NCBI GenBank assembly: GCA_965237955.1
Contig: OZ250169.1
Span: 5,184,001 to 5,248,000, forward strand
Length of the DNA: 64,000 bases
DNA from: Candidatus Marinacidobacterales bacterium
GTDB lineage: Bacteria > Acidobacteriota > Vicinamibacteria > Marinacidobacterales > SMYC01
Direction: 5' to 3'
In this document: positions 1 through 64,000 of the stretch, one piece after another
How positions within the stretch are numbered: the first letter of the stretch is position 1
Layout: each line of letters opens with the position of its first letter
The notes under the pieces: model-generated
The model's input: the letters and a program-made list of their open reading frames with translations, nothing else
Told to the model about the DNA's origin: nothing
The model's database searches: none
Position numbers and translations under genes: made by a program

Positions 1-171
1 GGCCCCCGGTGGGCGTGGGGGTAGAAACCTACCTGTAGAGTGACAAAATGTAAGATCTTCCGTTGAGGCACGTTGATGACAGCCGGGCGATTCCGTTGGT
101 TGCTCTTGCCAATCATCTGTTTCTAAGGTACTTATACGTTAGACTCACACCGTGGTGCCGACGCTCCGAAC

Positions 172-187
172 TGGCACGGGGGTTGCT
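172..187 (+). promoter_or_regulatory. sigma54 (-24/-12) promoter of the pilin gene
   Basis: TGGCAC-GGGGG-TTGCT is an exact match to TGGCAC-N5-TTGCW, 50 bp upstream of the pilin ATG. Confidence 0.85.
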
Positions 188-236
188 CTAGACGAGGGAC
201 GGAAGAGACAAAACAGTCCTTTTGGGAGGCATTGGA

Positions 237-776
237 ATGAAGAACAACAAAGGTTTCACCCTTATCGAGCTACTGATTGTGGTTGCGATTATCGGCATCA
301 TCGCCGCGATCGCGATCCCGAGCTTGCTCCGCGCCCGCGTCTCGGCTAACGAGGCCCAGGCGATTGGCGACACCCGTTCGGTGATCTCCGCTGAGCAGAC
401 GTACGCGTCCGCCAACGGTGGAATGTTCTCGAACTTGGTCAACCTCTGCCGGAACGGCGGCAACTGCGCCGGCATCGGCATCCCGAACTATCCGACCGCC
501 GCTCCGGAGTTCTGCGGTGGCGACCTCGGCCGCACTTCGCCTTACACGAAGTCCGGCTACTCGCGCCAGTGGACTGCGGGTCAGGCTCCGACGAACGTGT
601 CGACGAACCTGGATCCGGCCAGCGTGTTGGACTACTGCTACGACTCCTCGCCGGCCAGCCTTGGTCTGACGGGTGCGCGTTCGTTCTCGGGCTCGGGTAC
701 CGGTGCGCTCTACGTGGATCCCTCGGGTGCACAGATCGCTTGCCCGATTCCCGCTGCTACCGCGTTTCTCGAGTAG
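237..776 (+). CDS. Type IV pilin (probable major pilin)
   Basis: Class III signal MKNNKG|FTLIELLIVVAIIGIIAAIAIP; GGAGG RBS before ATG 237; own promoter and terminator. Confidence 0.92.
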   Translation: MKNNKGFTLIELLIVVAIIGIIAAIAIPSLLRARVSANEAQAIGDTRSVISAEQTYASANGGMFSNLVNLCRNGGNCAGIGIPNYPTAAPEFCGGDLGRTSPYTKSGYSRQWTAGQAPTNVSTNLDPASVLDYCYDSSPASLGLTGARSFSGSGTGALYVDPSGAQIACPIPAATAFLE

Positions 777-797
777 GTTTGCTTAGGCTCACGCATC

Positions 798-828
798 AAA
801 GGGGTAGCGCGCAAGCGCTGCCCCTTTT
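798..828 (+). terminator. Intrinsic terminator
   Basis: AAAGGGGTAGCGC-GCAA-GCGCTGCCCCTTTT hairpin followed by T-tract. Confidence 0.85.
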
Positions 829-1319
829 CGCTTTTCCCTCTACTTTGGCCCGTCTCTAATGCGCCACCAAACCTCGGTGGACTCCGTGAGCACGCGATAG
901 CATTCCCGACACTCCGTTATGTGGGCTTCGAGTGCCGCTCGCTCCTCTGAGCTCAATTTTCCGTCGATGAGTCTTGCTACCGTCTCAGCGGGAGGACATT
1001 TTTCCGAGTCCTATAAGAACGACCTACCCTACGGCGACTTTTCGGGCAGTCGAGCCGTGCGCTGGCTCACGCTGTATTACTCTCTGAGGCCTTCACGGCC
1101 AACCGTCCTCACGAGTCTCTACATCTCGCAGTCTTTCGCACCTTTACCCGCTTGTTGAAGGGGAGTGGAGCACGTTTTCCATGCCGCGGGGAACGAAAAC
1201 GCGCGGTATAGGCTGCGTGCGCGCATTCTCCCCGCGAACGTCGGTGACCTCCGTGCCTCCGTGGTGAAAAACGCCGCATGCGCGTCCCCGCCGCGTTGAA
1301 GTACAATCCATCGGATCTG

Positions 1320-3953
1320 ATGTCGCTAGGCTTCGAAGCGTATTGGCCCTTACTCCTGCTGCCGGCCGTGGCTTACCTGTGGTGGGTCCGGTGGGGTACC
1401 GATACGTCGTTGTCACCGCGGCATTTGAACCTTCTGACCGCCCTCCGTACCGCTGTCGTCTTCCTGCTGCTGCTCGCGCTGATGCGGCCGCTTCTGAATC
1501 GGCCGGGCAAAGAGATCTCGTCCATCTTCCTCGTCGACGTCTCGCGTAGCATTTCGCCCGAGTTCCTCAGTGCTGCCATCCAATGGAGTGGCGAGGCGGT
1601 CGAGACCGGACAGCCCGCCCACGCCCGTTTCATCGGCTTTGCGGCGCGGTCGGCCATCGTCGAGCGCGCCGAAGAGCTCGGCTCCTTGGCCGTCTATGAC
1701 GGCGCCTCGGTAGAATCCGGGGCGAGTCTTTCGCCCGGCGCTATCGACCAGAGCCGCACGAACATCGAGCGAGCTCTTCGTCACGCTCTCACGAGCTTCG
1801 CGCCTCACAAGCTCCGGCGCCTCGTCCTGATTACCGACGGGCACGAGACCGAAGGGTCTCTCGATGACGTTCTCGCCGAGCTCCAGGAGCAAGGCGTGCG
1901 CGTTTTCACGGTTCCGGCCGCGGTGCGCGCAGAAGGCGACAGCTGGATCGAGTCCGTCGAGATCCCGGGAAACGTTCGTGCCAAGGAAATGAACGAGGTC
2001 TCCGTGATCGTGTTCAGCCGTAGCGAGAAAGAGGCGATGATCACGCTCGAGACGTCATCCGCTCGCCTTGCCGGCCGCGAGCTGTCGTTGTCACCGGGCT
2101 TCACCCGGATTCCGTTCGAGGTGCGCTTACCCGACGAAGGACTGGTGGACTTACAGGCGCGGATCGAGACCGCGGAGGACCCTTTCCAAGTCAACGACAT
2201 ACGGGTCGAGACGGTGTCCGTAGGCGCGGCGCCGAAGGTGCTCTACGTCGAAGGCCATCTCGCGAGCGCTCGCTACCTGCGAGGGGCGCTCGAGTCCGAG
2301 GGATTGGACGTGACCGTCCGCTCGGGCGCCAACTTGGCTTCGGTGCCGTGGAGCTCTTTCGACGCTGTCATCCTGAGTGACGTTTCCGTAAAGAGCCTCG
2401 ATGACAGGACCATGCGCGCCCTCGAGCGCTACGTGCGCGACGAAGACGGCGGGTTCATATTCGCCGCGGGCGAAACCAGCTACGGCGAGGAAGGTTATTC
2501 CGACACCATCGTCGAGCGGATCCTCCCGGTGGAGTTTCGCGTCGAGGAGAAGTGGAAAGACCTGTCGCTCATCATCGTGCTCGACAAGTCTTACAGCATG
2601 TACGGCCGCAAGATCGCGCTCGCGAAAGAAGCGACCAAGGCGGCGCTCGATCTGCTCGAAGAAACCCATCGCTTCGGCGTCATCACCTTCGACTGGAATC
2701 CGTACACCACGATTCCGCTTCAGCTCGCCGCCAACAAGGACGTCATCAAAGACGGCATCAGCCGCATTCAGGCGAGCGCACAAACCAATATCTACCCGGC
2801 CCTCGAGCGCGCGTTCGAGCAGCTCGGAGAGAGTCCTTCGAAGGTCAAACACGTTATCTTGCTTTCGGACGGCAAGACGTACCCGGACGATTACCAAGAG
2901 CTCGTCGAGCGGATGACCGAAGAGGACATTACCCTTTCCACGGTTGCGGTCGGTGAAGAGGCGGACCAGGAGCTTCTGGCGGACATCGCCGAGTGGGGCG
3001 ACGGCCGGAGCTACTTCATTGCGGATGCTGAGCGTGTCCAGCAGATTTTCATCGAGGAAACGCAAATCGCGCTCGAGTCGACTCTGATCGAAGAATCTTT
3101 CGCGCCTCTCGTGAAGCTCGAGATCGAAGCGTTCCGCGGGATCGATTTCGATACCGCGCCCGAGTTGAAGGGCTACGTCAGCACGCTTCCCAAAGACACC
3201 GCGGAAGTCATCCTCGAAGCTCAGGACGAAGATCCGCTACTAGCGCGGTGGCACTACGGTATCGGCCGCTCGGTCATGTTCACGTCGGACGTCAAGAACC
3301 GGTGGGCCGTCGATTGGCTCACGTGGGACGGTTATGGGAAATTCTGGGCGCAGCTCGTCCGCAAGACCCTTAGGCGACAACACGGAGCGGAAGTCGATTT
3401 TCGCGTAGTGAGAAAAGGCGATGCGGCCGAAGTCGAGCTTCGCGTCATCGACGAAGACGGCCACTATCCCAAAGGACTCAGGCCCGCGCTCGAGATCACA
3501 GACCCGGCAAGCGCGGTCCATACCCAGGCGATGCGCCAAACGGCGCCCGGTGTCTATTGCGCGTCGGTGCCGCTCACGATCTCACCGGATTCGCCGTGGC
3601 GGTTCCGTCTTTCGGCTAACGGATTGCCGGAAGAGGCGCTGAGCAACGCAGGCGCGACGCGTGCCGTGTTCTATCCGTATCCGGACGAGTATCGCTTCTA
3701 CCCGCCCGATGCGACGAGGCTCGAGGCCATCGCGACCGAGACCGGCGGCAAATTCCGACCCGAGGTTTCCGACATCTTTGCCGACCTCGACGAGTCCGCG
3801 AGCGTTCCCACGGAGCTATGGCCGCTCCTCGCAGCACTCGCTTTGCTATTCTATCTTGTGGACATCGCACTGAGGCGCGCTCCGTGGCTCTGGGAATTGC
3901 TCGAGGCGCGCGTTGGCTCAATCAGACCTACCAGAGCAGAATTCACAGATTGA
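1320..3953 (+). CDS. Membrane-anchored double VWA domain protein with glutamine-amidotransferase-like middle domain
   Basis: Two MIDAS motifs (DVSRS, DKSYS) with LITDG/LLSDG; N- and C-terminal TM segments; FDAVILSDV/FAAGETSYG region. Confidence 0.85.
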   Translation: MSLGFEAYWPLLLLPAVAYLWWVRWGTDTSLSPRHLNLLTALRTAVVFLLLLALMRPLLNRPGKEISSIFLVDVSRSISPEFLSAAIQWSGEAVETGQPAHARFIGFAARSAIVERAEELGSLAVYDGASVESGASLSPGAIDQSRTNIERALRHALTSFAPHKLRRLVLITDGHETEGSLDDVLAELQEQGVRVFTVPAAVRAEGDSWIESVEIPGNVRAKEMNEVSVIVFSRSEKEAMITLETSSARLAGRELSLSPGFTRIPFEVRLPDEGLVDLQARIETAEDPFQVNDIRVETVSVGAAPKVLYVEGHLASARYLRGALESEGLDVTVRSGANLASVPWSSFDAVILSDVSVKSLDDRTMRALERYVRDEDGGFIFAAGETSYGEEGYSDTIVERILPVEFRVEEKWKDLSLIIVLDKSYSMYGRKIALAKEATKAALDLLEETHRFGVITFDWNPYTTIPLQLAANKDVIKDGISRIQASAQTNIYPALERAFEQLGESPSKVKHVILLSDGKTYPDDYQELVERMTEEDITLSTVAVGEEADQELLADIAEWGDGRSYFIADAERVQQIFIEETQIALESTLIEESFAPLVKLEIEAFRGIDFDTAPELKGYVSTLPKDTAEVILEAQDEDPLLARWHYGIGRSVMFTSDVKNRWAVDWLTWDGYGKFWAQLVRKTLRRQHGAEVDFRVVRKGDAAEVELRVIDEDGHYPKGLRPALEITDPASAVHTQAMRQTAPGVYCASVPLTISPDSPWRFRLSANGLPEEALSNAGATRAVFYPYPDEYRFYPPDATRLEAIATETGGKFRPEVSDIFADLDESASVPTELWPLLAALALLFYLVDIALRRAPWLWELLEARVGSIRPTRAEFTD

Positions 3954-5062
3954 CGACGCCCCTTCCTCATCGACGCATCATTGGCCGGCTATCGAGTCCC
4001 AACCCGGGGTCGATGCTCGTGGCGGTCGGTGGGCTCCACGGCAACGAGCGTGCCGGAGCCCATGCGCTCGTGCGCGTGGTCGAGCAACTCCAAGACGGCG
4101 CACCTCTCGTGCGCGGTGACGTGCTCGCCCTCACGGGGAATTTGAAGGCCCTGGAGGTTGGCAAGCGTTTCCTCGATGAGGATCTGAACCGTCGTTTTTC
4201 CCGTAGGTCAGTGGATGGTGACGTTGCCGAAGATCGCGAACGCACCGAGCTTCTCGACTTCCTCGACGACGCGTTCGCGAACGCGCGCGGTCCCGTCGTT
4301 CTCCTCGACCTTCACACCACCTCCGGCAAAGGCGCGCCCTTTGGTGTCTTTGCCGACACGATGGTGAGCCGTAACTTCGCGCGCCGCTTTCCCGTTCCGC
4401 TCGTGCTCGGTCTCGAAGAACAGCTCGCCGGAACGCTCGTCGACTTCGTGGGACTGAAGGGCCACGTCGCCGTTGGCTTCGAGGGAGGCCAGCACGACGA
4501 TCCAAAATCGATTGACCACCTGGCGTCCATCGTATGGCTTGCACTCGCCTACCTAGGACTCGTCGAGCGAAGCGTGGACGCCGAACGGCGTGCACTCGAG
4601 CGTGTGGCGAAAGATGCCCCCCGGGTACTCGAAGTCACCTATCGGCACGAGGTCGCACCGAGCGATGGCTTCCTCATGTTGCCGGGCTTTAGCTCGTTCC
4701 AGCTCATCGAGCAACGCCAGGTGATTGCCGAAGATGTGCGTGGTGACGTGGCGGTGCCCGAGAGCGGCTACCTCCTCATGCCTCTCTACCAGAGCCAGGG
4801 TGACGACGGCTTCTTCGTCGTCCAGAAAGTGTGGGTGTTCTGGCTGTGGCTGTCGGCCCTGCTGCGCTACGCGCGCGCGGGTAGGATCGCGCATTGGCTT
4901 CCGGGTATCGACCGCGTCGACGGCGAAGAGCACCGGGTGGTTGTCTATCGCCGAGTCGCGCGATGGTACTCGCTCGAATTCTTGCATCTACTCGGCTTCA
5001 GACGCCGGGAGGAGAGTGACGGCGTCCTGTTGATGGAGCGGCGTGCGCACGACTTGCCATGA
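3950..5062 (+). CDS. Succinylglutamate desuccinylase/aspartoacylase (M14-type) family protein
   Basis: GGLHGNE, DLNRRF and LDLHTT motifs; TTG start overlaps upstream TGA. Confidence 0.85.
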   Translation: MTTPLPHRRIIGRLSSPNPGSMLVAVGGLHGNERAGAHALVRVVEQLQDGAPLVRGDVLALTGNLKALEVGKRFLDEDLNRRFSRRSVDGDVAEDRERTELLDFLDDAFANARGPVVLLDLHTTSGKGAPFGVFADTMVSRNFARRFPVPLVLGLEEQLAGTLVDFVGLKGHVAVGFEGGQHDDPKSIDHLASIVWLALAYLGLVERSVDAERRALERVAKDAPRVLEVTYRHEVAPSDGFLMLPGFSSFQLIEQRQVIAEDVRGDVAVPESGYLLMPLYQSQGDDGFFVVQKVWVFWLWLSALLRYARAGRIAHWLPGIDRVDGEEHRVVVYRRVARWYSLEFLHLLGFRRREESDGVLLMERRAHDLP

Positions 5063-5295
5063 ACTTACTTCTTCTCTCCGCATTCTACCACTCGCTCGCG
5101 CTCGTGGCCGGCGTTCTGCAAACGACGGCACCTATTCTCACCGCAGTGACCGGTGATGCGACATTCGCGAAAGAGTTTTGCGCGCGCTACATCTATGACA
5201 GCGAGCTCCCCGACTACGAGACGCTTCTCGCGCTCGCGGGGTTCGAGCTCAGGCTCGTGGACGAAAAGAAACTGGACTTGGTTCCCAAGCCCTGA
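5059..5295 (+). pseudogene. Short chimeric remnant resembling the C-terminal part of M61-type aminopeptidases
   Basis: VTGDATFAKEFCARYIYDSELPDYETLLALAGFEL; too short to be an enzyme; family recognised from memory only. Confidence 0.4.
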
Positions 5296-5297
5296 TC

Positions 5298-5975
5298 ATG
5301 TTTCATCCCGACGGGCCGACGTTTTGGGAGTTGGCCCGCCAGGCACTTTCCTCCACCGAGCATGGCTACGATCTCATCGCGCCGAAGTTCGACGTCACAC
5401 CGTTTCGCACACCTGACGCGATCTTGACCCGCGCGTGCGCGTACATCAGCGAGCATCTGGAGCCGGGGCGAGTCTTGGATCTTTGCTGCGGCACTGGAGC
5501 GGTGCTGGAGATGCTCGATTACGAACACGCGGTTGGGCTCGATAGGAGCCGGGGCATGATGGAAGTCGCTCGCAAGAACGCTCCATCTGCGGCGTACGTG
5601 CGCGCGGACGCATTGCATCCGCCATTCGAAGCCGCATTCGACCTCGTGACCTGCTTCAGCGCGCTCGGCCACATCCTTCCCGCCGACGAGCAACCTTTCG
5701 TGCACGCAGTGAAATCATGCCTACGCCCAGGCGGGCATTTCGTGTTCGTCACTAGCCGCATGCCTTCGATGTGGTCTAGCAGCTATTGGGTCTCCCGTGG
5801 CTTCAACGCCGCCATGCACGTTAGAAACGCCCTCTGGTCGCCGCCGTTCGTCATGTACTACTTGACGTTCCTGTTGCCGAAAGCGACCGAGTACCTCGAG
5901 GACGCCGGGTTCGAAGTCCGTATCGTGGACGAGATGTTGGAGCGCCTCGTCCTCGTTGATGCGTCCCTCGATTAG
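5298..5975 (+). CDS. Class I SAM-dependent methyltransferase
   Basis: VLDLCCGTG motif I, GLDRSRGM, FDLVTC, LRPGG. Confidence 0.88.
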   Translation: MFHPDGPTFWELARQALSSTEHGYDLIAPKFDVTPFRTPDAILTRACAYISEHLEPGRVLDLCCGTGAVLEMLDYEHAVGLDRSRGMMEVARKNAPSAAYVRADALHPPFEAAFDLVTCFSALGHILPADEQPFVHAVKSCLRPGGHFVFVTSRMPSMWSSSYWVSRGFNAAMHVRNALWSPPFVMYYLTFLLPKATEYLEDAGFEVRIVDEMLERLVLVDASLD

Positions 5976-6064
5976 CTGATGTAGTCCTCTCGTTGTCCCG
6001 CAGGTGCGGCCCCAGCATCAGCGACCTAATCTAGACCACGGTGACAATGGGACTCGCGATTGGC

Positions 6065-6910
6065 CTAGGCCGAGTACCCCGGCGGGTACCAGCGGCCCGG
6101 GGGTTCCCATTTGCCTTCGTCGTTCTGCACCGTCAGAACGCGGACGCCGTCTTGAGTGACGGCGAGAGTGTGCTCGTATTGCGCTGAGAGCTTCCCATCG
6201 ATGGTGACAGCGGTCCAGCCGTCGTCGAGGACCTCCATCTCCCACCCGCCAACGTTTATCATCGGCTCGACGGTGAAGACCAGGCCGGGGGTCATGCGTT
6301 TGCCTCGCCCTTGCTCGCCGAAGTGGGGGACTTGCGGTGCTTCGTGAAACCCGCGACCGGTGCCATGTCCGACGAAATCGCGCACGACAGAGTAGCCCAA
6401 CGGCTCGACGTGCGATTGGATGGCGTGTCCAATGTCGCCCAAGCGGTTGCCGGGCTCGACGGCCGCGACACCCAGACGCTGCGCTTCGAGCGTGGCGACG
6501 AGTAGCTTCATCGTGTCTTCGCTGACTTCGCCTACGGGAATGGTCGAGGCGTTGTCGCCGTGGAAACCTTCGACGATGAGGGTCACATCGACGCCGACGA
6601 TGTCACCTTCTGTCAGTACTTGTCTTGGATTCGGAATGCCGTGGCAGATGACTTCGTTGACGGCGGTGCAAATGCTCTTGGGAAACCCCCGGTAGTGGAG
6701 CGGCGCGGCGACGACGTCGTGCTTCTTGGCGAACTCGACTTGCAGGTCGTCGATGTCTTGGGTGGTCATGCCGGGCTGGACTTGTTTGACGATCCACTCG
6801 AGGCATTCCGACGCGAGTCGGCCCGCCTTGGCCATGGTGTCTATTTCGGCCTGGCTTTTGATGAAGACGCGGCCGCTGGATTCGTAGAAGTTTTGGCCTG
6901 TTTCTTTCAT
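6065..6910 (-). CDS. map: Type I methionine aminopeptidase
   Basis: FPKSICTAVNEVICHGIP, GHGTGRGFHEAP, EPMIN, SAQYEHT. Confidence 0.95.
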   Translation of the reverse strand: MKETGQNFYESSGRVFIKSQAEIDTMAKAGRLASECLEWIVKQVQPGMTTQDIDDLQVEFAKKHDVVAAPLHYRGFPKSICTAVNEVICHGIPNPRQVLTEGDIVGVDVTLIVEGFHGDNASTIPVGEVSEDTMKLLVATLEAQRLGVAAVEPGNRLGDIGHAIQSHVEPLGYSVVRDFVGHGTGRGFHEAPQVPHFGEQGRGKRMTPGLVFTVEPMINVGGWEMEVLDDGWTAVTIDGKLSAQYEHTLAVTQDGVRVLTVQNDEGKWEPPGRWYPPGYSA

Positions 6911-6993
6911 TCCAGCATCCAGCATTCAGCATTCAGTTGTCTACGCGGACTTCATATTGCGTTTCGTCTTATTGTAACGTCATCGGCTTCGGG

Positions 6994-8400
6994 TTAGGCG
7001 AGTTTCTTCGAGTAGGGGCCGAGGATTGCTTTGCCTTCGTGGGCGATTCGGGATCGGGAGGCTAGGTAGAAGATCAGGCCTAGGGCGGACCATAGGATCA
7101 GGATTAGCCATTCTTGGGGCCAGATTAGGGCGGACGGGCTTCCGGGGAGGTAGAGGAGGATGAAGAACAGCGTTGCGATGAGGGCCAGCGAACCTACCAG
7201 CTTGGGGGCGGGGACTTGGTAGGGCCGCTCGAGATCTGGGTAGCGCTTTCTCAGTCGTAGGAACGACACCGTCACTAGGAAGTAGCCGAGTACGGTGGCC
7301 AGGCCGCCGGCGTTGACGAGCCATACAAGGACTTGGCGGCCGAACCACGGCGCGACGGTGGAGATCGCGGTCAGCAGGATGATGACGGCGACGGGGGAGT
7401 CGTAGCGGGGGTGAAGTCGGGCGAACACGGCAGGCAGCATTCCGCCTCGCGCCATGGCGAAGAGCAGCCGTGACGCGCCGATGAAAAAGGCGTTCCAGCT
7501 GGTGATGATTCCGAGGAGGCCGCCGAAGATGAGTGCTCGTGCTCCCCACGGAGAGTCGTAGACCGCGGCCATCGCGTCGGCCGTCGCGAGCGCGGAGGTT
7601 TCGCGGGCGGAGGCATCGAGGTTCAGCCCGACGGTCCACTGCACCAGGACGTACCAGGTCATCGCTATGACGATCGAGACCAACATCAGTTTTCCGACGG
7701 TGCGGAATGGAATCTTGATTTCCTCAGCTACTTGCGGGATGACGTCGAAGCCGAGAAATAGAAACGGTGTCATGATGACGACGCGGAAGAATCCTTCGAC
7801 GCTTACGAAGCGAGGTGCGAGGTTTGCGGTGTCGCCGGTAACGTTGCCCGGTATGAAGAAGGCGAGCCCTACCAGAAAGAGGGTTGTGGCAGCAGCGCCT
7901 TGAACGAACGACGACAATCGGATCCCGAAGTAGTTGACGATGCCAATCCCGACAGCACCTGCGATCCCGACGAGGACCCACGGCAAATGCACGTCCCAAC
8001 CGGCGATCGTGTAGAGATAGCCGGTATTCAATCCGGTGACGACGTACCCCGCGACGGTAGGAAGGGAAACGACTTCGAACGCGACCACGGTCAAGTAGGC
8101 GAGCACGAGCGCCCATCCGCACACGAAGGCCGCGCGGGGACCGATGCCGGCGTACGTGAACGCGAGCTCGCCGCCCGCGCGAGACAGCGACGACGTGAGC
8201 TCGGCATAGGTCAGGCCGACGAGGAACACCATGACCGCACCGAGAACGAACGCAAGTGCGGAACCGATGGTGCCGGCGCGCGCCGTCATTTCGCCGGAGA
8301 GAACTACCCAGCCCCATCCGATCATCGCGCCGAAGGTGAGGGCGAGCACGTCGTGCCGGCCGAGGACCTTCGTCAGCTCGTTCCGAGTGTCGCCGCTCAT
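6994..8400 (-). CDS. APC-family amino acid permease
   Basis: GAMIGWGW, FLGFDVIPQVAEE, SRLLFAMARGG, ERPYQVP; about 12 hydrophobic segments. Confidence 0.9.
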   Translation of the reverse strand: MSGDTRNELTKVLGRHDVLALTFGAMIGWGWVVLSGEMTARAGTIGSALAFVLGAVMVFLVGLTYAELTSSLSRAGGELAFTYAGIGPRAAFVCGWALVLAYLTVVAFEVVSLPTVAGYVVTGLNTGYLYTIAGWDVHLPWVLVGIAGAVGIGIVNYFGIRLSSFVQGAAATTLFLVGLAFFIPGNVTGDTANLAPRFVSVEGFFRVVIMTPFLFLGFDVIPQVAEEIKIPFRTVGKLMLVSIVIAMTWYVLVQWTVGLNLDASARETSALATADAMAAVYDSPWGARALIFGGLLGIITSWNAFFIGASRLLFAMARGGMLPAVFARLHPRYDSPVAVIILLTAISTVAPWFGRQVLVWLVNAGGLATVLGYFLVTVSFLRLRKRYPDLERPYQVPAPKLVGSLALIATLFFILLYLPGSPSALIWPQEWLILILWSALGLIFYLASRSRIAHEGKAILGPYSKKLA

Positions 8401-8424
8401 TTTTAGGCAGTGTATCATCGCGAC

Positions 8425-9165
8425 ATGAAGCCGATTCCGCGCGTGTCGCTCGTCATCCCGGCACGGAACGAGGAGCATTATTTACCGGCACTTCTCGATA
8501 GCGTTGATGAGGCGAGAGCACGTTTTCGGCACGGGCCGGACGCCGTCGAGGTCATCGTGGCCGACAACGCTTCGACCGATCGTACGGCTGACATCGCGTG
8601 CGCAAGAAATTGCGCCGTCGTCCGCGTAGAAAAGCGCGTCATTGCCGCAGTGCGCAACGGTGGAGGCCGGGCGGCGCGTGGCGAGGTCGTCGCTTTCGTC
8701 GATGCCGACTCGTGGATTCATCCCGAGACGTTCGACGCCATCGATGAAGTGATGTCCCTCGAGGACATTGTCGGGGGCGCGACCGGTCTCAAGATGTCAC
8801 GAATGTCCGCCGGGCTCGCCGTCACTTACGCAATCATGCTCGCGTTCGTGTGGACGAGTGGCTTGGACAACGGCGTCGTGTTTTGTCGGCGCACAGATTT
8901 CGACGCCATCGGAGGATACCGCGAGGACAAAGATTTCGCGGAAGATGTCCAATTCCTGCTGGACCTGAGAAAGCTCGGTCGCGGCCGCGGGGAGAAATTC
9001 GCTCGAGCCACCGCCGCCAAAGCAGTTACCTCGACACGCAAGTTCGACAGGTATGGCGACTGGCACTATCTCGTGAATTTCTTCCGCTCCCGGTACTGGT
9101 ATTTTCGGGATAAAACCGCACTTCACGAGTGGGGTCAGGACTACTGGTACCGGGACCGGGAGTAG
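8425..9165 (+). CDS. Glycosyltransferase family 2
   Basis: SLVIPARNEE, DNASTDRT, FVDAD, AEDV, TSTRKF. Confidence 0.88.
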   Translation: MKPIPRVSLVIPARNEEHYLPALLDSVDEARARFRHGPDAVEVIVADNASTDRTADIACARNCAVVRVEKRVIAAVRNGGGRAARGEVVAFVDADSWIHPETFDAIDEVMSLEDIVGGATGLKMSRMSAGLAVTYAIMLAFVWTSGLDNGVVFCRRTDFDAIGGYREDKDFAEDVQFLLDLRKLGRGRGEKFARATAAKAVTSTRKFDRYGDWHYLVNFFRSRYWYFRDKTALHEWGQDYWYRDRE

Positions 9166-9240
9166 CGCTTCTAGCGTGCACCGGTTAGAATCCCGCCATC
9201 CACAAAATGTAGTCTCGGTGCTATCAACGGGGGGATTTCG

Positions 9241-10257
9241 ATGCGTCTCACGCTTGCGATTGTGTTCATCGCCACCACCCTCGCCGCGCAGGACAAAGCC
9301 GGTGAAGGAGTTTGGCGCAACTACGACTTTACGCCCGGCAAGACCGCCTGGGTGGCTACTGATTTCTAGGAAGAACCCGTGGGCCGGTTTCCGGTGAGCC
9401 AGTTAGAGTTCGTCAAAGGCAACATGCAAATCGTCGAGCCCGACGGAGAAAAGGTACTTGAGGTATCGACGAACAGCGTGTTTCGGATCAACTTGCCCGA
9501 AGAGCTTCCCGAGGAGTTTACCCTCGAGGTGGTGGCGCGAGCGGGCGCGCCCAATCAAGCCACTAGGATCTTCTTCTCTCCACTCGAGGGAAGTATGAAG
9601 ACACACTCGGGTGTGTACCTGACGCTGAACCGCTGACCTGGTGTCTATTCCCACGGGCAACCCGTGTCGATGATCGATGCGCAGCGCGGCATCGCGGATC
9701 AGATGAACGACGTGAAATTTCAGGCTGACGGTGAGTCCGCGATGATGTACGTCGGTACCGAGCGCGCTGCCAATCTACCGAAGGCCGAGCTCGTCCGCTC
9801 GAACGTCATCGAATTTCACGTCACCGCTAACGCGCGACTCAGGAGCTACATCAAAAACGTCGTCGTCGCCGTGGGCATCGACAAGCTCTATGACTCGTTG
9901 ATGGCGAGGGGCGAGTTCACGACGCGCGGCATCTTCTTCGATTTCGACAGCGACGTGCTGCGTCCCGAATCGACACCGGTTCTCGAGGAGATTCGAGCGA
10001 CGCTCGCCGAGCACACCGAGCTCGAGGTGGTGATCGAGGGCCACACGGACAGTGCAGGCGAAGACGCCTACAACCTGAGTTTGTCCGAGCGTCGCGCGCA
10101 GTCGGTCGTGGCCTATCTCGTGGCGAACGGCATTGCCGAGAGTCGTCTCGGTGCTGCAGGGAAGGGTGAGACCGAGCCCGTGGCCGACAATGACTCACCG
10201 GAAGGTCGCGCTCAGAACCGTCGCGTCGTGATCAAAAAGAAGGCCGGCGCATCATGA
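9241..10257 (+). pseudogene. Secreted OmpA-domain protein interrupted by two in-frame stops
   Basis: One frame from ATG 9241 (signal peptide MRLTLAIVFIATTLAAQ) with TAG 9367-9369 and TGA 9634-9636; C-terminal IEGHTD...NLSLSERRA...NRRV OmpA motif. Confidence 0.75.
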
Positions 10258-10398
10258 AGCGAGGCAGTGTCCGGGCGCGTACTTACACTCTTTTCCAACA
10301 CGCGACGTTTGCAAGAGCGCTCGTGCGGATCTTTGCTGGATTCGCGCCTTGCCTCATCGCGTGGCAATCCAGTATCCTCGAAGAAGGAGGAATCTCGC

Positions 10399-10788
10399 AT
10401 GCTCGTAATCCTAGCCCTTCAAGATCTTGGCAACGACGGCGGCGGCATCGCCGGCGCGATTGGTGGATTGATTTACCTGGCGTTCCTGGTGTTGATGGTG
10501 GCCAGCCTCTGGAAAATATTCGACAAGGCCGGCGAGCCGGGCTGGGCGGCCATCATCCCGATTTACAACGTCGTCGTGCTGCTCAAGATCGTGGGGCGCC
10601 CGATATGGCGGCTCGTTCTGATGTTTATTCCCCTCGTCGGTGCCATCATCGCGATCCTCGTTACGATTGATCTCGCGAAGTCTTTCGGCCAGGGGGTCGG
10701 GTATGGAATCGGGCTCGTATTCCTGCCCTTTATTTTCGGCCCCATGCTCGCGTTCGGCGACGCCAGCTACGGCGGCCCGGCCGCCTGA
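10399..10788 (+). CDS. DUF5684-like small membrane protein
   Basis: LWKIFDKAGEPGWAAIIPIYN...LAKSFGQG; AAGGAGG RBS. Confidence 0.8.
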   Translation: MLVILALQDLGNDGGGIAGAIGGLIYLAFLVLMVASLWKIFDKAGEPGWAAIIPIYNVVVLLKIVGRPIWRLVLMFIPLVGAIIAILVTIDLAKSFGQGVGYGIGLVFLPFIFGPMLAFGDASYGGPAA

Positions 10789-11017
10789 CCTTCAGTCGCG
10801 CGCGCGCGACCACAACGCTGACAGCAGCGCTCGTTCTGTTCTGCGCGGCAGCGATGGGGTTCGTCGTCAGACAGAGATTCGCCGGGCGCGATTGTATGAG
10901 CGCTCCGTCACCGACTTCGAAGGCCGGCTCGGAAATCTCGGTGCCCAGGCGGGTGACGAAGGATTCGTGACGTCGTGACCGGCGTCGCGATGTGCTCGCG
11001 CCCGCCCTTGTTTTTGT

Positions 11018-11719
11018 CTACAGCGCGCTTCGTTTTCTTCGGTCCGCGAGAAGGCCGACGACGCCGATGACGATGAACCCCAGCGCGGCCGGTTCGGGGA
11101 CTGCCGTAATCACGCGGATCTCATCGAGGCGCGATGTGGTGGAGAAATCGAAACGAACCGTGCGGAAATCTGCAGAGAGCGTGACGATGTCGTTCACTGT
11201 GATACCCTCGGTCTCGAAGCCGGGTCCTTCCACTCCGCGAAAATCGTCGAGCTGATACGTCGTCGCGAGAGCGCCGAGCAGCGCGTCGGTGGCGTCGAGT
11301 GAGCTCGTCTGGACGAGGATCCCCAGGATGTCGCGATTGAACGTCACCGAGCCACCGGAAGCTCCAGAACCGGACAGCGGGTCGAAATGGAACAGATAGG
11401 AGTCGACGCGCGTCCCCGATAAAATCGTTCCCGGCGTGAGATCCGCCGCCTCGTCCACGACACCCGGTGACGTGACGTCTGCATCCACGTCGGAGCCGAG
11501 AATGAGAGCGGATTGCTCAAGAAAAACCCGGGTGAGCAGATCGTCTTCCAACGCGCCGAGAACGACGGATGGCGGCGGCGCTATGAAATCGAGATCGCCG
11601 AGAAAGCTGATGATGCCAGCTTCTACGCTTGATGAGGACATCACGACGATGAGGAGCGCGGCCAGAGGATAACGCGATCGCTCACTGCGCGGTTTTGTTG
11701 CGGGAATAGCATTGCGCAT
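11018..11719 (-). CDS. PEP-CTERM sorting-signal surface protein
   Basis: Signal peptide; C-terminal VPEP + TM helix + RRKR. Confidence 0.85.
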   Translation of the reverse strand: MRNAIPATKPRSERSRYPLAALLIVVMSSSSVEAGIISFLGDLDFIAPPPSVVLGALEDDLLTRVFLEQSALILGSDVDADVTSPGVVDEAADLTPGTILSGTRVDSYLFHFDPLSGSGASGGSVTFNRDILGILVQTSSLDATDALLGALATTYQLDDFRGVEGPGFETEGITVNDIVTLSADFRTVRFDFSTTSRLDEIRVITAVPEPAALGFIVIGVVGLLADRRKRSAL

Positions 11720-12384
11720 TTCACTCACTCCTGAAAGGACCCGGGAACTCGAGTCGTTCGCAATCTCGAACGCGTTGCAACTCTCGATCCACTCGCGTAA
11801 CGTGTTGAAACGAACCATGATCGCCGCGATGAGCGACATCCAATTGTCAAGAAGGGTGACGGTCGGGTATGGGCGAGCTCATGGTGGCGTTCCTGTTCTG
11901 CCTGCCGTTTCAACGAGTTGTACCCACGCTTCGGTTGGAAGGGCTACGTGTAAGAGCTTCCGACACCACGCCGACGTCGAGGCTTCCTGTGTTCTCTCGG
12001 ATGGCACGCTCGGGCGAGAGTCGTCTCTCTACCCGGAGGCCTACGTCCGCATCCCGCTCGGTGAGCAAGTTCGGCTTGCGGATCGCCGTGACCGCGCGCA
12101 CACCCGAAGGCGCGCTACCGCAGGTGATGACCGTGGCGATGAACGGCGACGTTCTCACGTCAGCGAGCCTGACGACCAGCTTCAAGGAGATACGCTTCGT
12201 GACCCCGAAAAAAGAGGCTCGTCGCCGCGCACGTGGAGCGGATTCAACTTCCTTGAGACTTCGCGCGATCAGACCCTAATCCCTGCTAGCACGCCCAAAA
12301 GGATAGCCGCGGCTGTCGATTTGCAGGGTCACCGTTCTCTAGGTTAGTATATAGTCAGTTCCTTTTGACCATGAGCGTGTAAAC

Positions 12385-12624
12385 ATGACCACTCGCAACA
12401 AAACGATTAGCGCCAGCGATTTCAAAGCTCGATGCGGTCAAGTGATCGCTGACGTCGCAGAGGGCCGAGGTCCTGTCGTGATTACGAAGCGCGGGCGGCC
12501 CACCGCTAAGTTGGTGCCGGCGGACGGGGAGCGCAAATCGCTCTTCGGCTTCGCACGGGGCTGCATTACGATTCGCGGCGATATCGTGGAGCCCATCGAC
12601 GTCGAGTGGGATGCGGCTCGTTGA
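12385..12624 (+). CDS. Phd/YefM-family antitoxin
   Basis: ISASDFKARC...PVVITKRGRPTAKLVP. Confidence 0.9.
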   Translation: MTTRNKTISASDFKARCGQVIADVAEGRGPVVITKRGRPTAKLVPADGERKSLFGFARGCITIRGDIVEPIDVEWDAAR

Positions 12625-13024
12625 GGCCGACACCCATATTCTCATCTGGCTCGCCGAAGGCACCGCCGAGCTGGAGTCTTCATCGGTCGCGCGCTTGGAG
12701 GATGTCACACGAGCCGACGGGTTAGCGGTTTCGGCGATCTCGTTTTGGGAGGTCGCAATGCTTCAGGAGCGGCAGCGGATCAACCTTTCTCTTCCCGTTC
12801 GCCGTTGGCGAGAAATCGTCCTCGAGACTTCCGGCTTCATCGAAGCTCCTCTCACGGGGGAGATCGCGATCGAATCCGTAAATCTCCCTGGCACGTTCCA
12901 TCACGATCCGGCGGACCGCATGCTCGTTGCCACTGCGCGCTTGAATGGATGGGCGATCGCGACGCGAGATGACCGTATCCTGTCCTACGGGAATGCGGGC
13001 AACGTAGACGTTTTGCACGTGTAG
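12611..13024 (+). CDS. VapC-like PIN-domain toxin
   Basis: DTHILIW, SAISFWEV, HHDPADRMLVATA, TRD; overlaps the antitoxin gene. Confidence 0.9.
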   Translation: MRLVEADTHILIWLAEGTAELESSSVARLEDVTRADGLAVSAISFWEVAMLQERQRINLSLPVRRWREIVLETSGFIEAPLTGEIAIESVNLPGTFHHDPADRMLVATARLNGWAIATRDDRILSYGNAGNVDVLHV

Positions 13025-13093
13025 CCTTTCTCCGCTGCAGCCTTCTCATTCTCGGAAGATGCAATACATCCGGCGATCGGGACCGGAGTAGGT

Positions 13094-13834
13094 TCAGAAA
13101 GAGATCCGCCGCATGACGAAGCGCGGCAGGTTCCGTATCACCACCATGACGTAGCGCCAGATTCCGGGCGTGTACACGATCGGCGTCCCACGCTCGATCG
13201 CCTTCAAGATGTCCTTGGCGACTTCTTCGGGCTCACCCGCGAACGGCGGCGGGTCGAGCCCGGCGGTCATCCCCGTTTTCACGAACCCCGGTTTCACGCA
13301 GATGGTTTTGAGCCCTTGCGCGCGGAACTTGTGGTCGAGCCCTTCGAGGTAGGCGGAGAGTCCCGCTTTGCTCGCGCCATAAATGATGACGGGTTTTCGT
13401 CCTCGCTCGCCTGCTACCGAGGACAGGACACAGAGTGTGCCCCCGCCGGAGCTCATGAGCCGTTTGCGTGCGTCCTCGCAGAACGAGACCGTGTTCGCGA
13501 AGTTCACGGTGACGACCTCGCGCGCAAGCGCAGTGTCGGCTTCGAGCTCCTCTTCGGTCGCGAACAGTGCGGCGGTCACGACGACGGTGTCGAGCCCGCC
13601 GAGCTTTTCCGAGGCGCTATCCAGTGCGGCTGCGAAACCCTCGGGGTGGAGCAAATCGCATTCGGCAACTGTGACTTTTTGATCGCTTCCCGCACGCACC
13701 TCCATGTCGCGTGCGGACGCGTCGAGAGCTTCGACGTTGCGACCGAGCAGGCAAATCGTGTGACCACGCTCGGCGAGAAGCCGCCCGAGCGCGCGTCCGA
13801 TACCTTTCGTGCCCCCGAGAAGAACGACCTTCAA
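13094..13834 (-). CDS. DprE2-like short-chain dehydrogenase
   Basis: LLGGTKGIG, SSVAGERGR, YGASKAG, VKPGFVKTGMT; TTG start overlaps upstream stop. Confidence 0.85.
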   Translation of the reverse strand: MKVVLLGGTKGIGRALGRLLAERGHTICLLGRNVEALDASARDMEVRAGSDQKVTVAECDLLHPEGFAAALDSASEKLGGLDTVVVTAALFATEEELEADTALAREVVTVNFANTVSFCEDARKRLMSSGGGTLCVLSSVAGERGRKPVIIYGASKAGLSAYLEGLDHKFRAQGLKTICVKPGFVKTGMTAGLDPPPFAGEPEEVAKDILKAIERGTPIVYTPGIWRYVMVVIRNLPRFVMRRISF

Positions 13835-15138
13835 CTCGGATCTCCGAGAACTCGAACCGACTGCGCGCTCCGTATCCGAAGCTCCGGGTCCCAACGCTTG
13901 CGCACTTCCATCCACTGATCGAGACGAGGCTCCATCGCGCGGAAATGCTCGGCGCGGGTGAAGGCGTCCTTGGCGAGATAGATTCGACCGCCGTCCGCGA
14001 GAACGGCTTCGTTCAAGTGATCCACCAGTGTTTGGGTGTTCTCGTCGACGGCGAGATCGAGAGCGAGGGAGATTCCGGGGAGCGGAAACGACAGCATGCC
14101 CTGGCCCTCGCCGGCGCAGTCTTTGACGACGCACAAAAACGCGGCGCCGCGATGCTTTTGGAGCAGAGCGAGAAACGGTGCGGCGCCGTCCGCTTTCGAG
14201 AGCACGCATTGGTATTGGATGAATCCCCGACGACCGTAGATGCGATTCCAGTGGAGCACCTTGTCGAGCGGATAGAAGAACTCCTCGGGGTTGATCACGC
14301 CTTTGGCATTTCCGCGGGTGTAGTACGTCAACGCGTTGAACGCGCGCATGGACCAGCGGTTCAGAAACCAGTTGGGAAGCTCGAACGGTACAGAAAATTG
14401 TCGGGGTGGTGACGGCGGGTGCGGTGGCGCTTCGTCCTTCTCGGCCCATCGGCCTCGGTTGAGGATGCCGCGCCCGTTGCCCAGACAGTCGAGCCACCCG
14501 ACGGTGAATGGCCAATCCGCCGCGGAATCCTCGAGGGCCGCGACGAGTGCGTCGATGTCGCGACAGCGAAGCCGTTGCTCATAGATCCAGGGTGATGGAA
14601 TCGATCGCATCCCGAACTCGACTTCGAGAATATGACCGGTGAGACCCATGCCGCCGACCGTCGCCCAGAAGAGCTCGGGCTCGTGCGAAGGCGAGCACTC
14701 GACAATGCGGCCGTCGGCGACGCGCAGCACGAGCGATGTCACATGGGCGCCGAACGTTCCTTCGACGTGATGGTTCTTTCCATGAACATCCGCTGCCACC
14801 ATGCCGCCCAACGTGACGAATTTGGTGCCCGGCGTGACCGGCGGAAACCAACGTCTGGGAAGGAAAATACGATTCAACTCGTGGAGCGATAGTCCGGCTT
14901 CGGCGCGCAGCACGCCCGTCGTTTCGTCGAAAGCGAGGATGCGATCGGCGAGCGTCGTGGTTGCGACCTCGAGATGGCTCGGGGGAGGCAGCGCTGAGTC
15001 ACCGTAGGAACGCCCGAGCCCCCGTGAGAGGACGGCGCCGCGGCTCAGCGCGCGGAGGTCTTCGGAGAAGACTTCCTTGCCTGGTTTCGGGAGGCGCCCC
15101 CAACCGGAAAGCATGGGCGTTTTGTGGGGCATTTCCAT
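13831..15138 (-). CDS. DprE1-like FAD-binding oxidoreductase
   Basis: RGLGRSYGD, PVTPGTKFVTLGG...DVHGKNHH, FFYPLD, GGRIYLAKD. Confidence 0.9.
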   Translation of the reverse strand: MEMPHKTPMLSGWGRLPKPGKEVFSEDLRALSRGAVLSRGLGRSYGDSALPPPSHLEVATTTLADRILAFDETTGVLRAEAGLSLHELNRIFLPRRWFPPVTPGTKFVTLGGMVAADVHGKNHHVEGTFGAHVTSLVLRVADGRIVECSPSHEPELFWATVGGMGLTGHILEVEFGMRSIPSPWIYEQRLRCRDIDALVAALEDSAADWPFTVGWLDCLGNGRGILNRGRWAEKDEAPPHPPSPPRQFSVPFELPNWFLNRWSMRAFNALTYYTRGNAKGVINPEEFFYPLDKVLHWNRIYGRRGFIQYQCVLSKADGAAPFLALLQKHRGAAFLCVVKDCAGEGQGMLSFPLPGISLALDLAVDENTQTLVDHLNEAVLADGGRIYLAKDAFTRAEHFRAMEPRLDQWMEVRKRWDPELRIRSAQSVRVLGDPS

Positions 15139-15205
15139 TGGCGTTTAGTTTAGTCCAGCTATCCGCTATCAGCTATCCGCTTGGTTTCTTGCCTTCGGGA
15201 GGGTC

Positions 15206-16135
15206 GTGCTGGTACGCTCCCCGGTCGTGTTTCTTCGGGCGTTGGTATTCTCTGTATTAATAATGATGGTTGTCATGACGGGTTCGGTGGATGCGCAGGG
15301 ATCCCGGGTCAACAAGATCGTGGCTCTTCTCGAGGCGGGGAAACCTGTTTTCGGTATTTTTTCCGGGCCCAAAACCCCGGAGAGCGCCATGGCGATCGCG
15401 GTGACGGATGCGGATTTCGTCTTCTACTCCATGGAACGGGGTCCGTTCGACGTGCCCGGGATGCAGGTCTACATGCAGTTCATGATGGACCGCAAGAGCC
15501 TTGCCGCAAGTGGCTTCAACGAACAGCCCATCCTGACGCGGATTCCGCCAATCCGTGATGGAAAGGTCGAAGCGCAAGACCGGACAAAAAGACTCCTCGA
15601 TGCCGGCGTCTACGGGGTCGTGTTCCCACACGTCGAGACCGCGGAGGACGCGGCTTGGGCGGTTCGATCGATGCGTTATCGTCCCCAAGGCGCGCGCCCG
15701 CCCGAGGCGGGCGTCGCTGCGCGCTATTGGGGTTTGACCGACGAAGACTACGAGCGCCGCGCGGACCTCTGGCCTGTCAATCCCGCCGGCGAGCTCGTCA
15801 GTTTCATGCTGATCGAGAATCAAACCGGGATCGACAACGTGCGGGAGATTGTTTCGACCGAAGGCGTTAGTATGGTGTCGCCGGGGCCGGGGGACCTTCG
15901 GCGGGTGTACGATGGTGACATGGTGGCGGTCGAGAGGGCGATCCAAGCGGTGCTCGCCGCGTGCAAGGAGTTCGACGTCCCGTGTGGTGTCACCGCCGGG
16001 CCGGACGACGTCGAAAAGCGGCTCGACGAAGGATTCCGCGTCATCATCGCGACCGCGCCCGAGGCCATTGCCATCGGACGCCGCGCGTCCGGTCGCGTGG
16101 CGACAACGGGTCGCCACGCGAAGCGACAGCCCTGA
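15206..16135 (+). CDS. HpcH/HpaI aldolase-family protein with predicted signal peptide
   Basis: LLDAGVYGVVFPHVET, MRYRPQG, LIEN, GPGDL; hydrophobic N-terminus ending VDA|Q. Confidence 0.8.
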   Translation: MLVRSPVVFLRALVFSVLIMMVVMTGSVDAQGSRVNKIVALLEAGKPVFGIFSGPKTPESAMAIAVTDADFVFYSMERGPFDVPGMQVYMQFMMDRKSLAASGFNEQPILTRIPPIRDGKVEAQDRTKRLLDAGVYGVVFPHVETAEDAAWAVRSMRYRPQGARPPEAGVAARYWGLTDEDYERRADLWPVNPAGELVSFMLIENQTGIDNVREIVSTEGVSMVSPGPGDLRRVYDGDMVAVERAIQAVLAACKEFDVPCGVTAGPDDVEKRLDEGFRVIIATAPEAIAIGRRASGRVATTGRHAKRQP

Positions 16136-16220
16136 GCCGCGCGGAGCCGCTTGTCGGGCGGAGCGCAGAGCTCGTTTGAGCGGAAGTCCGACGAGCTCTA
16201 ATGAAGAAAAGAGGATTTCA

Positions 16221-17573
16221 ATGGCAACGTCACAAGTTCAATCGAAGGCCGAGCTCCTCGCTCGGGATCAAGCGCATCTGATCCACTCGCTTCACAGTCC
16301 GGCGGTCCATGAAAAAGGACACGTATGGGCGCGCGGCGACGGCGCACGCATCTACGACGTAGACGGCAAGGAGTACATCGACGGCCTTTCCGGGCTCTGG
16401 AACGTTTTCGCGGGGCACGGACGGAAGGAGCTGGCTCGAGCGGCGGCCCAGCAAATGGAGACCCTCGGCTACTGCTCCGGATATTCCGGAAGCACGAACG
16501 TCCACGCCATCGACCTCGCCGAGCGTTTGTCCGAGTGGGCGTACCCGAAGATCAATCATTTCTTTTTCACGTCCGGCGGCGGCGAGTCGAGCGAGTCGAG
16601 CTTCAAGACCGCGCGCTACTACTGGAAGCTGAAAGGCAAACCGGATAAGACGAAAGTCATTGGGCTTGGGTGGGGCTATCACGGCGTGACGCTCGCGGCG
16701 ATGAGTGCCACCGGGATGTCTGTCTACTGGCCGATGTTCGAGCCGCGGGTTCCCGGGTTCATCCACATACCATCGCCTTACCCGTACCGCTACCAGGCAC
16801 CGGACGGCGTCAGCCAAGGTGTCGCCGCGGCGAACGAGCTCGAGAAGGCGATCCTCGCCGAAGGACCCGACACCGTCGCGATGTTCCTCGCCGAGCCGGT
16901 CCAAGGCGCGGGCGGTGTCATCGTGCCGCAAGACGACTACTTCGCTCGCGTGCGAGAGATCTGCGATCAGTACGACGTGCTCCTGGTGACGGACGAAGTC
17001 ATCACCGGCTTCGGTCGCACTGGAAAGAAGTTCGGTCTCGAGCACTGGGGCGTCGAGCCCGACATGATTCAGTTCGCCAAAGGCGTGACTTCGGGCTATT
17101 TTCCGCTCGGTGGCATCGGCATCAGCGACGAGATTGCCGACGTGCTCAACCAGAGCGATCCGGTGTGGATGCACGCCTACACTTACAGCTCGCACCCGGT
17201 CGGCTGCCGCGTCGCTTCCGCTAACCTCGAGATCATCGAGCGCGAAGGCCTCGTCGCGCAGGCGGGCGAGAAGGGGAAGCGACTTCTCGAGGGGCTCGAC
17301 AAGGCTCTTTCCGGACATCCGCATGTAGGCGACGTCCGCGGGCTCGGGCTCATGTGCGCCGTCGAGATCGTGGCCGACAAGGCGACCAAGGTAGAGTTTC
17401 CCGCTAGCGACAAGACTGGTCCTCGGGTTCATGCGGAAACGGAAAAACGCGGTTTGTTCTCGCGCGTACGAGGGGACGTCTACGTCCTCGCACCACCCGT
17501 CGTGATCACCGACGCGGAGATTGACCGGACCGTAGAGGTGCTTTCCGAATCTGTAACCGCGGTGCTAGGCTGA
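16221..17573 (+). CDS. Class III PLP aminotransferase
   Basis: YIDGLSGLWN, EPVQGAGG, DEVITGFGRTG, AKGVTSGYFP. Confidence 0.92.
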   Translation: MATSQVQSKAELLARDQAHLIHSLHSPAVHEKGHVWARGDGARIYDVDGKEYIDGLSGLWNVFAGHGRKELARAAAQQMETLGYCSGYSGSTNVHAIDLAERLSEWAYPKINHFFFTSGGGESSESSFKTARYYWKLKGKPDKTKVIGLGWGYHGVTLAAMSATGMSVYWPMFEPRVPGFIHIPSPYPYRYQAPDGVSQGVAAANELEKAILAEGPDTVAMFLAEPVQGAGGVIVPQDDYFARVREICDQYDVLLVTDEVITGFGRTGKKFGLEHWGVEPDMIQFAKGVTSGYFPLGGIGISDEIADVLNQSDPVWMHAYTYSSHPVGCRVASANLEIIEREGLVAQAGEKGKRLLEGLDKALSGHPHVGDVRGLGLMCAVEIVADKATKVEFPASDKTGPRVHAETEKRGLFSRVRGDVYVLAPPVVITDAEIDRTVEVLSESVTAVLG

Positions 17574-17640
17574 AAATGCGTGCCTCGAGAGACTGTGCTA
17601 GTCTGATAGGACTACACCACACATGAGGAGCACACAAGGC

Positions 17641-17790
17641 ATGGAGCCCATCCGTGAAAAGGATGTCGAGCGGAGGCGTGACGCGGAGCCTGATCGTATT
17701 CGTCGCGTTTTGCGGGACATCGCCGCCGACGCGCGCGCGTTGAAGGACCGCTACCTCGACGACACGATTGTGCCCGAGGGCGGCGAGTAG
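17641..17790 (+). CDS. Pup-like small modifier protein (49 aa, C-terminal GGE)
   Basis: Manual translation MEPIREKDVERRRDAEPDRIRRVLRDIAADARALKDRYLDDTIVPEGGE*; GAGGAG RBS 17625-17630; 29 bp before a PafA-like gene; below the ORF-track size cutoff. Confidence 0.75.
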   Translation: MEPIREKDVERRRDAEPDRIRRVLRDIAADARALKDRYLDDTIVPEGGE

Positions 17791-17819
17791 TCCTCGCCCC
17801 CAGGCATTGGAAGTGAGCG

Positions 17820-19493
17820 GTGCTGTTCTCTCGCCTGATGGGGCAAGAGACCGAGTACGCGATACGATTCTCTCCCAAGCTCGGCCATCCCGGTAACGAC
17901 CGTATCTACGGTTTTCTAGCCCAGGCCATCGGACGCCACGTTCGCACCGAGCCGGGCCTCTATCCGGGCCGCCCGCAGATCTTCATGCAAAACGGCGGCG
18001 GCTTTCACTATGAGTATCGGCCTCATCGTGTCGGTGATGGGCTCATCGAAGGCGCGACCCCCGAATGCCGTGGTCCGGGTCAGCTACTCTTGTATCAGAA
18101 AGCGCAAGAGGCGTTGCTCATGAAGGTCATCCCCGCGGCGGAGACGAGCCTTAGCGAGCAGGGTTTTCCCGGGAAGCTGGGCCTTCTCAAAAACTGCCGC
18201 GACGCGCAGGGAAATGTCTACGGCGCGCAGGAGAGTTTTCAAGTGAGCGTCGCGAGTGGGCTTTCGCTCGTGGCCTACCGTTTAGGATTGGCCGGCTTGC
18301 TGCCGCTCCTCGCGCTCACGGTTGTGCTCGGCTGGCTATTCATTTTCGTCGCACTCGTAGCACTCGCCTTGGCGGTCGCTGGTGGCGTCGTTGTCGCGTT
18401 GCCCCCGTTTCGCCGGCGTCGATGGCTCGAGCGTCTCATGGATTTCGAAGAGAAAAACGTCAAGAGCGCGCTCGGTCGTATGCGTGACGCGACGACGTGG
18501 CCGTTCTTCGCTGGCTTGTGGCTCGTTACGAAGCTGTTCGCATTCCGTAAGGTTCGGCGGACCGCCATGGCCTTTTTCGTTTCTCGCGCTGCCTTCTCGG
18601 GCGCCGGGAGTGTCGAGGCCCATGGTCGGTTCTCGCTCTCCGAGAAAGGTGCCGCGATCAACAGGATTCTGCGGCGTTCCATGAGTCCGTCTGAGCGGCC
18701 GATTTTCGATACCGGCAACCTCATGAGGCCGGCGTTCGCGGCCGCTCATTTTCATCTCGATCCCGTCGCGGGCCTGTTCGCGCGCAAGCAACGCTTGCAG
18801 CTCGGGCTTGCAGACTCGAGCATGCTCGAAGAGGCCGAGTTTCTCAAAATGGGCACGACCGCTCTCGTGATCGACATGGCGGAAGCGGGATTTCTCTCCG
18901 ATGCCCCTCGACCGCTCGACCCCGTTGCCGCGCTGCACACACTCGTGAGCGACCCCGCGCTCGAGGCAGTCGTGAACACGAACCAGGGCGAGCTGACCGC
19001 GCTCGCGCTCCAACGCTTCTACCTCGATAAGTCCAAAGCGTTCGTGACGGAGTCGAAAGCGACGTCACTCGAAGCGTCGGAGGTCGTCAACCTCTGGGAC
19101 GAAGTGCTGAGTGCGCTCGAGGAGCGCAAGATGGACAAGCTCGTCGGCCGCGTCGATTGGGTCACGAAACGGTATCTCCTCGAAGCGTGTGGCGACGAAG
19201 GTGATGCCGCGATGCTGAAAACGATCGACCTGCGCTACCACGAGCTCGGCGAAGGTTATGCAGAGCAGTTTGCCAAGACCGGGAACGTTCACCGCCTTCT
19301 CGCACCGTCGGAAGTCGAGCGCGCGATCGAGGAGCCGCCGGAAGGTACCCCAGCCTATACGCGCGGCCGCTTCATTCGGTCGCGGGCAGCCAACTTGACA
19401 CCGGTGCGCATCTCGTGGGACTCGGCTTTGATTGGCGGGCGCATCAAAGGGAAGATCATCCGGTTTCCCGATCGGGGCGGTCCGACAGAGTAG
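17820..19493 (+). CDS. PafA/Dop (Pup ligase) family protein with inserted transmembrane segments
   Basis: [65 protein letters not shown]; long hydrophobic insert at about 18280-18545. Confidence 0.85.
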
Positions 19494-19506
19494 AATACGG
19501 GCACGC

Positions 19507-20589
19507 ATGGCAGGCAACAGTTTCGGTGAGCTTTTTCGGGTCACGACCGCGGGCGAAAGCCACGGACCAGGCTACGTCGTCATCATTGATGGCGTGCCGC
19601 CCGGTCTCGAGCTTGCAGAAAGCGACCTGACGCCCGACCTCGATCGCCGCCGTCCCGGTCAATCGAAGGTGACCACCCAGCGTCAAGAGGCCGACATACC
19701 CGTGATTCTGTCCGGCGTTTTCGAAGGCAAGACCACCGGCACATCCATTGCTATCTCCATCCAAAACCGCGACCAGCGTCCGAAGGACTACTCGGAGGTC
19801 AAGGAAAAGTATCGACCCGGCCATGCCGACTACACCTTCGACGCCAAGTACGGCACGCGAGATTACCGGGGCGGGGGACGCTCGAGCGCGCGTGAGACTT
19901 CGGTTCGCGTCGCTGCGGGGGCGGTGGCGAAGAAACTTCTACGGGAGCGCTACGGCGTCGCCGTTGTGGGCTTCGTGAAACAGATCGGCGACATCGTTGC
20001 CGACGTCCGTGAGCCCGAGAGCGTGACGCTCGAGGACGTCGAAGCCAACATCGTTCGCTGCCCCGACACAAAAGCGGCCGAGCGCATGATCGAGCTCATC
20101 GAGACGGTGCGCAAGGACAGTGATTCGATCGGCGGAGTCGCGGAGATCGTCGCCACCGGTGTTCCTCCGGGATGGGGCGAGCCCGTCTTCGACAAGCTCA
20201 AAGCCGACCTCGGCAAAGCGATGCTGAGTCTGCCAGCGGTGCTCGGCGTCGAGTACGGCGCCGGCTTCGGTGTCGCCACGATGAAAGGAAGCGAAGCCAA
20301 CGACGTCTTCACCAAAGACGGCGATCGCATCGTAACGCGGACGAATCGGCATGGCGGCATGCTCGGAGGCATTTCTTCAGGAATGCCTATCGTCGTGCGG
20401 TGCGCCGTCAAACCGACGAGTAGTCTTCCTAGAGAGCAAGAGACGGTGACGCGCGGCGGCGACCCTACGACAATCGCGACGAAAGGTCGCCACGACCCGT
20501 GCCTGCTCCCACGATTCGTCCCCATGGCCGAAGCGATGATGGCGATCACGCTCGCCGACCACGCCCTGAGGCAGAAAGCGCAGCGGTAG
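19507..20589 (+). CDS. aroC: Chorismate synthase
   Basis: [40 protein letters not shown]. Confidence 0.97.
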
Positions 20590-20912
20590 CAGGTTCCCCC
20601 GAGGGCTCCACGCGAACGATGTGACGTGGCCACGGTTGTGTCACCGTGGTGACATAGCAAAGCAGCTCACGCTCCGCGGACTACTCGATTACGTCGCCGA
20701 GCGTCTGGCGGGACTCAGTGAATCTCCACCGACAACTGAGAAAATGTTGGCTGTACGTTGGGTGCGCCAGCATTGGGCTCACTTGGACTGAAGGTCCTCC
20801 TGCCCTTTCTGTGGATCCCGATTAGGCGCGCAGGCCATCGCGCCTCCAGCAGACCACGGTGCTCACCGGCGTCAAAGCTGCCCTCGCTTCGCTCGACCGC
20901 TGCGCCGGCCTT

Positions 20913-20944
20913 GACTCCTTATTCTGACGTCAGAATAAGGAGTC
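20913..20944. repeat. Perfect 32-bp palindrome
   Basis: GACTCCTTATTCTGAC|GTCAGAATAAGGAGTC. Confidence 0.95.
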
Positions 20945-21052
20945 TTATTCTCCCCTTGCGATTATGCAGACCTTGTACGTAGAGAGCGCCGCCCGGTATG
21001 TGCACAACCTGCCATGGAGACGAGGTCGCGATTTAGCCCGAGCTGCAAGAGC

Positions 21053-21861
21053 TCATCGCCGAGTCCCACCCGGACGACGAGGCGACCGGTTTCGAAGTCG
21101 ACGACCTCCGAGGCTGGATGTGGGCCGAAGTGCCTCGCGAGCAATAACCTCTCCCCGCTTGGGCCGCTTGGGCCGCTTGGGGAAGACTCCTGGGAACGAC
21201 TCTCTGTCTAGACGGAGTTGAAGTGTCGGTTGCGGTTCACGCACGCGGTCCGCTGAGCGACGGTAGCGGTCCATCTTGTCTTTGCCGAAGTCCAGCTCAG
21301 CCATGTAACCGTTATGCGTTTTGCAAGCGAGCCGAATATTTTCAGCGCTTCGATCGCCGCCGACGCCATAGGGCTCGTCGTGGTGGAACTCCACTCCCTC
21401 GCGCGCCGGGCAGCGCCTGCCGTCTTTGGTCTCATACGTGCATTGACCGCCGTCACGCTCCCATACGAAGCGTCTCACCGGGGCGGAGATGCCCCGCGCA
21501 CACCGGGCGACGTGTCGGCTTCTTCGAGACTCTTTCTCGTGTTTTTCGTCTTACCGAAACGCTTGGCTTCCAGCCGTTCGAGTTTCTCGCTCACGGCAGC
21601 TTCCATAACCGAAGCGAGGTCTACGCCAGGCATGAGCGCGGAGAGCCGCTCGATTTTGTCACGAAACTCGGCGCTCGCCGTGAACTGAACTTTATAACGC
21701 GCGGGGGCCAGCGGCTCGACGACCGCCAGCTTCTCAGGTGCTTTCGGAGCAGGAGCTGGCGGAGGGGCCTGACAATTCTCTCCGACGCTGTCTGGACCGG
21801 CTCCGTCTGAACGAGGCTCGGATTTAGACGCTCTGAGTTGGCGCCTGTCGGGTGTAAACAC
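21053..21861 (-). pseudogene. HNH endonuclease gene, 5'-truncated and frameshifted
   Basis: EPLAPARYKVQFTAS...; VWERDGGQC...EFHHDEPYGVGG...NIRLACKTHN; frame break near 21477. Confidence 0.8.
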
Positions 21862-21992
21862 TTCGAGAGACTTTCGAATTCATTTCGAGCGAAACGATGC
21901 GCTTGTCGTTTCTTCAGCGCGTGCTCAGTGGCATTACAGATCGTGTCTGCGATTTTTGTCGAGTGGCTTCGAAAAGGCTGTCAAGCAAAAAG

Positions 21993-22075
21993 TGGGTCCG
22001 GACCGGGTACATTGGTAACAAAACAGACCGGCGACATGGGTGACAATGTGGACAACAGGAGGTCGATATGCCAAC
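21993..22075 (+). mobile_element. Orphan IS481-like left end
   Basis: Imperfect repeats GACCGGGTACATTGGTAACA (22001-22020) and GACCGGCGACATGGGTGACA (22026-22045), then GGAGG and ATG CCA with no transposase body. Confidence 0.45.
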
Positions 22076-22339
22076 GGCGCGGGGTTCGCTCTCTGCAAGC
22101 GTCGTCGACGGAAAGTTGTATGCGATCGGCGGAGGCCAGAGGACTCAGGGAACTTCTCCGCCCACGGCGCTGGCAATGGTGGAAGAGTTTGTCACCCTCT
22201 CAAACGAGTGACAACAATATATAGAGGACGTGGCGATCAAAGTCTTGCCCGAGGAGAGACCAAAACACCGTCGTTATCGTCGCCCCATACGGAAATCCCG
22301 CCATTGGAGCCACGCCGAGCTTTCCATCCCGCGCCCGAT

Positions 22340-25117
22340 AGACCTCTCCCATCCTGGTCACAAACTCGCCCGCTACGAGATTCTCGAGCCCATCGGCAAG
22401 GGCGGGGAGTTCGCTGAGAACGAAGAACGCCTAGTCCCCTGTATCAGAACAAACTAGATAAAGCAGAGCTTGCCGAAACCCTTCTAAGTGCATGAATCTT
22501 ATGAATCTTATGGGCTGGCGAAAAGCCTAACTTTGTATACTAATCAAAGATCCAGGGGACTAGCCCGATTCAAGCGAGAGGCCAAGGTTCTTGCGTCTTT
22601 GAACCATCCGAACATCGCTGCCATTCACGGGCTGGAGGAGTCCGAAGGTACACATTACCTCGTTCTCGAGCTTGTCCCGGGCGAGACTCTGGCCGAAAGG
22701 ATCTCACGCGGTCCCATTCCGGTTGAAGAAGCTATCGAGATCGCCACCAAGATCGCCGAAGCCCTGGAGGAGGCGCACGAACAAGGAATCGTTCACCGGG
22801 ATCTAAAACCCGCCAACATCAAGCAGACCGACGACGGCAAGATCAAGGTTCTGGACTTCGGTCTCGCCAAAGCTTTCGCCAAGGAATCGCCCGAGGCCGA
22901 CAGCTCGATGTCTCCCACGCTTACTAGAGATGCAACTCGGGTGGGCGTGATTCTCGGGACCGCGGCGTATATGAGTCCCGAGCAAGCCAAGGGAAAGCGT
23001 GTTGACAAGCGAACCGACGTGTGGGCGTTCGGTGCGGTCGTCTACGAGATGCTTACGGGAAAGCGGGCGTTCGCTGGTGAAGATGTTTCCGACACGCTCG
23101 CCGCTGTGCTACGAGCGGAGCCGGGCTTCGACGCGCTGCCCGCTGAGACGCCTGCCTCACTCCGGCGGGCGTTGAGGCTCTGCCTGACGAAAGACGTGAA
23201 GCAGCGCTTTCACGCCATGGGTGACGTGCGACTCATGTTGGAGGGTGCACTCGAGCCCGAGCAACCGCTCGGCCGAGCGGGCCCGTCACCACCGGCTCCA
23301 CCGGCGCGGGTCCGCACGGCGGCAGTGTTGCTGCTCGGTGTTGCGACGGGAGCGGCTGCGATTTGGTTCCTTTCTTCGCGCGAGCCTTCGCCGAAGCCGA
23401 TGGTCCGGCGGGCAGAGATCGTGCTGCCCCCATCGGAGAGGTTGTTCTATGGTGCGGGCATCGGGCGTCCCGTGATCGTGTCGCCCCAGGGGACGCATCT
23501 CGTGTACGCGGCGAGGAGAGAATCGTCTGTGCGCCAGCTCTTCGTTCGGCGTTTCGATACGGATCTCGCCACGCCTATCCCCGGAACCGAGAGAGCACTA
23601 CAGTTCTTCTTTTCCCCTGAAGGCGACTGGCTCGGTTTTTTCGCCGACGGTAAGCTCAAGAAGGTCGCACTCTCGGGAGATGTTCTCAAGGAGCTCTGCG
23701 ATGTAACCTATCCACTCGGCGGAGACTGGGGTCGCGACGAGGTCATCTACTTCGCGAGTAGTGCGTGGAGAGACGGAGAATTAGATCCATTGCTATCGGG
23801 TCTCTTTCGGATCCCGTCCGATGGGGGTGTCCCAGAGCAACTGGTGACGGCAGAAGGCGAGCATGCAGATGCTGCTCACCGGTGGCCGCACATTTTGCCG
23901 AAGGGTGACGGAGTCCTCTACACATCCTACGCGCGGGACACATTCTCATCCAACATCGTGTTTCAATCGTTGTTGACTGGAGAGAGCCGTGTCCTGATTG
24001 AAAACGGTGCCAACCCAGTCTATCTGCTGACTGGACACATTCTCTTCCGGCGAGACGACGCTCTTTTGGGGCAGCGCCTCTTGATGCCATCCGCTACCAG
24101 GTCAATGGCAATCCCGCTGAGGTGGCTGACGGGGTCTTAAGCCGTGGAGCGTTCGAATCCGGCTTCCACGTTTCGTTGGAAGGAACGCTGGTTTACGTGC
24201 GAGCTCAGGAGAATCCCGAAAGCGAGCTCGTGTGGGTGGATCGGCAGGGAGGGACGGAGCTCCTGCGCGACTCGAGGGCCGAGCATACTCCGCACCCTCG
24301 GCTCTCGCCGGAGGGGAGACGCGTTGCGGTGACCCGCGGCGGGCTCGGCGCTGATCCGCCGAGCATTTGGATTTACGAGATCGATAGAGGCATCTCGACA
24401 GAGCTGACATTATCGGACGCCGCTAGCTATCGGCCGCTTTGGACGCCGGACGGCAAGAGCATTGTCTACGGGCGCGACGCCACTGGCGGTGTTGACATTT
24501 ACATGACTCGCTCCGACGGGAGCGGGGAAGAGCACCAACTAACGTCGGGAGGGTATCGAGTCCCGACCTCCGTGTCGCCGGACGGCGCGTTCGCGTTCTT
24601 CCGCGAGATGGGACGCAGCTGGGATATCGGCATGGTGCGCCTCGACGGGTCGAGCGGCCCGGAAACGCTGGTCGCATCTGATTACGCCGAGCACACTCCT
24701 GTACTTTCGCCCGATGGGCGGTGGCCCGCCTACGTGTCCGACGAAAGCGGACGCGAGGAGATCTTCGTTCGCCCGTTCCCAGAACTCGAACCCACGACGC
24801 GTCTTTCAACGGAGGGCGGCGCGGAGCCCGCTTGGGCCAGAGGCGGAACTGAGCTCTTTTATAGGAACTTCACGAAGATGATGCTCGTCCCCATCCGAAC
24901 GGGGACCGAACTCCTGCCGGGGCGTCCTGCCGAACTCTTCGAGGGCTGGTATCAGATGGGAGACATTCAGTCGGCTCCCAATACGAACTACGACGTCTCT
25001 CTGGATGGGAAGCGGTTCCTCATGTTGCGGGATGTTGCCGGAGGTCACCTGGACTCACGTATTCAGGTAGTCTTCAACTGGCACGAAGAGCTGCTTAGGC
25101 TGGTTCCGGTGAATTGA
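22340..25117 (+). pseudogene. Ser/Thr protein kinase-TM-TolB/WD40 propeller gene, disrupted
   Basis: YEILEPIGKGG, HRDLKPAN, DFGLAK, YMSPEQ, SPDG repeats, VVFNWHEELLRLVP; deletion after the Gly-loop, MITE at 22431-22563, frameshift near 24080. Confidence 0.85.
22431..22563. mobile_element. IS630-derived MITE (about 133 bp)
   Basis: CTAGTCCCCTG...CAGGGGACTAG ends resemble the IS630 at 55816-57005; removal restores GAA CGC CTA GCC CGA TTC (ERLARF). Confidence 0.85.
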
Positions 25118-25240
25118 GTGGGGATGTGATGGACGCAGCTCGCGAAAGAACATGAAAAACATTTCCGGTTAAGGCAGACTGGTGCGGTCCGGAGCGGTGA
25201 GATCGACGAACCAGTGGGGCCGTTGAGACCGTTCAACTGG

Positions 25241-26674
25241 CTGATCCGGCGTGTGCGTTGGTAGAGCGAATAAGTAGGCGTCGCCGTGAGCGCTTTGTCC
25301 ACGGTGCGAGCCTGAGATCCTGATTAATGAAGTTGATTAGCACGCGCTCCGCTGCGGCGATGAGGAGGAGCGATGCCAAACCGGATTGCTGGGATAGACG
25401 TTCACAAGAAGATGCTGGCGGTGGTGGTCGCCGACATCGCAGTAGAGGGCGAGTATAAGTTTTCGCGCCGGCGTGTGGGCACGAGACCGAGTGAGCTTCG
25501 GGCTCTGGCGGAGTGGCTGGTGGCCGAGGGGGTCGATGAAGTAGTGATGGAATCGACCGCGCAATATTGGCGCCCGGTGTGGGAGGCGTTGGAGCGGTCC
25601 TGGGCTCCGCAGTGCCGAGCTCGGCCGGGCGCGGGTGCGCAGTCGGGCAACTTGCATCTGGCGCAAGCAAAGTCGAATCGCGGCGCGCGGGGTCGGAAGC
25701 GGTATTTTCCGGATGCCGAACGATTGGTGAAGCGTTTGGTGGCGCAGGAGCTGACTCTAAGCTTCGTTCCCGAGCCGGAGCAGCGCCTGTGGCGAACGGT
25801 GATGCGCCGCAAGTACCAGTTCACGCGTAACCGGGTTCAGCTCCAAAACCGCCTAGAGTCGTTGCTGGAGGAAGCGCATCTAAAGTTGTCGAGCCTGGTG
25901 TCGGATCTTCTGGGGCTGAGTGCGCGGCGGATGTTGCAAGCCTTGGCGGACGGGGAAACGGAGCCGGCCCGCTTGGCGGAGTTGGCCGACCGTCGATTGC
26001 GTGCCACGCCCGAGCAGTTGTGCGATGCGCTCGGCGCGTGTGCCGATCTCAACCCCGTCTATCGGAAGCTCGTGCAAATGACGCTCGAGGAATTACGATT
26101 GCTCGAAGAGCAGAGCGCGCAACTCGATGAAGAGATGGCGCATCTGCTCGGCGAGCATCAAGCAGCTGTGCAACGACTCGCTGAAGTGCCTGGGCTCGGC
26201 GTGGATTCGGCGCAGCAGATCATCGCGGAAGTCGGGGCGAGCGCCGAGACGTTTCCGTCGGCCAAGCACCTCGCGTCCTGGGTGGGCGTGTGCCCCGGAG
26301 AGCACGAAAGCGCCGGCAAAAGCTACAGCCATCGCTCGCCCAAAGGCAGTCGGCCGATGCGCCGCCTCCTCAATCAAGCCGCCAACGCGGCCGTCAAGAC
26401 CAAAGGGAGTTTCTTCCAGCTCGTGTACCGGCGCTTGGTTCCACGCCTGGGGCACGCGCAAGCCATCTGGGCCGTTGCCCATCGGTTGTGTCGTTTAATC
26501 TGGAAGATTCTCCACCAGGGCGTTGACTATGAGGAACGTGGCCCCGACGTTAGCCGCGCGCGCTCCAAACGACGCATTGCCAAATATGATCCGCGACCTG
26601 CGCAAACTCGGATATCACATCGAGCCTTCTCTACGGGGAGATCCAGCATGACGATAGATGTTTTTCGATCCTGG
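25241..26674 (+). mobile_element. IS110-family insertion sequence
   Basis: CTGG at 25237-25240 and 26671-26674; removal restores TTC AAC TGG TTC GAA GAG (FNWFEELKRLVPTDN). Confidence 0.8.
25373..26651 (+). CDS. IS110 DEDD recombinase/transposase (frameshift near 26585)
   Basis: GIDVHKK, VMESTAQYW, VPGLG, SWVGVCPGEHESAGK; likely true C-terminus MIRDLRKLGYHIEPSLRGDPA* lies in another frame. Confidence 0.88.
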
Positions 26675-26714
26675 TTCGAAGAGTTGAAGCGCCTCGTCCC
26701 GACCGACAACTGAC

Positions 26715-27360
26715 ATGCCCCTCACCCCGGAACCAAGCTCGGCACCTACGAGATCATCGCCGCCATCGGCGCAGGTGGAATGGAGAAGTCTACCGAGCCA
26801 GCGACACCAAGCTCGACCGAGACGTTGCAATCAAAGTCCTTCCCGAGGAGTTCGCCCAAGACAAGGAGCGCCTTGCCAGGTTCGAGCGGGAGGCCAAGCT
26901 CCTGGCGCAGCTGAACCATTCGAACATCGCCACGCTCCATGGGCTCGAAGAGCACGAAGGCCAGCAGTTCCTGGTGATGGAGCTCGTCGAGGGGGAGATC
27001 TTGGCGGAGCGGATTGCGCAGGGTCCGATCCCCGTCGACGAAGCGATCCCGCTCTTCATCCAGATTGCCGAAGGCCTCGAAGCGGCTCATGACAAGGGAA
27101 TCATTCATCGAGACCTGAAGCCGGCGAACATCAAGATCGGTCCAGACGGCAAGCCGAAGATTCTGGACTTCGGTTTGGCGAAGGCGCTGGAAGGGGACGA
27201 AGGTAGTGATCCGTCGGAGTCGCCCACGATGACAGCCGCCCCCACGCGGGCGGGTGTGATCATGGGCACGGCGGTGTACATGTCGCCGGAGCAAGCCCGG
27301 GGCAAGCCAGTCGATAGGCGGGCTGACATCTGGTCGTTTGGCGTCGTGCTCTTCGAGATC
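26715..27360 (+). pseudogene. Second Ser/Thr kinase, frameshifted and 3'-truncated
   Basis: TKLGTYEIIAAIGAGG, VAIKVLPEEF, HRDLKPAN, DFGLAK, DIWSFGVVLFE, then similarity is lost. Confidence 0.85.
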
Positions 27361-27513
27361 TCGCCTCGGCAACTACGAGGTCCTCTCCGACCTGGGCGCT
27401 GGCGCGCTGAGACCACCCGGCGATCGCCTCCGCCGCCGCATGAACTTCTCCGAGCGCTAAAGCGCAAGCGGTCGGAGCCTGAAAGAAATCCCGGGGTAGG
27501 TGATACTTGGCGA

Positions 27514-27897
27514 CTAGCGATCAGGCGGGGTGAAGGCTGTTGAATCGAGTATGGTTCGGAGTGTCTCGCGCTTGCCCTCCGACAGTCCCGTGAACTCGAT
27601 TCCACAAAGCGCCTGGCTGCCATCCGCCTTGAGCGGTTGGCTCCAGACTACGCGCCCGCTCGCTTCCAGCATCTCTCCGTCGGAAAAACTCAGCATCATC
27701 TGGATGCCACGCCGAGTGTATACCTCACCCGTCTGCACACACGCGCCGCCCTCGGAGATGTTGGTCACGACCCCGTACGCGAACGGGAGGCCGTGCTCTA
27801 GGACGGCAACGGTTACTGATTGAGCTGGTACAAGGCGCGGTGATCTGCGAGCAGGAGCGAAGGGTTCGAGCGATTTGGGTTTCTTTGCCCCCTGCAT
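27514..27897 (-). CDS. PilZ-domain protein
   Basis: RRSPR and NISEGG motifs; GRVVW, GIEF. Confidence 0.85.
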   Translation of the reverse strand: MQGAKKPKSLEPFAPARRSPRLVPAQSVTVAVLEHGLPFAYGVVTNISEGGACVQTGEVYTRRGIQMMLSFSDGEMLEASGRVVWSQPLKADGSQALCGIEFTGLSEGKRETLRTILDSTAFTPPDR

Positions 27898-28398
27898 GAT
27901 GAATCCCCCAAAGCCTGTGCCCTGGGGGCAGGATGCGGCATTTGATGTACGTTAGAAGCAAACACCATGCTAGGAGTTGGCGCCATCGCTTGCCCGCGTC
28001 GGAGGTGGCTTGTTTGCTGTCGGATACGTCGATGCAGAAAGTATTGTGGTATCCGTCCCGTGGGTAGTTCCCAACAATACCGTGTCGCCACGTAGCATTG
28101 CATGCCCAAGATGGTCATCCGGCGTCGGCGATGTGTACCTCACCATGTGTCGAAGTGGGGCACTGCCAAGTCGCGGCTGACGAAGAAGACACGTCTTTCG
28201 CAGACTGGACGCAGGGCTGCTCCAACCCGAGCCGTCCCTCGAAGTCGAATGTTAGCGGCGGGCGTAAATTGCACACTTATGGCGGACGAAAATTGCACAC
28301 TCGGCCATCCGTAAAAGGAGGCCGTTGTCGTGTGTCTGGAGTGCCAGACATGACGGCGCGCCTTCAATCAGAATGGCGTTTCCGGAGTGGAGGCGCCG

Positions 28399-29442
28399 AT
28401 GTACGGAAGGGAGAAACGAGTGTTACTACGAGAGTATTTGGAGCAGGGAATCAAGAAGGCGGCGCTAGCAGACAAGCTAGGAATCAGCCGCCGAACGGTC
28501 CACCACTGGATAAAGACGGGTCAACTGGACCGAGAGTTGGACGAGGAAACGGTGCGCTACAAGAAGCGTCCGCGGATCGAGCGCAGGATCGACCCGTACC
28601 GGGAGATCCTTCATTCGCGCCTGCACGAGTTCCCGGAGCTGAGTTCAGTACGCCTGCATGATGAGATCCGTGCCGCGGGCTATGAAGGCGGCTACACGCA
28701 GGTCAAGGAGTACGTGCGGCAGATTCGCCCACAGCCACCGGCGGAGCCGCTGGTGCGTTTCGAGACCCCACCAGGCCACCAAGCTCAGGTCGATTTTGCA
28801 CACTTTCGTTTGCCATGGGGTCGTCGGTGGGCACTTCTCGTGGTGCTCGGATACTCGAGGCTGCTATGGCTTCGGTTTTTCAAGCGACAGGACATGCGGA
28901 CGTTGTTCGCGGGGCTTGAGCAGGCCTTCCTATTTTTTGGAGGAGTTCCCAAAGAGCTCCTTTTTGACCAGATGCGTTCGGTCATCGTCGAGGATCACCG
29001 CCGGGAAGGTGGCCCTCTCGTTGAGAACCCAGAGTTCGTCCGCTTCGCCCACCACTGGGAGTTTCGAACAAGAGCGTGTCGCCCGTATCGGGCGAAGACC
29101 AAGGGCAAAGTGGAAAGGCCAATCCGCTATGTGAGAGGAAGCTTCTTCTACGGTCGCCACTTTATCAACGATGACGACCTCGATGCTCAGCTCGAGCGTT
29201 GGCTGAGTGACGTCGCCAACGTCCGACTCCATCGCACAACCAACGAACGACCGATAGAACGATTCGCGCGCGATGAAAGGGCCACTCTGAGACCGCTCGT
29301 TGAGCGGCCATATCGCTCTCTTGTACTGCCAAACCAACCCGCGAGAAGAACTCCAAAAGCCTGCTTAACCACACTGCCTTCGATGGATGTCGAGCATCGT
29401 CCCCTCGAAGTCTACACGCGGCTCGTTGGAGGTGGACAATGA
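28399..29442 (+). CDS. istA: IS21 transposase
   Basis: RFETPPGHQAQVDF, LGYSR, FGGVPKELLFDQM, KGKVER. Confidence 0.93.
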   Translation: MYGREKRVLLREYLEQGIKKAALADKLGISRRTVHHWIKTGQLDRELDEETVRYKKRPRIERRIDPYREILHSRLHEFPELSSVRLHDEIRAAGYEGGYTQVKEYVRQIRPQPPAEPLVRFETPPGHQAQVDFAHFRLPWGRRWALLVVLGYSRLLWLRFFKRQDMRTLFAGLEQAFLFFGGVPKELLFDQMRSVIVEDHRREGGPLVENPEFVRFAHHWEFRTRACRPYRAKTKGKVERPIRYVRGSFFYGRHFINDDDLDAQLERWLSDVANVRLHRTTNERPIERFARDERATLRPLVERPYRSLVLPNQPARRTPKACLTTLPSMDVEHRPLEVYTRLVGGGQ

Positions 29443-30266
29443 AGGCGAGCACAATATCGCGACGTGAGCAGATCCGTACGATGCTGGCCGACCTAAAGAT
29501 GCCTGGCGCGCTCGAAGCTGTCGACCGCGTACTATCTGATGCCGATGGCGGTGCGGTCACAACGGCGGAGGCCATCGAGAACCTTCTTGGAGCGCAGATC
29601 ACGTTGAGAAACAACCGTCGTCTCCAAGCGGCGATGCGCTCCTCACGACTCCCCGCGGTCAAAACAATCGATGAGTTCGATTTTTCGTTCCAGCCATCGA
29701 TCAAACGCGAGCAGATTGAGAACCTTCACGAGCTCGGGTTCGTTGAACGTAAGGAGAACGTCGTCTTATTGGGACCTACTGGTGTGGGCAAAACTCATCT
29801 TGCCATCGCCGCTGCCCAGAATGGACGGCGCGTCTATTACGGCACCCTGGCTGAGCTCATCACCTCCCTCGAAGAGGCTCGTGACGCGGGCCGCCTCACT
29901 CGTCGACTCGCGGTTCTCAGTTATCCGTCACTGCTTGTTGTCGATGAAATCGGATACCTACCCGTCACCCAGACCGGCGCGGTGCTTTTTTTCCAGCTCA
30001 TAAGTAGGCGATACGAGCGCGCTTCGACCGTGCTCACCTCTAACAAAAGTTTCGAGGAATGGGGCGAGATCCTTGGCGACGAAGTCATGGCCGCCGCTCT
30101 CATCGACCGCATTCTGCACCACTGCCACCTCGTCAACATCCGAGGAAACAGTTACCGCATGAGAGAGCACTCCGAACTGTGGCGAGCGCTCCATCCGGCG
30201 GGTTCGGACGAACCTCACCCGCCGGCTAAATCTCATAGGAAATACACGGAGGCGACGGCGTCATAG
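29439..30266 (+). CDS. istB: IS21 helper ATPase
   Basis: GPTGVGKTHLA, LLVVDEIGY, LTSNK, DRILHH. Confidence 0.93.
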   Translation: MKASTISRREQIRTMLADLKMPGALEAVDRVLSDADGGAVTTAEAIENLLGAQITLRNNRRLQAAMRSSRLPAVKTIDEFDFSFQPSIKREQIENLHELGFVERKENVVLLGPTGVGKTHLAIAAAQNGRRVYYGTLAELITSLEEARDAGRLTRRLAVLSYPSLLVVDEIGYLPVTQTGAVLFFQLISRRYERASTVLTSNKSFEEWGEILGDEVMAAALIDRILHHCHLVNIRGNSYRMREHSELWRALHPAGSDEPHPPAKSHRKYTEATAS

Positions 30267-30568
30267 GGTTCGCCACCCATGGCTCGGGTGTGCAATTTTC
30301 ATCCGCCATGAATGCGCAGTTTTCGGCCAGCGTTGACATCGAAATTCCCGCGATTCAATTCTTCCATTTCGCGTCGTCGCGCTTCTTCGAAAAGAGGATG
30401 CCTTTCTTCTTCATAGCGACAGACCTGACAAATTTGTTCTGTGTTGAAGGAGCTTCCCTCTGTGGCCCGGTGGACAAAAACACGACAGCCCTTTACCGCA
30501 TCGTAGCTTTAGGACAATAATAGGGCCCTGCCGACCCAACACCGTGCCGAGAGTCTGGAGATTCACTA

Positions 30569-30796
30569 ATGAGCCCATTGAGTAACGTCCTTGTTTCTCT
30601 TCGCAAAGAGCAAGCACACCTGGAGCGTCTGCTCGCTCGCGTGAACCGTGCTATCGACGCTCTGACTGATGCGCCAACGAAGAAGAAAGTTGCTACGAAG
30701 AAGCGCAAGCCGATGTCAGCTGCTGCGAGAAAGGCTGTCTCTGATAAGCTGAAGCAGTATTGGGCTGCCAAGAAGACGGCTGGTAGAAAGAAATAA
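30569..30796 (+). CDS. Small Lys/Arg-rich protein, possibly nucleoid-associated
   Basis: Coiled-coil N-terminus then KKRKPMSAAARKAVSDKLKQYWAAKK; GGAG RBS. Confidence 0.7.
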   Translation: MSPLSNVLVSLRKEQAHLERLLARVNRAIDALTDAPTKKKVATKKRKPMSAAARKAVSDKLKQYWAAKKTAGRKK

Positions 30797-31106
30797 CCTC
30801 GACGGGAACACGAGTAAAGACACCCGGCCGAGCTTTTGGCAGATGGTACGAGGCCGCGCAGGTTGACGGAGAGGAGCAATCGACGAGCCTGATTTTCAGC
30901 GCACGAGGCGTTGTGAGCAAAGCACAGCCCGAACGAACATCTAAGAGAAGGACGACAAATCTCTCACATCCGCGGAGAGCTGCCTCGACAGCGGCGGAAG
31001 CCCGTGTCGGCACATCTTGCACCTGCGGGGCCCGTCACGTATCTTTGCCGAGGCGGGGTAGCCTGGGTTTCCCGCCGAATGGCGCAAGTCGACTGGGGGC
31101 TAGTGG

Positions 31107-31592
31107 ATGTCCGACGATGGCAAGCTCGCTCGGGCGACGCGTCTGTGGCAAGAGGGCTGCCGAGCCCTCTCAGATGGCGATCTAACGAAAGCCATCGATC
31201 TCTACGCGCGCTCGATCGAAACCTGTCCCACCGCCGAGGGCTATACCTTCCGTGGATGGGCGATGAGCTTCGAAGGACAGATCGATGAGGCGATCTCCGA
31301 GTGCTTGAAGGCCATCGAGGTGGATCCGAGTTTCGGAAACCCCTACAACGACATCGGCTGCTACCTCATGCAGCAAGGAGACCTGGACGAAGCTGTCCAC
31401 TGGCTGCGGAGGGCCAAGCAGGCCACCCGCTATGAGTCACCTCACTTCCCGTGTCTCAATCTGGGACGCATCTACATCATTCAGGAGATGTACTCTGCGG
31501 CGCTCAAGGAGTTCGAGCAGGCCCGCAAGCTTCACCCGGACGATCCGATGGCCGAGGCCGCTGTCCGTGCTCTGAAGAGGACGATCCAATAG
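31107..31592 (+). CDS. TPR protein
   Basis: PTAEGYTFRGW, AIEVDPSFGNPYNDIG, NLGRIY repeats. Confidence 0.85.
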   Translation: MSDDGKLARATRLWQEGCRALSDGDLTKAIDLYARSIETCPTAEGYTFRGWAMSFEGQIDEAISECLKAIEVDPSFGNPYNDIGCYLMQQGDLDEAVHWLRRAKQATRYESPHFPCLNLGRIYIIQEMYSAALKEFEQARKLHPDDPMAEAAVRALKRTIQ

Positions 31593-31690
31593 ATGGATGG
31601 GCGATGGCCCGGCCGCGCGACCGCGGGTATTGTCAAGTTGAGAGCTCCCAGGGCGATCCGACCGCGTACCAACCGACATCGCGGGGACTG

Positions 31691-31845
31691 TTACTGCCAC
31701 ACCCAGCGTGGTTGCTCGAAATGGGCCACGCGCGTGGCGCGTCCATGTAGCAGGACTTCGCGGGTTTGATACAGCATCGTGGCCGTAGGCGCCCAGATCG
31801 TCGTACCAAGAAGCGGCATGGGGAAACAAATCAACGGGCGCTCGC
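31691..31845 (-). pseudogene. Diverged duplicate of the 3' end of the Nudix gene at 33305-33934
   Basis: RPLICFPMPLLGTTIWAPTATMLYQTREVLLHGRATRVAHFEQPRW vs RPLMCFPIPLLSTTVWAPTAAMLYQTREVLLHGRSTRVAHFEQPRF. Confidence 0.9.
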
Positions 31846-31924
31846 CTGGTAAATTTCGAGATGCTGCCGGCCGGTGAGGTGTTCCGTGCCCTCGTAACGC
31901 CGGCATCGTGTTAGGCTCTTCCGC

Positions 31925-33239
31925 ATGTGGATTTCCTATCTCGCGCTCCTTCTTGCGGTCCAGTCGGCTCCGTTCGAAGTCGGCAGGCCCCGTCCCGGCT
32001 TTGACGCTTCCTTCGATCACCGACGGCAAGCCCATGTCCCTGGCCGAGTTTCGCGGCCGGAAGGTCATGCTGCACGTCTGGGCTTCCTGGTGAGCGGGCT
32101 GCCGTAAGCACGTGCCCGGGTGGCACGAGAAAACGAAGGCGCTGCAAGAGGCAGGCAAGCTCGAGTTGGTCGGCATTATCGAAGAGCAGCACCCCGATCG
32201 GACGCGCCTCTTCATGCAGTGGAAAGAGATGGGCTGGCCGCTCCTCATCGACTCGTTGAATCTTCTCGACGTGTCGGCTGTGCCTCTGACCTATCTCGTC
32301 GATGAAGGAGGGGTTGTCCGCTTCGAGCGGCCGAGCGACGAAGATCTCGAAATGTTTTTGGCCACCGACTACACGAGCGCGGATAATCATGCCCGGTCGC
32401 TGGATCCGGAACGTGACTCCCCGGAGCACGTGCTGCTCTGGGGCGACGACCGCGATGTGAGCGACGCGATCGCGGAACTCGGGCAACGAATCGGCGAGGC
32501 ACCCGAAGATTCCCGCGCGCACTTCCGTTTGGGTGTGGCTTATCGAAAGCGCTACGATTCGGCCGAGCGTCGCGCCGGGGATTTTCAGAAAGCTGTCGAG
32601 CAGTGGGTACGTGCACTCGAGCTCGACCCGAACCAATACATTTTTCGACGCCGCATCCAGCAGTACGGGCCCCGGCTCGACAAGCCCTATCCGTTCTACG
32701 ACTGGGTTCCCGAAGCGAGGGCGGCCGTCGAGGCGCGGGGTGAGACGTCCGTCGCCCTGCGCGTGGAGCCGCGCGGCGCCGAGTTCGCGAAGCCGCTGAA
32801 GTCTTTTGCCGCCAGTGCCGAGACCGGGGAATCACCCGATCCCGGCGGGCGCATCTTCCGTGACGAGCAACCTCTCATCGTCGCCGAATCCGTGGTCGTT
32901 CCCACGGTCATCGAGCCCGGCGAGAGCGCGCGGATCCATGTCGCCCTGAGGCCCGATCTCTCGCTGAAAGCCCACTGGAACAACGAGGTGGATGATCTCG
33001 TGTTCTGGGTCGATCCACCCGAAGGCTTTCGTGTCGATCGCCGCCAACACACGGTCGTGATTCCTCCGAAGCCCGTGAGCCAGGAGCTTCGCCAGATCGA
33101 GTTCGAGATCGCGAGCCCCGAAAATTTCACCGGAATGGCTACGCTCTCAGCGTACGCGCTCTACTACGTGTGCGAAGACGTCGACGGCACGTGCCTTTTC
33201 CGTCGCCAAGACGTGCACGTCGAGCTGAGCGTGAGGTAG
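31925..33239 (+). CDS. Probable secreted selenoprotein: TlpA-like thioredoxin (UxxC) + TPR + DsbD-alpha-like domain
   Basis: In-frame TGA 32091-32093 reads HVWASW-U-AGCR; SECIS-like hairpin downstream; the signal peptide from ATG 31925 needs one base removed in the C-run near 31990. Confidence 0.82.
32111..32127 (+). promoter_or_regulatory. Bacterial SECIS-like stem-loop
   Basis: CGTGCC-CGGGT-GGCACG starting 17 nt after the UGA; G/U-containing apical loop. Confidence 0.7.
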
Positions 33240-33304
33240 CTTTTCGTGAACGCGACGTCGGCGCTCCGGATGAGCTCGATCATCCTTAGAGCCGTAAAAG
33301 ACGT

Positions 33305-33934
33305 TCACTTCCACGCGAAGCGCGGCTGTTCGAAGTGGGCGACGCGCGTCGATCGCCCGTGTAGCAGAACCTCTCTCGTCTGATAGAGCATCGCGGCCGT
33401 GGGCGCCCAGACCGTCGTGCTCAGGAGCGGAATAGGGAAGCACATCAGAGGACGATCGCTCGTCTGTCCTTCGGTGATGCGGGGGACGCCGGGAGCATCG
33501 AGCACTTCGAGCGGCACGATGTGCGCCGCGTGAACCTCGACGGGATCGGGCGTAAGCTCGGGTCGATCCGGGCCCCAAACGACGACCGGGGTGATGACGA
33601 ATCCCGAGCGCGTCTGGAAATCGTCCAGGTGTCCGACGACACCATCACGATCGAGCTCGAGTCCGACCTCTTCTTTGACCTCTCGAAGTGCGGCTTCGAT
33701 GACGCTCTCGCCTTCATCCGTGCGTCCGCCCGGCAGTGCCCACTGTCCCGCGTGGCGCCGGAGGGTCAAGGGTCGCCGGGTGAGAATGAAAGAAGCATCG
33801 CCGTCTTCGTTGCCCACAAGCGTCACCGCGACCGCGGCGGGTACGAGATCGTGGTCGACGATTTCTCGACGCTCGAAGCTCTCCATCCGCTCGGTCACGC
33901 GCTGGCGAAAGCCGTCGTCGAAAGCGATGCGCAT
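33305..33934 (-). CDS. Nudix hydrolase, CoA pyrophosphatase-like
   Basis: LTRR...HAGQWALPGGRTDEGESVIEAALREVKEEVG. Confidence 0.92.
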   Translation of the reverse strand: MRIAFDDGFRQRVTERMESFERREIVDHDLVPAAVAVTLVGNEDGDASFILTRRPLTLRRHAGQWALPGGRTDEGESVIEAALREVKEEVGLELDRDGVVGHLDDFQTRSGFVITPVVVWGPDRPELTPDPVEVHAAHIVPLEVLDAPGVPRITEGQTSDRPLMCFPIPLLSTTVWAPTAAMLYQTREVLLHGRSTRVAHFEQPRFAWK

Positions 33935-35508
33935 TATTGAAAGAAGCCGAGGCTCCGAAGTTTTTCGAGCTCCTCCGAGCTCATACTTTCGGCAGCGGCG
34001 TCGTCGGTCGCGAGCTGGTTCTCGAGCGCCCATTTGTGCCAGCCGTCGAGTTGTTCGGCCAGCCGCTCGACGATCTCTGGATTCTCCTCGGCGACGTTTT
34101 TCTGATTCAACGGATCAGCACAATGGTCATAGAGCTCGAGCTCGGGAACCTCGACGCCGTCGGGCGCGCGGACATTGTGCACGAGCTTCCAACCGTCGAG
34201 GACGATGCTGAACGCATCGACGCGTCCACGTCCGATCGGCTCTGACGGTGGCGCCTTGTACTCCGAAATTGCTGGCCGGGTGCGAAACGCGGCCGTTTCA
34301 CCCGACGCCGACATGAGCGGCACCAGCTCGATGGGTACTGGCATCAGATTCCACGTGAATCGACTCAGCTCGTCCTTGTGCTTCCACAGGACCTCGCGCT
34401 CCCAGCTGCCATCGCCGGTGAGACGATAACGCCTCACGTCTTTTTGGTCGTCGCTCGCCACATACAGCTCGTCGCGCCCGTCACCGTCGAGATCGAGAAG
34501 GATGGAGGCATGCTCGAATCCCGAAGAATCCGAAGCGATCAGCTCCTTGGTCCAGCTGTCTCCGGATTCCGGCCGGAGTAACCAAAGGCCTTTCTTGTTC
34601 GTAGCCGCAACGATTTCCTTGTCCCCATCCCCATCCACGTCGCCCGCGGTGAGGAAACGGCAGAGACGATCGTCGATCGTCGTAACGACGTTTCTCTCCG
34701 CTGGGTCGGTATCGGCGTCGTAGCGGCGGATCTCGACGCTACCGCCCGCCACGCCTTCCACGGAGACGTAGAGCTCGTCGCGCCCGTCGCCATCGACGTC
34801 GGCAACTAGAATCTCTTTCGCATGACGATTGCCGAGGTCCGCCACCTCGACGCGACCCTCCGATTTGGCAGGGACGTATCGCACGACCCGCCCGGCCTGC
34901 GGCGTGCCGTCGAGTTTGTTCGGTGCGGTGGGCGTTGCGTAGATTTCGATCGTACCGTCTCCATCGAGATCTCCCAGCTCGATTTCGTGCACGACGGTGT
35001 TCGGCTCGCGGTCCAGTTCCTCGACCGAGAATCCACCATTGCCATCGGGTTTCAAGACGGCGACCACGCCCTGGTCGTGGGTTGCGACCGCGATCGCGGC
35101 GGTGCCGTCGCCGTATATATCGCCCACCTCGGCGTCGCGCATGCGGCTGAACTTCCCACCGAAGTCGGCTTCCCAGAGGGTCTCGACATCTCCGGATGGA
35201 GACCGGAGCTTGACCGCGGCCTTGGTGCCTCCGAAAGTCAGCACTCCGGAAGCCTGATAGGCCATCGCCTTGTGAACGACGTTGCTGTCGCCGTCTTCGA
35301 AATATCGGTAGCCCCACTCGGTTCCGACATACGTGAGAACCCCGACGCGACCCGGAAGCGGCTTGGGTGAGCCGTTGTCGTTCTCACCGAGGGCGGCCAT
35401 GCTGAGGAGAAGCGCCTGGTCGTAAGCTTTGTCAGACGGAGTCGGAGCTCCGCATCCGAACATCACGAGAACGACCGCGGCGGCGCCGAGGCGGTTAGGA
35501 CCGTGCAT
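33934..35508 (-). CDS. FG-GAP/VCBS-repeat lipoprotein fused to a sulfatase-like C-terminal tail
   Basis: Lipobox MFGC; repeated GDxDGDG motifs; tail DGWKLVHN...ELYD...DP..KNVAEENPEIV...LRSLGF. Confidence 0.75.
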   Translation of the reverse strand: MHGPNRLGAAAVVLVMFGCGAPTPSDKAYDQALLLSMAALGENDNGSPKPLPGRVGVLTYVGTEWGYRYFEDGDSNVVHKAMAYQASGVLTFGGTKAAVKLRSPSGDVETLWEADFGGKFSRMRDAEVGDIYGDGTAAIAVATHDQGVVAVLKPDGNGGFSVEELDREPNTVVHEIELGDLDGDGTIEIYATPTAPNKLDGTPQAGRVVRYVPAKSEGRVEVADLGNRHAKEILVADVDGDGRDELYVSVEGVAGGSVEIRRYDADTDPAERNVVTTIDDRLCRFLTAGDVDGDGDKEIVAATNKKGLWLLRPESGDSWTKELIASDSSGFEHASILLDLDGDGRDELYVASDDQKDVRRYRLTGDGSWEREVLWKHKDELSRFTWNLMPVPIELVPLMSASGETAAFRTRPAISEYKAPPSEPIGRGRVDAFSIVLDGWKLVHNVRAPDGVEVPELELYDHCADPLNQKNVAEENPEIVERLAEQLDGWHKWALENQLATDDAAAESMSSEELEKLRSLGFFQ

Positions 35509-35579
35509 GGCCCGGGACCATATCACGTGGTGATGGACAGAGAGTCCTCTTCGACGGGTTGGCGGGAAACGTGATGAAG

Positions 35580-36068
35580 ATGCGCGAAATCAGAGCTCGC
35601 GGAGGAAGAAGAGCTCGCCACACCCGCGTCCCGCAGTGTCGACGCCTATGATTTCTACATGCAAGGCGCGCACGTCATGCAGGAGGGCACCGAGGAGGCG
35701 ACCAACGTCGCGTTTCAGTGCTTCACTCGCGCTATCGAGCTCGATCCGAATCTGGCCGAGGCCCACGTGGGCCTCGGTGCGGTGTATGAAGCCCGCTATT
35801 GGTTCCGTTGGGGCGGTGGTCTCACGAATCTTGACCAGGCGGCCGCGAGCTACGAGAGGGCGGTTCAGTCGAATCCAGCGTCGATGAGAGCGCACCGGAG
35901 GCCTCATCATGGTGCATAACTACAGAGGGCGCGTGCCCGGGAGTATTACGGGAAAGCGACGGCGGCGTTTCTTGATGCTGGGCTCTTCTTTGATCAGCTC
36001 GGAGAGCGGGAACGTCCAGAGGAAGCGTGGCGTCGGCGCGTGGAGATGGTTTCTCGGCGACTTCTGGC
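35580..36068 (+). pseudogene. Fragment of a TPR-tailed signalling gene whose C-terminus now lies inverted at 36632-36962
   Basis: DAYDFYMQG...AIELDPNLAEAHVGLG...EEAWRR.VEMVSRRLLA; no start, several frame breaks. Confidence 0.7.
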
Positions 36069-36619
36069 TCCACCTGCGCAGGCTCACACCGACACCGCAA
36101 GCAAGAGTCACGCCTCCCGAGCCCAAGCCTGCTGCCCCGAGCACCTCGATGGACTACGAAATCAAGGAAGACGAGTCCAAAGGGACGAGCCACGAGCAAG
36201 AGATGCGACGGATGAAGCAAAGCGGCGGCGAGTCGCGGCTCCTGCGCGACGTGAAGCTTCACTTCAGAATGCGGGATTGGCAAGGGGCGGTTCCGCTACT
36301 CGAGCAGCTCGTCGCGATCTCACCCGGAAAGGCTTTCTACCGCGGCATGCTCGCACGCGCCATGTCGCGCGACCCGGCGACGCGCAAGGACGCCGAGGAA
36401 CATTTCATCGAAGCCTTGAGACTCGCCCCTCAAGACCCGGAGCTCCACTACTGGCTCGGCCTCTACTACAAATCCTTCGGCCTCAAGTCGCGCGCGATCA
36501 CAGAATTCCGCACCACGCTGCGCATCAACCCGAAACACGAAGGCGCGCGCAAGCAGTTGGGCGGCGGCCGCAAAAAAGACGACGCGCTCGGCAACGTGTT
36601 GAAGAAGCTCTTCGGCTAG
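36069..36619 (+). pseudogene. Displaced Pro-rich linker and TPR C-terminus of the DUF4388 gene
   Basis: TPPEPKPAAP...AEEHFIEALRLAPQDPELHYWLGLYY...LKKLFG; no credible own start. Confidence 0.65.
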
Positions 36620-36631
36620 CGTCAACGGGTC

Positions 36632-38605
36632 TCAATACGTCTCCCGAAGACGCCGCTCCAGCGCCTCGTACTCTCGGTGAAATTCGTCCAGTGCCTCGAA
36701 GGCTGGAAGCGAGACGCCAGCGAGCTCGAAAGGCCGTTCCCAAAGGGGAGAGATTCCACCCAGCCGCACGGTGTGGCGCAGCAGCTCTACGGCCCGATCT
36801 GTCTCTCCTAGTTTTGCTGCTACAGCGGCGAGAATGTAGAAGTCACCGGCATTGAAACCAGATGAGACGAGTCTTTCTTCCTCGGCCAAGAAGGAAGCGC
36901 GTTCCCCAAGAAGCCCGTAAAAACAGGCGAGAAGCGAGCGCGTGCGAATGTCATCGGGGTATGCAGGCGGCGTCTCCTCAGCCTCCGGGAGCTCCTGTTC
37001 CTCGATTTCGAGCTCGAGCTCGATTTCGAGGTCTTGGCTGAGCTCGACCTCTTCGATTGGAATCTGGCGCAACATGGAAATCTCGTCGTTGCCGGAGCGC
37101 TCTCCTTGGATGAAGAGCTCGCTGTCCATGTCGGGCAGCGGTTCGTCATCGATATCCGATCCGAGGTCGAGCGATTGACTCGTGTCGAGCGGTTCGTCTT
37201 CAGGCGGTTCCGGGGAATCCATGATGGACCACGATGGCGGCTCCATCATTTCGGATCGCGGTTCGGATGCTGGTGGCTCGGGTGCGCGATCTTCGTCGAT
37301 CACAGCGGACGACGTGCTCTTGTCGGAGTCGTCCTTCATCGACCAAGACGGGACCCCCATGGTGTCGCTCTCATCGGCCGGTTGGTCGGTTTCGTCGCTC
37401 TTCAAAGACCAAGAGGGAGCATCTACGCTTTCGACGGCTGGCTTCTCTTCGCGAGCTTCCTCCGAGTCGTCTTTGAGGGCCCACGACGGCGCGCCGACGC
37501 TTTCGATCTGGGAGGGTTCGGCAGCGGGAACGGGCTCTGGCGCAGGCGCCGAAGGCTCGACTACGACAGGAGGTGGAGCCTTCGGTGGCGGGATCTTCTG
37601 CTCGGGTTTTTCCAGTGCAGTCTTTCGAGAACCTCGGAACCATCCCCGAACGGTATTCCACAGCCGGGCGAACCAATCGTAGACATCGCCGAGCGTGAAT
37701 CCTTCCGAAGCTTCGACCTGGGTCTCCTGCGGCTCGACATCGCGTTCGAATCGCGCGGGCGGTTCGGGTGCCTCGACTTTGTGCCGGATCTCGGAGAGAA
37801 CAAACGTACCGGTTTCTTCTTGTACCTGCAGCAGGCGGCGCCGCCGATCGGTCTCGACGGGCTCGAGGATGCCGCCGGACAGAAGTCCGTAGCAAGCTCG
37901 AAGCGCGACGCCTTCGTGACCACCCACGATCTCAACGATGTCCTGAATCGTCGCGCCGTTTTTTGCCGCGCGCAGCATCGATTTTTCCTCGGGACGAAGC
38001 TTGTCGACATCCAGCGTGAACGGAGGCTGGTCGACGATTTTCACTTCGGTATCGAGCGGCGGCAGACCTGCGAGGACGAGTGATTTGCGCGACATGCGAC
38101 GAACGCCTTCGATCAGGATGCGATACACCGAGAGGCTCACCATCAGCTCGACCGGTATGCTGCAAGGGCGTTCGTCGAAGCGGTAGTCACCCCGCTTCGC
38201 CACGAACAACGAGAGAACGATCCGATTCACTTGGGCGGCAACGTAGCGACCGAGCTCCTCCTCGGGAACAATTCCGGCTTCGACGAGCACTGCTCCGAAC
38301 TTTTGCTTTGTCGTCTTCATCAGCATGCTGGCAAGGGCGAACTCGTGGCGTGAAATCCGTCCCCCCTCGATCATGCTCTCTCCGAGCCGATCGGTCTTCC
38401 GATTGCTCGATGATGCGAACACGACGAAGCCCCGGTCGAAGTAGATCGTCTTGATAAAGGAGGGGCCGGTGATTTGGAGGTCGCCGCTGTGCTCCTCGAC
38501 CGCGATGCGGCGGAGTACTTCGGCCAGAGGCGTGTGGGCGAGACCGCCCTCGAGGCGCACTGAGATGCCCGAGCGGCCGCCGCTATTGGTACTCGCGGTC
38601 GTCAT
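36632..38605 (-). CDS. DUF4388-domain protein with acidic linker and chimeric C-terminus
   Basis: LEGGLAHTPLAEVLRRI...KTIYFDRGFVVFASS...RLGE; repeated PSWS(L/M)KDD motifs. Confidence 0.8.
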   Translation of the reverse strand: MTTASTNSGGRSGISVRLEGGLAHTPLAEVLRRIAVEEHSGDLQITGPSFIKTIYFDRGFVVFASSSNRKTDRLGESMIEGGRISRHEFALASMLMKTTKQKFGAVLVEAGIVPEEELGRYVAAQVNRIVLSLFVAKRGDYRFDERPCSIPVELMVSLSVYRILIEGVRRMSRKSLVLAGLPPLDTEVKIVDQPPFTLDVDKLRPEEKSMLRAAKNGATIQDIVEIVGGHEGVALRACYGLLSGGILEPVETDRRRRLLQVQEETGTFVLSEIRHKVEAPEPPARFERDVEPQETQVEASEGFTLGDVYDWFARLWNTVRGWFRGSRKTALEKPEQKIPPPKAPPPVVVEPSAPAPEPVPAAEPSQIESVGAPSWALKDDSEEAREEKPAVESVDAPSWSLKSDETDQPADESDTMGVPSWSMKDDSDKSTSSAVIDEDRAPEPPASEPRSEMMEPPSWSIMDSPEPPEDEPLDTSQSLDLGSDIDDEPLPDMDSELFIQGERSGNDEISMLRQIPIEEVELSQDLEIELELEIEEQELPEAEETPPAYPDDIRTRSLLACFYGLLGERASFLAEEERLVSSGFNAGDFYILAAVAAKLGETDRAVELLRHTVRLGGISPLWERPFELAGVSLPAFEALDEFHREYEALERRLRETY

Positions 38606-38715
38606 CGATGATTCGTTTGTGGCGCAGCATGCATGTTATACGAGCTGGACTACAAGGGAAAAGGACCCCAAGTGGAATTTCGGATCAGCGCGTGGCCGGC
38701 AAGTTGTGCGGCCAG

Positions 38716-38935
38716 TCATTCGCGTTCGTCCGTCACCACGTCCATCACCCAGATGTCGCCGAGATCCTCCTCCCAAGTGAAGTAGAGGTACTGGCCATCT
38801 GTGGCGAGCGCGTAGACTCCCGGATTGCCTCGCTTTCCACTGAAATCGCTCAACGGTCGCTCCGCTTCGTCCTCGAGAGACACGACCCAGATATCGCTCA
38901 GGCCCAGGAAGTAGATCGCCGTCCCATCGCGTGAC
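38716..38935 (-). pseudogene. C-terminal beta-propeller remnant of a kinase/TolB-like gene
   Basis: SRDGTAIYF...LATDGQYLYFTWEEDLGDIWVMDV; no N-terminus. Confidence 0.65.
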
Positions 38936-39020
38936 GAATAACACCGATGGTGCATCTGTGTTCTTGGCATCGCGCGCAAAGCACCCAAAAACGTTACGCG
39001 GGCCCTTTGGTTAGACGGCG

Positions 39021-39611
39021 TCAGCGGGTCTGCGTGAGTCGTGCGTGGAACGCAATGCCCTTCCAAAGGTTCTGGCGCTGCTCCACACTCAGCTTTTTCA
39101 GGTTCACTTCTAGGGTCTCGCCGCTGACAAGAACGATCTCCATCCGGTGCCACTCGGGCAGCTCGTAGGTCGGTCCGCGAGACTGAAAGGCTGCGGGCAT
39201 CTCCGGCCTCGCGTCGAGCTCGTTCGCCCAGGTCTGTCCCTCCACTGCGAACCCCTCGATCCTCTCCCACGGAATCTCCTTGCCCACTCCGGGCGGCACC
39301 TGTACGAAGAGCCCGTCTTTACGCACGTCGACGCGATACCAGAAAAGCGTCATCACGCTCGTCAGTAGGAGAAGGCCGGCAAAGCCGTAGAGCGCCCACG
39401 CGAGCAACCTGGCCCGCTCGCTCTTTTTCCATCCTGATGCGACCCACCATCCAACTCCGGCCGCGACACCCACGCGGAGGACTACGATGAAATAGTTGAA
39501 GCCGTTATCGAAGTGAAAGACGAGGTCTTGGGGCAACCTGCCTTCCTGTTCGGAGATCATGCAGCCCGCGGTTCCAAAAAGAAGGAAAGGCAACAAGGCA
39601 AAAAGTTTCAT
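39021..39611 (-). CDS. Hypothetical membrane (lipo)protein
   Basis: MKLFALLPFLLFGTAGC, two TM helices, IPWERI soluble domain. Confidence 0.65.
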   Translation of the reverse strand: MKLFALLPFLLFGTAGCMISEQEGRLPQDLVFHFDNGFNYFIVVLRVGVAAGVGWWVASGWKKSERARLLAWALYGFAGLLLLTSVMTLFWYRVDVRKDGLFVQVPPGVGKEIPWERIEGFAVEGQTWANELDARPEMPAAFQSRGPTYELPEWHRMEIVLVSGETLEVNLKKLSVEQRQNLWKGIAFHARLTQTR

Positions 39612-39857
39612 CGGGCAATCGTGCCTCAAAGGGATGCCTCCAGAGTACGGACCGATTCGGCGCGAGTCAATCGATCGACTTTCGTCGTTGAGACCGCTAA
39701 TCCTGTCGGTAAAATCCCAGCGTTGGAGATACGAGACGAGTCTCGCACATACGAAGAAATCAACCCCGACCAGCGGGTTCGAGCACCAGGCGCGTCGACG
39801 AATCTAGATCTAGATATTTCGACCCGCCTTGCGCGGCGCGCCTGTCGAGGGAGCGCA

Positions 39858-40970
39858 TCATAATAACCGGGGGGCTTCGCGACGCCTGCGCCGTTCATCA
39901 ATCTTGCGCTGGATGAAAGCCGCCCCGTAGACGCGCTCCGCGGCTAATCCGTTGTGGTGGGCGCAGAGGATTTGAAGTAATCGCTCGTCGTTGCTGCGAA
40001 AGATGCCAAACGGCCGCACATGCTCAATTTGAAGTCCGGTGCGTGAGCTACATCGTGTCCTGTCAAAGGCGTAAAAATTGGCATTGGTAGTTGGCGCGAT
40101 CGTGCACCCGCTCCGAAACATCGGAGGCGATGTAGCGGGACTTGGCTGGCTCGTCGTTTTTCGCAATCTCGTTTAAACGAGATTTTGCTTTCGATGAGTT
40201 TTCGCGCTTATTCCGCCGCTCGAGCTTTTTTTTCGGGTCTTTTTTCTCGAGGGTGATGTCGAGGGCCTTCTCGAGAATATCCGCCATGTGTTTTTGAGCA
40301 TTCTCAACACCGAGAACTTCGGCGAGTCGCTCGAACTTGTCCTTGAAGTCGCGATCGGCCGAGAACCTGAAATTGTACTCGTCAGCTCTGGCCGGCTGGA
40401 GAATGGGTGGCGAGCTCTTCGGCGGCGTTTGCTCGAGCGGAGGTTCTGGAGCCTTCGGGGTGAGGTTGTCTTTTTTGGGTTGTTGCGGTGGCGCTGCCGG
40501 CTTGTGACCGGACGGGCGCTTACGGATCGACGGCTCGAAGACGGGCTTCGGCCTGAGCGTCACGAGGTATTCCTCTGTCTCCTTGCGCGTCATCTCCGGA
40601 CAGAAATCAGCTTGTCGACGTTGTTCTCGCTGACGTGAGCGGCGAGGAGACTCGCGACGGTGAGACTGATACGGTTTTCAGCCAAGGCGACCAGTAGCTG
40701 GGGGAACCGGCGCGAAACGTTCGCCACGTGAATCCGCGCGGGCACGGCGCCTTCACTCAAGTTGAGGCGCCGTATGCAATAGTCGAACAGATTCTTGTAG
40801 CCCAGCTCGAGCACCACCTTCCGAGCCGACATCTCGGCGATGTGAGCGATGAGCTTGGCGATGTTCCCGTTCTCGGCCACAACCAGTTTTTTGGCAGAAC
40901 GATCGGGCGCGGTGCTAGACAAACGTTCGAGCTTTACGAAGTAGCTCTTGAATTGTTCGATCATTGTCAT
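39858..40970 (-). pseudogene. HNH endonuclease gene (same family as 21053-21861), split over three frames
   Basis: LGYKNLFDYCIRRLNLSE; YNFRFSADRDFKDKFER; SRYIASDV...RANYQCQF; LQIEHVRPF...LCAHHN. Confidence 0.82.
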
Positions 40971-41289
40971 TTGTCTTCCTCTCCCCTCAGTAATGGATTA
41001 TACTCTCGGCTTCTTGCGCACCCAGAGACGGCGCTGGAAGACCTAAACTCGATCGATTCGAAACTAAATCAAAACTGCGCTACGAATGCGCCACAAGGCG
41101 CACCTTGCGTGCCTGAACGAGGTTGTACGAGACGAAGTCATCTCGAGCAATCTTGCGCCGCTAAAGCTGTCAAGCTTTTTTTTGCTTTATTTGACGTGTG
41201 CAGCACGTCCTGACATAAGATGAGATTTTACCGACAGGATCAGCGGGTTCGAGCACTAGAGTGCTGAGCGCGGTCTTGCTGAGCAAGTC

Positions 41290-41311
41290 CCTCTCCCCCT
41301 TGGGGGAGAGG
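41290..41311. repeat. REP-like GC hairpin downstream of pbpC
   Basis: CCTCTCCCCC-TT-GGGGGAGAGG. Confidence 0.55.
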
Positions 41312-41328
41312 TTAAGACGGGTTAGAGG

Positions 41329-43677
41329 CTAATGTTCTTGGCCCAAGACTTGGAACCAGCGGGATAGTCTATTCCCGGTCTCGTCGACGACGGTGACGAC
41401 GTGTCTTCCCGGGGTCATGTCGAGGCCTTGCTGGTGGAACGTCTTGGTGCTGCCGAGATAGACGTCGTCGATGTGCCAGAACAACGTTGCGTCGGGGCGG
41501 CGGTGTACGGCTTCGAAGACGGTCTCGCCTCGTTTGCGAGCGAGGTCCGTCGGGATGTAGAGCTTCGTTCCGGCATTCGGATAGAGAAAAGCGATAGGAC
41601 CGCTCGCGCCTTCGATACCGGCGGCGAGGCGACAGTCTTCTCGGAACTTCGGGAGCGGCTGGTACTCCGCGTGGCGTTTTCGGTAGTAGAACTCGAGTCG
41701 CGCCGGCAGCACGAACCATGATCGATGGCTCATGCGTCCCGGTGCCTCGCACGCGCCATTCACGCGCGCTCGACCCGCTTCGTCGAGATGCACGCGGCGG
41801 TTGAACGCGCTGACTTTCTCGAAGTGACTGTTTTTCGGCACCCAGCGAAGCTCGCTCTCGCAGCCGCCGCCCGCGAGGTAACCGTCGTTCTTGCAGACCT
41901 CGACTTGCTTCATATGAAGGTAGGGTGTCCGGAACCATGGCTCCGGATCTAGATGGTTAATCAAATCGAAGAGGATCGGTGCGGCTGTTGCCGAGCCGGT
42001 CAATCCGGGCCGTCCTTCGCCGCTGGCGTTACCGACCCAAACCGCCACGGTACGACTCGGCGTGGTGCCAATGGCCCAGCCGTCTCTTAGTCCGTAGCTC
42101 GTCCCCGTCTTCCAGCCGACGATCCTCGAGCTTCGAAAGTGACGCCAGAATCTGCCGTCACCAGGCCGTTTGACCTCGACGAGCGCGTCGAGCGCTAGCC
42201 AGGCGGCACCGGGGCTGAGCTCGGCCATCCGTTCAGTTTCCGTGGTGTCGTCGGCAAGGATCTTCAGAGCCTGATACGGCCGTCGAGTCCCCGGACCCGT
42301 CTGGCGCGCAATGTCGGCGAGGTTCGAGTAGATGCCGGCCATGTCCCAAAGCGTCGTCTCGGCGCCGCCTAAGATCAGCGTGAGCCCATACTCGTTCGGA
42401 GTTCGGTTCAACGTCGTCATGCCGAAGTGCTTCATGAAGTCGTAGAAGCGGTCGATCCCGTGCAGGTGTAGCATGCGCACAGCGGGAACGTTGAGCGAGC
42501 GTGCGAGCGCGACGTTGGCGGGAACGACACCTCGATAGGCGTGATCGTAGTTCTCCGGCATGTAGCCGGCGTACTGCGTCGGGACGTCGGGCACGAGCGT
42601 CGTCGGTAAAACGTCGCCGGACTTGAGCATGGCAGCGAAAAGAAATGGTTTGAGAATACTTCCGGTGCTCCTCGGTCGCCGCACGATGTCGACGGCGTAG
42701 CCGCGCTCGTTGTCGACCGACCACTCGGCGTTACCGACGTAGGCGAGCACTGCGAAATCGACGTTGTTCACGATGAGAGCGGCGGCGTTGTGGATCCCCT
42801 GGAGCTTGAGTCGCTCGACATGCTCGCGCACGATGGCGCTGGCTGCTTTCTGTAACTCCGCGTCAATGGTCGTCTCGTATCGAGGACCGCCCGCATCGTC
42901 ACCGGCCGCACGCAAAGTCTCGAGCAAGTGCGGCGCGGAGCGGGGAAGCGGGTGCGGCTTGTCGGGAAGCGGCTCCTTCAGCGCGAGCTCGAGATCGAGA
43001 TCGGAGAACGCACCGTTTGCGAGGAGCTTGCGCAGCAAATCGTCGCGTTTCGTTTTGAGCTCGTCGCGCCGTCGTCCCGGATGGATCAACGCGGGAGCGT
43101 TGGGCAGCACCGCGAGCATCGAAGACTCCGCCCACGACAAGCGTTCGGGCGGGCGCCCGAAGTAACGCCACGATGCGGCCTCGAGCCCCACGACGTTGCC
43201 GCCGAAGGGCGCATGACTCGCGTAAAGCGCCAGGATTTCATCTTTGTCAGAACGGAGCTCGAGACGAATTGCGAGAAGAATCTCGATGAGCTTCTGTACA
43301 TACGTGCGCTCGGGATTCTTGCGCGCGAGACGTATCACTTGCATCGTCAACGTACTAGCCCCGCTTACGACTTCGCCGTTGACGACGTTGAGGTACAACG
43401 CACGGCCGAGCGCCCACGGGTCGACGCCGTGGTGCTCGCGGAACCGCTTGTCCTCGAACGCCATGATCGCCGTTTCGAACTTCTGCGGCACGCGTTCTAG
43501 CGGTGGAAACCGCCACTGTTCGTCATTCGCGATGCGGCCACCCAGTAGCGTTCCGTCCCGCGCCAGGAGCACCGACGCCACCGGGACGTCGAAGAGGGGG
43601 TCGGGCAACGAGTGCCGGAAGCCTAGCTCCACTGCGAGTGCGGAAGCCGCGAGTGCTGCGAGACGACGCCGGTTCAT
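41329..43677 (-). CDS. pbpC: Penicillin-binding protein 1C
   Basis: EDKRF..HHGVD, GASTLTMQ, RSTGSILKPF, SLNVP, WKTGTSYG; downstream of alpha-2-macroglobulin. Confidence 0.93.
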   Translation of the reverse strand: MNRRRLAALAASALAVELGFRHSLPDPLFDVPVASVLLARDGTLLGGRIANDEQWRFPPLERVPQKFETAIMAFEDKRFREHHGVDPWALGRALYLNVVNGEVVSGASTLTMQVIRLARKNPERTYVQKLIEILLAIRLELRSDKDEILALYASHAPFGGNVVGLEAASWRYFGRPPERLSWAESSMLAVLPNAPALIHPGRRRDELKTKRDDLLRKLLANGAFSDLDLELALKEPLPDKPHPLPRSAPHLLETLRAAGDDAGGPRYETTIDAELQKAASAIVREHVERLKLQGIHNAAALIVNNVDFAVLAYVGNAEWSVDNERGYAVDIVRRPRSTGSILKPFLFAAMLKSGDVLPTTLVPDVPTQYAGYMPENYDHAYRGVVPANVALARSLNVPAVRMLHLHGIDRFYDFMKHFGMTTLNRTPNEYGLTLILGGAETTLWDMAGIYSNLADIARQTGPGTRRPYQALKILADDTTETERMAELSPGAAWLALDALVEVKRPGDGRFWRHFRSSRIVGWKTGTSYGLRDGWAIGTTPSRTVAVWVGNASGEGRPGLTGSATAAPILFDLINHLDPEPWFRTPYLHMKQVEVCKNDGYLAGGGCESELRWVPKNSHFEKVSAFNRRVHLDEAGRARVNGACEAPGRMSHRSWFVLPARLEFYYRKRHAEYQPLPKFREDCRLAAGIEGASGPIAFLYPNAGTKLYIPTDLARKRGETVFEAVHRRPDATLFWHIDDVYLGSTKTFHQQGLDMTPGRHVVTVVDETGNRLSRWFQVLGQEH

Positions 43678-46600
43678 TGCTGGCTGTCCACTTCCACCCA
43701 ATGACCGGCGGTGCGACCGTTCTTGCTCGCGTCGTACATCGCTTCGACCGAGACGGTGGGCAGGTAGTAGCGGCCGGTGTAGGCCGCGTTGAGAAGTGTG
43801 GAGAAATGTTTCGTCTCCTGAGATTTGAGCGTGAAATAGCGGTAGACGCGATCGTCGCGGATGTCCTCGTATTCGAGCTCCGACGTGGTCTCGACTTCAC
43901 CTTCTTCGGTGTCGAGGCGCGTGTTCAGAATCTCCCAACCGGAAGGGAGAATCTGGCTGAGAGCGAGATCGGCGAGCGCCGCATCGCCCTCGTTGGTCAC
44001 GCTCATCTCGGCGACGAAGTCTTCGCCTTGCCGCAGGCGCCGGACATCAATGGAGTTACCATCGAGATCGCGGTAGCGCACCGAAACGCGCAGACCCTCC
44101 GCAGAAGCTTGCTCGATTCCCGGCTCGGGCGTTCCGACCAAAGTAATGTTGGCGTACAAAATGCGCCCCGATGCGTTCCGCAACGTGAACGGCGAGCCGC
44201 TATCCGGAACCGTGAGCGGGTAGCTCTCGACCGGCGCACTCATCGTGACGCGCTCCAACGACCTTCGACCCTCCGCGTACTCGAAAACTGGATTACCGAT
44301 ATCGGCCCCCTCGGCAAAGCTCGCGAGGGACATCAGTGCGTACGCGACCGATTGGGTGCCAGTCGATGTAGAAGACTTTGCCGCTGCAGTGGCCACCGGA
44401 CGTATCGCACGCGCGGAGCAAGTAGCGACCCCACGCGGGGTATTGGATTTGAAAATTCCACGTCCCTTTACCGTCTACCGTCGACACCGCGTCTTGGGTG
44501 ACGATACCCGTGTGGGACGCGGTCGAGTATTGAGCCAGCGATTCGCCCGATTTGTCCCACCACCACCGCCAGTCGATCTTGTAGAGCGCAACTTGAATCT
44601 TGTCGACTGATACCGGCTCTCCGGAGGCGTCCAGCGTGGCGAGCTCGACCGTATGGTCGACATCGGTCAGCAACATGTTGCGCCGGCTGTCTCCCTTGGG
44701 GAGCCTCACGCCCACGTAGTGGTTATAGGGCGAGAAGGGAAGGCTCGTCCGGCTCGTGCTGAACGCGCCGCCTTTTTCGAAAACGCGCGACGTAAAGCTG
44801 CACGTCGGCGTCGAGTCCCGCTGCGGTCGCCCCGGTCAACCACTGACCGAGAAGCTCGCCTTGTAACGGCACGTCCGAGCGATCGAGCCGGTCCTCACCG
44901 AAATCGAGCTCCACTTTGAGCCGGTTGGGCATGACCGTCTCGACCCGGAGTGTCTTCGAGAACGTCGTGCCGCCAATCTTCGCTTTCGCACTCCACAAGC
45001 CGGTCGGTGCGTCATCCGGGGTCTTCAGCGCGAATTTGTAGAAGCGTCCCACCGGCGATGTGTTCGTCTGCCTTTCGACGAGCTGACCTCTCGGGCTGAC
45101 GAGATCCAGCGTGACCGGGTGCTCGCGAGGGATGAGATTCTCTTCGTCTTCGAGGACGAACGTCAGAAAAATGTCGTCCCCGGGACGCCACACCCCGCGC
45201 TCGCCATAGATGAAGCCTTTGAAACCGCGGGTGACGTTTTCGCCGCCGACATCGAAGTGGCTGACGGGGAGCGCCGTGCCTTTCGAGAGTTTGAGATAAC
45301 CTTTTCCGCCTCTTTTTTCGGCGAGGAGGTAGAAAGGCGTCTCGCGGGTGTCGAGCTCGGCGAAGCCGTTGGCGTTGCTCCGGGCCCTCCCGATCTCCTG
45401 GTCCTGGAAGTTCATCACGGTGAGGTTCACGCCGCTCATCGGCTCCGACGTTCGCAGATCGGTGGCGACGATGAAGAGCTTGCCCGCGGGTTGGCGTTTG
45501 ACGAGAAGGCCGATATTCGAAGCGAGAAAGTTACGGTCGGCTTTCGCGCCCGGGGTGTATCGGTAGTACGCGTCCTTGCACGGATCGTGCTTGTCTTGCC
45601 ACGTGCTTCCGTCGTTGACCTGCCCGTAGTACTCCTCGTAGTAACCCCAATTGCTGTGCTCCTGGACGTAGAGGTCTTCGTGGTTGGCCGGGGTGATGTC
45701 GGGCGCGTTGGGTGCCGCGGCTCCTGGACATGCGGTGGTCGCGTCCGCTCGTGTGATCGATAGGCTGATACGAAAGAGTCCGCCCGGATGTTTGTCGAAC
45801 AGGTAGGTCGCATCGAGGGTGTATCGATTCCACTTGCCCGGCTCCGGAGGCGACAGTTGGATGGTCCGTCGCCACAGATAGCGACCGACCCGCTGCCGGG
45901 AACCATCGAGCTTGTTGTTTTGGAGGAATTGGCTGATGTTGTTGTCGAAAATCTTGAACGCGGTGACGCGAACCGCGTTGACACCGACCGCCTCGAACGG
46001 AATGGTCAAGACTGGATTCTCAGGAAGGATCACGCCTTTACCGGCAAAACGCACCTGCGGCTTCTGAGTTTGAAAGACGACGGCGCGCTCGAATCGCGCC
46101 ATCAGTCGGGAGCCGTTGTCGTTCTTGATGCCGGTCTCGAGGGCGAGATTGATGGTTCCTTCGAAGTTGGCTTCGGGATAGATCTTCAGGAGGTTGCCCT
46201 CGATCCGCGTTCGCGGCGTCGTGTCTCCCAGGCGCACAAGGCCGTTCAGGTTTTGCCGCGCGTCGAGCGTGTCCTAAAAGTAAACCTGTAGGTAAGGTTG
46301 TGACTCCCGCACCGATTGAACCCGCGTGACTTCGAAGACACCCATCGCCGGAATCTCGATGGTGCGCTCACCGCTTTCGTCGAGACCGAGAACGCTTGCA
46401 TCCCATCGGACGTTGAGCGTTGCCGGTTCTTCCTGGCGCACGAGCTCTCTGACTTCGAACTGGTGAGCCTTGCCGTCGCCGGAATGCCGCCACCGCACCG
46501 GAGGCACGGCGTCCAGGAACTCCGCGGAGAGCATCGACTCGATCACGTCGGCATCCTCGACGTCGGCGGTGCGCAAAACGCCGCCGAGCACCATGCCGTC

Positions 46601-47080
46601 TCCTCCCGCGATATCGGCGGTCAAGCCGTGGATCTCGACCTCGAACTGCTGCGCGATGACCTGAAAGTCGAACTGGTACTGGCGCAGCGTCTCCGGAATA
46701 CCGGCGAGTCGGCGACGTCTGAGGGTCACGCGATAGCGCTGCCCGCTCGCAAGGTCGTCATCGGGAACGAGAACGATGTCTCTGCGGCTTCCGAACGTCA
46801 GGCTGCCCTGAATCGCCGGCTCGATCGAAATGGCCGCGGAGGCGTCCTCGCCGACGCGGTCGTCGACCACCACGTCATCGGCGAAGCGCACGCGGATCGT
46901 CGTCTTCTTCGAAACAAGACCGCTGGTGTGCGAATCGATGACGTCGGCCCAGAGCGGGTCCTGGGTGGTTGGATCGACCGGTTCAGGTTGTTCCGGCTGG
47001 CTGGGACCGCAACCGCTCACGTAGACGAGCAGTGCGAGTAGTCCGATGAGTAGATTGAAGACTCGAAGACTCGAATGCAT
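43674..47080 (-). pseudogene. Bacterial alpha-2-macroglobulin lipoprotein with frameshifts and large internal deletions
   Basis: Lipobox VSGC; GERGVWRPGD; VETVMPNRLKV; LPSGWEI, DIRDDR, VEAMYD; four fragments, thioester-domain region absent. Confidence 0.85.
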
Positions 47081-47197
47081 AGGTACCCCCAATAGGCTGA
47101 CAAGACGTTGAGGCAGCGTTCATACGGAGCGACGGCCCGCGAACGACGCGCCGCGCGGCGTTAACCAGGGATGTCGACGATCTTGTGTATTTAGGTT

Positions 47198-47213
47198 AGC
47201 AAAGATCGCGCCA
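47198..47213 (-). promoter_or_regulatory. Candidate sigma54 promoter for the A2M-pbpC operon
   Basis: Minus strand TGGCGC-GATCT-TTGCT (one mismatch to consensus). Confidence 0.55.
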
Positions 47214-47476
47214 GGTTAGGCTGTCATCGAGATGACCTTGGAGCTTGGCGCGGGTGGCAATGCTGCTCCGAGAGTCATTTCTTTATTGAAAAGCAACCTA
47301 TGCAATAAGAAGTTCATGGCCGGGTAATTCTTACGCGACGTGGACGTTTCTTACTTACTCCAAAGGACTTGTTCCGTTTTCGCCATCGGCTCGCCACGTC
47401 GTCGTCACACTCCCGCCACAATACGGGTTGAATGTTGGCCCAAGACTCGGTAGCATCCGCCGCTACAGGAGGTCTC

Positions 47477-47980
47477 ATGAGAATTTTGTCGGTTCTTTGT
47501 GTGCTGGCGCTTTTGCTGGCACCGAGCTTTTCGCTTGCACATCCGCACTTCAACAAAACCGTTAGCGTGAAACTGCCGAGCGGCGCCGAGGCGACGATCG
47601 CGTACAACACGACGCCCGCCAACGTGGCTCACGCCGAGAGCGCGGCTGTTGGTACGTTCATCACGCCACGACGCCCGGCGCTGGAACTTTCCGCGGCCGC
47701 TTCCTCGGGCGGAACGGAGATCCCCGCCGGCAAGTACACCATCGGCGTCGTCAAAAACGGCGCGGACGACTGGACCATGGCACTCTACAAAGGCGGGCTC
47801 AACCGTGGCGACACCCCCGACATGGCGAACGTGATCAAGCTCGACTCGATGTACTCGTCGAGCATGGGTACTGCCGATCACATGCTCATCGACATCACAC
47901 CCGGCCACGGCAAGTTCGAGGGCAAGGCGGTTTTGACGCTGCACTTCGGCACCATGTTTTGCGCCGGAGCGCTGCCGTAG
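47477..47980 (+). CDS. Secreted DUF2911-like protein
   Basis: AGGAGG RBS, signal peptide ending SLA|HP, GGTEIPAGKYTI...WTMAL. Confidence 0.65.
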   Translation: MRILSVLCVLALLLAPSFSLAHPHFNKTVSVKLPSGAEATIAYNTTPANVAHAESAAVGTFITPRRPALELSAAASSGGTEIPAGKYTIGVVKNGADDWTMALYKGGLNRGDTPDMANVIKLDSMYSSSMGTADHMLIDITPGHGKFEGKAVLTLHFGTMFCAGALP

Positions 47981-47993
47981 GCAGGAAATTCGC

Positions 47994-48031
47994 GAGGTGA
48001 CCTCCTTTCGCGGAGGCCACCTCTATTTTTT
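47994..48031 (+). terminator. Intrinsic terminator between convergent genes
   Basis: GAGGTGACCTCC...GGAGGCCACCTC followed by TATTTTTT. Confidence 0.7.
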
Positions 48032-49543
<1,512 letters not shown>

Positions 49544-49584
49544 TTCATTGCTCCTTAAAGCTTTTTATAGTTGTCGATCAAGTC

Positions 49585-49613
49585 ATGTTACTTCCGCTCC
49601 AGGATGGCGTCAA
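49585..49613 (-). promoter_or_regulatory. sigma70-type promoter for ahcY
   Basis: TTGACG-17 nt-TAACAT upstream of an AAGGAG RBS. Confidence 0.6.
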
Positions 49614-49624
49614 ACCCGTAAGCG

Positions 49625-50629
49625 TCACAAGTCGCGAGGCTTACGTCCGATCTTGCCGAGTAGCTGCGTCGCGCCGAAACCGAGCCCGATGAGAGCCAGC
49701 GACGTCGCTACTTGAGTGCCCGATGGCGAGAAACGCTCGGTGGGCCAGTCTTCGGGGTCGAACATTTCGCGATTCGAGGCCGTCACCTCGGTTCCCTTAA
49801 TAATGTTGCCGGGCTCCGGGGGGGCCGCCTGTTGGAACGGCCACAGCCCGACGACGGCACCCAGGAGAAGGCCGAGAAGAACCCCGAGCGTAGGCTGGCG
49901 ATAGCGCTCGAGTAGCCACCGCAGCAGATTGCTGACGCCAGCGACGCCCCCGACCACGCCGACGCCAACCGGGATACCTACCTTCATCGCGGTCCACGCG
50001 AGAGCGTAGTCCCGGGGTGAGCTTAGAAGTGCGTCCTTGAAGTCACTGACCGCGCTCAGGATGGGAACGTACTGTCCGAGAAGGAGCAGAAGGTAGCCGC
50101 CGCTCACTCCCGGAAGGATCATCGCACTCGCGCCTACCAGCCCTGCAACAAAGAGGAGACCGTACGCGGGCCCTGCTGCACTGCTCGACGCCGGTTGCCC
50201 GAGCGCCATGACTACCATGGCGACGAACCCGCCAGCCGCTCCGACCGCGAGGCCGGTGCTCATCGGCTTGGCGAGCCGCCACACGATTGGCACGCCGCCG
50301 AGCGTCAGCCCGATGAAGAGGCTATACATAATGAAGCGACGCGCGACGACGAGGTCTTTCACCGGACCCGCGAACACGAGTATTGCAATCGCGGCCATGC
50401 CGACGACGCTGGCCAGCAGGGCGAGGGAGCGAGGCTTGAACCGAAACGTCGTCACTTCGGCGATGGCGCCGATGAACTCGGGGTAGACACCGGTGGACAG
50501 CAGCATGGTTCCGCCACTGATGCCGGGTACCAGGTTGGCGAGCCCCATCAAGAGCCCGCCAAACGCCCCGCGAAGAGGGAGAAGAATCGGATTTTCTGTC
50601 GAAGATGGCGTTTCGTTGGCTGTAGACAC
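49625..50629 (-). CDS. DUF368 membrane protein (undecaprenyl-phosphate translocase family)
   Basis: MGLANLVPGISGGT and AMILPGVSGGYLLLLLGQY. Confidence 0.88.
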   Translation of the reverse strand: MSTANETPSSTENPILLPLRGAFGGLLMGLANLVPGISGGTMLLSTGVYPEFIGAIAEVTTFRFKPRSLALLASVVGMAAIAILVFAGPVKDLVVARRFIMYSLFIGLTLGGVPIVWRLAKPMSTGLAVGAAGGFVAMVVMALGQPASSSAAGPAYGLLFVAGLVGASAMILPGVSGGYLLLLLGQYVPILSAVSDFKDALLSSPRDYALAWTAMKVGIPVGVGVVGGVAGVSNLLRWLLERYRQPTLGVLLGLLLGAVVGLWPFQQAAPPEPGNIIKGTEVTASNREMFDPEDWPTERFSPSGTQVATSLALIGLGFGATQLLGKIGRKPRDL

Positions 50630-50670
50630 AATCGCCGAGTATAGCTCAGCCACAGTGTAAAATAGTTCCA

Positions 50671-52746
50671 ATGAGCAACGAACAGAATCCGATACTCCAA
50701 GACGCGTCGTCGCTCCCACGCTTCGACGCGATCCAAACCGAGCACATCGAGCCAGGCGTAACCGCGCTCGTCGAGGAAGTCGAGACGATGCTCGACGAGC
50801 TCGAGGTCGAGGCTAAGCCCACGTGGGAAGGCGTCGTCGATCCAATCGAGCGCATGCACGACCGACTCGGCTTCGGTTGGGGAGTCGTCGAGCACTTGTT
50901 GAGCGTCAAAAACAGCGAGGCGCTCCGGGTCGCGTACGAAAAGGCCGAGCCCAAAGTTGTCAAGCTATCGATGCGCATCGGACAGAGTCCGGCGATCTAC
51001 CGTGCGCTCGTCGAGCTCCGTGATAGTCCCGCAGCCGCAAGCCTCGATGCCGCGCAGCACCGCATCCTAGAGAAACTCATCGAGGCGGCAGATTTGGCCG
51101 GTGTCGGTCTCGAAGGCGAAAAGCAGGAACGATTCCGAGAAATCAAGCTCGAGCTCGCTGAGCTAGCGACGCGGTTCGGGAATCAGCTTCTCGATTCTAC
51201 GAAAGCGTTTGCGCTCGAGCTGACGAAACCCGTAGAGGTCGAGGGGCTTCCCAAGAGCGCTCTCGAAATGTCCGCACAAGCCGCGAAACAAGCGGGGGAA
51301 GAGAGTGCGACCGCAGAGTCGGGGCCGTGGCGGATCAACCTCGACGGGCCGAGCTTCATGGGGTTCATGAAGCACAGCACGCGTCGTGACCTGAGGGAAA
51401 AACTCTACCGTGCCTACGTGGGCCGAGCGAGCGAAGGAGAGTTCGACAACCGACCGCTCATCGATTCGATACTTCGCTTGCGGCGCGAGGAAGCGAACCT
51501 CCTCGGGTTCGACACCTACGCGAAGCTCTCGCTCTCGCGCAAGATGGCGGGCTCGGTGACGCGAGCGGAGAAACTCCTCGAAGAGCTTCGCGCGGCCTCG
51601 TTCGACGCTGCGCGGGACGAGCTCGAAGAGCTGCGCACGCTCATGGGGAAGGATGACATCCAGCACTGGGACACAGCGTTTTGGAGTGAGAGGCTTCGCG
51701 AAGCGCGGTTCGACTACAGCGAAGAGGAGCTACGCCCCTACTTTCCGATGCCACGCGTGCTCGAGGGTCTGTTCGATCTCGCCAAGCAGCTCTTCGACAT
51801 CGAGGTCGTGGCCGCGGATGGTGACGTCGCTGTGTGGCACGACGACGTGCTCTTTTTTCACGTGCGCTCGCAGGACGGGGAGCACCTCGCGTCGTTTTAC
51901 ATGGATCCGTTCAGCCGCCCTTCGGAAAAGCGCGGCGGCGCGTGGATGAACGAAGTCGTCGGGCGCAGCGCGTTGTTCCCGCAGGCCTCCGGTCGCGCGC
52001 GTATTCCGGTTGCGTATCTGATCTGCAACGGCTCGCCACCTGTCGACGGGAAGCCGTCACTCATGACGTTTCGCGAGATCGAAACGCTCTTCCACGAGTT
52101 CGGTCACACGCTCCAGCACATGCTCACCCGCGTGGACTACGGGCTCGCCGCTGGCATCCGCAACGTGGAGTGGGATGCCGTCGAGCTTCCCAGTCAGTTC
52201 ATGGAGAACTGGTGCTACCATCGGGATACTCTGATGGGTCTGTCGCAACACGTCGACACGCAAGAGAAGCTCCCCGACGCGCTCTTCGGAAAAATCGTCG
52301 CGGCGCGGACGTTTCGAGCCGCTAGTCTCATGTTGTCTCAATTGAACTTCAGTGTGCTCGACCTGGAGCTCCACCACCGGTTCGAGCCGGGCGGCTCCGA
52401 GACGCCCGGCGATGTTCAAAGACGGGTTGCGGAAACGACGACGGTGTTGCCGCCCATTGCGGAAGATCACTTCCTGTGCGGCTTCGCACATATTTTTCAA
52501 GGCGACTACGCGGCTGGGTACTACTCCTACAAATGGGCCGAAGTTCTGTCGGCGGACGCGTTCGCGGCGTTCGAAGAGGCGGGGCTCGATCAACCCGCGT
52601 CGCTCGAAGCGACCGGACGCCGGTTTCGCGATACGGTGTTGTCTCTCGGCGGCAGTGCGCCACCGATGGAAGTCTTCAAGCAGTTCCGCGGTCGCGAACC
52701 CTCGACCGAGGCACTCTTGCGCCATTCTGGACTGGTTGCGGCATGA
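50671..52746 (+). CDS. prlC: Oligopeptidase A (M3A)
   Basis: KRGGAWM, LFHEFGH, WDAVELPSQFMENW, YAAGYYSYKWAEVL, FRGREP. Confidence 0.95.
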   Translation: MSNEQNPILQDASSLPRFDAIQTEHIEPGVTALVEEVETMLDELEVEAKPTWEGVVDPIERMHDRLGFGWGVVEHLLSVKNSEALRVAYEKAEPKVVKLSMRIGQSPAIYRALVELRDSPAAASLDAAQHRILEKLIEAADLAGVGLEGEKQERFREIKLELAELATRFGNQLLDSTKAFALELTKPVEVEGLPKSALEMSAQAAKQAGEESATAESGPWRINLDGPSFMGFMKHSTRRDLREKLYRAYVGRASEGEFDNRPLIDSILRLRREEANLLGFDTYAKLSLSRKMAGSVTRAEKLLEELRAASFDAARDELEELRTLMGKDDIQHWDTAFWSERLREARFDYSEEELRPYFPMPRVLEGLFDLAKQLFDIEVVAADGDVAVWHDDVLFFHVRSQDGEHLASFYMDPFSRPSEKRGGAWMNEVVGRSALFPQASGRARIPVAYLICNGSPPVDGKPSLMTFREIETLFHEFGHTLQHMLTRVDYGLAAGIRNVEWDAVELPSQFMENWCYHRDTLMGLSQHVDTQEKLPDALFGKIVAARTFRAASLMLSQLNFSVLDLELHHRFEPGGSETPGDVQRRVAETTTVLPPIAEDHFLCGFAHIFQGDYAAGYYSYKWAEVLSADAFAAFEEAGLDQPASLEATGRRFRDTVLSLGGSAPPMEVFKQFRGREPSTEALLRHSGLVAA

Positions 52747-53135
52747 GCATGCGCTGCTTCTGGATTTTGCTAGTTGGCGTCTTCGTCGCGTGCTCCGATT
52801 CCACCGAGGAAAGCGAATCCGATTCTGTCGCTCCCGCGACGCCAGAGCTTCGGAGATCGACTTTCGAAATGTCGGCGCGCGTTCTCGGACCCGTACAAAA
52901 CGACGATGACGCCGATTTGCACATCGCGTTGCGGGAAACGAACGGCGTCGCCGCGCATCTGAACTCTCTGGTACTGCGGTGGACGAACGGAGTCGAGCGG
53001 CAGTGGGGTGCCGGGAATATCGCCGCCGATCGCGGATCGAACCGGATCGAAGGCAACACCGAGCTCGTGGATGCCACCGGATTCCAGCACCACGTGGTCG
53101 CCGCCCCGTTCCACCTCGACTGGTCCGGCGTGTGA
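52743..53135 (+). CDS. Hypothetical lipoprotein
   Basis: ATG overlaps prlC stop; lipobox FVAC. Confidence 0.55.
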   Translation: MSMRCFWILLVGVFVACSDSTEESESDSVAPATPELRRSTFEMSARVLGPVQNDDDADLHIALRETNGVAAHLNSLVLRWTNGVERQWGAGNIAADRGSNRIEGNTELVDATGFQHHVVAAPFHLDWSGV

Positions 53136-53148
53136 CGTGTGAGCCCCG

Positions 53149-54132
53149 ATGGGTGAAGACCTCGTCCGTCGCGCCATCGAGCACCGGCGAGACCTTCTTG
53201 AACAACTGAGCGGCGAGGGCACGGATTGCTACCGCCTCTTCCACGGGGTCGCGGAGGGGCGGCCGGGCCTGACCATCGATCGCTACGGTCCAATCCTGTT
53301 ACTTCAAACCTGGCGTGAGCCTCTCACGCCGGCAGAGATCGACGACTACCACCGAGTCGTCGAGGATGCGTGTGGTTGGTCCCTGACACCGGCATGGAAC
53401 CACCGCGCCGACAAGTCGAGCGACGTGATCGCGGAGGCCGAAGCGCCGGTCGGCCGTGAGCTCGGAGTTCGCTACGACGTCAGCCCGCGCCACCGAGGTC
53501 AAGACCCATTACTTTTTCTCGACCTGCGCGCCGGCCGTCGTCTCATCCTCGAGCGCGTTCGAGGCAAGAGCGTCCTCAATCTCTTCGCGTACACGGGTGG
53601 CGTCAGCCTGTGCGCGGCGATGGGCGGTGCGTCAGAAATCTGGAACGTCGACTTCGCCCGCTCAGCGAGCGATTGGGTGCGGCGGAACCTCCTGCTCAAC
53701 GCGATAGCCGAAGACCGTGTCCGTCTCATCCAAGACGATGTGATCCCTGTCATCCGACAACTCGCCGGCCTTCCGATGAAAGGACGCGGTGCTCGACGGC
53801 GGGACTACGAACGGTTCGAACCGCGTCAGTTCGACGTGGTCGTGCTCGACCCGCCGCGCTGGGCCAAAGGGGGATTCGGCGCCATCGACATCGTGCGCGA
53901 CTACCCGAGCCTGCTAAAACCGGCCCTTCTCGCAACCGCGCCCGGCGGGGCCCTTCTCGCGACCAACAACACCGCTCGCGTCGATCGCGGCGAGTGGCTC
54001 CGAGTGTTGCAGCGCACGGCCGAGAAATGTGGGCGAGCGCTCTCGAGCGTCGAGGTGGTCGAGCCCGAGGCGGACTTTCCCGCGATCGATGATGCGTCCC
54101 CCTTGAAGATGGCGTGGCTTCGGATCAATTGA
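53149..54132 (+). CDS. RlmI/RlmK-like SAM-dependent methyltransferase
   Basis: YRLFHG..EG.PGLTIDRYG, LFLDLR, VLNLFAYTGG, VVLDPP. Confidence 0.88.
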   Translation: MGEDLVRRAIEHRRDLLEQLSGEGTDCYRLFHGVAEGRPGLTIDRYGPILLLQTWREPLTPAEIDDYHRVVEDACGWSLTPAWNHRADKSSDVIAEAEAPVGRELGVRYDVSPRHRGQDPLLFLDLRAGRRLILERVRGKSVLNLFAYTGGVSLCAAMGGASEIWNVDFARSASDWVRRNLLLNAIAEDRVRLIQDDVIPVIRQLAGLPMKGRGARRRDYERFEPRQFDVVVLDPPRWAKGGFGAIDIVRDYPSLLKPALLATAPGGALLATNNTARVDRGEWLRVLQRTAEKCGRALSSVEVVEPEADFPAIDDASPLKMAWLRIN

Positions 54133-54162
54133 CGCCTTCGGGGTACGTATCACGCAAGCATT

Positions 54163-54262
54163 CGCCGGCAGTACAAGCACGACATCAGGCCCGGTGCCGG
54201 TTTTGTGGAGCGACGCCGTGAGTAAGAAATACCCGAACGCCAGGGAACGGGGCTCGTGGCAG
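54163..54262 (+). pseudogene. intI: Integron integrase remnant (IntI-specific insert region)
   Basis: RRQYKHDIRPGAGFVE / DAVSKKYPNARERGSWQ across a frame break resembles the IntI motif DL..G.G.V.LP.AL..KYP.A..EW.WQ. Confidence 0.7.
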
Positions 54263-54379
54263 TAACCAGAGATCTATTCAAATCTGTTCAACAAGGCGAT
54301 TTGGCGGGTTCACTCGTGGCAGCGCGAAAAATCCCAAATCGAGGGACTGGTCGAAAAACTCGCCTTATATTACGTGGAA

Positions 54380-54392
54380 CCTAAAACCAGTT
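54380..54392 (+). other. attI-like site
   Basis: CCTAAAACCAGTT resembles the attI1 simple site CCTAAAACAAAGTT; lies between the intI remnant and the attC array. Confidence 0.45.
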
Positions 54393-54930
54393 CCGATTGC
54401 GTGAGCGGCCGGTGGTGGATCTGAAGGTCTTCGCGTCTTGGGCAACCAAGCCTTGCGAGAGCCAAGCAAGCTGGAGCGTTGCGCGGCCGCGGAAAGTCGC
54501 CTAGCTGCAGAAGGAGGCGATGCGGTAGGTTGAGTTGCTAGAAGGGCGAACACGGTCGAGGCCCAGGGCAGGGAACAGTCGTGACAATTCGTCGTTGAGG
54601 ACCAAACTGAAACTAGTCGAGGGTACGTTTTTGTACGGTGAGCTCCACCGGAACTGACGCCTGTGGAGAGGAAGGCTCTGGCTCAAACGGAACGCTTTGA
54701 GTGAAACCTGTCCATCGTCAAAACTCGTCCGTCCTTGAAATCAGGCACTTACACCGACCCAAGCCTGGGCTAAGAGCTGGTGCTCCCGCTTGAGATTCCG
54801 CCGTGGGAAGGGCAAAATCCCGCTATGCCGCGTGTAACAGGTGTATGTTCGGTAAAGACACCGTTCTGGCTGAAGAGGCAAACAGCATACGTAGAATTGC
54901 CGTACTAATTAATTACTTAAGAAGGATCAG
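54391..54930 (+). ncRNA. Group II intron-like 5' domains, truncated (no RT, no D5/D6 seen)
   Basis: About 540 nt without a credible ORF, many short hairpins; motifs GTACGGTGAG, CCCAAGCC and GCATACGTAGAA recall group IIB introns (from memory). Confidence 0.45.
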
Positions 54931-54934
54931 GGTG

Positions 54935-54966
54935 ACGCCGCTCGCAGCTGACCCGGGCCGTTGAGC
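54935..54966 (+). other. Right half of an attC site
   Basis: CGCCGCTCGCAGCTGACCCGGGCC-GTTGAGC (GTTRRRY); similar to the GCAGCTCAGCG..CGTT arms of downstream attCs. Confidence 0.5.
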
Positions 54967-55194
54967 GTACGATAGCGCTTTTCGCAGATCCCATGCGAGA
55001 GCCTGCACCGTGCGGGTGCTTTCTCTCATCCACGGGTACGGCTCCCCCCACGTCGGTTCCTACCTAGCCGCTCAGCCGCCGCCACCAGCCTTTCGACGCC
55101 GCTGAGCCACACAGCTTCAATGTCCGTTGGCTAGGCAAAAATAAACGGGAACGCTCATGTGGCGGGCCGCAGCGCCTTGTCACGCCGCATCGTC

Positions 55195-55815
55195 TCACTT
55201 GCGGACATAGGGACTTGACGGGTAGGTGGGCTCTTCACGGTCGAACTCGCTCAGGAACGGTTCTTGAACGCGCTTCCACTGCTCTAGGATGGTGCGACGA
55301 GCCTTTGCTGCAGCTTGCATGTCAAACTTTTGACCGAAGGCGAGATCTGAGATCTCCTTTCGAATGCTCTTAATCTCTTCGAATGGGTAGAGGCCGCGAA
55401 CGTCGGGCCCTTCGCCGATGTTCTTGAAGGCGCCCCGTATCTCGTCGATTACCGTACTCATCGACGTGAGCACGTCGCCATACTGCGTCTGCGTTGGGTG
55501 TTCGAGATGGGTGTATTGAAAGCATTGCTGGACTGCTGAGTTGATCTGGCTCCAGAGAGCCCGGAGGTGCTGAAGGTAGGCCAAAGCGCCGCGAGAAGCA
55601 ATAGCCCAGCCAGGCAGCGGGAATCGCGATGACGAACGGAATAAGATCCTTGAATGCTCCGTAGACCGGATCATCGGGTTTCGGAAATTGGGATTTCAAG
55701 ACGATGCCTGCCACAATGGCAGCGGCGTATGTCCCGATTACCGCAAACACCCAGAAAGACAGCCAACGTTTCGTCACTCGATAAGCCCAGCTAGAATCGG
55801 CGACAAGACCGTCAC
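55195..55815 (-). pseudogene. Hypothetical two-TM protein, frameshifted, 5' end abutting IS630
   Basis: Overlapping ORFs 55370-55849 and 55195-55674 join near 55590. Confidence 0.55.
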
Positions 55816-57005
55816 CTAGTCCCATGGAACAGAAAAAGCTAGACAACACCGGCCCTTCTGTGATCTGCTAAATGCATGAAACACAAGGGCCGGCGAAAAG
55901 CCGAATTGAAGCTGTCGTCTCAAGAAAGCGAAGCGCTGACGCGACTGGCGCGACGCAGCCGTAGTTCGCCGCACCAAGCCTTCCGAGCGAAGATCGTGCT
56001 GGATTGCGCGGCGGGTCTGACGAATATGGAAGTTGCTAGGAAGATGCACACCATGAGGAGCACGGTGGGCAAGTGGCGAAGACGCTTTGTAGAACAACGA
56101 ATGGAAGGGTTGTACGACGAACCTCGGCCGGGAGCGGCTCGCAAAATCGGCGATGACCAGATCGAGGAAGTCGTGACCAAGACGCTGGAGACGACTCCAA
56201 AGGGGAGAACCCATTGGAGTACGCGCTCGATGGCCAAGCATCTTGGGCTGAGTCATTCGACGATTGGACGTATTTGGCGAACGTTCGGGCTTCAACCGCA
56301 CCGCTCGGAATCGTTTCGTCTCTCGCAAGACCCACAACTGGTCGAAAAAGTACGCGACGTTGTTGGCCTGTATATGAACCCACCGGATAACGCGGTCGTC
56401 CTGTGCGTCGACGAGAAATCGCAGATTCAAGCGCTCGAGCGTGCTCAACCTGTCCTGCCCATGAGCTTGGGCCAGCCCGAGCGACAAACCCACGACTACA
56501 TTCGGCATGGAACGACTGACCTGTTTGCCGCACTCGACGCCGCAACAGGTGAAGTCTTCGGAAAGTGCTACGCGCGACATCGAGCGCTAGAGTTCAAGAA
56601 GTTCCTCGCTGAGATCGAAGCAGCCGTTCCCAGCGAGTTGGACATCCACGTCGTGCTCGACAATCTCGCCACGCACAAGACACCGGCGATCAAACGCTGG
56701 CTTTCCAAGCGACCTCGGTTCCACTTTCACTTTCACACCGACACACGCCTCTTGGCTCAACTTCGCTGAGCGCTTCTTTGGCTTGCTCACCGAACACGCC
56801 TTGCGACGAGGCTCGCACACGAGCGTGCCTCAGCTCCGCGTTGCGATACAAGACTATCTCGATGCTCACAACGAGAACCCAAAGCCGTTCAAGTGGACGA
56901 AATCCGCCGACCAAATCCTCGAAACCATCGCTCGGTTTGCCCAGCGAACGCTCGATACACATGGCAAATCGAATTTGGACAGTAATTAAAGATCCAGGGG
57001 ACTAG
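55816..57005 (+). mobile_element. IS630-family element; transposase 55876-56989 with frameshift near 56735
   Basis: CTAGTCCC.TGGA inverted ends; [35 protein letters not shown]. Confidence 0.93.
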
Positions 57006-57285
57006 TGAACCGTGGCCTTATACCACGATAATGATTCCAACTCCGAACGATCGCTCTACGCGGCGCTTTGGAATGTGCTCAACCGCAATCCCGGGGACGC
57101 CCAACTGCGCATGCAGCTGTCGGCGCCGTTCATGCTACCCTCCAAGGGTCAGCGGCCGCAGCTGATGCTGACGTTATTCAGTCTCGAAGAAATTCTCTCA
57201 AGATCGAATCGTCGAAAGCGCGGCGATGATCACGATCTCACCCCGAGCTCATTTCGATGAGGCTTTGCCCCACGAGAGCTCGGCT

Positions 57286-57395
57286 GTATAACCGAGCACT
57301 GGAGCAGTCGGCCCGGCAGGCCGTCTGCTTCACTGGAAAAAAGCGTGTATGCTCAGATCCACGGCGCCGGGCCGCAGCTCAGCGCTACGTTAGAT
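57286..57395 (+). other. attC site 1
   Basis: GTATAAC...GGCCCGGC / GCCGGGCC arms...GTTAGAT. Confidence 0.88.
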
Positions 57396-57411
57396 TTTCA
57401 CTCGAGGCAAA

Positions 57412-58106
57412 TTGAGCGTAGATCGTGAAGCGATCCGAAAGCGGAACTTGGCCTACCTGACGAACGTGGGTTTCAAGGCCGCCGATTCGTTGCCGCTCGG
57501 ACCACCGTCTGGGGTCGAAACCACCGGTCTTCGCTCGACTGCGGAGGTGGCAGGTCGGCTTTGGGCGCTAGAGTTACTCTTTCTCTATGCGGCCGACCGA
57601 GACGACGTTGCATCCGGAGAGATTGACATTGAAGACGTTCTTGCCAACTGCGACGCTCAAGCGTACCTCACTGAGGACGAAGGGAAGATACTGGGAGTCC
57701 CGCGCAAGTTAGCGATCGCTCATCACAGCAATCTCATCGGTTGGAAACTTGAGAACATGCTGCCGCTCGCCTGGTTGATGGGTTTCGACACCTCGCCCTC
57801 AGTGGATGGGGAAATGATCGCTGGAGACACTACTGAGGCATTGTTAGCGTTTCTACCTTGGCAACGTTTGACTCTGTCTGAGTGGGCCCGCAATGTTCAG
57901 TTTCGCTCCTTGGAAGACGTGCTGGCAATGGAGGACCTATTCTATTGCGCGCACAACGCGGTGCGGAGCGCTCAACTCGGCTCCACACGGTCCCCGATGG
58001 TTTCCATCCTGTCGTGAACGGCGGAGTCATTCACGAACGAAGACATTCCCTCACATGGGCGCTCTCACCCGGTGTGTCGTGGGACGAGACGGATTTGAGC
58101 ACGTGA
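57412..58106 (+). CDS. Gene cassette: DUF4272-like protein (frameshift near 57985)
   Basis: RSLEDVLAMEDLFYCAHNAVR...GVIHERRHSLTW...WDETDLST; bounded by GTTAGAT and ATCTAAC. Confidence 0.75.
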
Positions 58107-58107
58107 A

Positions 58108-58214
58108 ATCTAACATTAGCTGAAGCAGGCGGTCGGCACGATCGTCTGCATGACACGAAGCGGCGCTTATGTTTCAATCTACGTGGCCGACCGCTGCTTA
58201 GCGCTACGTTATCC
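58108..58214 (+). other. attC site 2
   Basis: ATCTAAC...AAGCAGGCGGTCGGC / GCCGACCGCTGCTT arms...GTTATCC. Confidence 0.88.
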
Positions 58215-58725
58215 CGATATGAGCTATGGACATAGACATCAAGGCTAAAGCAACTTCCGGAGAACTGGAGGTCTAAGATATCATCGAGGTGGCGCATTCT
58301 CGCGACCCTAAGTGCGTATTCCAGCCATCGTGAACGCCGAATCCAGAGCAAGCTGAACAGCGAATCCGGTGAAGCCGAACGCTCATCGAAGCGATGAAGT
58401 GTTGGGTGACCTCCTTCCCACTGATTGAAAACGTGAACCTATCTTACCTGCGTGTTGTGTAGCAAGGGGCGGCAGGTCGGTGCCGGAGGGAGCGGGCGTA
58501 AGGAAAGACGCGAAGCGACCTTCCCGCTCCCGTAGGCAGCGACCTGCCGCGGCCGAACCCCGGGCGATGTGGGGCTGGTTTCGGGGGGTTGCTTGGGGTA
58601 TGGCCTGGCTCGAGAAGACGCTTCCTGAGGCATTCTCGCGCGTCGTTTTGGCGCCGCATCGTCTGGCCCCGGGTTTGGCGGTTTCACCCGTTTTTATCGC
58701 ATCGACGCTGTGGTCCCTCGCTCGC

Positions 58726-59457
58726 TCATGCATCGGCGTTGTCAAATGCCTTTGGCGCAGCCTTGGTCTTTCTCAGAGAAGCTCCTTTGAGAGTGATGCG
58801 GTGCGCGCTGTGGAGAATGCGATCGCAGATAGCGTCTGCCTGGTTTGGGTCGCCAATCGCTTCGTGCCACTGCTTGAGCGGAATCTGGGTCGCGATGAGT
58901 GTGGAGCCACGCTCGGCGCGGTCTTCGATGACCTCCATTAGATCCCGTCTCTCCGATTCTTTCAGCGGGTGAAGCAGCTTGGCGAGTTTCGTCAAAAGCC
59001 GGGCGTAGGAACCATCACCACGAGCGACCGCGAGCTCGTGGAGCAAGCGCGGTGCTCGCACGTAGCATCCGGTGAAGCCGCGACGACAGGCCCGCTCCAC
59101 GAAGGCGCAAGCCAAGAACGATTTACCAATCCCCGTCGGGCCGGTGATGAGCAGGTTATGGCGCTCACCGACAAAGCGGCAGTTGCCCAGGCTCAAGATC
59201 TGTTCGCGGTTTAAGCCTCGAGGCGCTTGGAAGTTCACGTTCTCCAAACATGCCGGATAGCGGAGCTTTGCCGCTCGCAGTCGTCGAGAAAGCTTACGCT
59301 GTTCGCGGGCGGTCCACTCGGCATCGACCAGGAGTCCCACACGTTCCTCGAAGCTCAGCTCCTTGTATTCGCTCGAGCTCAACTGGGTTTCGAACGCGGA
59401 CACCAAGCCGAACAACTTCATGGCGTTCATCTTTTCTATCGTTTCGGGTGTCAGCAT
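58726..59457 (-). CDS. istB: IS21 helper ATPase lacking Walker B (probably inactive)
   Basis: GPTGIGKS present; KLAKLLHPLKE has no hhhhDD motif. Confidence 0.85.
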   Translation of the reverse strand: MLTPETIEKMNAMKLFGLVSAFETQLSSSEYKELSFEERVGLLVDAEWTAREQRKLSRRLRAAKLRYPACLENVNFQAPRGLNREQILSLGNCRFVGERHNLLITGPTGIGKSFLACAFVERACRRGFTGCYVRAPRLLHELAVARGDGSYARLLTKLAKLLHPLKESERRDLMEVIEDRAERGSTLIATQIPLKQWHEAIGDPNQADAICDRILHSAHRITLKGASLRKTKAAPKAFDNADA

Positions 59458-61007
59458 CGGGACTCTCCTCCTTCGTAGTGATCCGCGCCTCGGATGTTCT
59501 CGTGCTCCTCTCGCGGTTTCGCTTCGGCGTCCGATTCGAGCACCACACGATCCAGACCAGCCGAGAGAATGTTTTTCACCGTGCGATAGCTGTAAGAGCT
59601 CAAAGCTTCCGCTCGTGCGCAAGCGGCCTCGAGACGCTCACTGCCCCAGCGGCTGCCTAGTCGCATGACTCCCAGGCAAGAGCGAAATCCCTGCTCCGGG
59701 TGAGGCCGACTCTCTAGAATCCCCGCAACCAGCCTTCCCGTGGCGCGACCTGACTGCTCCGCCCAGTGGAGCAGCCGCGACGGCGTCCACTCCAGGTGCT
59801 CCCGATGCGAACGTGGCATATGCTCCGGGTTCGTGGAGTAGTGCCCCTTTCCTTTCTTGCGGGGATGCGACGCGACGCGCTTTCCCTTGAACAGGACCTC
59901 CACCACCGAGGCCGTCACCCGTGCCTCGACTTTCTCGTGAATGAGCTGATAGGGAACGCTGTACAAGTTGTTCTCCACCTCCACGTGGTAGTCGATGTTC
60001 ACTCTGCACCGCTTCCACGTCGATAACTCGTAGCTCTCCTGCGGTAGCGGTTTCAGTACGGGCCGGTCTAGCCTTTCGTACAACTCCCGCCGACTCACAC
60101 CGAGCTTCTGCATCGGACGCGCATTCAGGACCTCTAACTTCTCCCAGATGGCTTCGTTCAGTTCCGCCAGGCTGAAGAACGTGCGATGACGAAGCACCGC
60201 CAGGATCCAGCGCTGCGCCACCTGCACTGCCGACTCCACCTTCGCTTTGTCTTTCGGCTTGAACACCCGAGCCGGGACCACAACCGCACCGTAATGCGTC
60301 GCCAGCTCTTCGTACGTCCGGTTGATCCCTGGCTCGTAACGGTCCACCAAATCCACGCCGCTCTTCAAGTTGTCCGGAACCCAGATCTCCGTACTGCCAC
60401 CGAAGTAATCCGACATCCCCTTATGGGCCTTCGCCCACGATTCCAGCGACTGGTTCAGTGTCGCTTCGACGTAGGTGTAACTGCTCGCGCCCAACGTCCC
60501 GACGAACAGCTCCATTTCGACGAGCTCTCCCGTTTTCGGATCGACGATGTGAGGCTTCTTCCCCGAAAAATAGACGAATGTCTTCTCGCCTGCTCGATGC
60601 CGTTGACGCATCGTCGGGTTCAGCTTCTTCTTCCACTGACCGTACAGCTCGCAATAACGGCTGTAGCCGTACGCTCCCGGCTTATTCTCCGCGTACTCCA
60701 CCCACAGCTGCAGCAACGTCAGCTCTCGGTGACGCCTCAGCTCCTCGTGGATGTGGGCATAGTCCAGACCCGGCCGTGCGCCAGACGAGCCCGGCGGCGG
60801 AAACAGCCCTGCCTCCAGCTCCCCGTCGCTCAGCTCCTCCGGGAGCGGCCAGCTCAGGCCACCCTTCTTCGCCTTGGCCAGGTACTCACTCACCGTTCCA
60901 ACCGCCACGCGAAGTGCCTTTGCGATCATGCGGTGAGTAAAACCCAGCTCGTACTTTAACCTTAGAACCTCTCGTATTTTTCTCATCGATAACCTCTTAG
61001 CTGCCAT
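59451..61007 (-). CDS. istA: IS21 transposase
   Basis: LSMRKIREVLRL, MRQRHRAGEK, VPDNLKSGV, KPKDKAKVE, HENIRG. Confidence 0.93.
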   Translation of the reverse strand: MAAKRLSMRKIREVLRLKYELGFTHRMIAKALRVAVGTVSEYLAKAKKGGLSWPLPEELSDGELEAGLFPPPGSSGARPGLDYAHIHEELRRHRELTLLQLWVEYAENKPGAYGYSRYCELYGQWKKKLNPTMRQRHRAGEKTFVYFSGKKPHIVDPKTGELVEMELFVGTLGASSYTYVEATLNQSLESWAKAHKGMSDYFGGSTEIWVPDNLKSGVDLVDRYEPGINRTYEELATHYGAVVVPARVFKPKDKAKVESAVQVAQRWILAVLRHRTFFSLAELNEAIWEKLEVLNARPMQKLGVSRRELYERLDRPVLKPLPQESYELSTWKRCRVNIDYHVEVENNLYSVPYQLIHEKVEARVTASVVEVLFKGKRVASHPRKKGKGHYSTNPEHMPRSHREHLEWTPSRLLHWAEQSGRATGRLVAGILESRPHPEQGFRSCLGVMRLGSRWGSERLEAACARAEALSSYSYRTVKNILSAGLDRVVLESDAEAKPREEHENIRGADHYEGGESRC

Positions 61008-61829
61008 TTCCTAGATCGTCCTCCTTCCGGGTACGACCTAGAGTTGCCTTGAAACGTGCTATCGATGAGCGTTCGCGATGCCGGAACCGGCGTTCACCTT
61101 CCCCGGAATCCGTGTTCACGATGCTTTGGAATGGATGTTCACCTTCGGCTGGAATCTGCGTTCACGATGCCCCGGAATACGCACCTAAGCTAGCGGAGCT
61201 ATTTGACGAACTCACGGAGTCGTTTGATTGGCCGGAGTCGAACATCGTCGCCGGACGTCATGTTGTCCCATTCGGGCGGTGGACCCGTGTAGCCAGCGTC
61301 TTTATTCGCGGTGGCTATTCTGCGTTGGTGGAATTGGCTGTCCCTTCAGGAGCACCAAGTGACGATTTCCCATTCTGCCTTTCATTTCTAGAAAAGTACA
61401 AGACTCCTGAATCCGTCGAGGCTATCGTGACGATCATCGAGATCCTTCAGGCCAAACGGTCCCGGACGGCTGAAGCCAGACGAAAAACCACGGAGTCGAT
61501 TAACCTGCTGCTGTCTTTCAAAGACTCGCCCGCTCCATCTAACGGTCAGGAGAGTACTGTAAGGTCCTTTCTGCACGACAACCTTCGTGAAGCAACGACG
61601 ACCAGCGACCGAGCGGTCATTATGTGTGCGCTCCGCGGTGTGGGTAACGAGCAGTCTCTCAAGCTCGTGGGGAACGCTGGCCCACTTGATTCACCTTGGG
61701 AAGATGTGCCGGCGACCGTGAAACGCACGATACGCAGGCGCCTTCGCAACACTGAATTGTGTTGAGCAGGAACCACAGGGAAAAGGACTTTTGAAGAAAC
61801 GGGATAACAATCATATCTGGACTCCTCCA

Positions 61830-62117
61830 GTCAAGCTCCTTTCTTAAGAAATCTTTCCTCGAAGCTGCGCGTCCGTCGCGTGTCGTGACGAGTGGGTCAG
61901 ACTGCAAACGTATCTTCGGCCTCTTGATTGGAGCTCTGTTTGGCTCCGGGCCATGATGGAAATCCACACGCGGGGAGCCAATCGCTGCAAAGGCCTCTGA
62001 GGGCCACGATTGTTATCGGCTTGCTCCCGCGCCGGTCCGACCGGTACGCCATCATAGCAATGGGTATCGTCGCAGCCTCGGTCCGAAGGGAAAATGGAAA
62101 ACACGAAAGTAAACCCT
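61830..62117 (-). ncRNA. Bridge/seekRNA region (3' non-coding end of IS1111)
   Basis: Contains segments matching both strands of the target attC and of the circle junction; RNA boundaries approximate. Confidence 0.75.
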
Positions 62118-63152
62118 CTAAGCGGCCACGGGCACCGACTGGAATTCACCCTCACGGGTCGAGACGGCCCAGACGATCCGGGCGAGTTTGTTGGCGACAG
62201 CAATGGCGGCCTTGTTGTGTCCCCGCGAGCGGTGGACCTTCCGGGCCCAGGCGCGGAGCTTGTCGGGCGGGCTCTTACTGACGTTGGCCGCTCGGAGCAC
62301 GGCGCGCCCCCCGTGGGTGAGGAGCATACGGAGGTAGGAGTCGCCACGCTTGGTGATGCGTCCGAGGCGGCGAATGTCGCCACTGGAGTTTTCCTTGGGA
62401 ACCAGGCCGAGGTAGCTCGAGAAGCGGCGCCCCGATGGGAAGCGGCGAAGATCGCCGACGAAGCCGACGATGGCGGTCGCGGTAAGAATTCCGATGCCGG
62501 GGATGGTGAGAAGTCTTTGGACCTCAGGGAGTTGTTTGGTGAGCGCCTTGAGCTCGTGCTCGATGCCTGTGGTCTTGTTCTTGAGCTCTCGAATCTCGGA
62601 GCAGGCATCACGGAGGTGCGAGCGGAGCACGTCGGGCAAATCAGAATCAGTGTCGTCGACGAGCTCGGAGACAGCGGGTACGACGAAGTGAGCGCCCTTG
62701 GGGATGAAGAATCCGAGCTCGCGCAGGAGCCCGCGTACGGCATTGATGCGTGCGGTCCGTGTGGAGAGCCATCCTGAGCGCAGGCGATGAAGCGCGGCGA
62801 GGGTATGCTGGTGCACGGACTTGATGGGCACGGAAAGAATCTCCTCGTTCCTGTAGGCCTCGAGCAACGCTTTCGTGTCGGCACGGTCGTTCTTGCTCCC
62901 GCGTCGATAGGGCCTCACGACGTGAGGTGGGAGTAGGACGACGTCGTGTCCCAACCTTCGCAACGTCCTCGCCCAGAAGTGAGCAGAGCCGCAGGCTTCG
63001 AGAAGCACCGTGGCAGCGCTCTGTTTGGCAAAGAACGACACCAACTTGGGTCGACTCACACGGAGTTGCTTGGACACCTTCCCCACTTCGCGCGAAATGG
63101 CGATCTCGAAGACGTTCTTTGCAAGATCCACAGCGATCGTCGTATCTTTCAT
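62118..63152 (-). CDS. IS1111-type DEDD recombinase
   Basis: AVDLAKNVF, LEACGSAHFW, KNDRAD, IPGIG, GLVPKENSSG, AVANKLARIVW; ORF intact. Confidence 0.93.
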   Translation of the reverse strand: MKDTTIAVDLAKNVFEIAISREVGKVSKQLRVSRPKLVSFFAKQSAATVLLEACGSAHFWARTLRRLGHDVVLLPPHVVRPYRRGSKNDRADTKALLEAYRNEEILSVPIKSVHQHTLAALHRLRSGWLSTRTARINAVRGLLRELGFFIPKGAHFVVPAVSELVDDTDSDLPDVLRSHLRDACSEIRELKNKTTGIEHELKALTKQLPEVQRLLTIPGIGILTATAIVGFVGDLRRFPSGRRFSSYLGLVPKENSSGDIRRLGRITKRGDSYLRMLLTHGGRAVLRAANVSKSPPDKLRAWARKVHRSRGHNKAAIAVANKLARIVWAVSTREGEFQSVPVAA

Positions 63153-63392
63153 TCGGACTCCTCCTTTTTCGATGCGATGATTCGACTGACTTTGGCACAT
63201 TGATGCCGTCTAGGTCAGAGGAGGAGTCCATCCCATCACTGGAGCAGACGGCCCGGCAAGCCTCCTGCTTCATCGGAACGAAAAAAGCTAGTATGCTCGG
63301 ACTTACGTCACCGGGCCGCAGCTCAGCGGTGACGTTATACGGTCATGAATGGCTATCCAAGCGATTTCAACGCTCTGAGGAGGAGACGAACG

Positions 63393-63995
63393 ATGCGCCA
63401 CTTGATAATCGCAGTCGTTTTGATTGGTTCCGCAGCGTGTACCGAAGAGCCTGCCACGCAGGCTACTCGCGAGCAGGAGGCGACGTCACCGTTGCCGACT
63501 CCCGTGGAGGGGTTCATTCTCAAGGTAGGAGGCGGTGAACCACTGCTGAACGGCATCGTCGTTAAGGCTTTGCCGAAGACCGGGACGATGGGCTCTATTC
63601 TAGTGGAGCAAACTTTCCAGAGGGGCGGGACAACGAATCTCCACATTCACGACCAAGGCGACGAGCTTTTCTATGTCGTGTCAGGTCGCGGCACGGCGAC
63701 GCTGGGCGATCAAAGCGAAGTGATTGAACCTGGTGACGTTATTTTTGTGCCGAGGAGCGCAGTTCACCGCATCTCGAACCTCGAGAATGACGAGCCTCTA
63801 ACGGTAGTTTTTTTCATGGACAGTCCGGAGTTGGTCGAGGAGTTTCGCGCGATTCACAATCGTGTTACTTCAGAACCGGATCGGCCGATTACGCCCGAAG
63901 AGAGGGCGCGATTCGGGATCGTATTGGTGGTTCCAGGGCGGTTCATTGAAGCATGTGGAACCGGCGATTTGTGTGGACATGGGATCGTTCACTAG
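63393..63995 (+). CDS. Gene cassette: cupin-domain lipoprotein
   Basis: GGAGGAG RBS, lipobox SAAC, LHIH...ELFYVVSG...PGDVIFVPRSAVH. Confidence 0.8.
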   Translation: MRHLIIAVVLIGSAACTEEPATQATREQEATSPLPTPVEGFILKVGGGEPLLNGIVVKALPKTGTMGSILVEQTFQRGGTTNLHIHDQGDELFYVVSGRGTATLGDQSEVIEPGDVIFVPRSAVHRISNLENDEPLTVVFFMDSPELVEEFRAIHNRVTSEPDRPITPEERARFGIVLVVPGRFIEACGTGDLCGHGIVH

Positions 63996-64000
63996 AGCCG

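What the first reader, a model, noticed from the sequence alone, without database searches (positions are those of the whole stretch)
31925..33239. Probable exported selenoprotein fusing thioredoxin (UxxC), TPR and DsbD-alpha-like domains
Seen: the track splits this gene into three ORFs. TGA 32091 sits at the first Cys position of a TlpA/ResA-type WASWCxxC motif (WASW-U-AGC) and is followed by a 6-bp hairpin with loop CGGGT. The frame continues through TPR-like helices (AHFRLGVAY...ALELDPNQY) to a beta-rich domain ending [13 protein letters not shown]. Inference: the last domain resembles the DsbD N-terminal Ig domain, so the protein may be a self-contained Sec-thiol electron relay outside the cytoplasm. 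This would imply the host has selA/B/C/D. The signal peptide is in frame only if the C-run near 31990 has one base too many.
Basis: partly seen in the sequence, partly recalled or inferred. Interest (0 to 1): 0.72.

Follow-up and report, generated by a model that had tools for sequence, protein, structure and literature searches.

The report
Exported three-domain selenocysteine thioredoxin gene
This is one intact gene whose in-frame TGA very likely encodes selenocysteine in the active site of a predicted secreted thioredoxin-like redox protein; the protein class is already known, but this three-domain, apparently selenium-only family is not catalogued and databases store it cut in two.

Summary
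One frame runs from 31908 to 33239, broken only by TGA 32091-93 inside WASW-U-AGC.

The same TGA sits at the same codon in all 36 related loci aligned. The 6-bp hairpin after it fits the bacterial SECIS model, and its synonymous sites are frozen while other sites drift. The genome has tRNA-Sec, selA, selB and selD.

The suspected extra C at 31988-91 is an assembly error. Every public contig crossing it, in seven runs from seven studies, has one C fewer. That joins ATG 31925 and a signal-peptide-like start to the frame, as in relatives.

The protein has a ResA/TlpA-like thioredoxin fold, a TPR-like helical domain and an Ig-like beta sandwich. The sandwich carries a conserved C-x6-C hairpin.

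The DsbD-alpha reading is not supported as homology: Pfam, profile-profile and fold searches show only a generic Ig fold.

No CxxC form was found. The three non-Sec relatives seen have also lost the C-terminal cysteine pair, which hints that the two centres work together.

It is a new variant of a known kind (UxxC thioredoxin-fold selenoproteins) and not a member of NF041054. This scan has already met the family in other genomes.

The parts
31925..33239 (+). Whole gene: ATG 31925 to TAG 33237-39, one reading frame once the spurious C in 31988-91 is discounted (437 codons plus stop)
   Evidence: relatives carry the same N-terminus in frame; contigs lack one C
31925..31969 (+). Predicted signal peptide [15 protein letters not shown] (cleavage site not determined; no signal-peptide predictor was available)
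   Evidence: Hydrophobic N-termini in frame in relatives, many with basic n-regions, and one lipobox-like ALGC in L071; inference
31988..31991 (+). CCCC run with one C too many in the assembly (homopolymer error), the cause of the apparent frameshift
   Evidence: a one-base deletion in the run in X1 (25.9 of 25.9 depth), X7 (14.8/14.8), X6 (4.5/4.5) and X2 (two contigs). X18 6.4/6.4, X19 2.1/2.1, X9 4.1/4.1. L028 and L029 have CCC
31989..32363 (+). Thioredoxin-fold (TlpA/ResA-like redoxin) domain
   Evidence: PF00578 45 bits (cut-off 26) and PF08534 35.6 bits; Foldseek to ResA 1st9_B/3c73_A, E 2e-9, TM 0.73-0.75; model pLDDT about 90-97
32091..32093 (+). TGA read as selenocysteine; first position of the U-A-G-C redox motif (32091-32102)
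32111..32127 (+). SECIS-like hairpin: 6-bp stem CGUGCC/GGCACG, loop CGGGU, 23 nt between UGA and the loop
   Evidence: -9.6 kcal/mol; 98.6% of cells paired, 3 wobble changes, 0 compensatory; frozen synonymous sites; consensus model
32421..32738 (+). Helical TPR-like domain; includes the most conserved stretch of the family, [27 protein letters not shown] (32625-32705)
   Evidence: Sub-threshold TPR hits (TPR_2 24.7 bits vs 27); helices 145-249 of the model; invariant columns
32877..33236 (+). C-terminal Ig-like beta sandwich with invariant KAHWNNE and a Cys pair on the last hairpin
   Evidence: Models; VIA Z up to 11.0 to Ig/macroglobulin-type domains; Foldseek
33171..33194 (+). C-x6-C pair (TGC 33171-73 and TGC 33192-94) flanking the turn of the last beta hairpin
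   Evidence: Nearly invariant in A3/A4; present in 139 of 150 representatives, 127 with x6 spacing
31686..31845 (.). Upstream copy of a 160-nt direct repeat (76% identical to 33300-33459, the 3' end of the NUDIX gene) that brackets the gene

Best explanation
Window 31925-33239 is a single intact gene whose conserved in-frame UGA (32091-93) is very likely decoded as selenocysteine with the help of the hairpin 18 nt downstream, giving a predicted exported three-domain thiol/selenol-disulfide oxidoreductase.

Shown:
- The frame is open apart from this UGA.
- The UGA and the hairpin are conserved in every relative examined.
- The hairpin's synonymous sites are under RNA-level constraint.
- The genome encodes tRNA-Sec, SelA, SelB and SelD.
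- The frameshift is an assembly artefact.
- The domains are a ResA/TlpA-like thioredoxin fold, a TPR-like helical domain and an Ig-like sandwich.

Inferred:
- The protein is secreted by a Sec-type signal peptide.
- Its U-A-G-C centre acts as the nucleophile of a reductase of the TlpA/ResA type. It would be kept reduced from the cytoplasm by the genome's single DsbD/CcdA-type membrane protein.
- Reducing equivalents are exchanged with the conserved C-x6-C hairpin of the Ig-like domain. This would be analogous to, but not homologous with, the gamma-to-alpha step of DsbD, before reaching an unknown envelope substrate held by the helical domain.
For: Sec coding.
- One TGA in the match in every row that covers the active site: 17 rows in 41 related genomes and 23 rows in 301 genomes of the phylum.
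- The motif [WF]ASW-TGA-[AQ]GC is at all 37 loci read. TGA is present in 36/36 aligned loci.
- The hairpin meets the published bSECIS constraints (section 5 of PMC13188914, read): 5-nt loop, 6-bp stem, G at loop position 2, 23-nt spacing, MFE -9.6 kcal/mol.
- 98.6% of 216 cells are paired. The only changes are 3 G-U wobbles and 3 unpaired cells.
- Codon entropy is about 0 at GTG, CCC and GGG, against at least 0.5 bit at every other conserved four- or six-fold-degenerate column.
- Contigs of other organisms pile up only on 32073-32135.
- Machinery: tRNA-Sec 72.6 bits with anticodon TCA; selA 543.9, selB 365.9 and selD 275 bits, all over cut-off. selA is in 40 of 41 relatives.

Intact gene. Searches cover the C-run. 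None of the listed variants falls on 32091-93.

Fold..

Two centres.
- The C-x(4-8)-C pair is in 139 of 150 representatives.
- The only three representatives that span the active site without Sec (P0208 CxxS, P0232 SxxC, P0226 SxxS) have lost one or both C-terminal cysteines.

Possible donor. There is one DsbD_TM gene in the genome.
Against: - There is no compensatory base-pair change in the hairpin, so the structure rests on conservation, not covariation.
- The 45- and 66-nt folds are no more stable than shuffles (z -0.5).
- No selenium incorporation has been measured.
- The signal peptide of this copy has no basic n-region and could not be scored with a dedicated predictor.
- No conserved neighbour, CcdA/DsbD or other, lies within 1.5 kb in 36 loci; at most 4 loci share a flanking family. 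Nothing in the context supports the proposed donor or substrate.
- The Ig-like domain shows no detectable homology to DsbD-alpha, and solved DsbD-alpha chains are not among the top 49-50 structural matches.
- I could not read model coordinates, so the distance between the two centres is unknown.
- The three non-Sec relatives may be one clade, so their joint loss may be one event.
- RNA-library contigs show presence in the libraries, not transcription.
Confidence: 0.9

Rival explanations
1. The gene encodes a real selenoprotein, but the C-terminal cysteine pair is only a structural disulfide stapling the last beta hairpin. On this reading the protein is a simple TlpA/ResA-like reductase whose helical and Ig-like domains only bind a substrate or anchor it in the envelope, with no internal relay.
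For: - Exported Ig-like domains often carry stabilising disulfides (general knowledge).
- There is no homology to DsbD-alpha.
- The best fold matches are non-redox Ig/macroglobulin/transglutaminase domains.
- No partner gene is conserved nearby.
Against: - The pair is kept in 139 of 150 representatives (142 with an intact C-terminal end), mostly with fixed x6 spacing.
- It is lost in exactly the three representatives that lost the Sec/Cys motif. A purely structural disulfide would not be expected to go with the active site.
Confidence: 0.35
2. The locus is a decaying pseudogene: a nonsense TGA plus a frameshift in a former CxxC thioredoxin gene.
For: In the assembly as given, the frame is broken twice, at the C-run 31988-91 and at TGA 32091. 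IS elements lie a few kb upstream.
Against: - The frameshift is absent from all contigs of seven runs.
- The TGA is conserved in 36/36 loci across a phylum.
- There is strong purifying selection on both sides of it.
- No CxxC ancestor-like form was found among 150 representatives.
Confidence: 0.02
3. TGA 32091 is a true stop. On this reading there are two genes: a 55-60-aa exported peptide, and a 375-aa 'TPR/hypothetical' protein starting at GTG 32112, as public annotation has it.
For: Gene callers give the 375-aa ORF. None of the 120 best database homologues covers more than 86% of the query, which fits calls that start after the TGA.
Against: - The split would cut a thioredoxin fold at its active-site helix. 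PF00578 spans residues 28-138 across the TGA, and ResA aligns across it.
- Frame and sequence are conserved across the TGA in all loci.
- The downstream hairpin's synonymous sites are frozen.
- The Sec machinery is present.
Confidence: 0.03
4. The UGA is read through as Trp, Cys or another standard residue (near-cognate suppression or an altered code), not as selenocysteine.
For: It cannot be excluded without chemistry. A conserved downstream hairpin could also stimulate read-through.
Against: - A complete, high-scoring Sec system is present in this genome and in 40 of 41 relatives.
- The UGA sits exactly at the nucleophilic position of a CxxC-type motif, which is typical of Sec.
- The hairpin fits the bSECIS model.
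- The gene ends with TAG, and only one TGA is in frame.
Confidence: 0.04

Closest known systems
NCBIfam NF041054 'ResA-like WAxxUGC motif-containing protein'. [quoted passage not shown]
   Same: - It is the best NCBIfam hit.
- The thioredoxin domains are 35% identical over 111 residues, with Sec at the same place after W-A-x-x.
- It occurs in the same phylum: 9 of 301 genomes score over the cut-off, each with one TGA.
   Different: - The score is 76.4 bits against a cut-off of 300, and only profile positions 82-197 of 354 match.
- The motif is U-G-C there and U-A-G-C here, a one-residue gap in the alignment.
- The member read (L117, 366 aa) has a different N-terminal region without an obvious signal peptide, and no Ig-like C-terminal domain.
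[quoted passage not shown] I saw these names in passages of the review's table (PMC13188914).
   Same: PF00578/PF08534 fold, UxxC motif, Sec at the first position, and a SECIS directly downstream.
   Different: - Those entries are listed as single-domain families with many Cys homologues; the GOS table gives Cys counts.
- This family adds a helical domain and an Ig-like domain with a second Cys pair. No CxxC form was seen among 150 representatives.
- I could not check whether the review's example accessions belong to this family.
ResA / TlpA / CcmG(DsbE) / StoA extracytoplasmic thiol-disulfide reductases
   Same: - Best solved structural matches are ResA 1st9, 3c73 and others, with TM 0.73-0.75.
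- The NCBIfam TlpA, ResA, StoA and DsbE models all hit the same 110 residues.
- The location is exported.
   Different: - All these scores are far below the curated cut-offs: 42.6 vs 170 for ResA and 45.8 vs 230 for TlpA.
- Sec replaces Cys.
- About 290 extra residues follow the fold.
DsbD (alpha Ig-like domain plus gamma thioredoxin-like domain)
   Same: - A thioredoxin-like redox domain and an Ig-like domain with a cysteine pair on a C-terminal hairpin sit outside the cytoplasm.
- The genome's own DsbD_N proteins carry Y-Q-V-C-x4-C at the equivalent end of the domain.
   Different: - There is no membrane (beta) domain, and the domain order is reversed.
- No sequence or profile similarity: Pfam PF11412 is not met, and hhalign gives 0.65%.
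- DsbD-alpha is not among the top structural matches.
- The spacing is C-x6-C here and C-x4-C there.

Membership tests
Bacterial selenoprotein gene (SelB/SECIS-dependent UGA recoding) | In-frame UGA conserved at the same codon in homologues, with coding conservation on both sides | tested here: met
   36/36 aligned loci; all rows spanning the site have one TGA; flanks are invariant
Bacterial selenoprotein gene (SelB/SECIS-dependent UGA recoding) | bSECIS stem-loop: loop 3-9 nt, upper stem 4-16 bp, G in the first two loop positions, 16-37 nt from UGA, MFE <= -7.5 kcal/mol (PMC13188914 section 5) | tested here: met
   Loop CGGGU (5 nt), 6 bp, G at position 2, 23 nt spacing, -9.6 kcal/mol. Conserved in 36 sequences with no compensatory change. 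Synonymous sites are frozen. bSECISearch itself was not available
Bacterial selenoprotein gene (SelB/SECIS-dependent UGA recoding) | tRNA-Sec, SelA, SelB and SelD in the genome | tested here: met
   72.6 bits with anticodon TCA; 543.9, 365.9 and 275 bits, all over the curated cut-offs
Bacterial selenoprotein gene (SelB/SECIS-dependent UGA recoding) | Sec aligns with a redox Cys in homologues | tested here: met
   It aligns with the first Cys of the CxxC of ResA/TlpA-type models and structures. Within the family there is one CxxS variant (P0208) and no CxxC form
Bacterial selenoprotein gene (SelB/SECIS-dependent UGA recoding) | Selenium physically present in the protein | not testable with these tools
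   Needs 75Se labelling or mass spectrometry
AhpC-TSA / Redoxin thioredoxin-fold superfamily (PF00578, PF08534) | Pfam score over the gathering cut-off and a matching fold | tested here: met
   45.0 vs 26 bits and 35.6 vs 26.6 bits; Foldseek to ResA E 2e-9, TM 0.73-0.75
ResA / TlpA / DsbE orthologue families (NF002854, NF047696, TIGR00385) | Score over the curated NCBIfam cut-off | tested here: not met
   42.6 vs 170, 45.8 vs 230 and 31.4 vs 123 bits
NF041054 WAxxUGC_long | Score >= 300 bits over the 354-position profile | tested here: not met
   76.4 bits, profile positions 82-197 only; 61.8 bits in the genome search, and no member over the cut-off in this genome
NF041054 WAxxUGC_long | W-A-x-x-U-G-C motif | tested here: not met
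   Here the motif is W-A-S-W-U-A-G-C. A true member (L117) has W-A-P-Y-U-G-C. BLASTP needs a one-residue gap
DsbD N-terminal (alpha) domain, PF11412 | Pfam score >= 25 bits | tested here: not met
   The window's domain hits no family at E<=10. 3 of 31 members match, best E 0.044. NPCBM_assoc matches more of them (11 of 31)
DsbD N-terminal (alpha) domain, PF11412 | Profile-profile similarity to bona fide DsbD_N domains | tested here: not met
   hhalign of A4 against A5 (25 DsbD_N domains from relatives): probability 0.65%, 36 columns
DsbD N-terminal (alpha) domain, PF11412 | Structural match to solved DsbD-alpha | tested here: inconclusive
   The fold is an Ig-like sandwich. DsbD-alpha is not among the 49 or 50 rows shown, and a family not listed is not excluded
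DsbD N-terminal (alpha) domain, PF11412 | Redox-active cysteine pair on the C-terminal hairpin | tested here: inconclusive
   The pair is present and conserved (C-x6-C), against C-x4-C in this clade's DsbD_N. Redox activity was not tested
TPR repeat proteins | Pfam TPR score over the gathering cut-off | tested here: inconclusive
   TPR_2 24.7 vs 27 bits and TPR_1 22.6 vs 27.8 bits for this copy. Many homologues carry precomputed TPR Pfam hits. The model shows helical hairpins at 145-249

The most novel reading that the evidence does not exclude
A soluble, secreted, obligately selenium-dependent two-centre redox relay. The selenocysteine thioredoxin domain and the C-x6-C Ig-like domain of one polypeptide pass electrons to each other. 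This would be a convergent, membrane-free counterpart of the DsbD gamma/alpha pair. The family has never had a working cysteine version, so selenium availability would directly gate an envelope redox pathway in Acidobacteriota.
Probability: 0.3. Interest if true: 0.65.

Novelty: new variant of a known kind. Interest (0 to 1): 0.48.

Why it matters
- Annotation. The gene, and by length and coverage the great majority of its relatives in public databases, is stored as a truncated 'hypothetical/TPR' protein that lacks its catalytic half. Recognising the UGA restores an exported redox enzyme to genome annotations of Acidobacteriota.
- Biology. Most bacterial selenoprotein families are dominated by cysteine homologues. 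Here Sec was found in every active member examined, and the only Sec-less relatives are redox-dead. That makes the family a good test case for why Sec is sometimes irreplaceable.
- Second centre. The conserved cysteine pair on an Ig-like domain gives a concrete, testable hypothesis for an intramolecular selenylsulfide relay outside the cytoplasm.
- Assembly quality. A single-contig genome can carry homopolymer errors that mimic pseudogenes.

Tried and rejected
- Covariation in the hairpin. There are no compensatory pairs, and the shuffle controls are uninformative because the stem barely varies.
- Larger folds around the hairpin. They are no more stable than shuffles, and the lower stem is not conserved.
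- Conserved gene neighbourhood. None within +-1.5 kb in 36 loci. Longer flanks were not fetched.
- DsbD-alpha homology, tried four ways. Pfam gave nothing for the window's copy. The PDB sequence profile gave 0 hits at E<=10. hhalign gave 0.65%. Fold searches found generic Ig folds only, and DsbD-alpha was not listed.
- Search for a CxxC form. There is none among the 120 best word-indexed hits (judged by coverage only, sequences not read) or the 150 best representatives. Lower-ranked hits were not examined.
- Model coordinates are not exposed, so the distance between the two centres could not be measured.
- RNA-library contigs identical to the window cover parts of the gene. The tool warns that this does not show transcription.
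- selA co-occurrence is uninformative because 40 of 41 relatives have selA.
- Literature. Two full-text searches found no paper describing a selenoprotein with a TlpA-like domain plus TPR. I read passages of PMC13188914 (its table, section 5 and the reference list) and passages of PMC2398784. Supplements were not opened and may list family members.
Full report
**Observation**

The frame beginning at 31908 is open to TAG 33237-39 except for one TGA at 32091-93. It reads ...[29 protein letters not shown].... Under table 11 the gene falls into ORFs 31925..32107 (another frame), 31908..32093 and 32112..33239.

The stem is 32111-16 paired with 32122-27, the loop is CGGGU, and it folds at -9.6 kcal/mol on its own.

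**The frameshift is an assembly error**

ATG 31925 opens [22 protein letters not shown] in the +2 frame. In the two closest relatives the same peptide continues in frame into VPALTLPS...; one example is L029, [30 protein letters not shown]. Their DNA has CCC where the window has CCCC at 31988-91.

Logan contigs of eight public runs were laid on the region.
- Seven of these runs, from seven studies, have contigs that cross the run. Every such contig lacks one base there.
- The depths are X1 25.9 of 25.9, X7 14.8/14.8, X6 4.5/4.5, X2 in two contigs, X18 6.4/6.4, X19 2.1/2.1 and X9 4.1/4.1.
- Three of these contigs are otherwise identical to the window (X1 record 2, X2 record 10, X19 record 14).
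- None of the listed variant rows falls on 32091-93. In one search, six further rows were not shown.

The gene is therefore intact, 437 codons from ATG 31925. The window comes from a single 8.13-Mb contig, so a homopolymer error is plausible.

**Is the TGA selenocysteine?**

Machinery.
- tRNA-Sec scores 72.6 bits against a cut-off of 47, and ARAGORN gives the anticodon TCA.
- selA scores 543.9 bits, selB 365.9 and selD 275, each over its curated cut-off.
- selA is in 40 of 41 related genomes, so the trait is general in the group.

Conservation.
- Searching whole genomes with stops read through, 15 of 41 relatives (G000 included) have the gene, and so do 25 of 301 genomes sampled across the phylum.
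- Every match row that spans the active site has exactly one TGA: 17 rows and 23 rows.
- Reading 37 loci, the motif is always [WF]ASW-TGA-[AQ]GC-[RS]xHVP[GV]WH.
- Three rows that cover only the middle or C-terminal part also carry a TGA (G002, G089 and G285). I did not examine them.

Public annotation.
- None of the 120 best of 2811 database homologues covers more than 86% of the query.
- Most of the 150 best cluster representatives start at query residue 69 or later, that is, after the TGA.
- So public annotation truncates the family.

**RNA-level constraint**

I codon-aligned 36 loci. I dropped the broken G002 copy, two contig-end fragments, four loci without the N-terminal part, and three duplicate loci.
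- Among the 157 conserved degenerate columns, those for four- and six-fold-degenerate residues (V, P, G, A, T, L, R, S) have codon entropies of 0.5-2.3 bits. The lowest, 0.5 bit, is the Gly two codons after the TGA.
- The exception is codons 7-9 after the TGA: GTG 36/36, CCC 34/35 and GGG 33/33.
- The flanking His codons are CAC 35/36 and 34/36.
- These codons form the stem and loop.

On 36 distinct sequences, 98.6% of 216 cells pair. The changes are three G-U wobbles and three unpaired cells. There is no compensatory change, so covariation neither supports nor contradicts the fold.

The element meets the published bacterial SECIS constraints: loop 3-9 nt, stem 4-16 bp, G among the first two loop positions, 16-37 nt from UGA, and MFE <= -7.5 kcal/mol (PMC13188914 section 5, read). 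Here the spacing is 23 nt.

In metagenome contigs, sequences of other organisms pile up only on 32073-32135. That fits nucleotide-level conservation.

**The protein**
- Sequence families. Pfam gives AhpC-TSA (45 bits, residues 28-138 across the TGA) and Redoxin, and sub-threshold TPR hits.
- Model. An AlphaFold model from 34 sequences has mean pLDDT 89.7 and pTM 0.88. It shows a thioredoxin fold at 1-125, helical hairpins at 145-249, a lower-confidence linker, and a beta sandwich at 297-415.
- Thioredoxin domain. Foldseek places it next to ResA (E 2e-9, TM 0.73-0.75).
- Most conserved stretches. These are the active site, EEQHPDRx[34 protein letters not shown] in the helical domain, KAHWNNE, and [20 protein letters not shown] at the end.
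- Cis-proline loop. The invariant V-P-x-T stretch lies where I recall the cis-proline loop of thioredoxin folds. That placement is recalled, not tested.
- Export. N-termini of relatives look like Sec signal peptides, and one has a lipobox-like ALGC. Export is inferred, because no predictor was available.

**Is the last domain DsbD-alpha?**

Modelled alone (pLDDT 85), the domain is an Ig-like sandwich.
- Structure. The best structural neighbours are generic: a lacto-N-biosidase Ig domain at Z 11.0, then complement and macroglobulin MG domains and transglutaminase C-terminal domains. 678 chains have Z >= 5. DsbD-alpha is not among the rows shown, which does not exclude it.
- Sequence. The window's domain hits no Pfam family at E<=10. 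PF11412 is touched by 3 of 31 members at E>=0.044. A profile search of PDB sequences finds nothing. hhalign against 25 true DsbD_N domains from the same order gives 0.65% probability.

So it may work like DsbD-alpha, but it is not a member of that family.

**Are the two centres coupled?**

Of the 150 representatives, 139 carry C-x(4-8)-C on the last hairpin, 127 of them with x6 spacing. The eleven without it break down as follows.
- Seven lack the C-terminal end.
- One (P0139) keeps one Cys.
- Three are the only representatives that span the active site without Sec: P0208 (C-x-x-S, one C-terminal Cys left), P0232 (S-x-x-C, none left) and P0226 (S-x-x-S, none left).

No CxxC form was seen. The joint loss suggests that the two centres act together, but the three may be one lineage.

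**Context**

No flanking gene family is shared by more than 4 of 36 loci within 1.5 kb. In the window the neighbours are a 161-aa TPR protein, a NUDIX hydrolase, an FG-GAP protein and IS110/IS21 elements. The genome has a single DsbD_TM gene, far away.

**Comparison with what is known**
- Closest curated family. The best NCBIfam hit is NF041054 (WAxxUGC_long), but at 76 bits against a cut-off of 300.
- True NF041054 members. They exist in 9 of 301 genomes of the phylum. One of them, read in full, has W-A-P-Y-U-G-C, no Ig-like domain and a different N-terminus. Its thioredoxin domain is 35% identical to ours, with a one-residue gap in the motif.
- Published catalogues. [quoted passage not shown] The GOS paper lists 'Prx-like (UGC-containing)' and several Prx-/Trx-like UxxC families with their Cys counts (passages).
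- This architecture in print. Neither text mentions a TPR or Ig-like extension. Two full-text searches found no such description. Supplements were not read.
- Earlier work in this scan. Earlier agents met the same family in other genomes and reached similar conclusions.

**Verdict**

This is a real, intact selenoprotein gene of a known general kind: an exported UxxC thioredoxin-fold oxidoreductase. It belongs to an uncatalogued three-domain family that appears to use Sec in every redox-active member. The relay mechanism is a reasoned inference, not a demonstrated fact.

Noticed in passing
window 31686-31845 and 33300-33459: A 160-nt direct repeat (76% identity) brackets the selenoprotein gene. 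The downstream copy is the 3' end of the minus-strand NUDIX gene 33305-34033. The upstream copy is an orphan fragment (63 aa, 68% identical). The closest relatives (L028, L029) have neither NUDIX nor the 161-aa TPR gene beside their copy, so the gene may have moved into this site.
   Followed up: partly
window 25373-26713 and 28387-30266: An IS110-family transposase and an IS21-type pair (integrase-core IstA and IstB ATPase) lie a few kb upstream of the gene.
   Followed up: no
L085 899-1896 (G000:C1:5975060-5976057): This looks like a second selenoprotein candidate in the genome. A 153-aa AhpC/BCP-like ORF has an in-frame TGA in GGW-U-PHC. A stand-alone exported DsbD_N-domain protein (49.9 bits) with Y-Q-V-C-x4-C overlaps its 3' end in another frame and runs downstream.
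   Followed up: partly
G000:C1:7826266-7826703 and C1:2917270-2917707: Two equally scoring thioredoxin-like matches (29.2 bits to NF041054), each with one in-frame TGA. They may be duplicated further selenoprotein genes.
   Followed up: no
L022 (G000:C1:4040942-4041856): selD lies in a 750-aa open frame, far longer than the 311-position model, which suggests a fusion protein.
   Followed up: no
L117-L122: True members of NF041054 (U-G-C motif, one TGA each) occur in 9 of 301 sampled genomes of the same phylum. They form a separate family from the one studied here, and five genomes (G055, G109, G122, G170, G325) hit both searches, though their NF041054-like hits score below the cut-off.
   Followed up: partly
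L040/L043/L047 (G002), L042 (G008), L068, L080: Some relatives' copies look damaged. G002's copy is split over three frames, one of G008's two copies lacks the C-terminal end, and L068 and L080 lose the frame before the Cys pair. These may be assembly errors like the window's, or real decay.
   Followed up: no
window 31936-32193, 32215-32458, 32826-32981: Contigs from metatranscriptome libraries (X19, X15) that are identical or nearly identical to the window cover these parts of the gene, including the UGA and the hairpin. Presence in an RNA library does not prove transcription.
   Followed up: partly
G000:C1:8045680, C1:2988839, C1:2853531: Three places give the same weak redoxin-like score (about 35 bits) in 256-aa open frames, so this is a repeated gene in the genome.
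   Followed up: no
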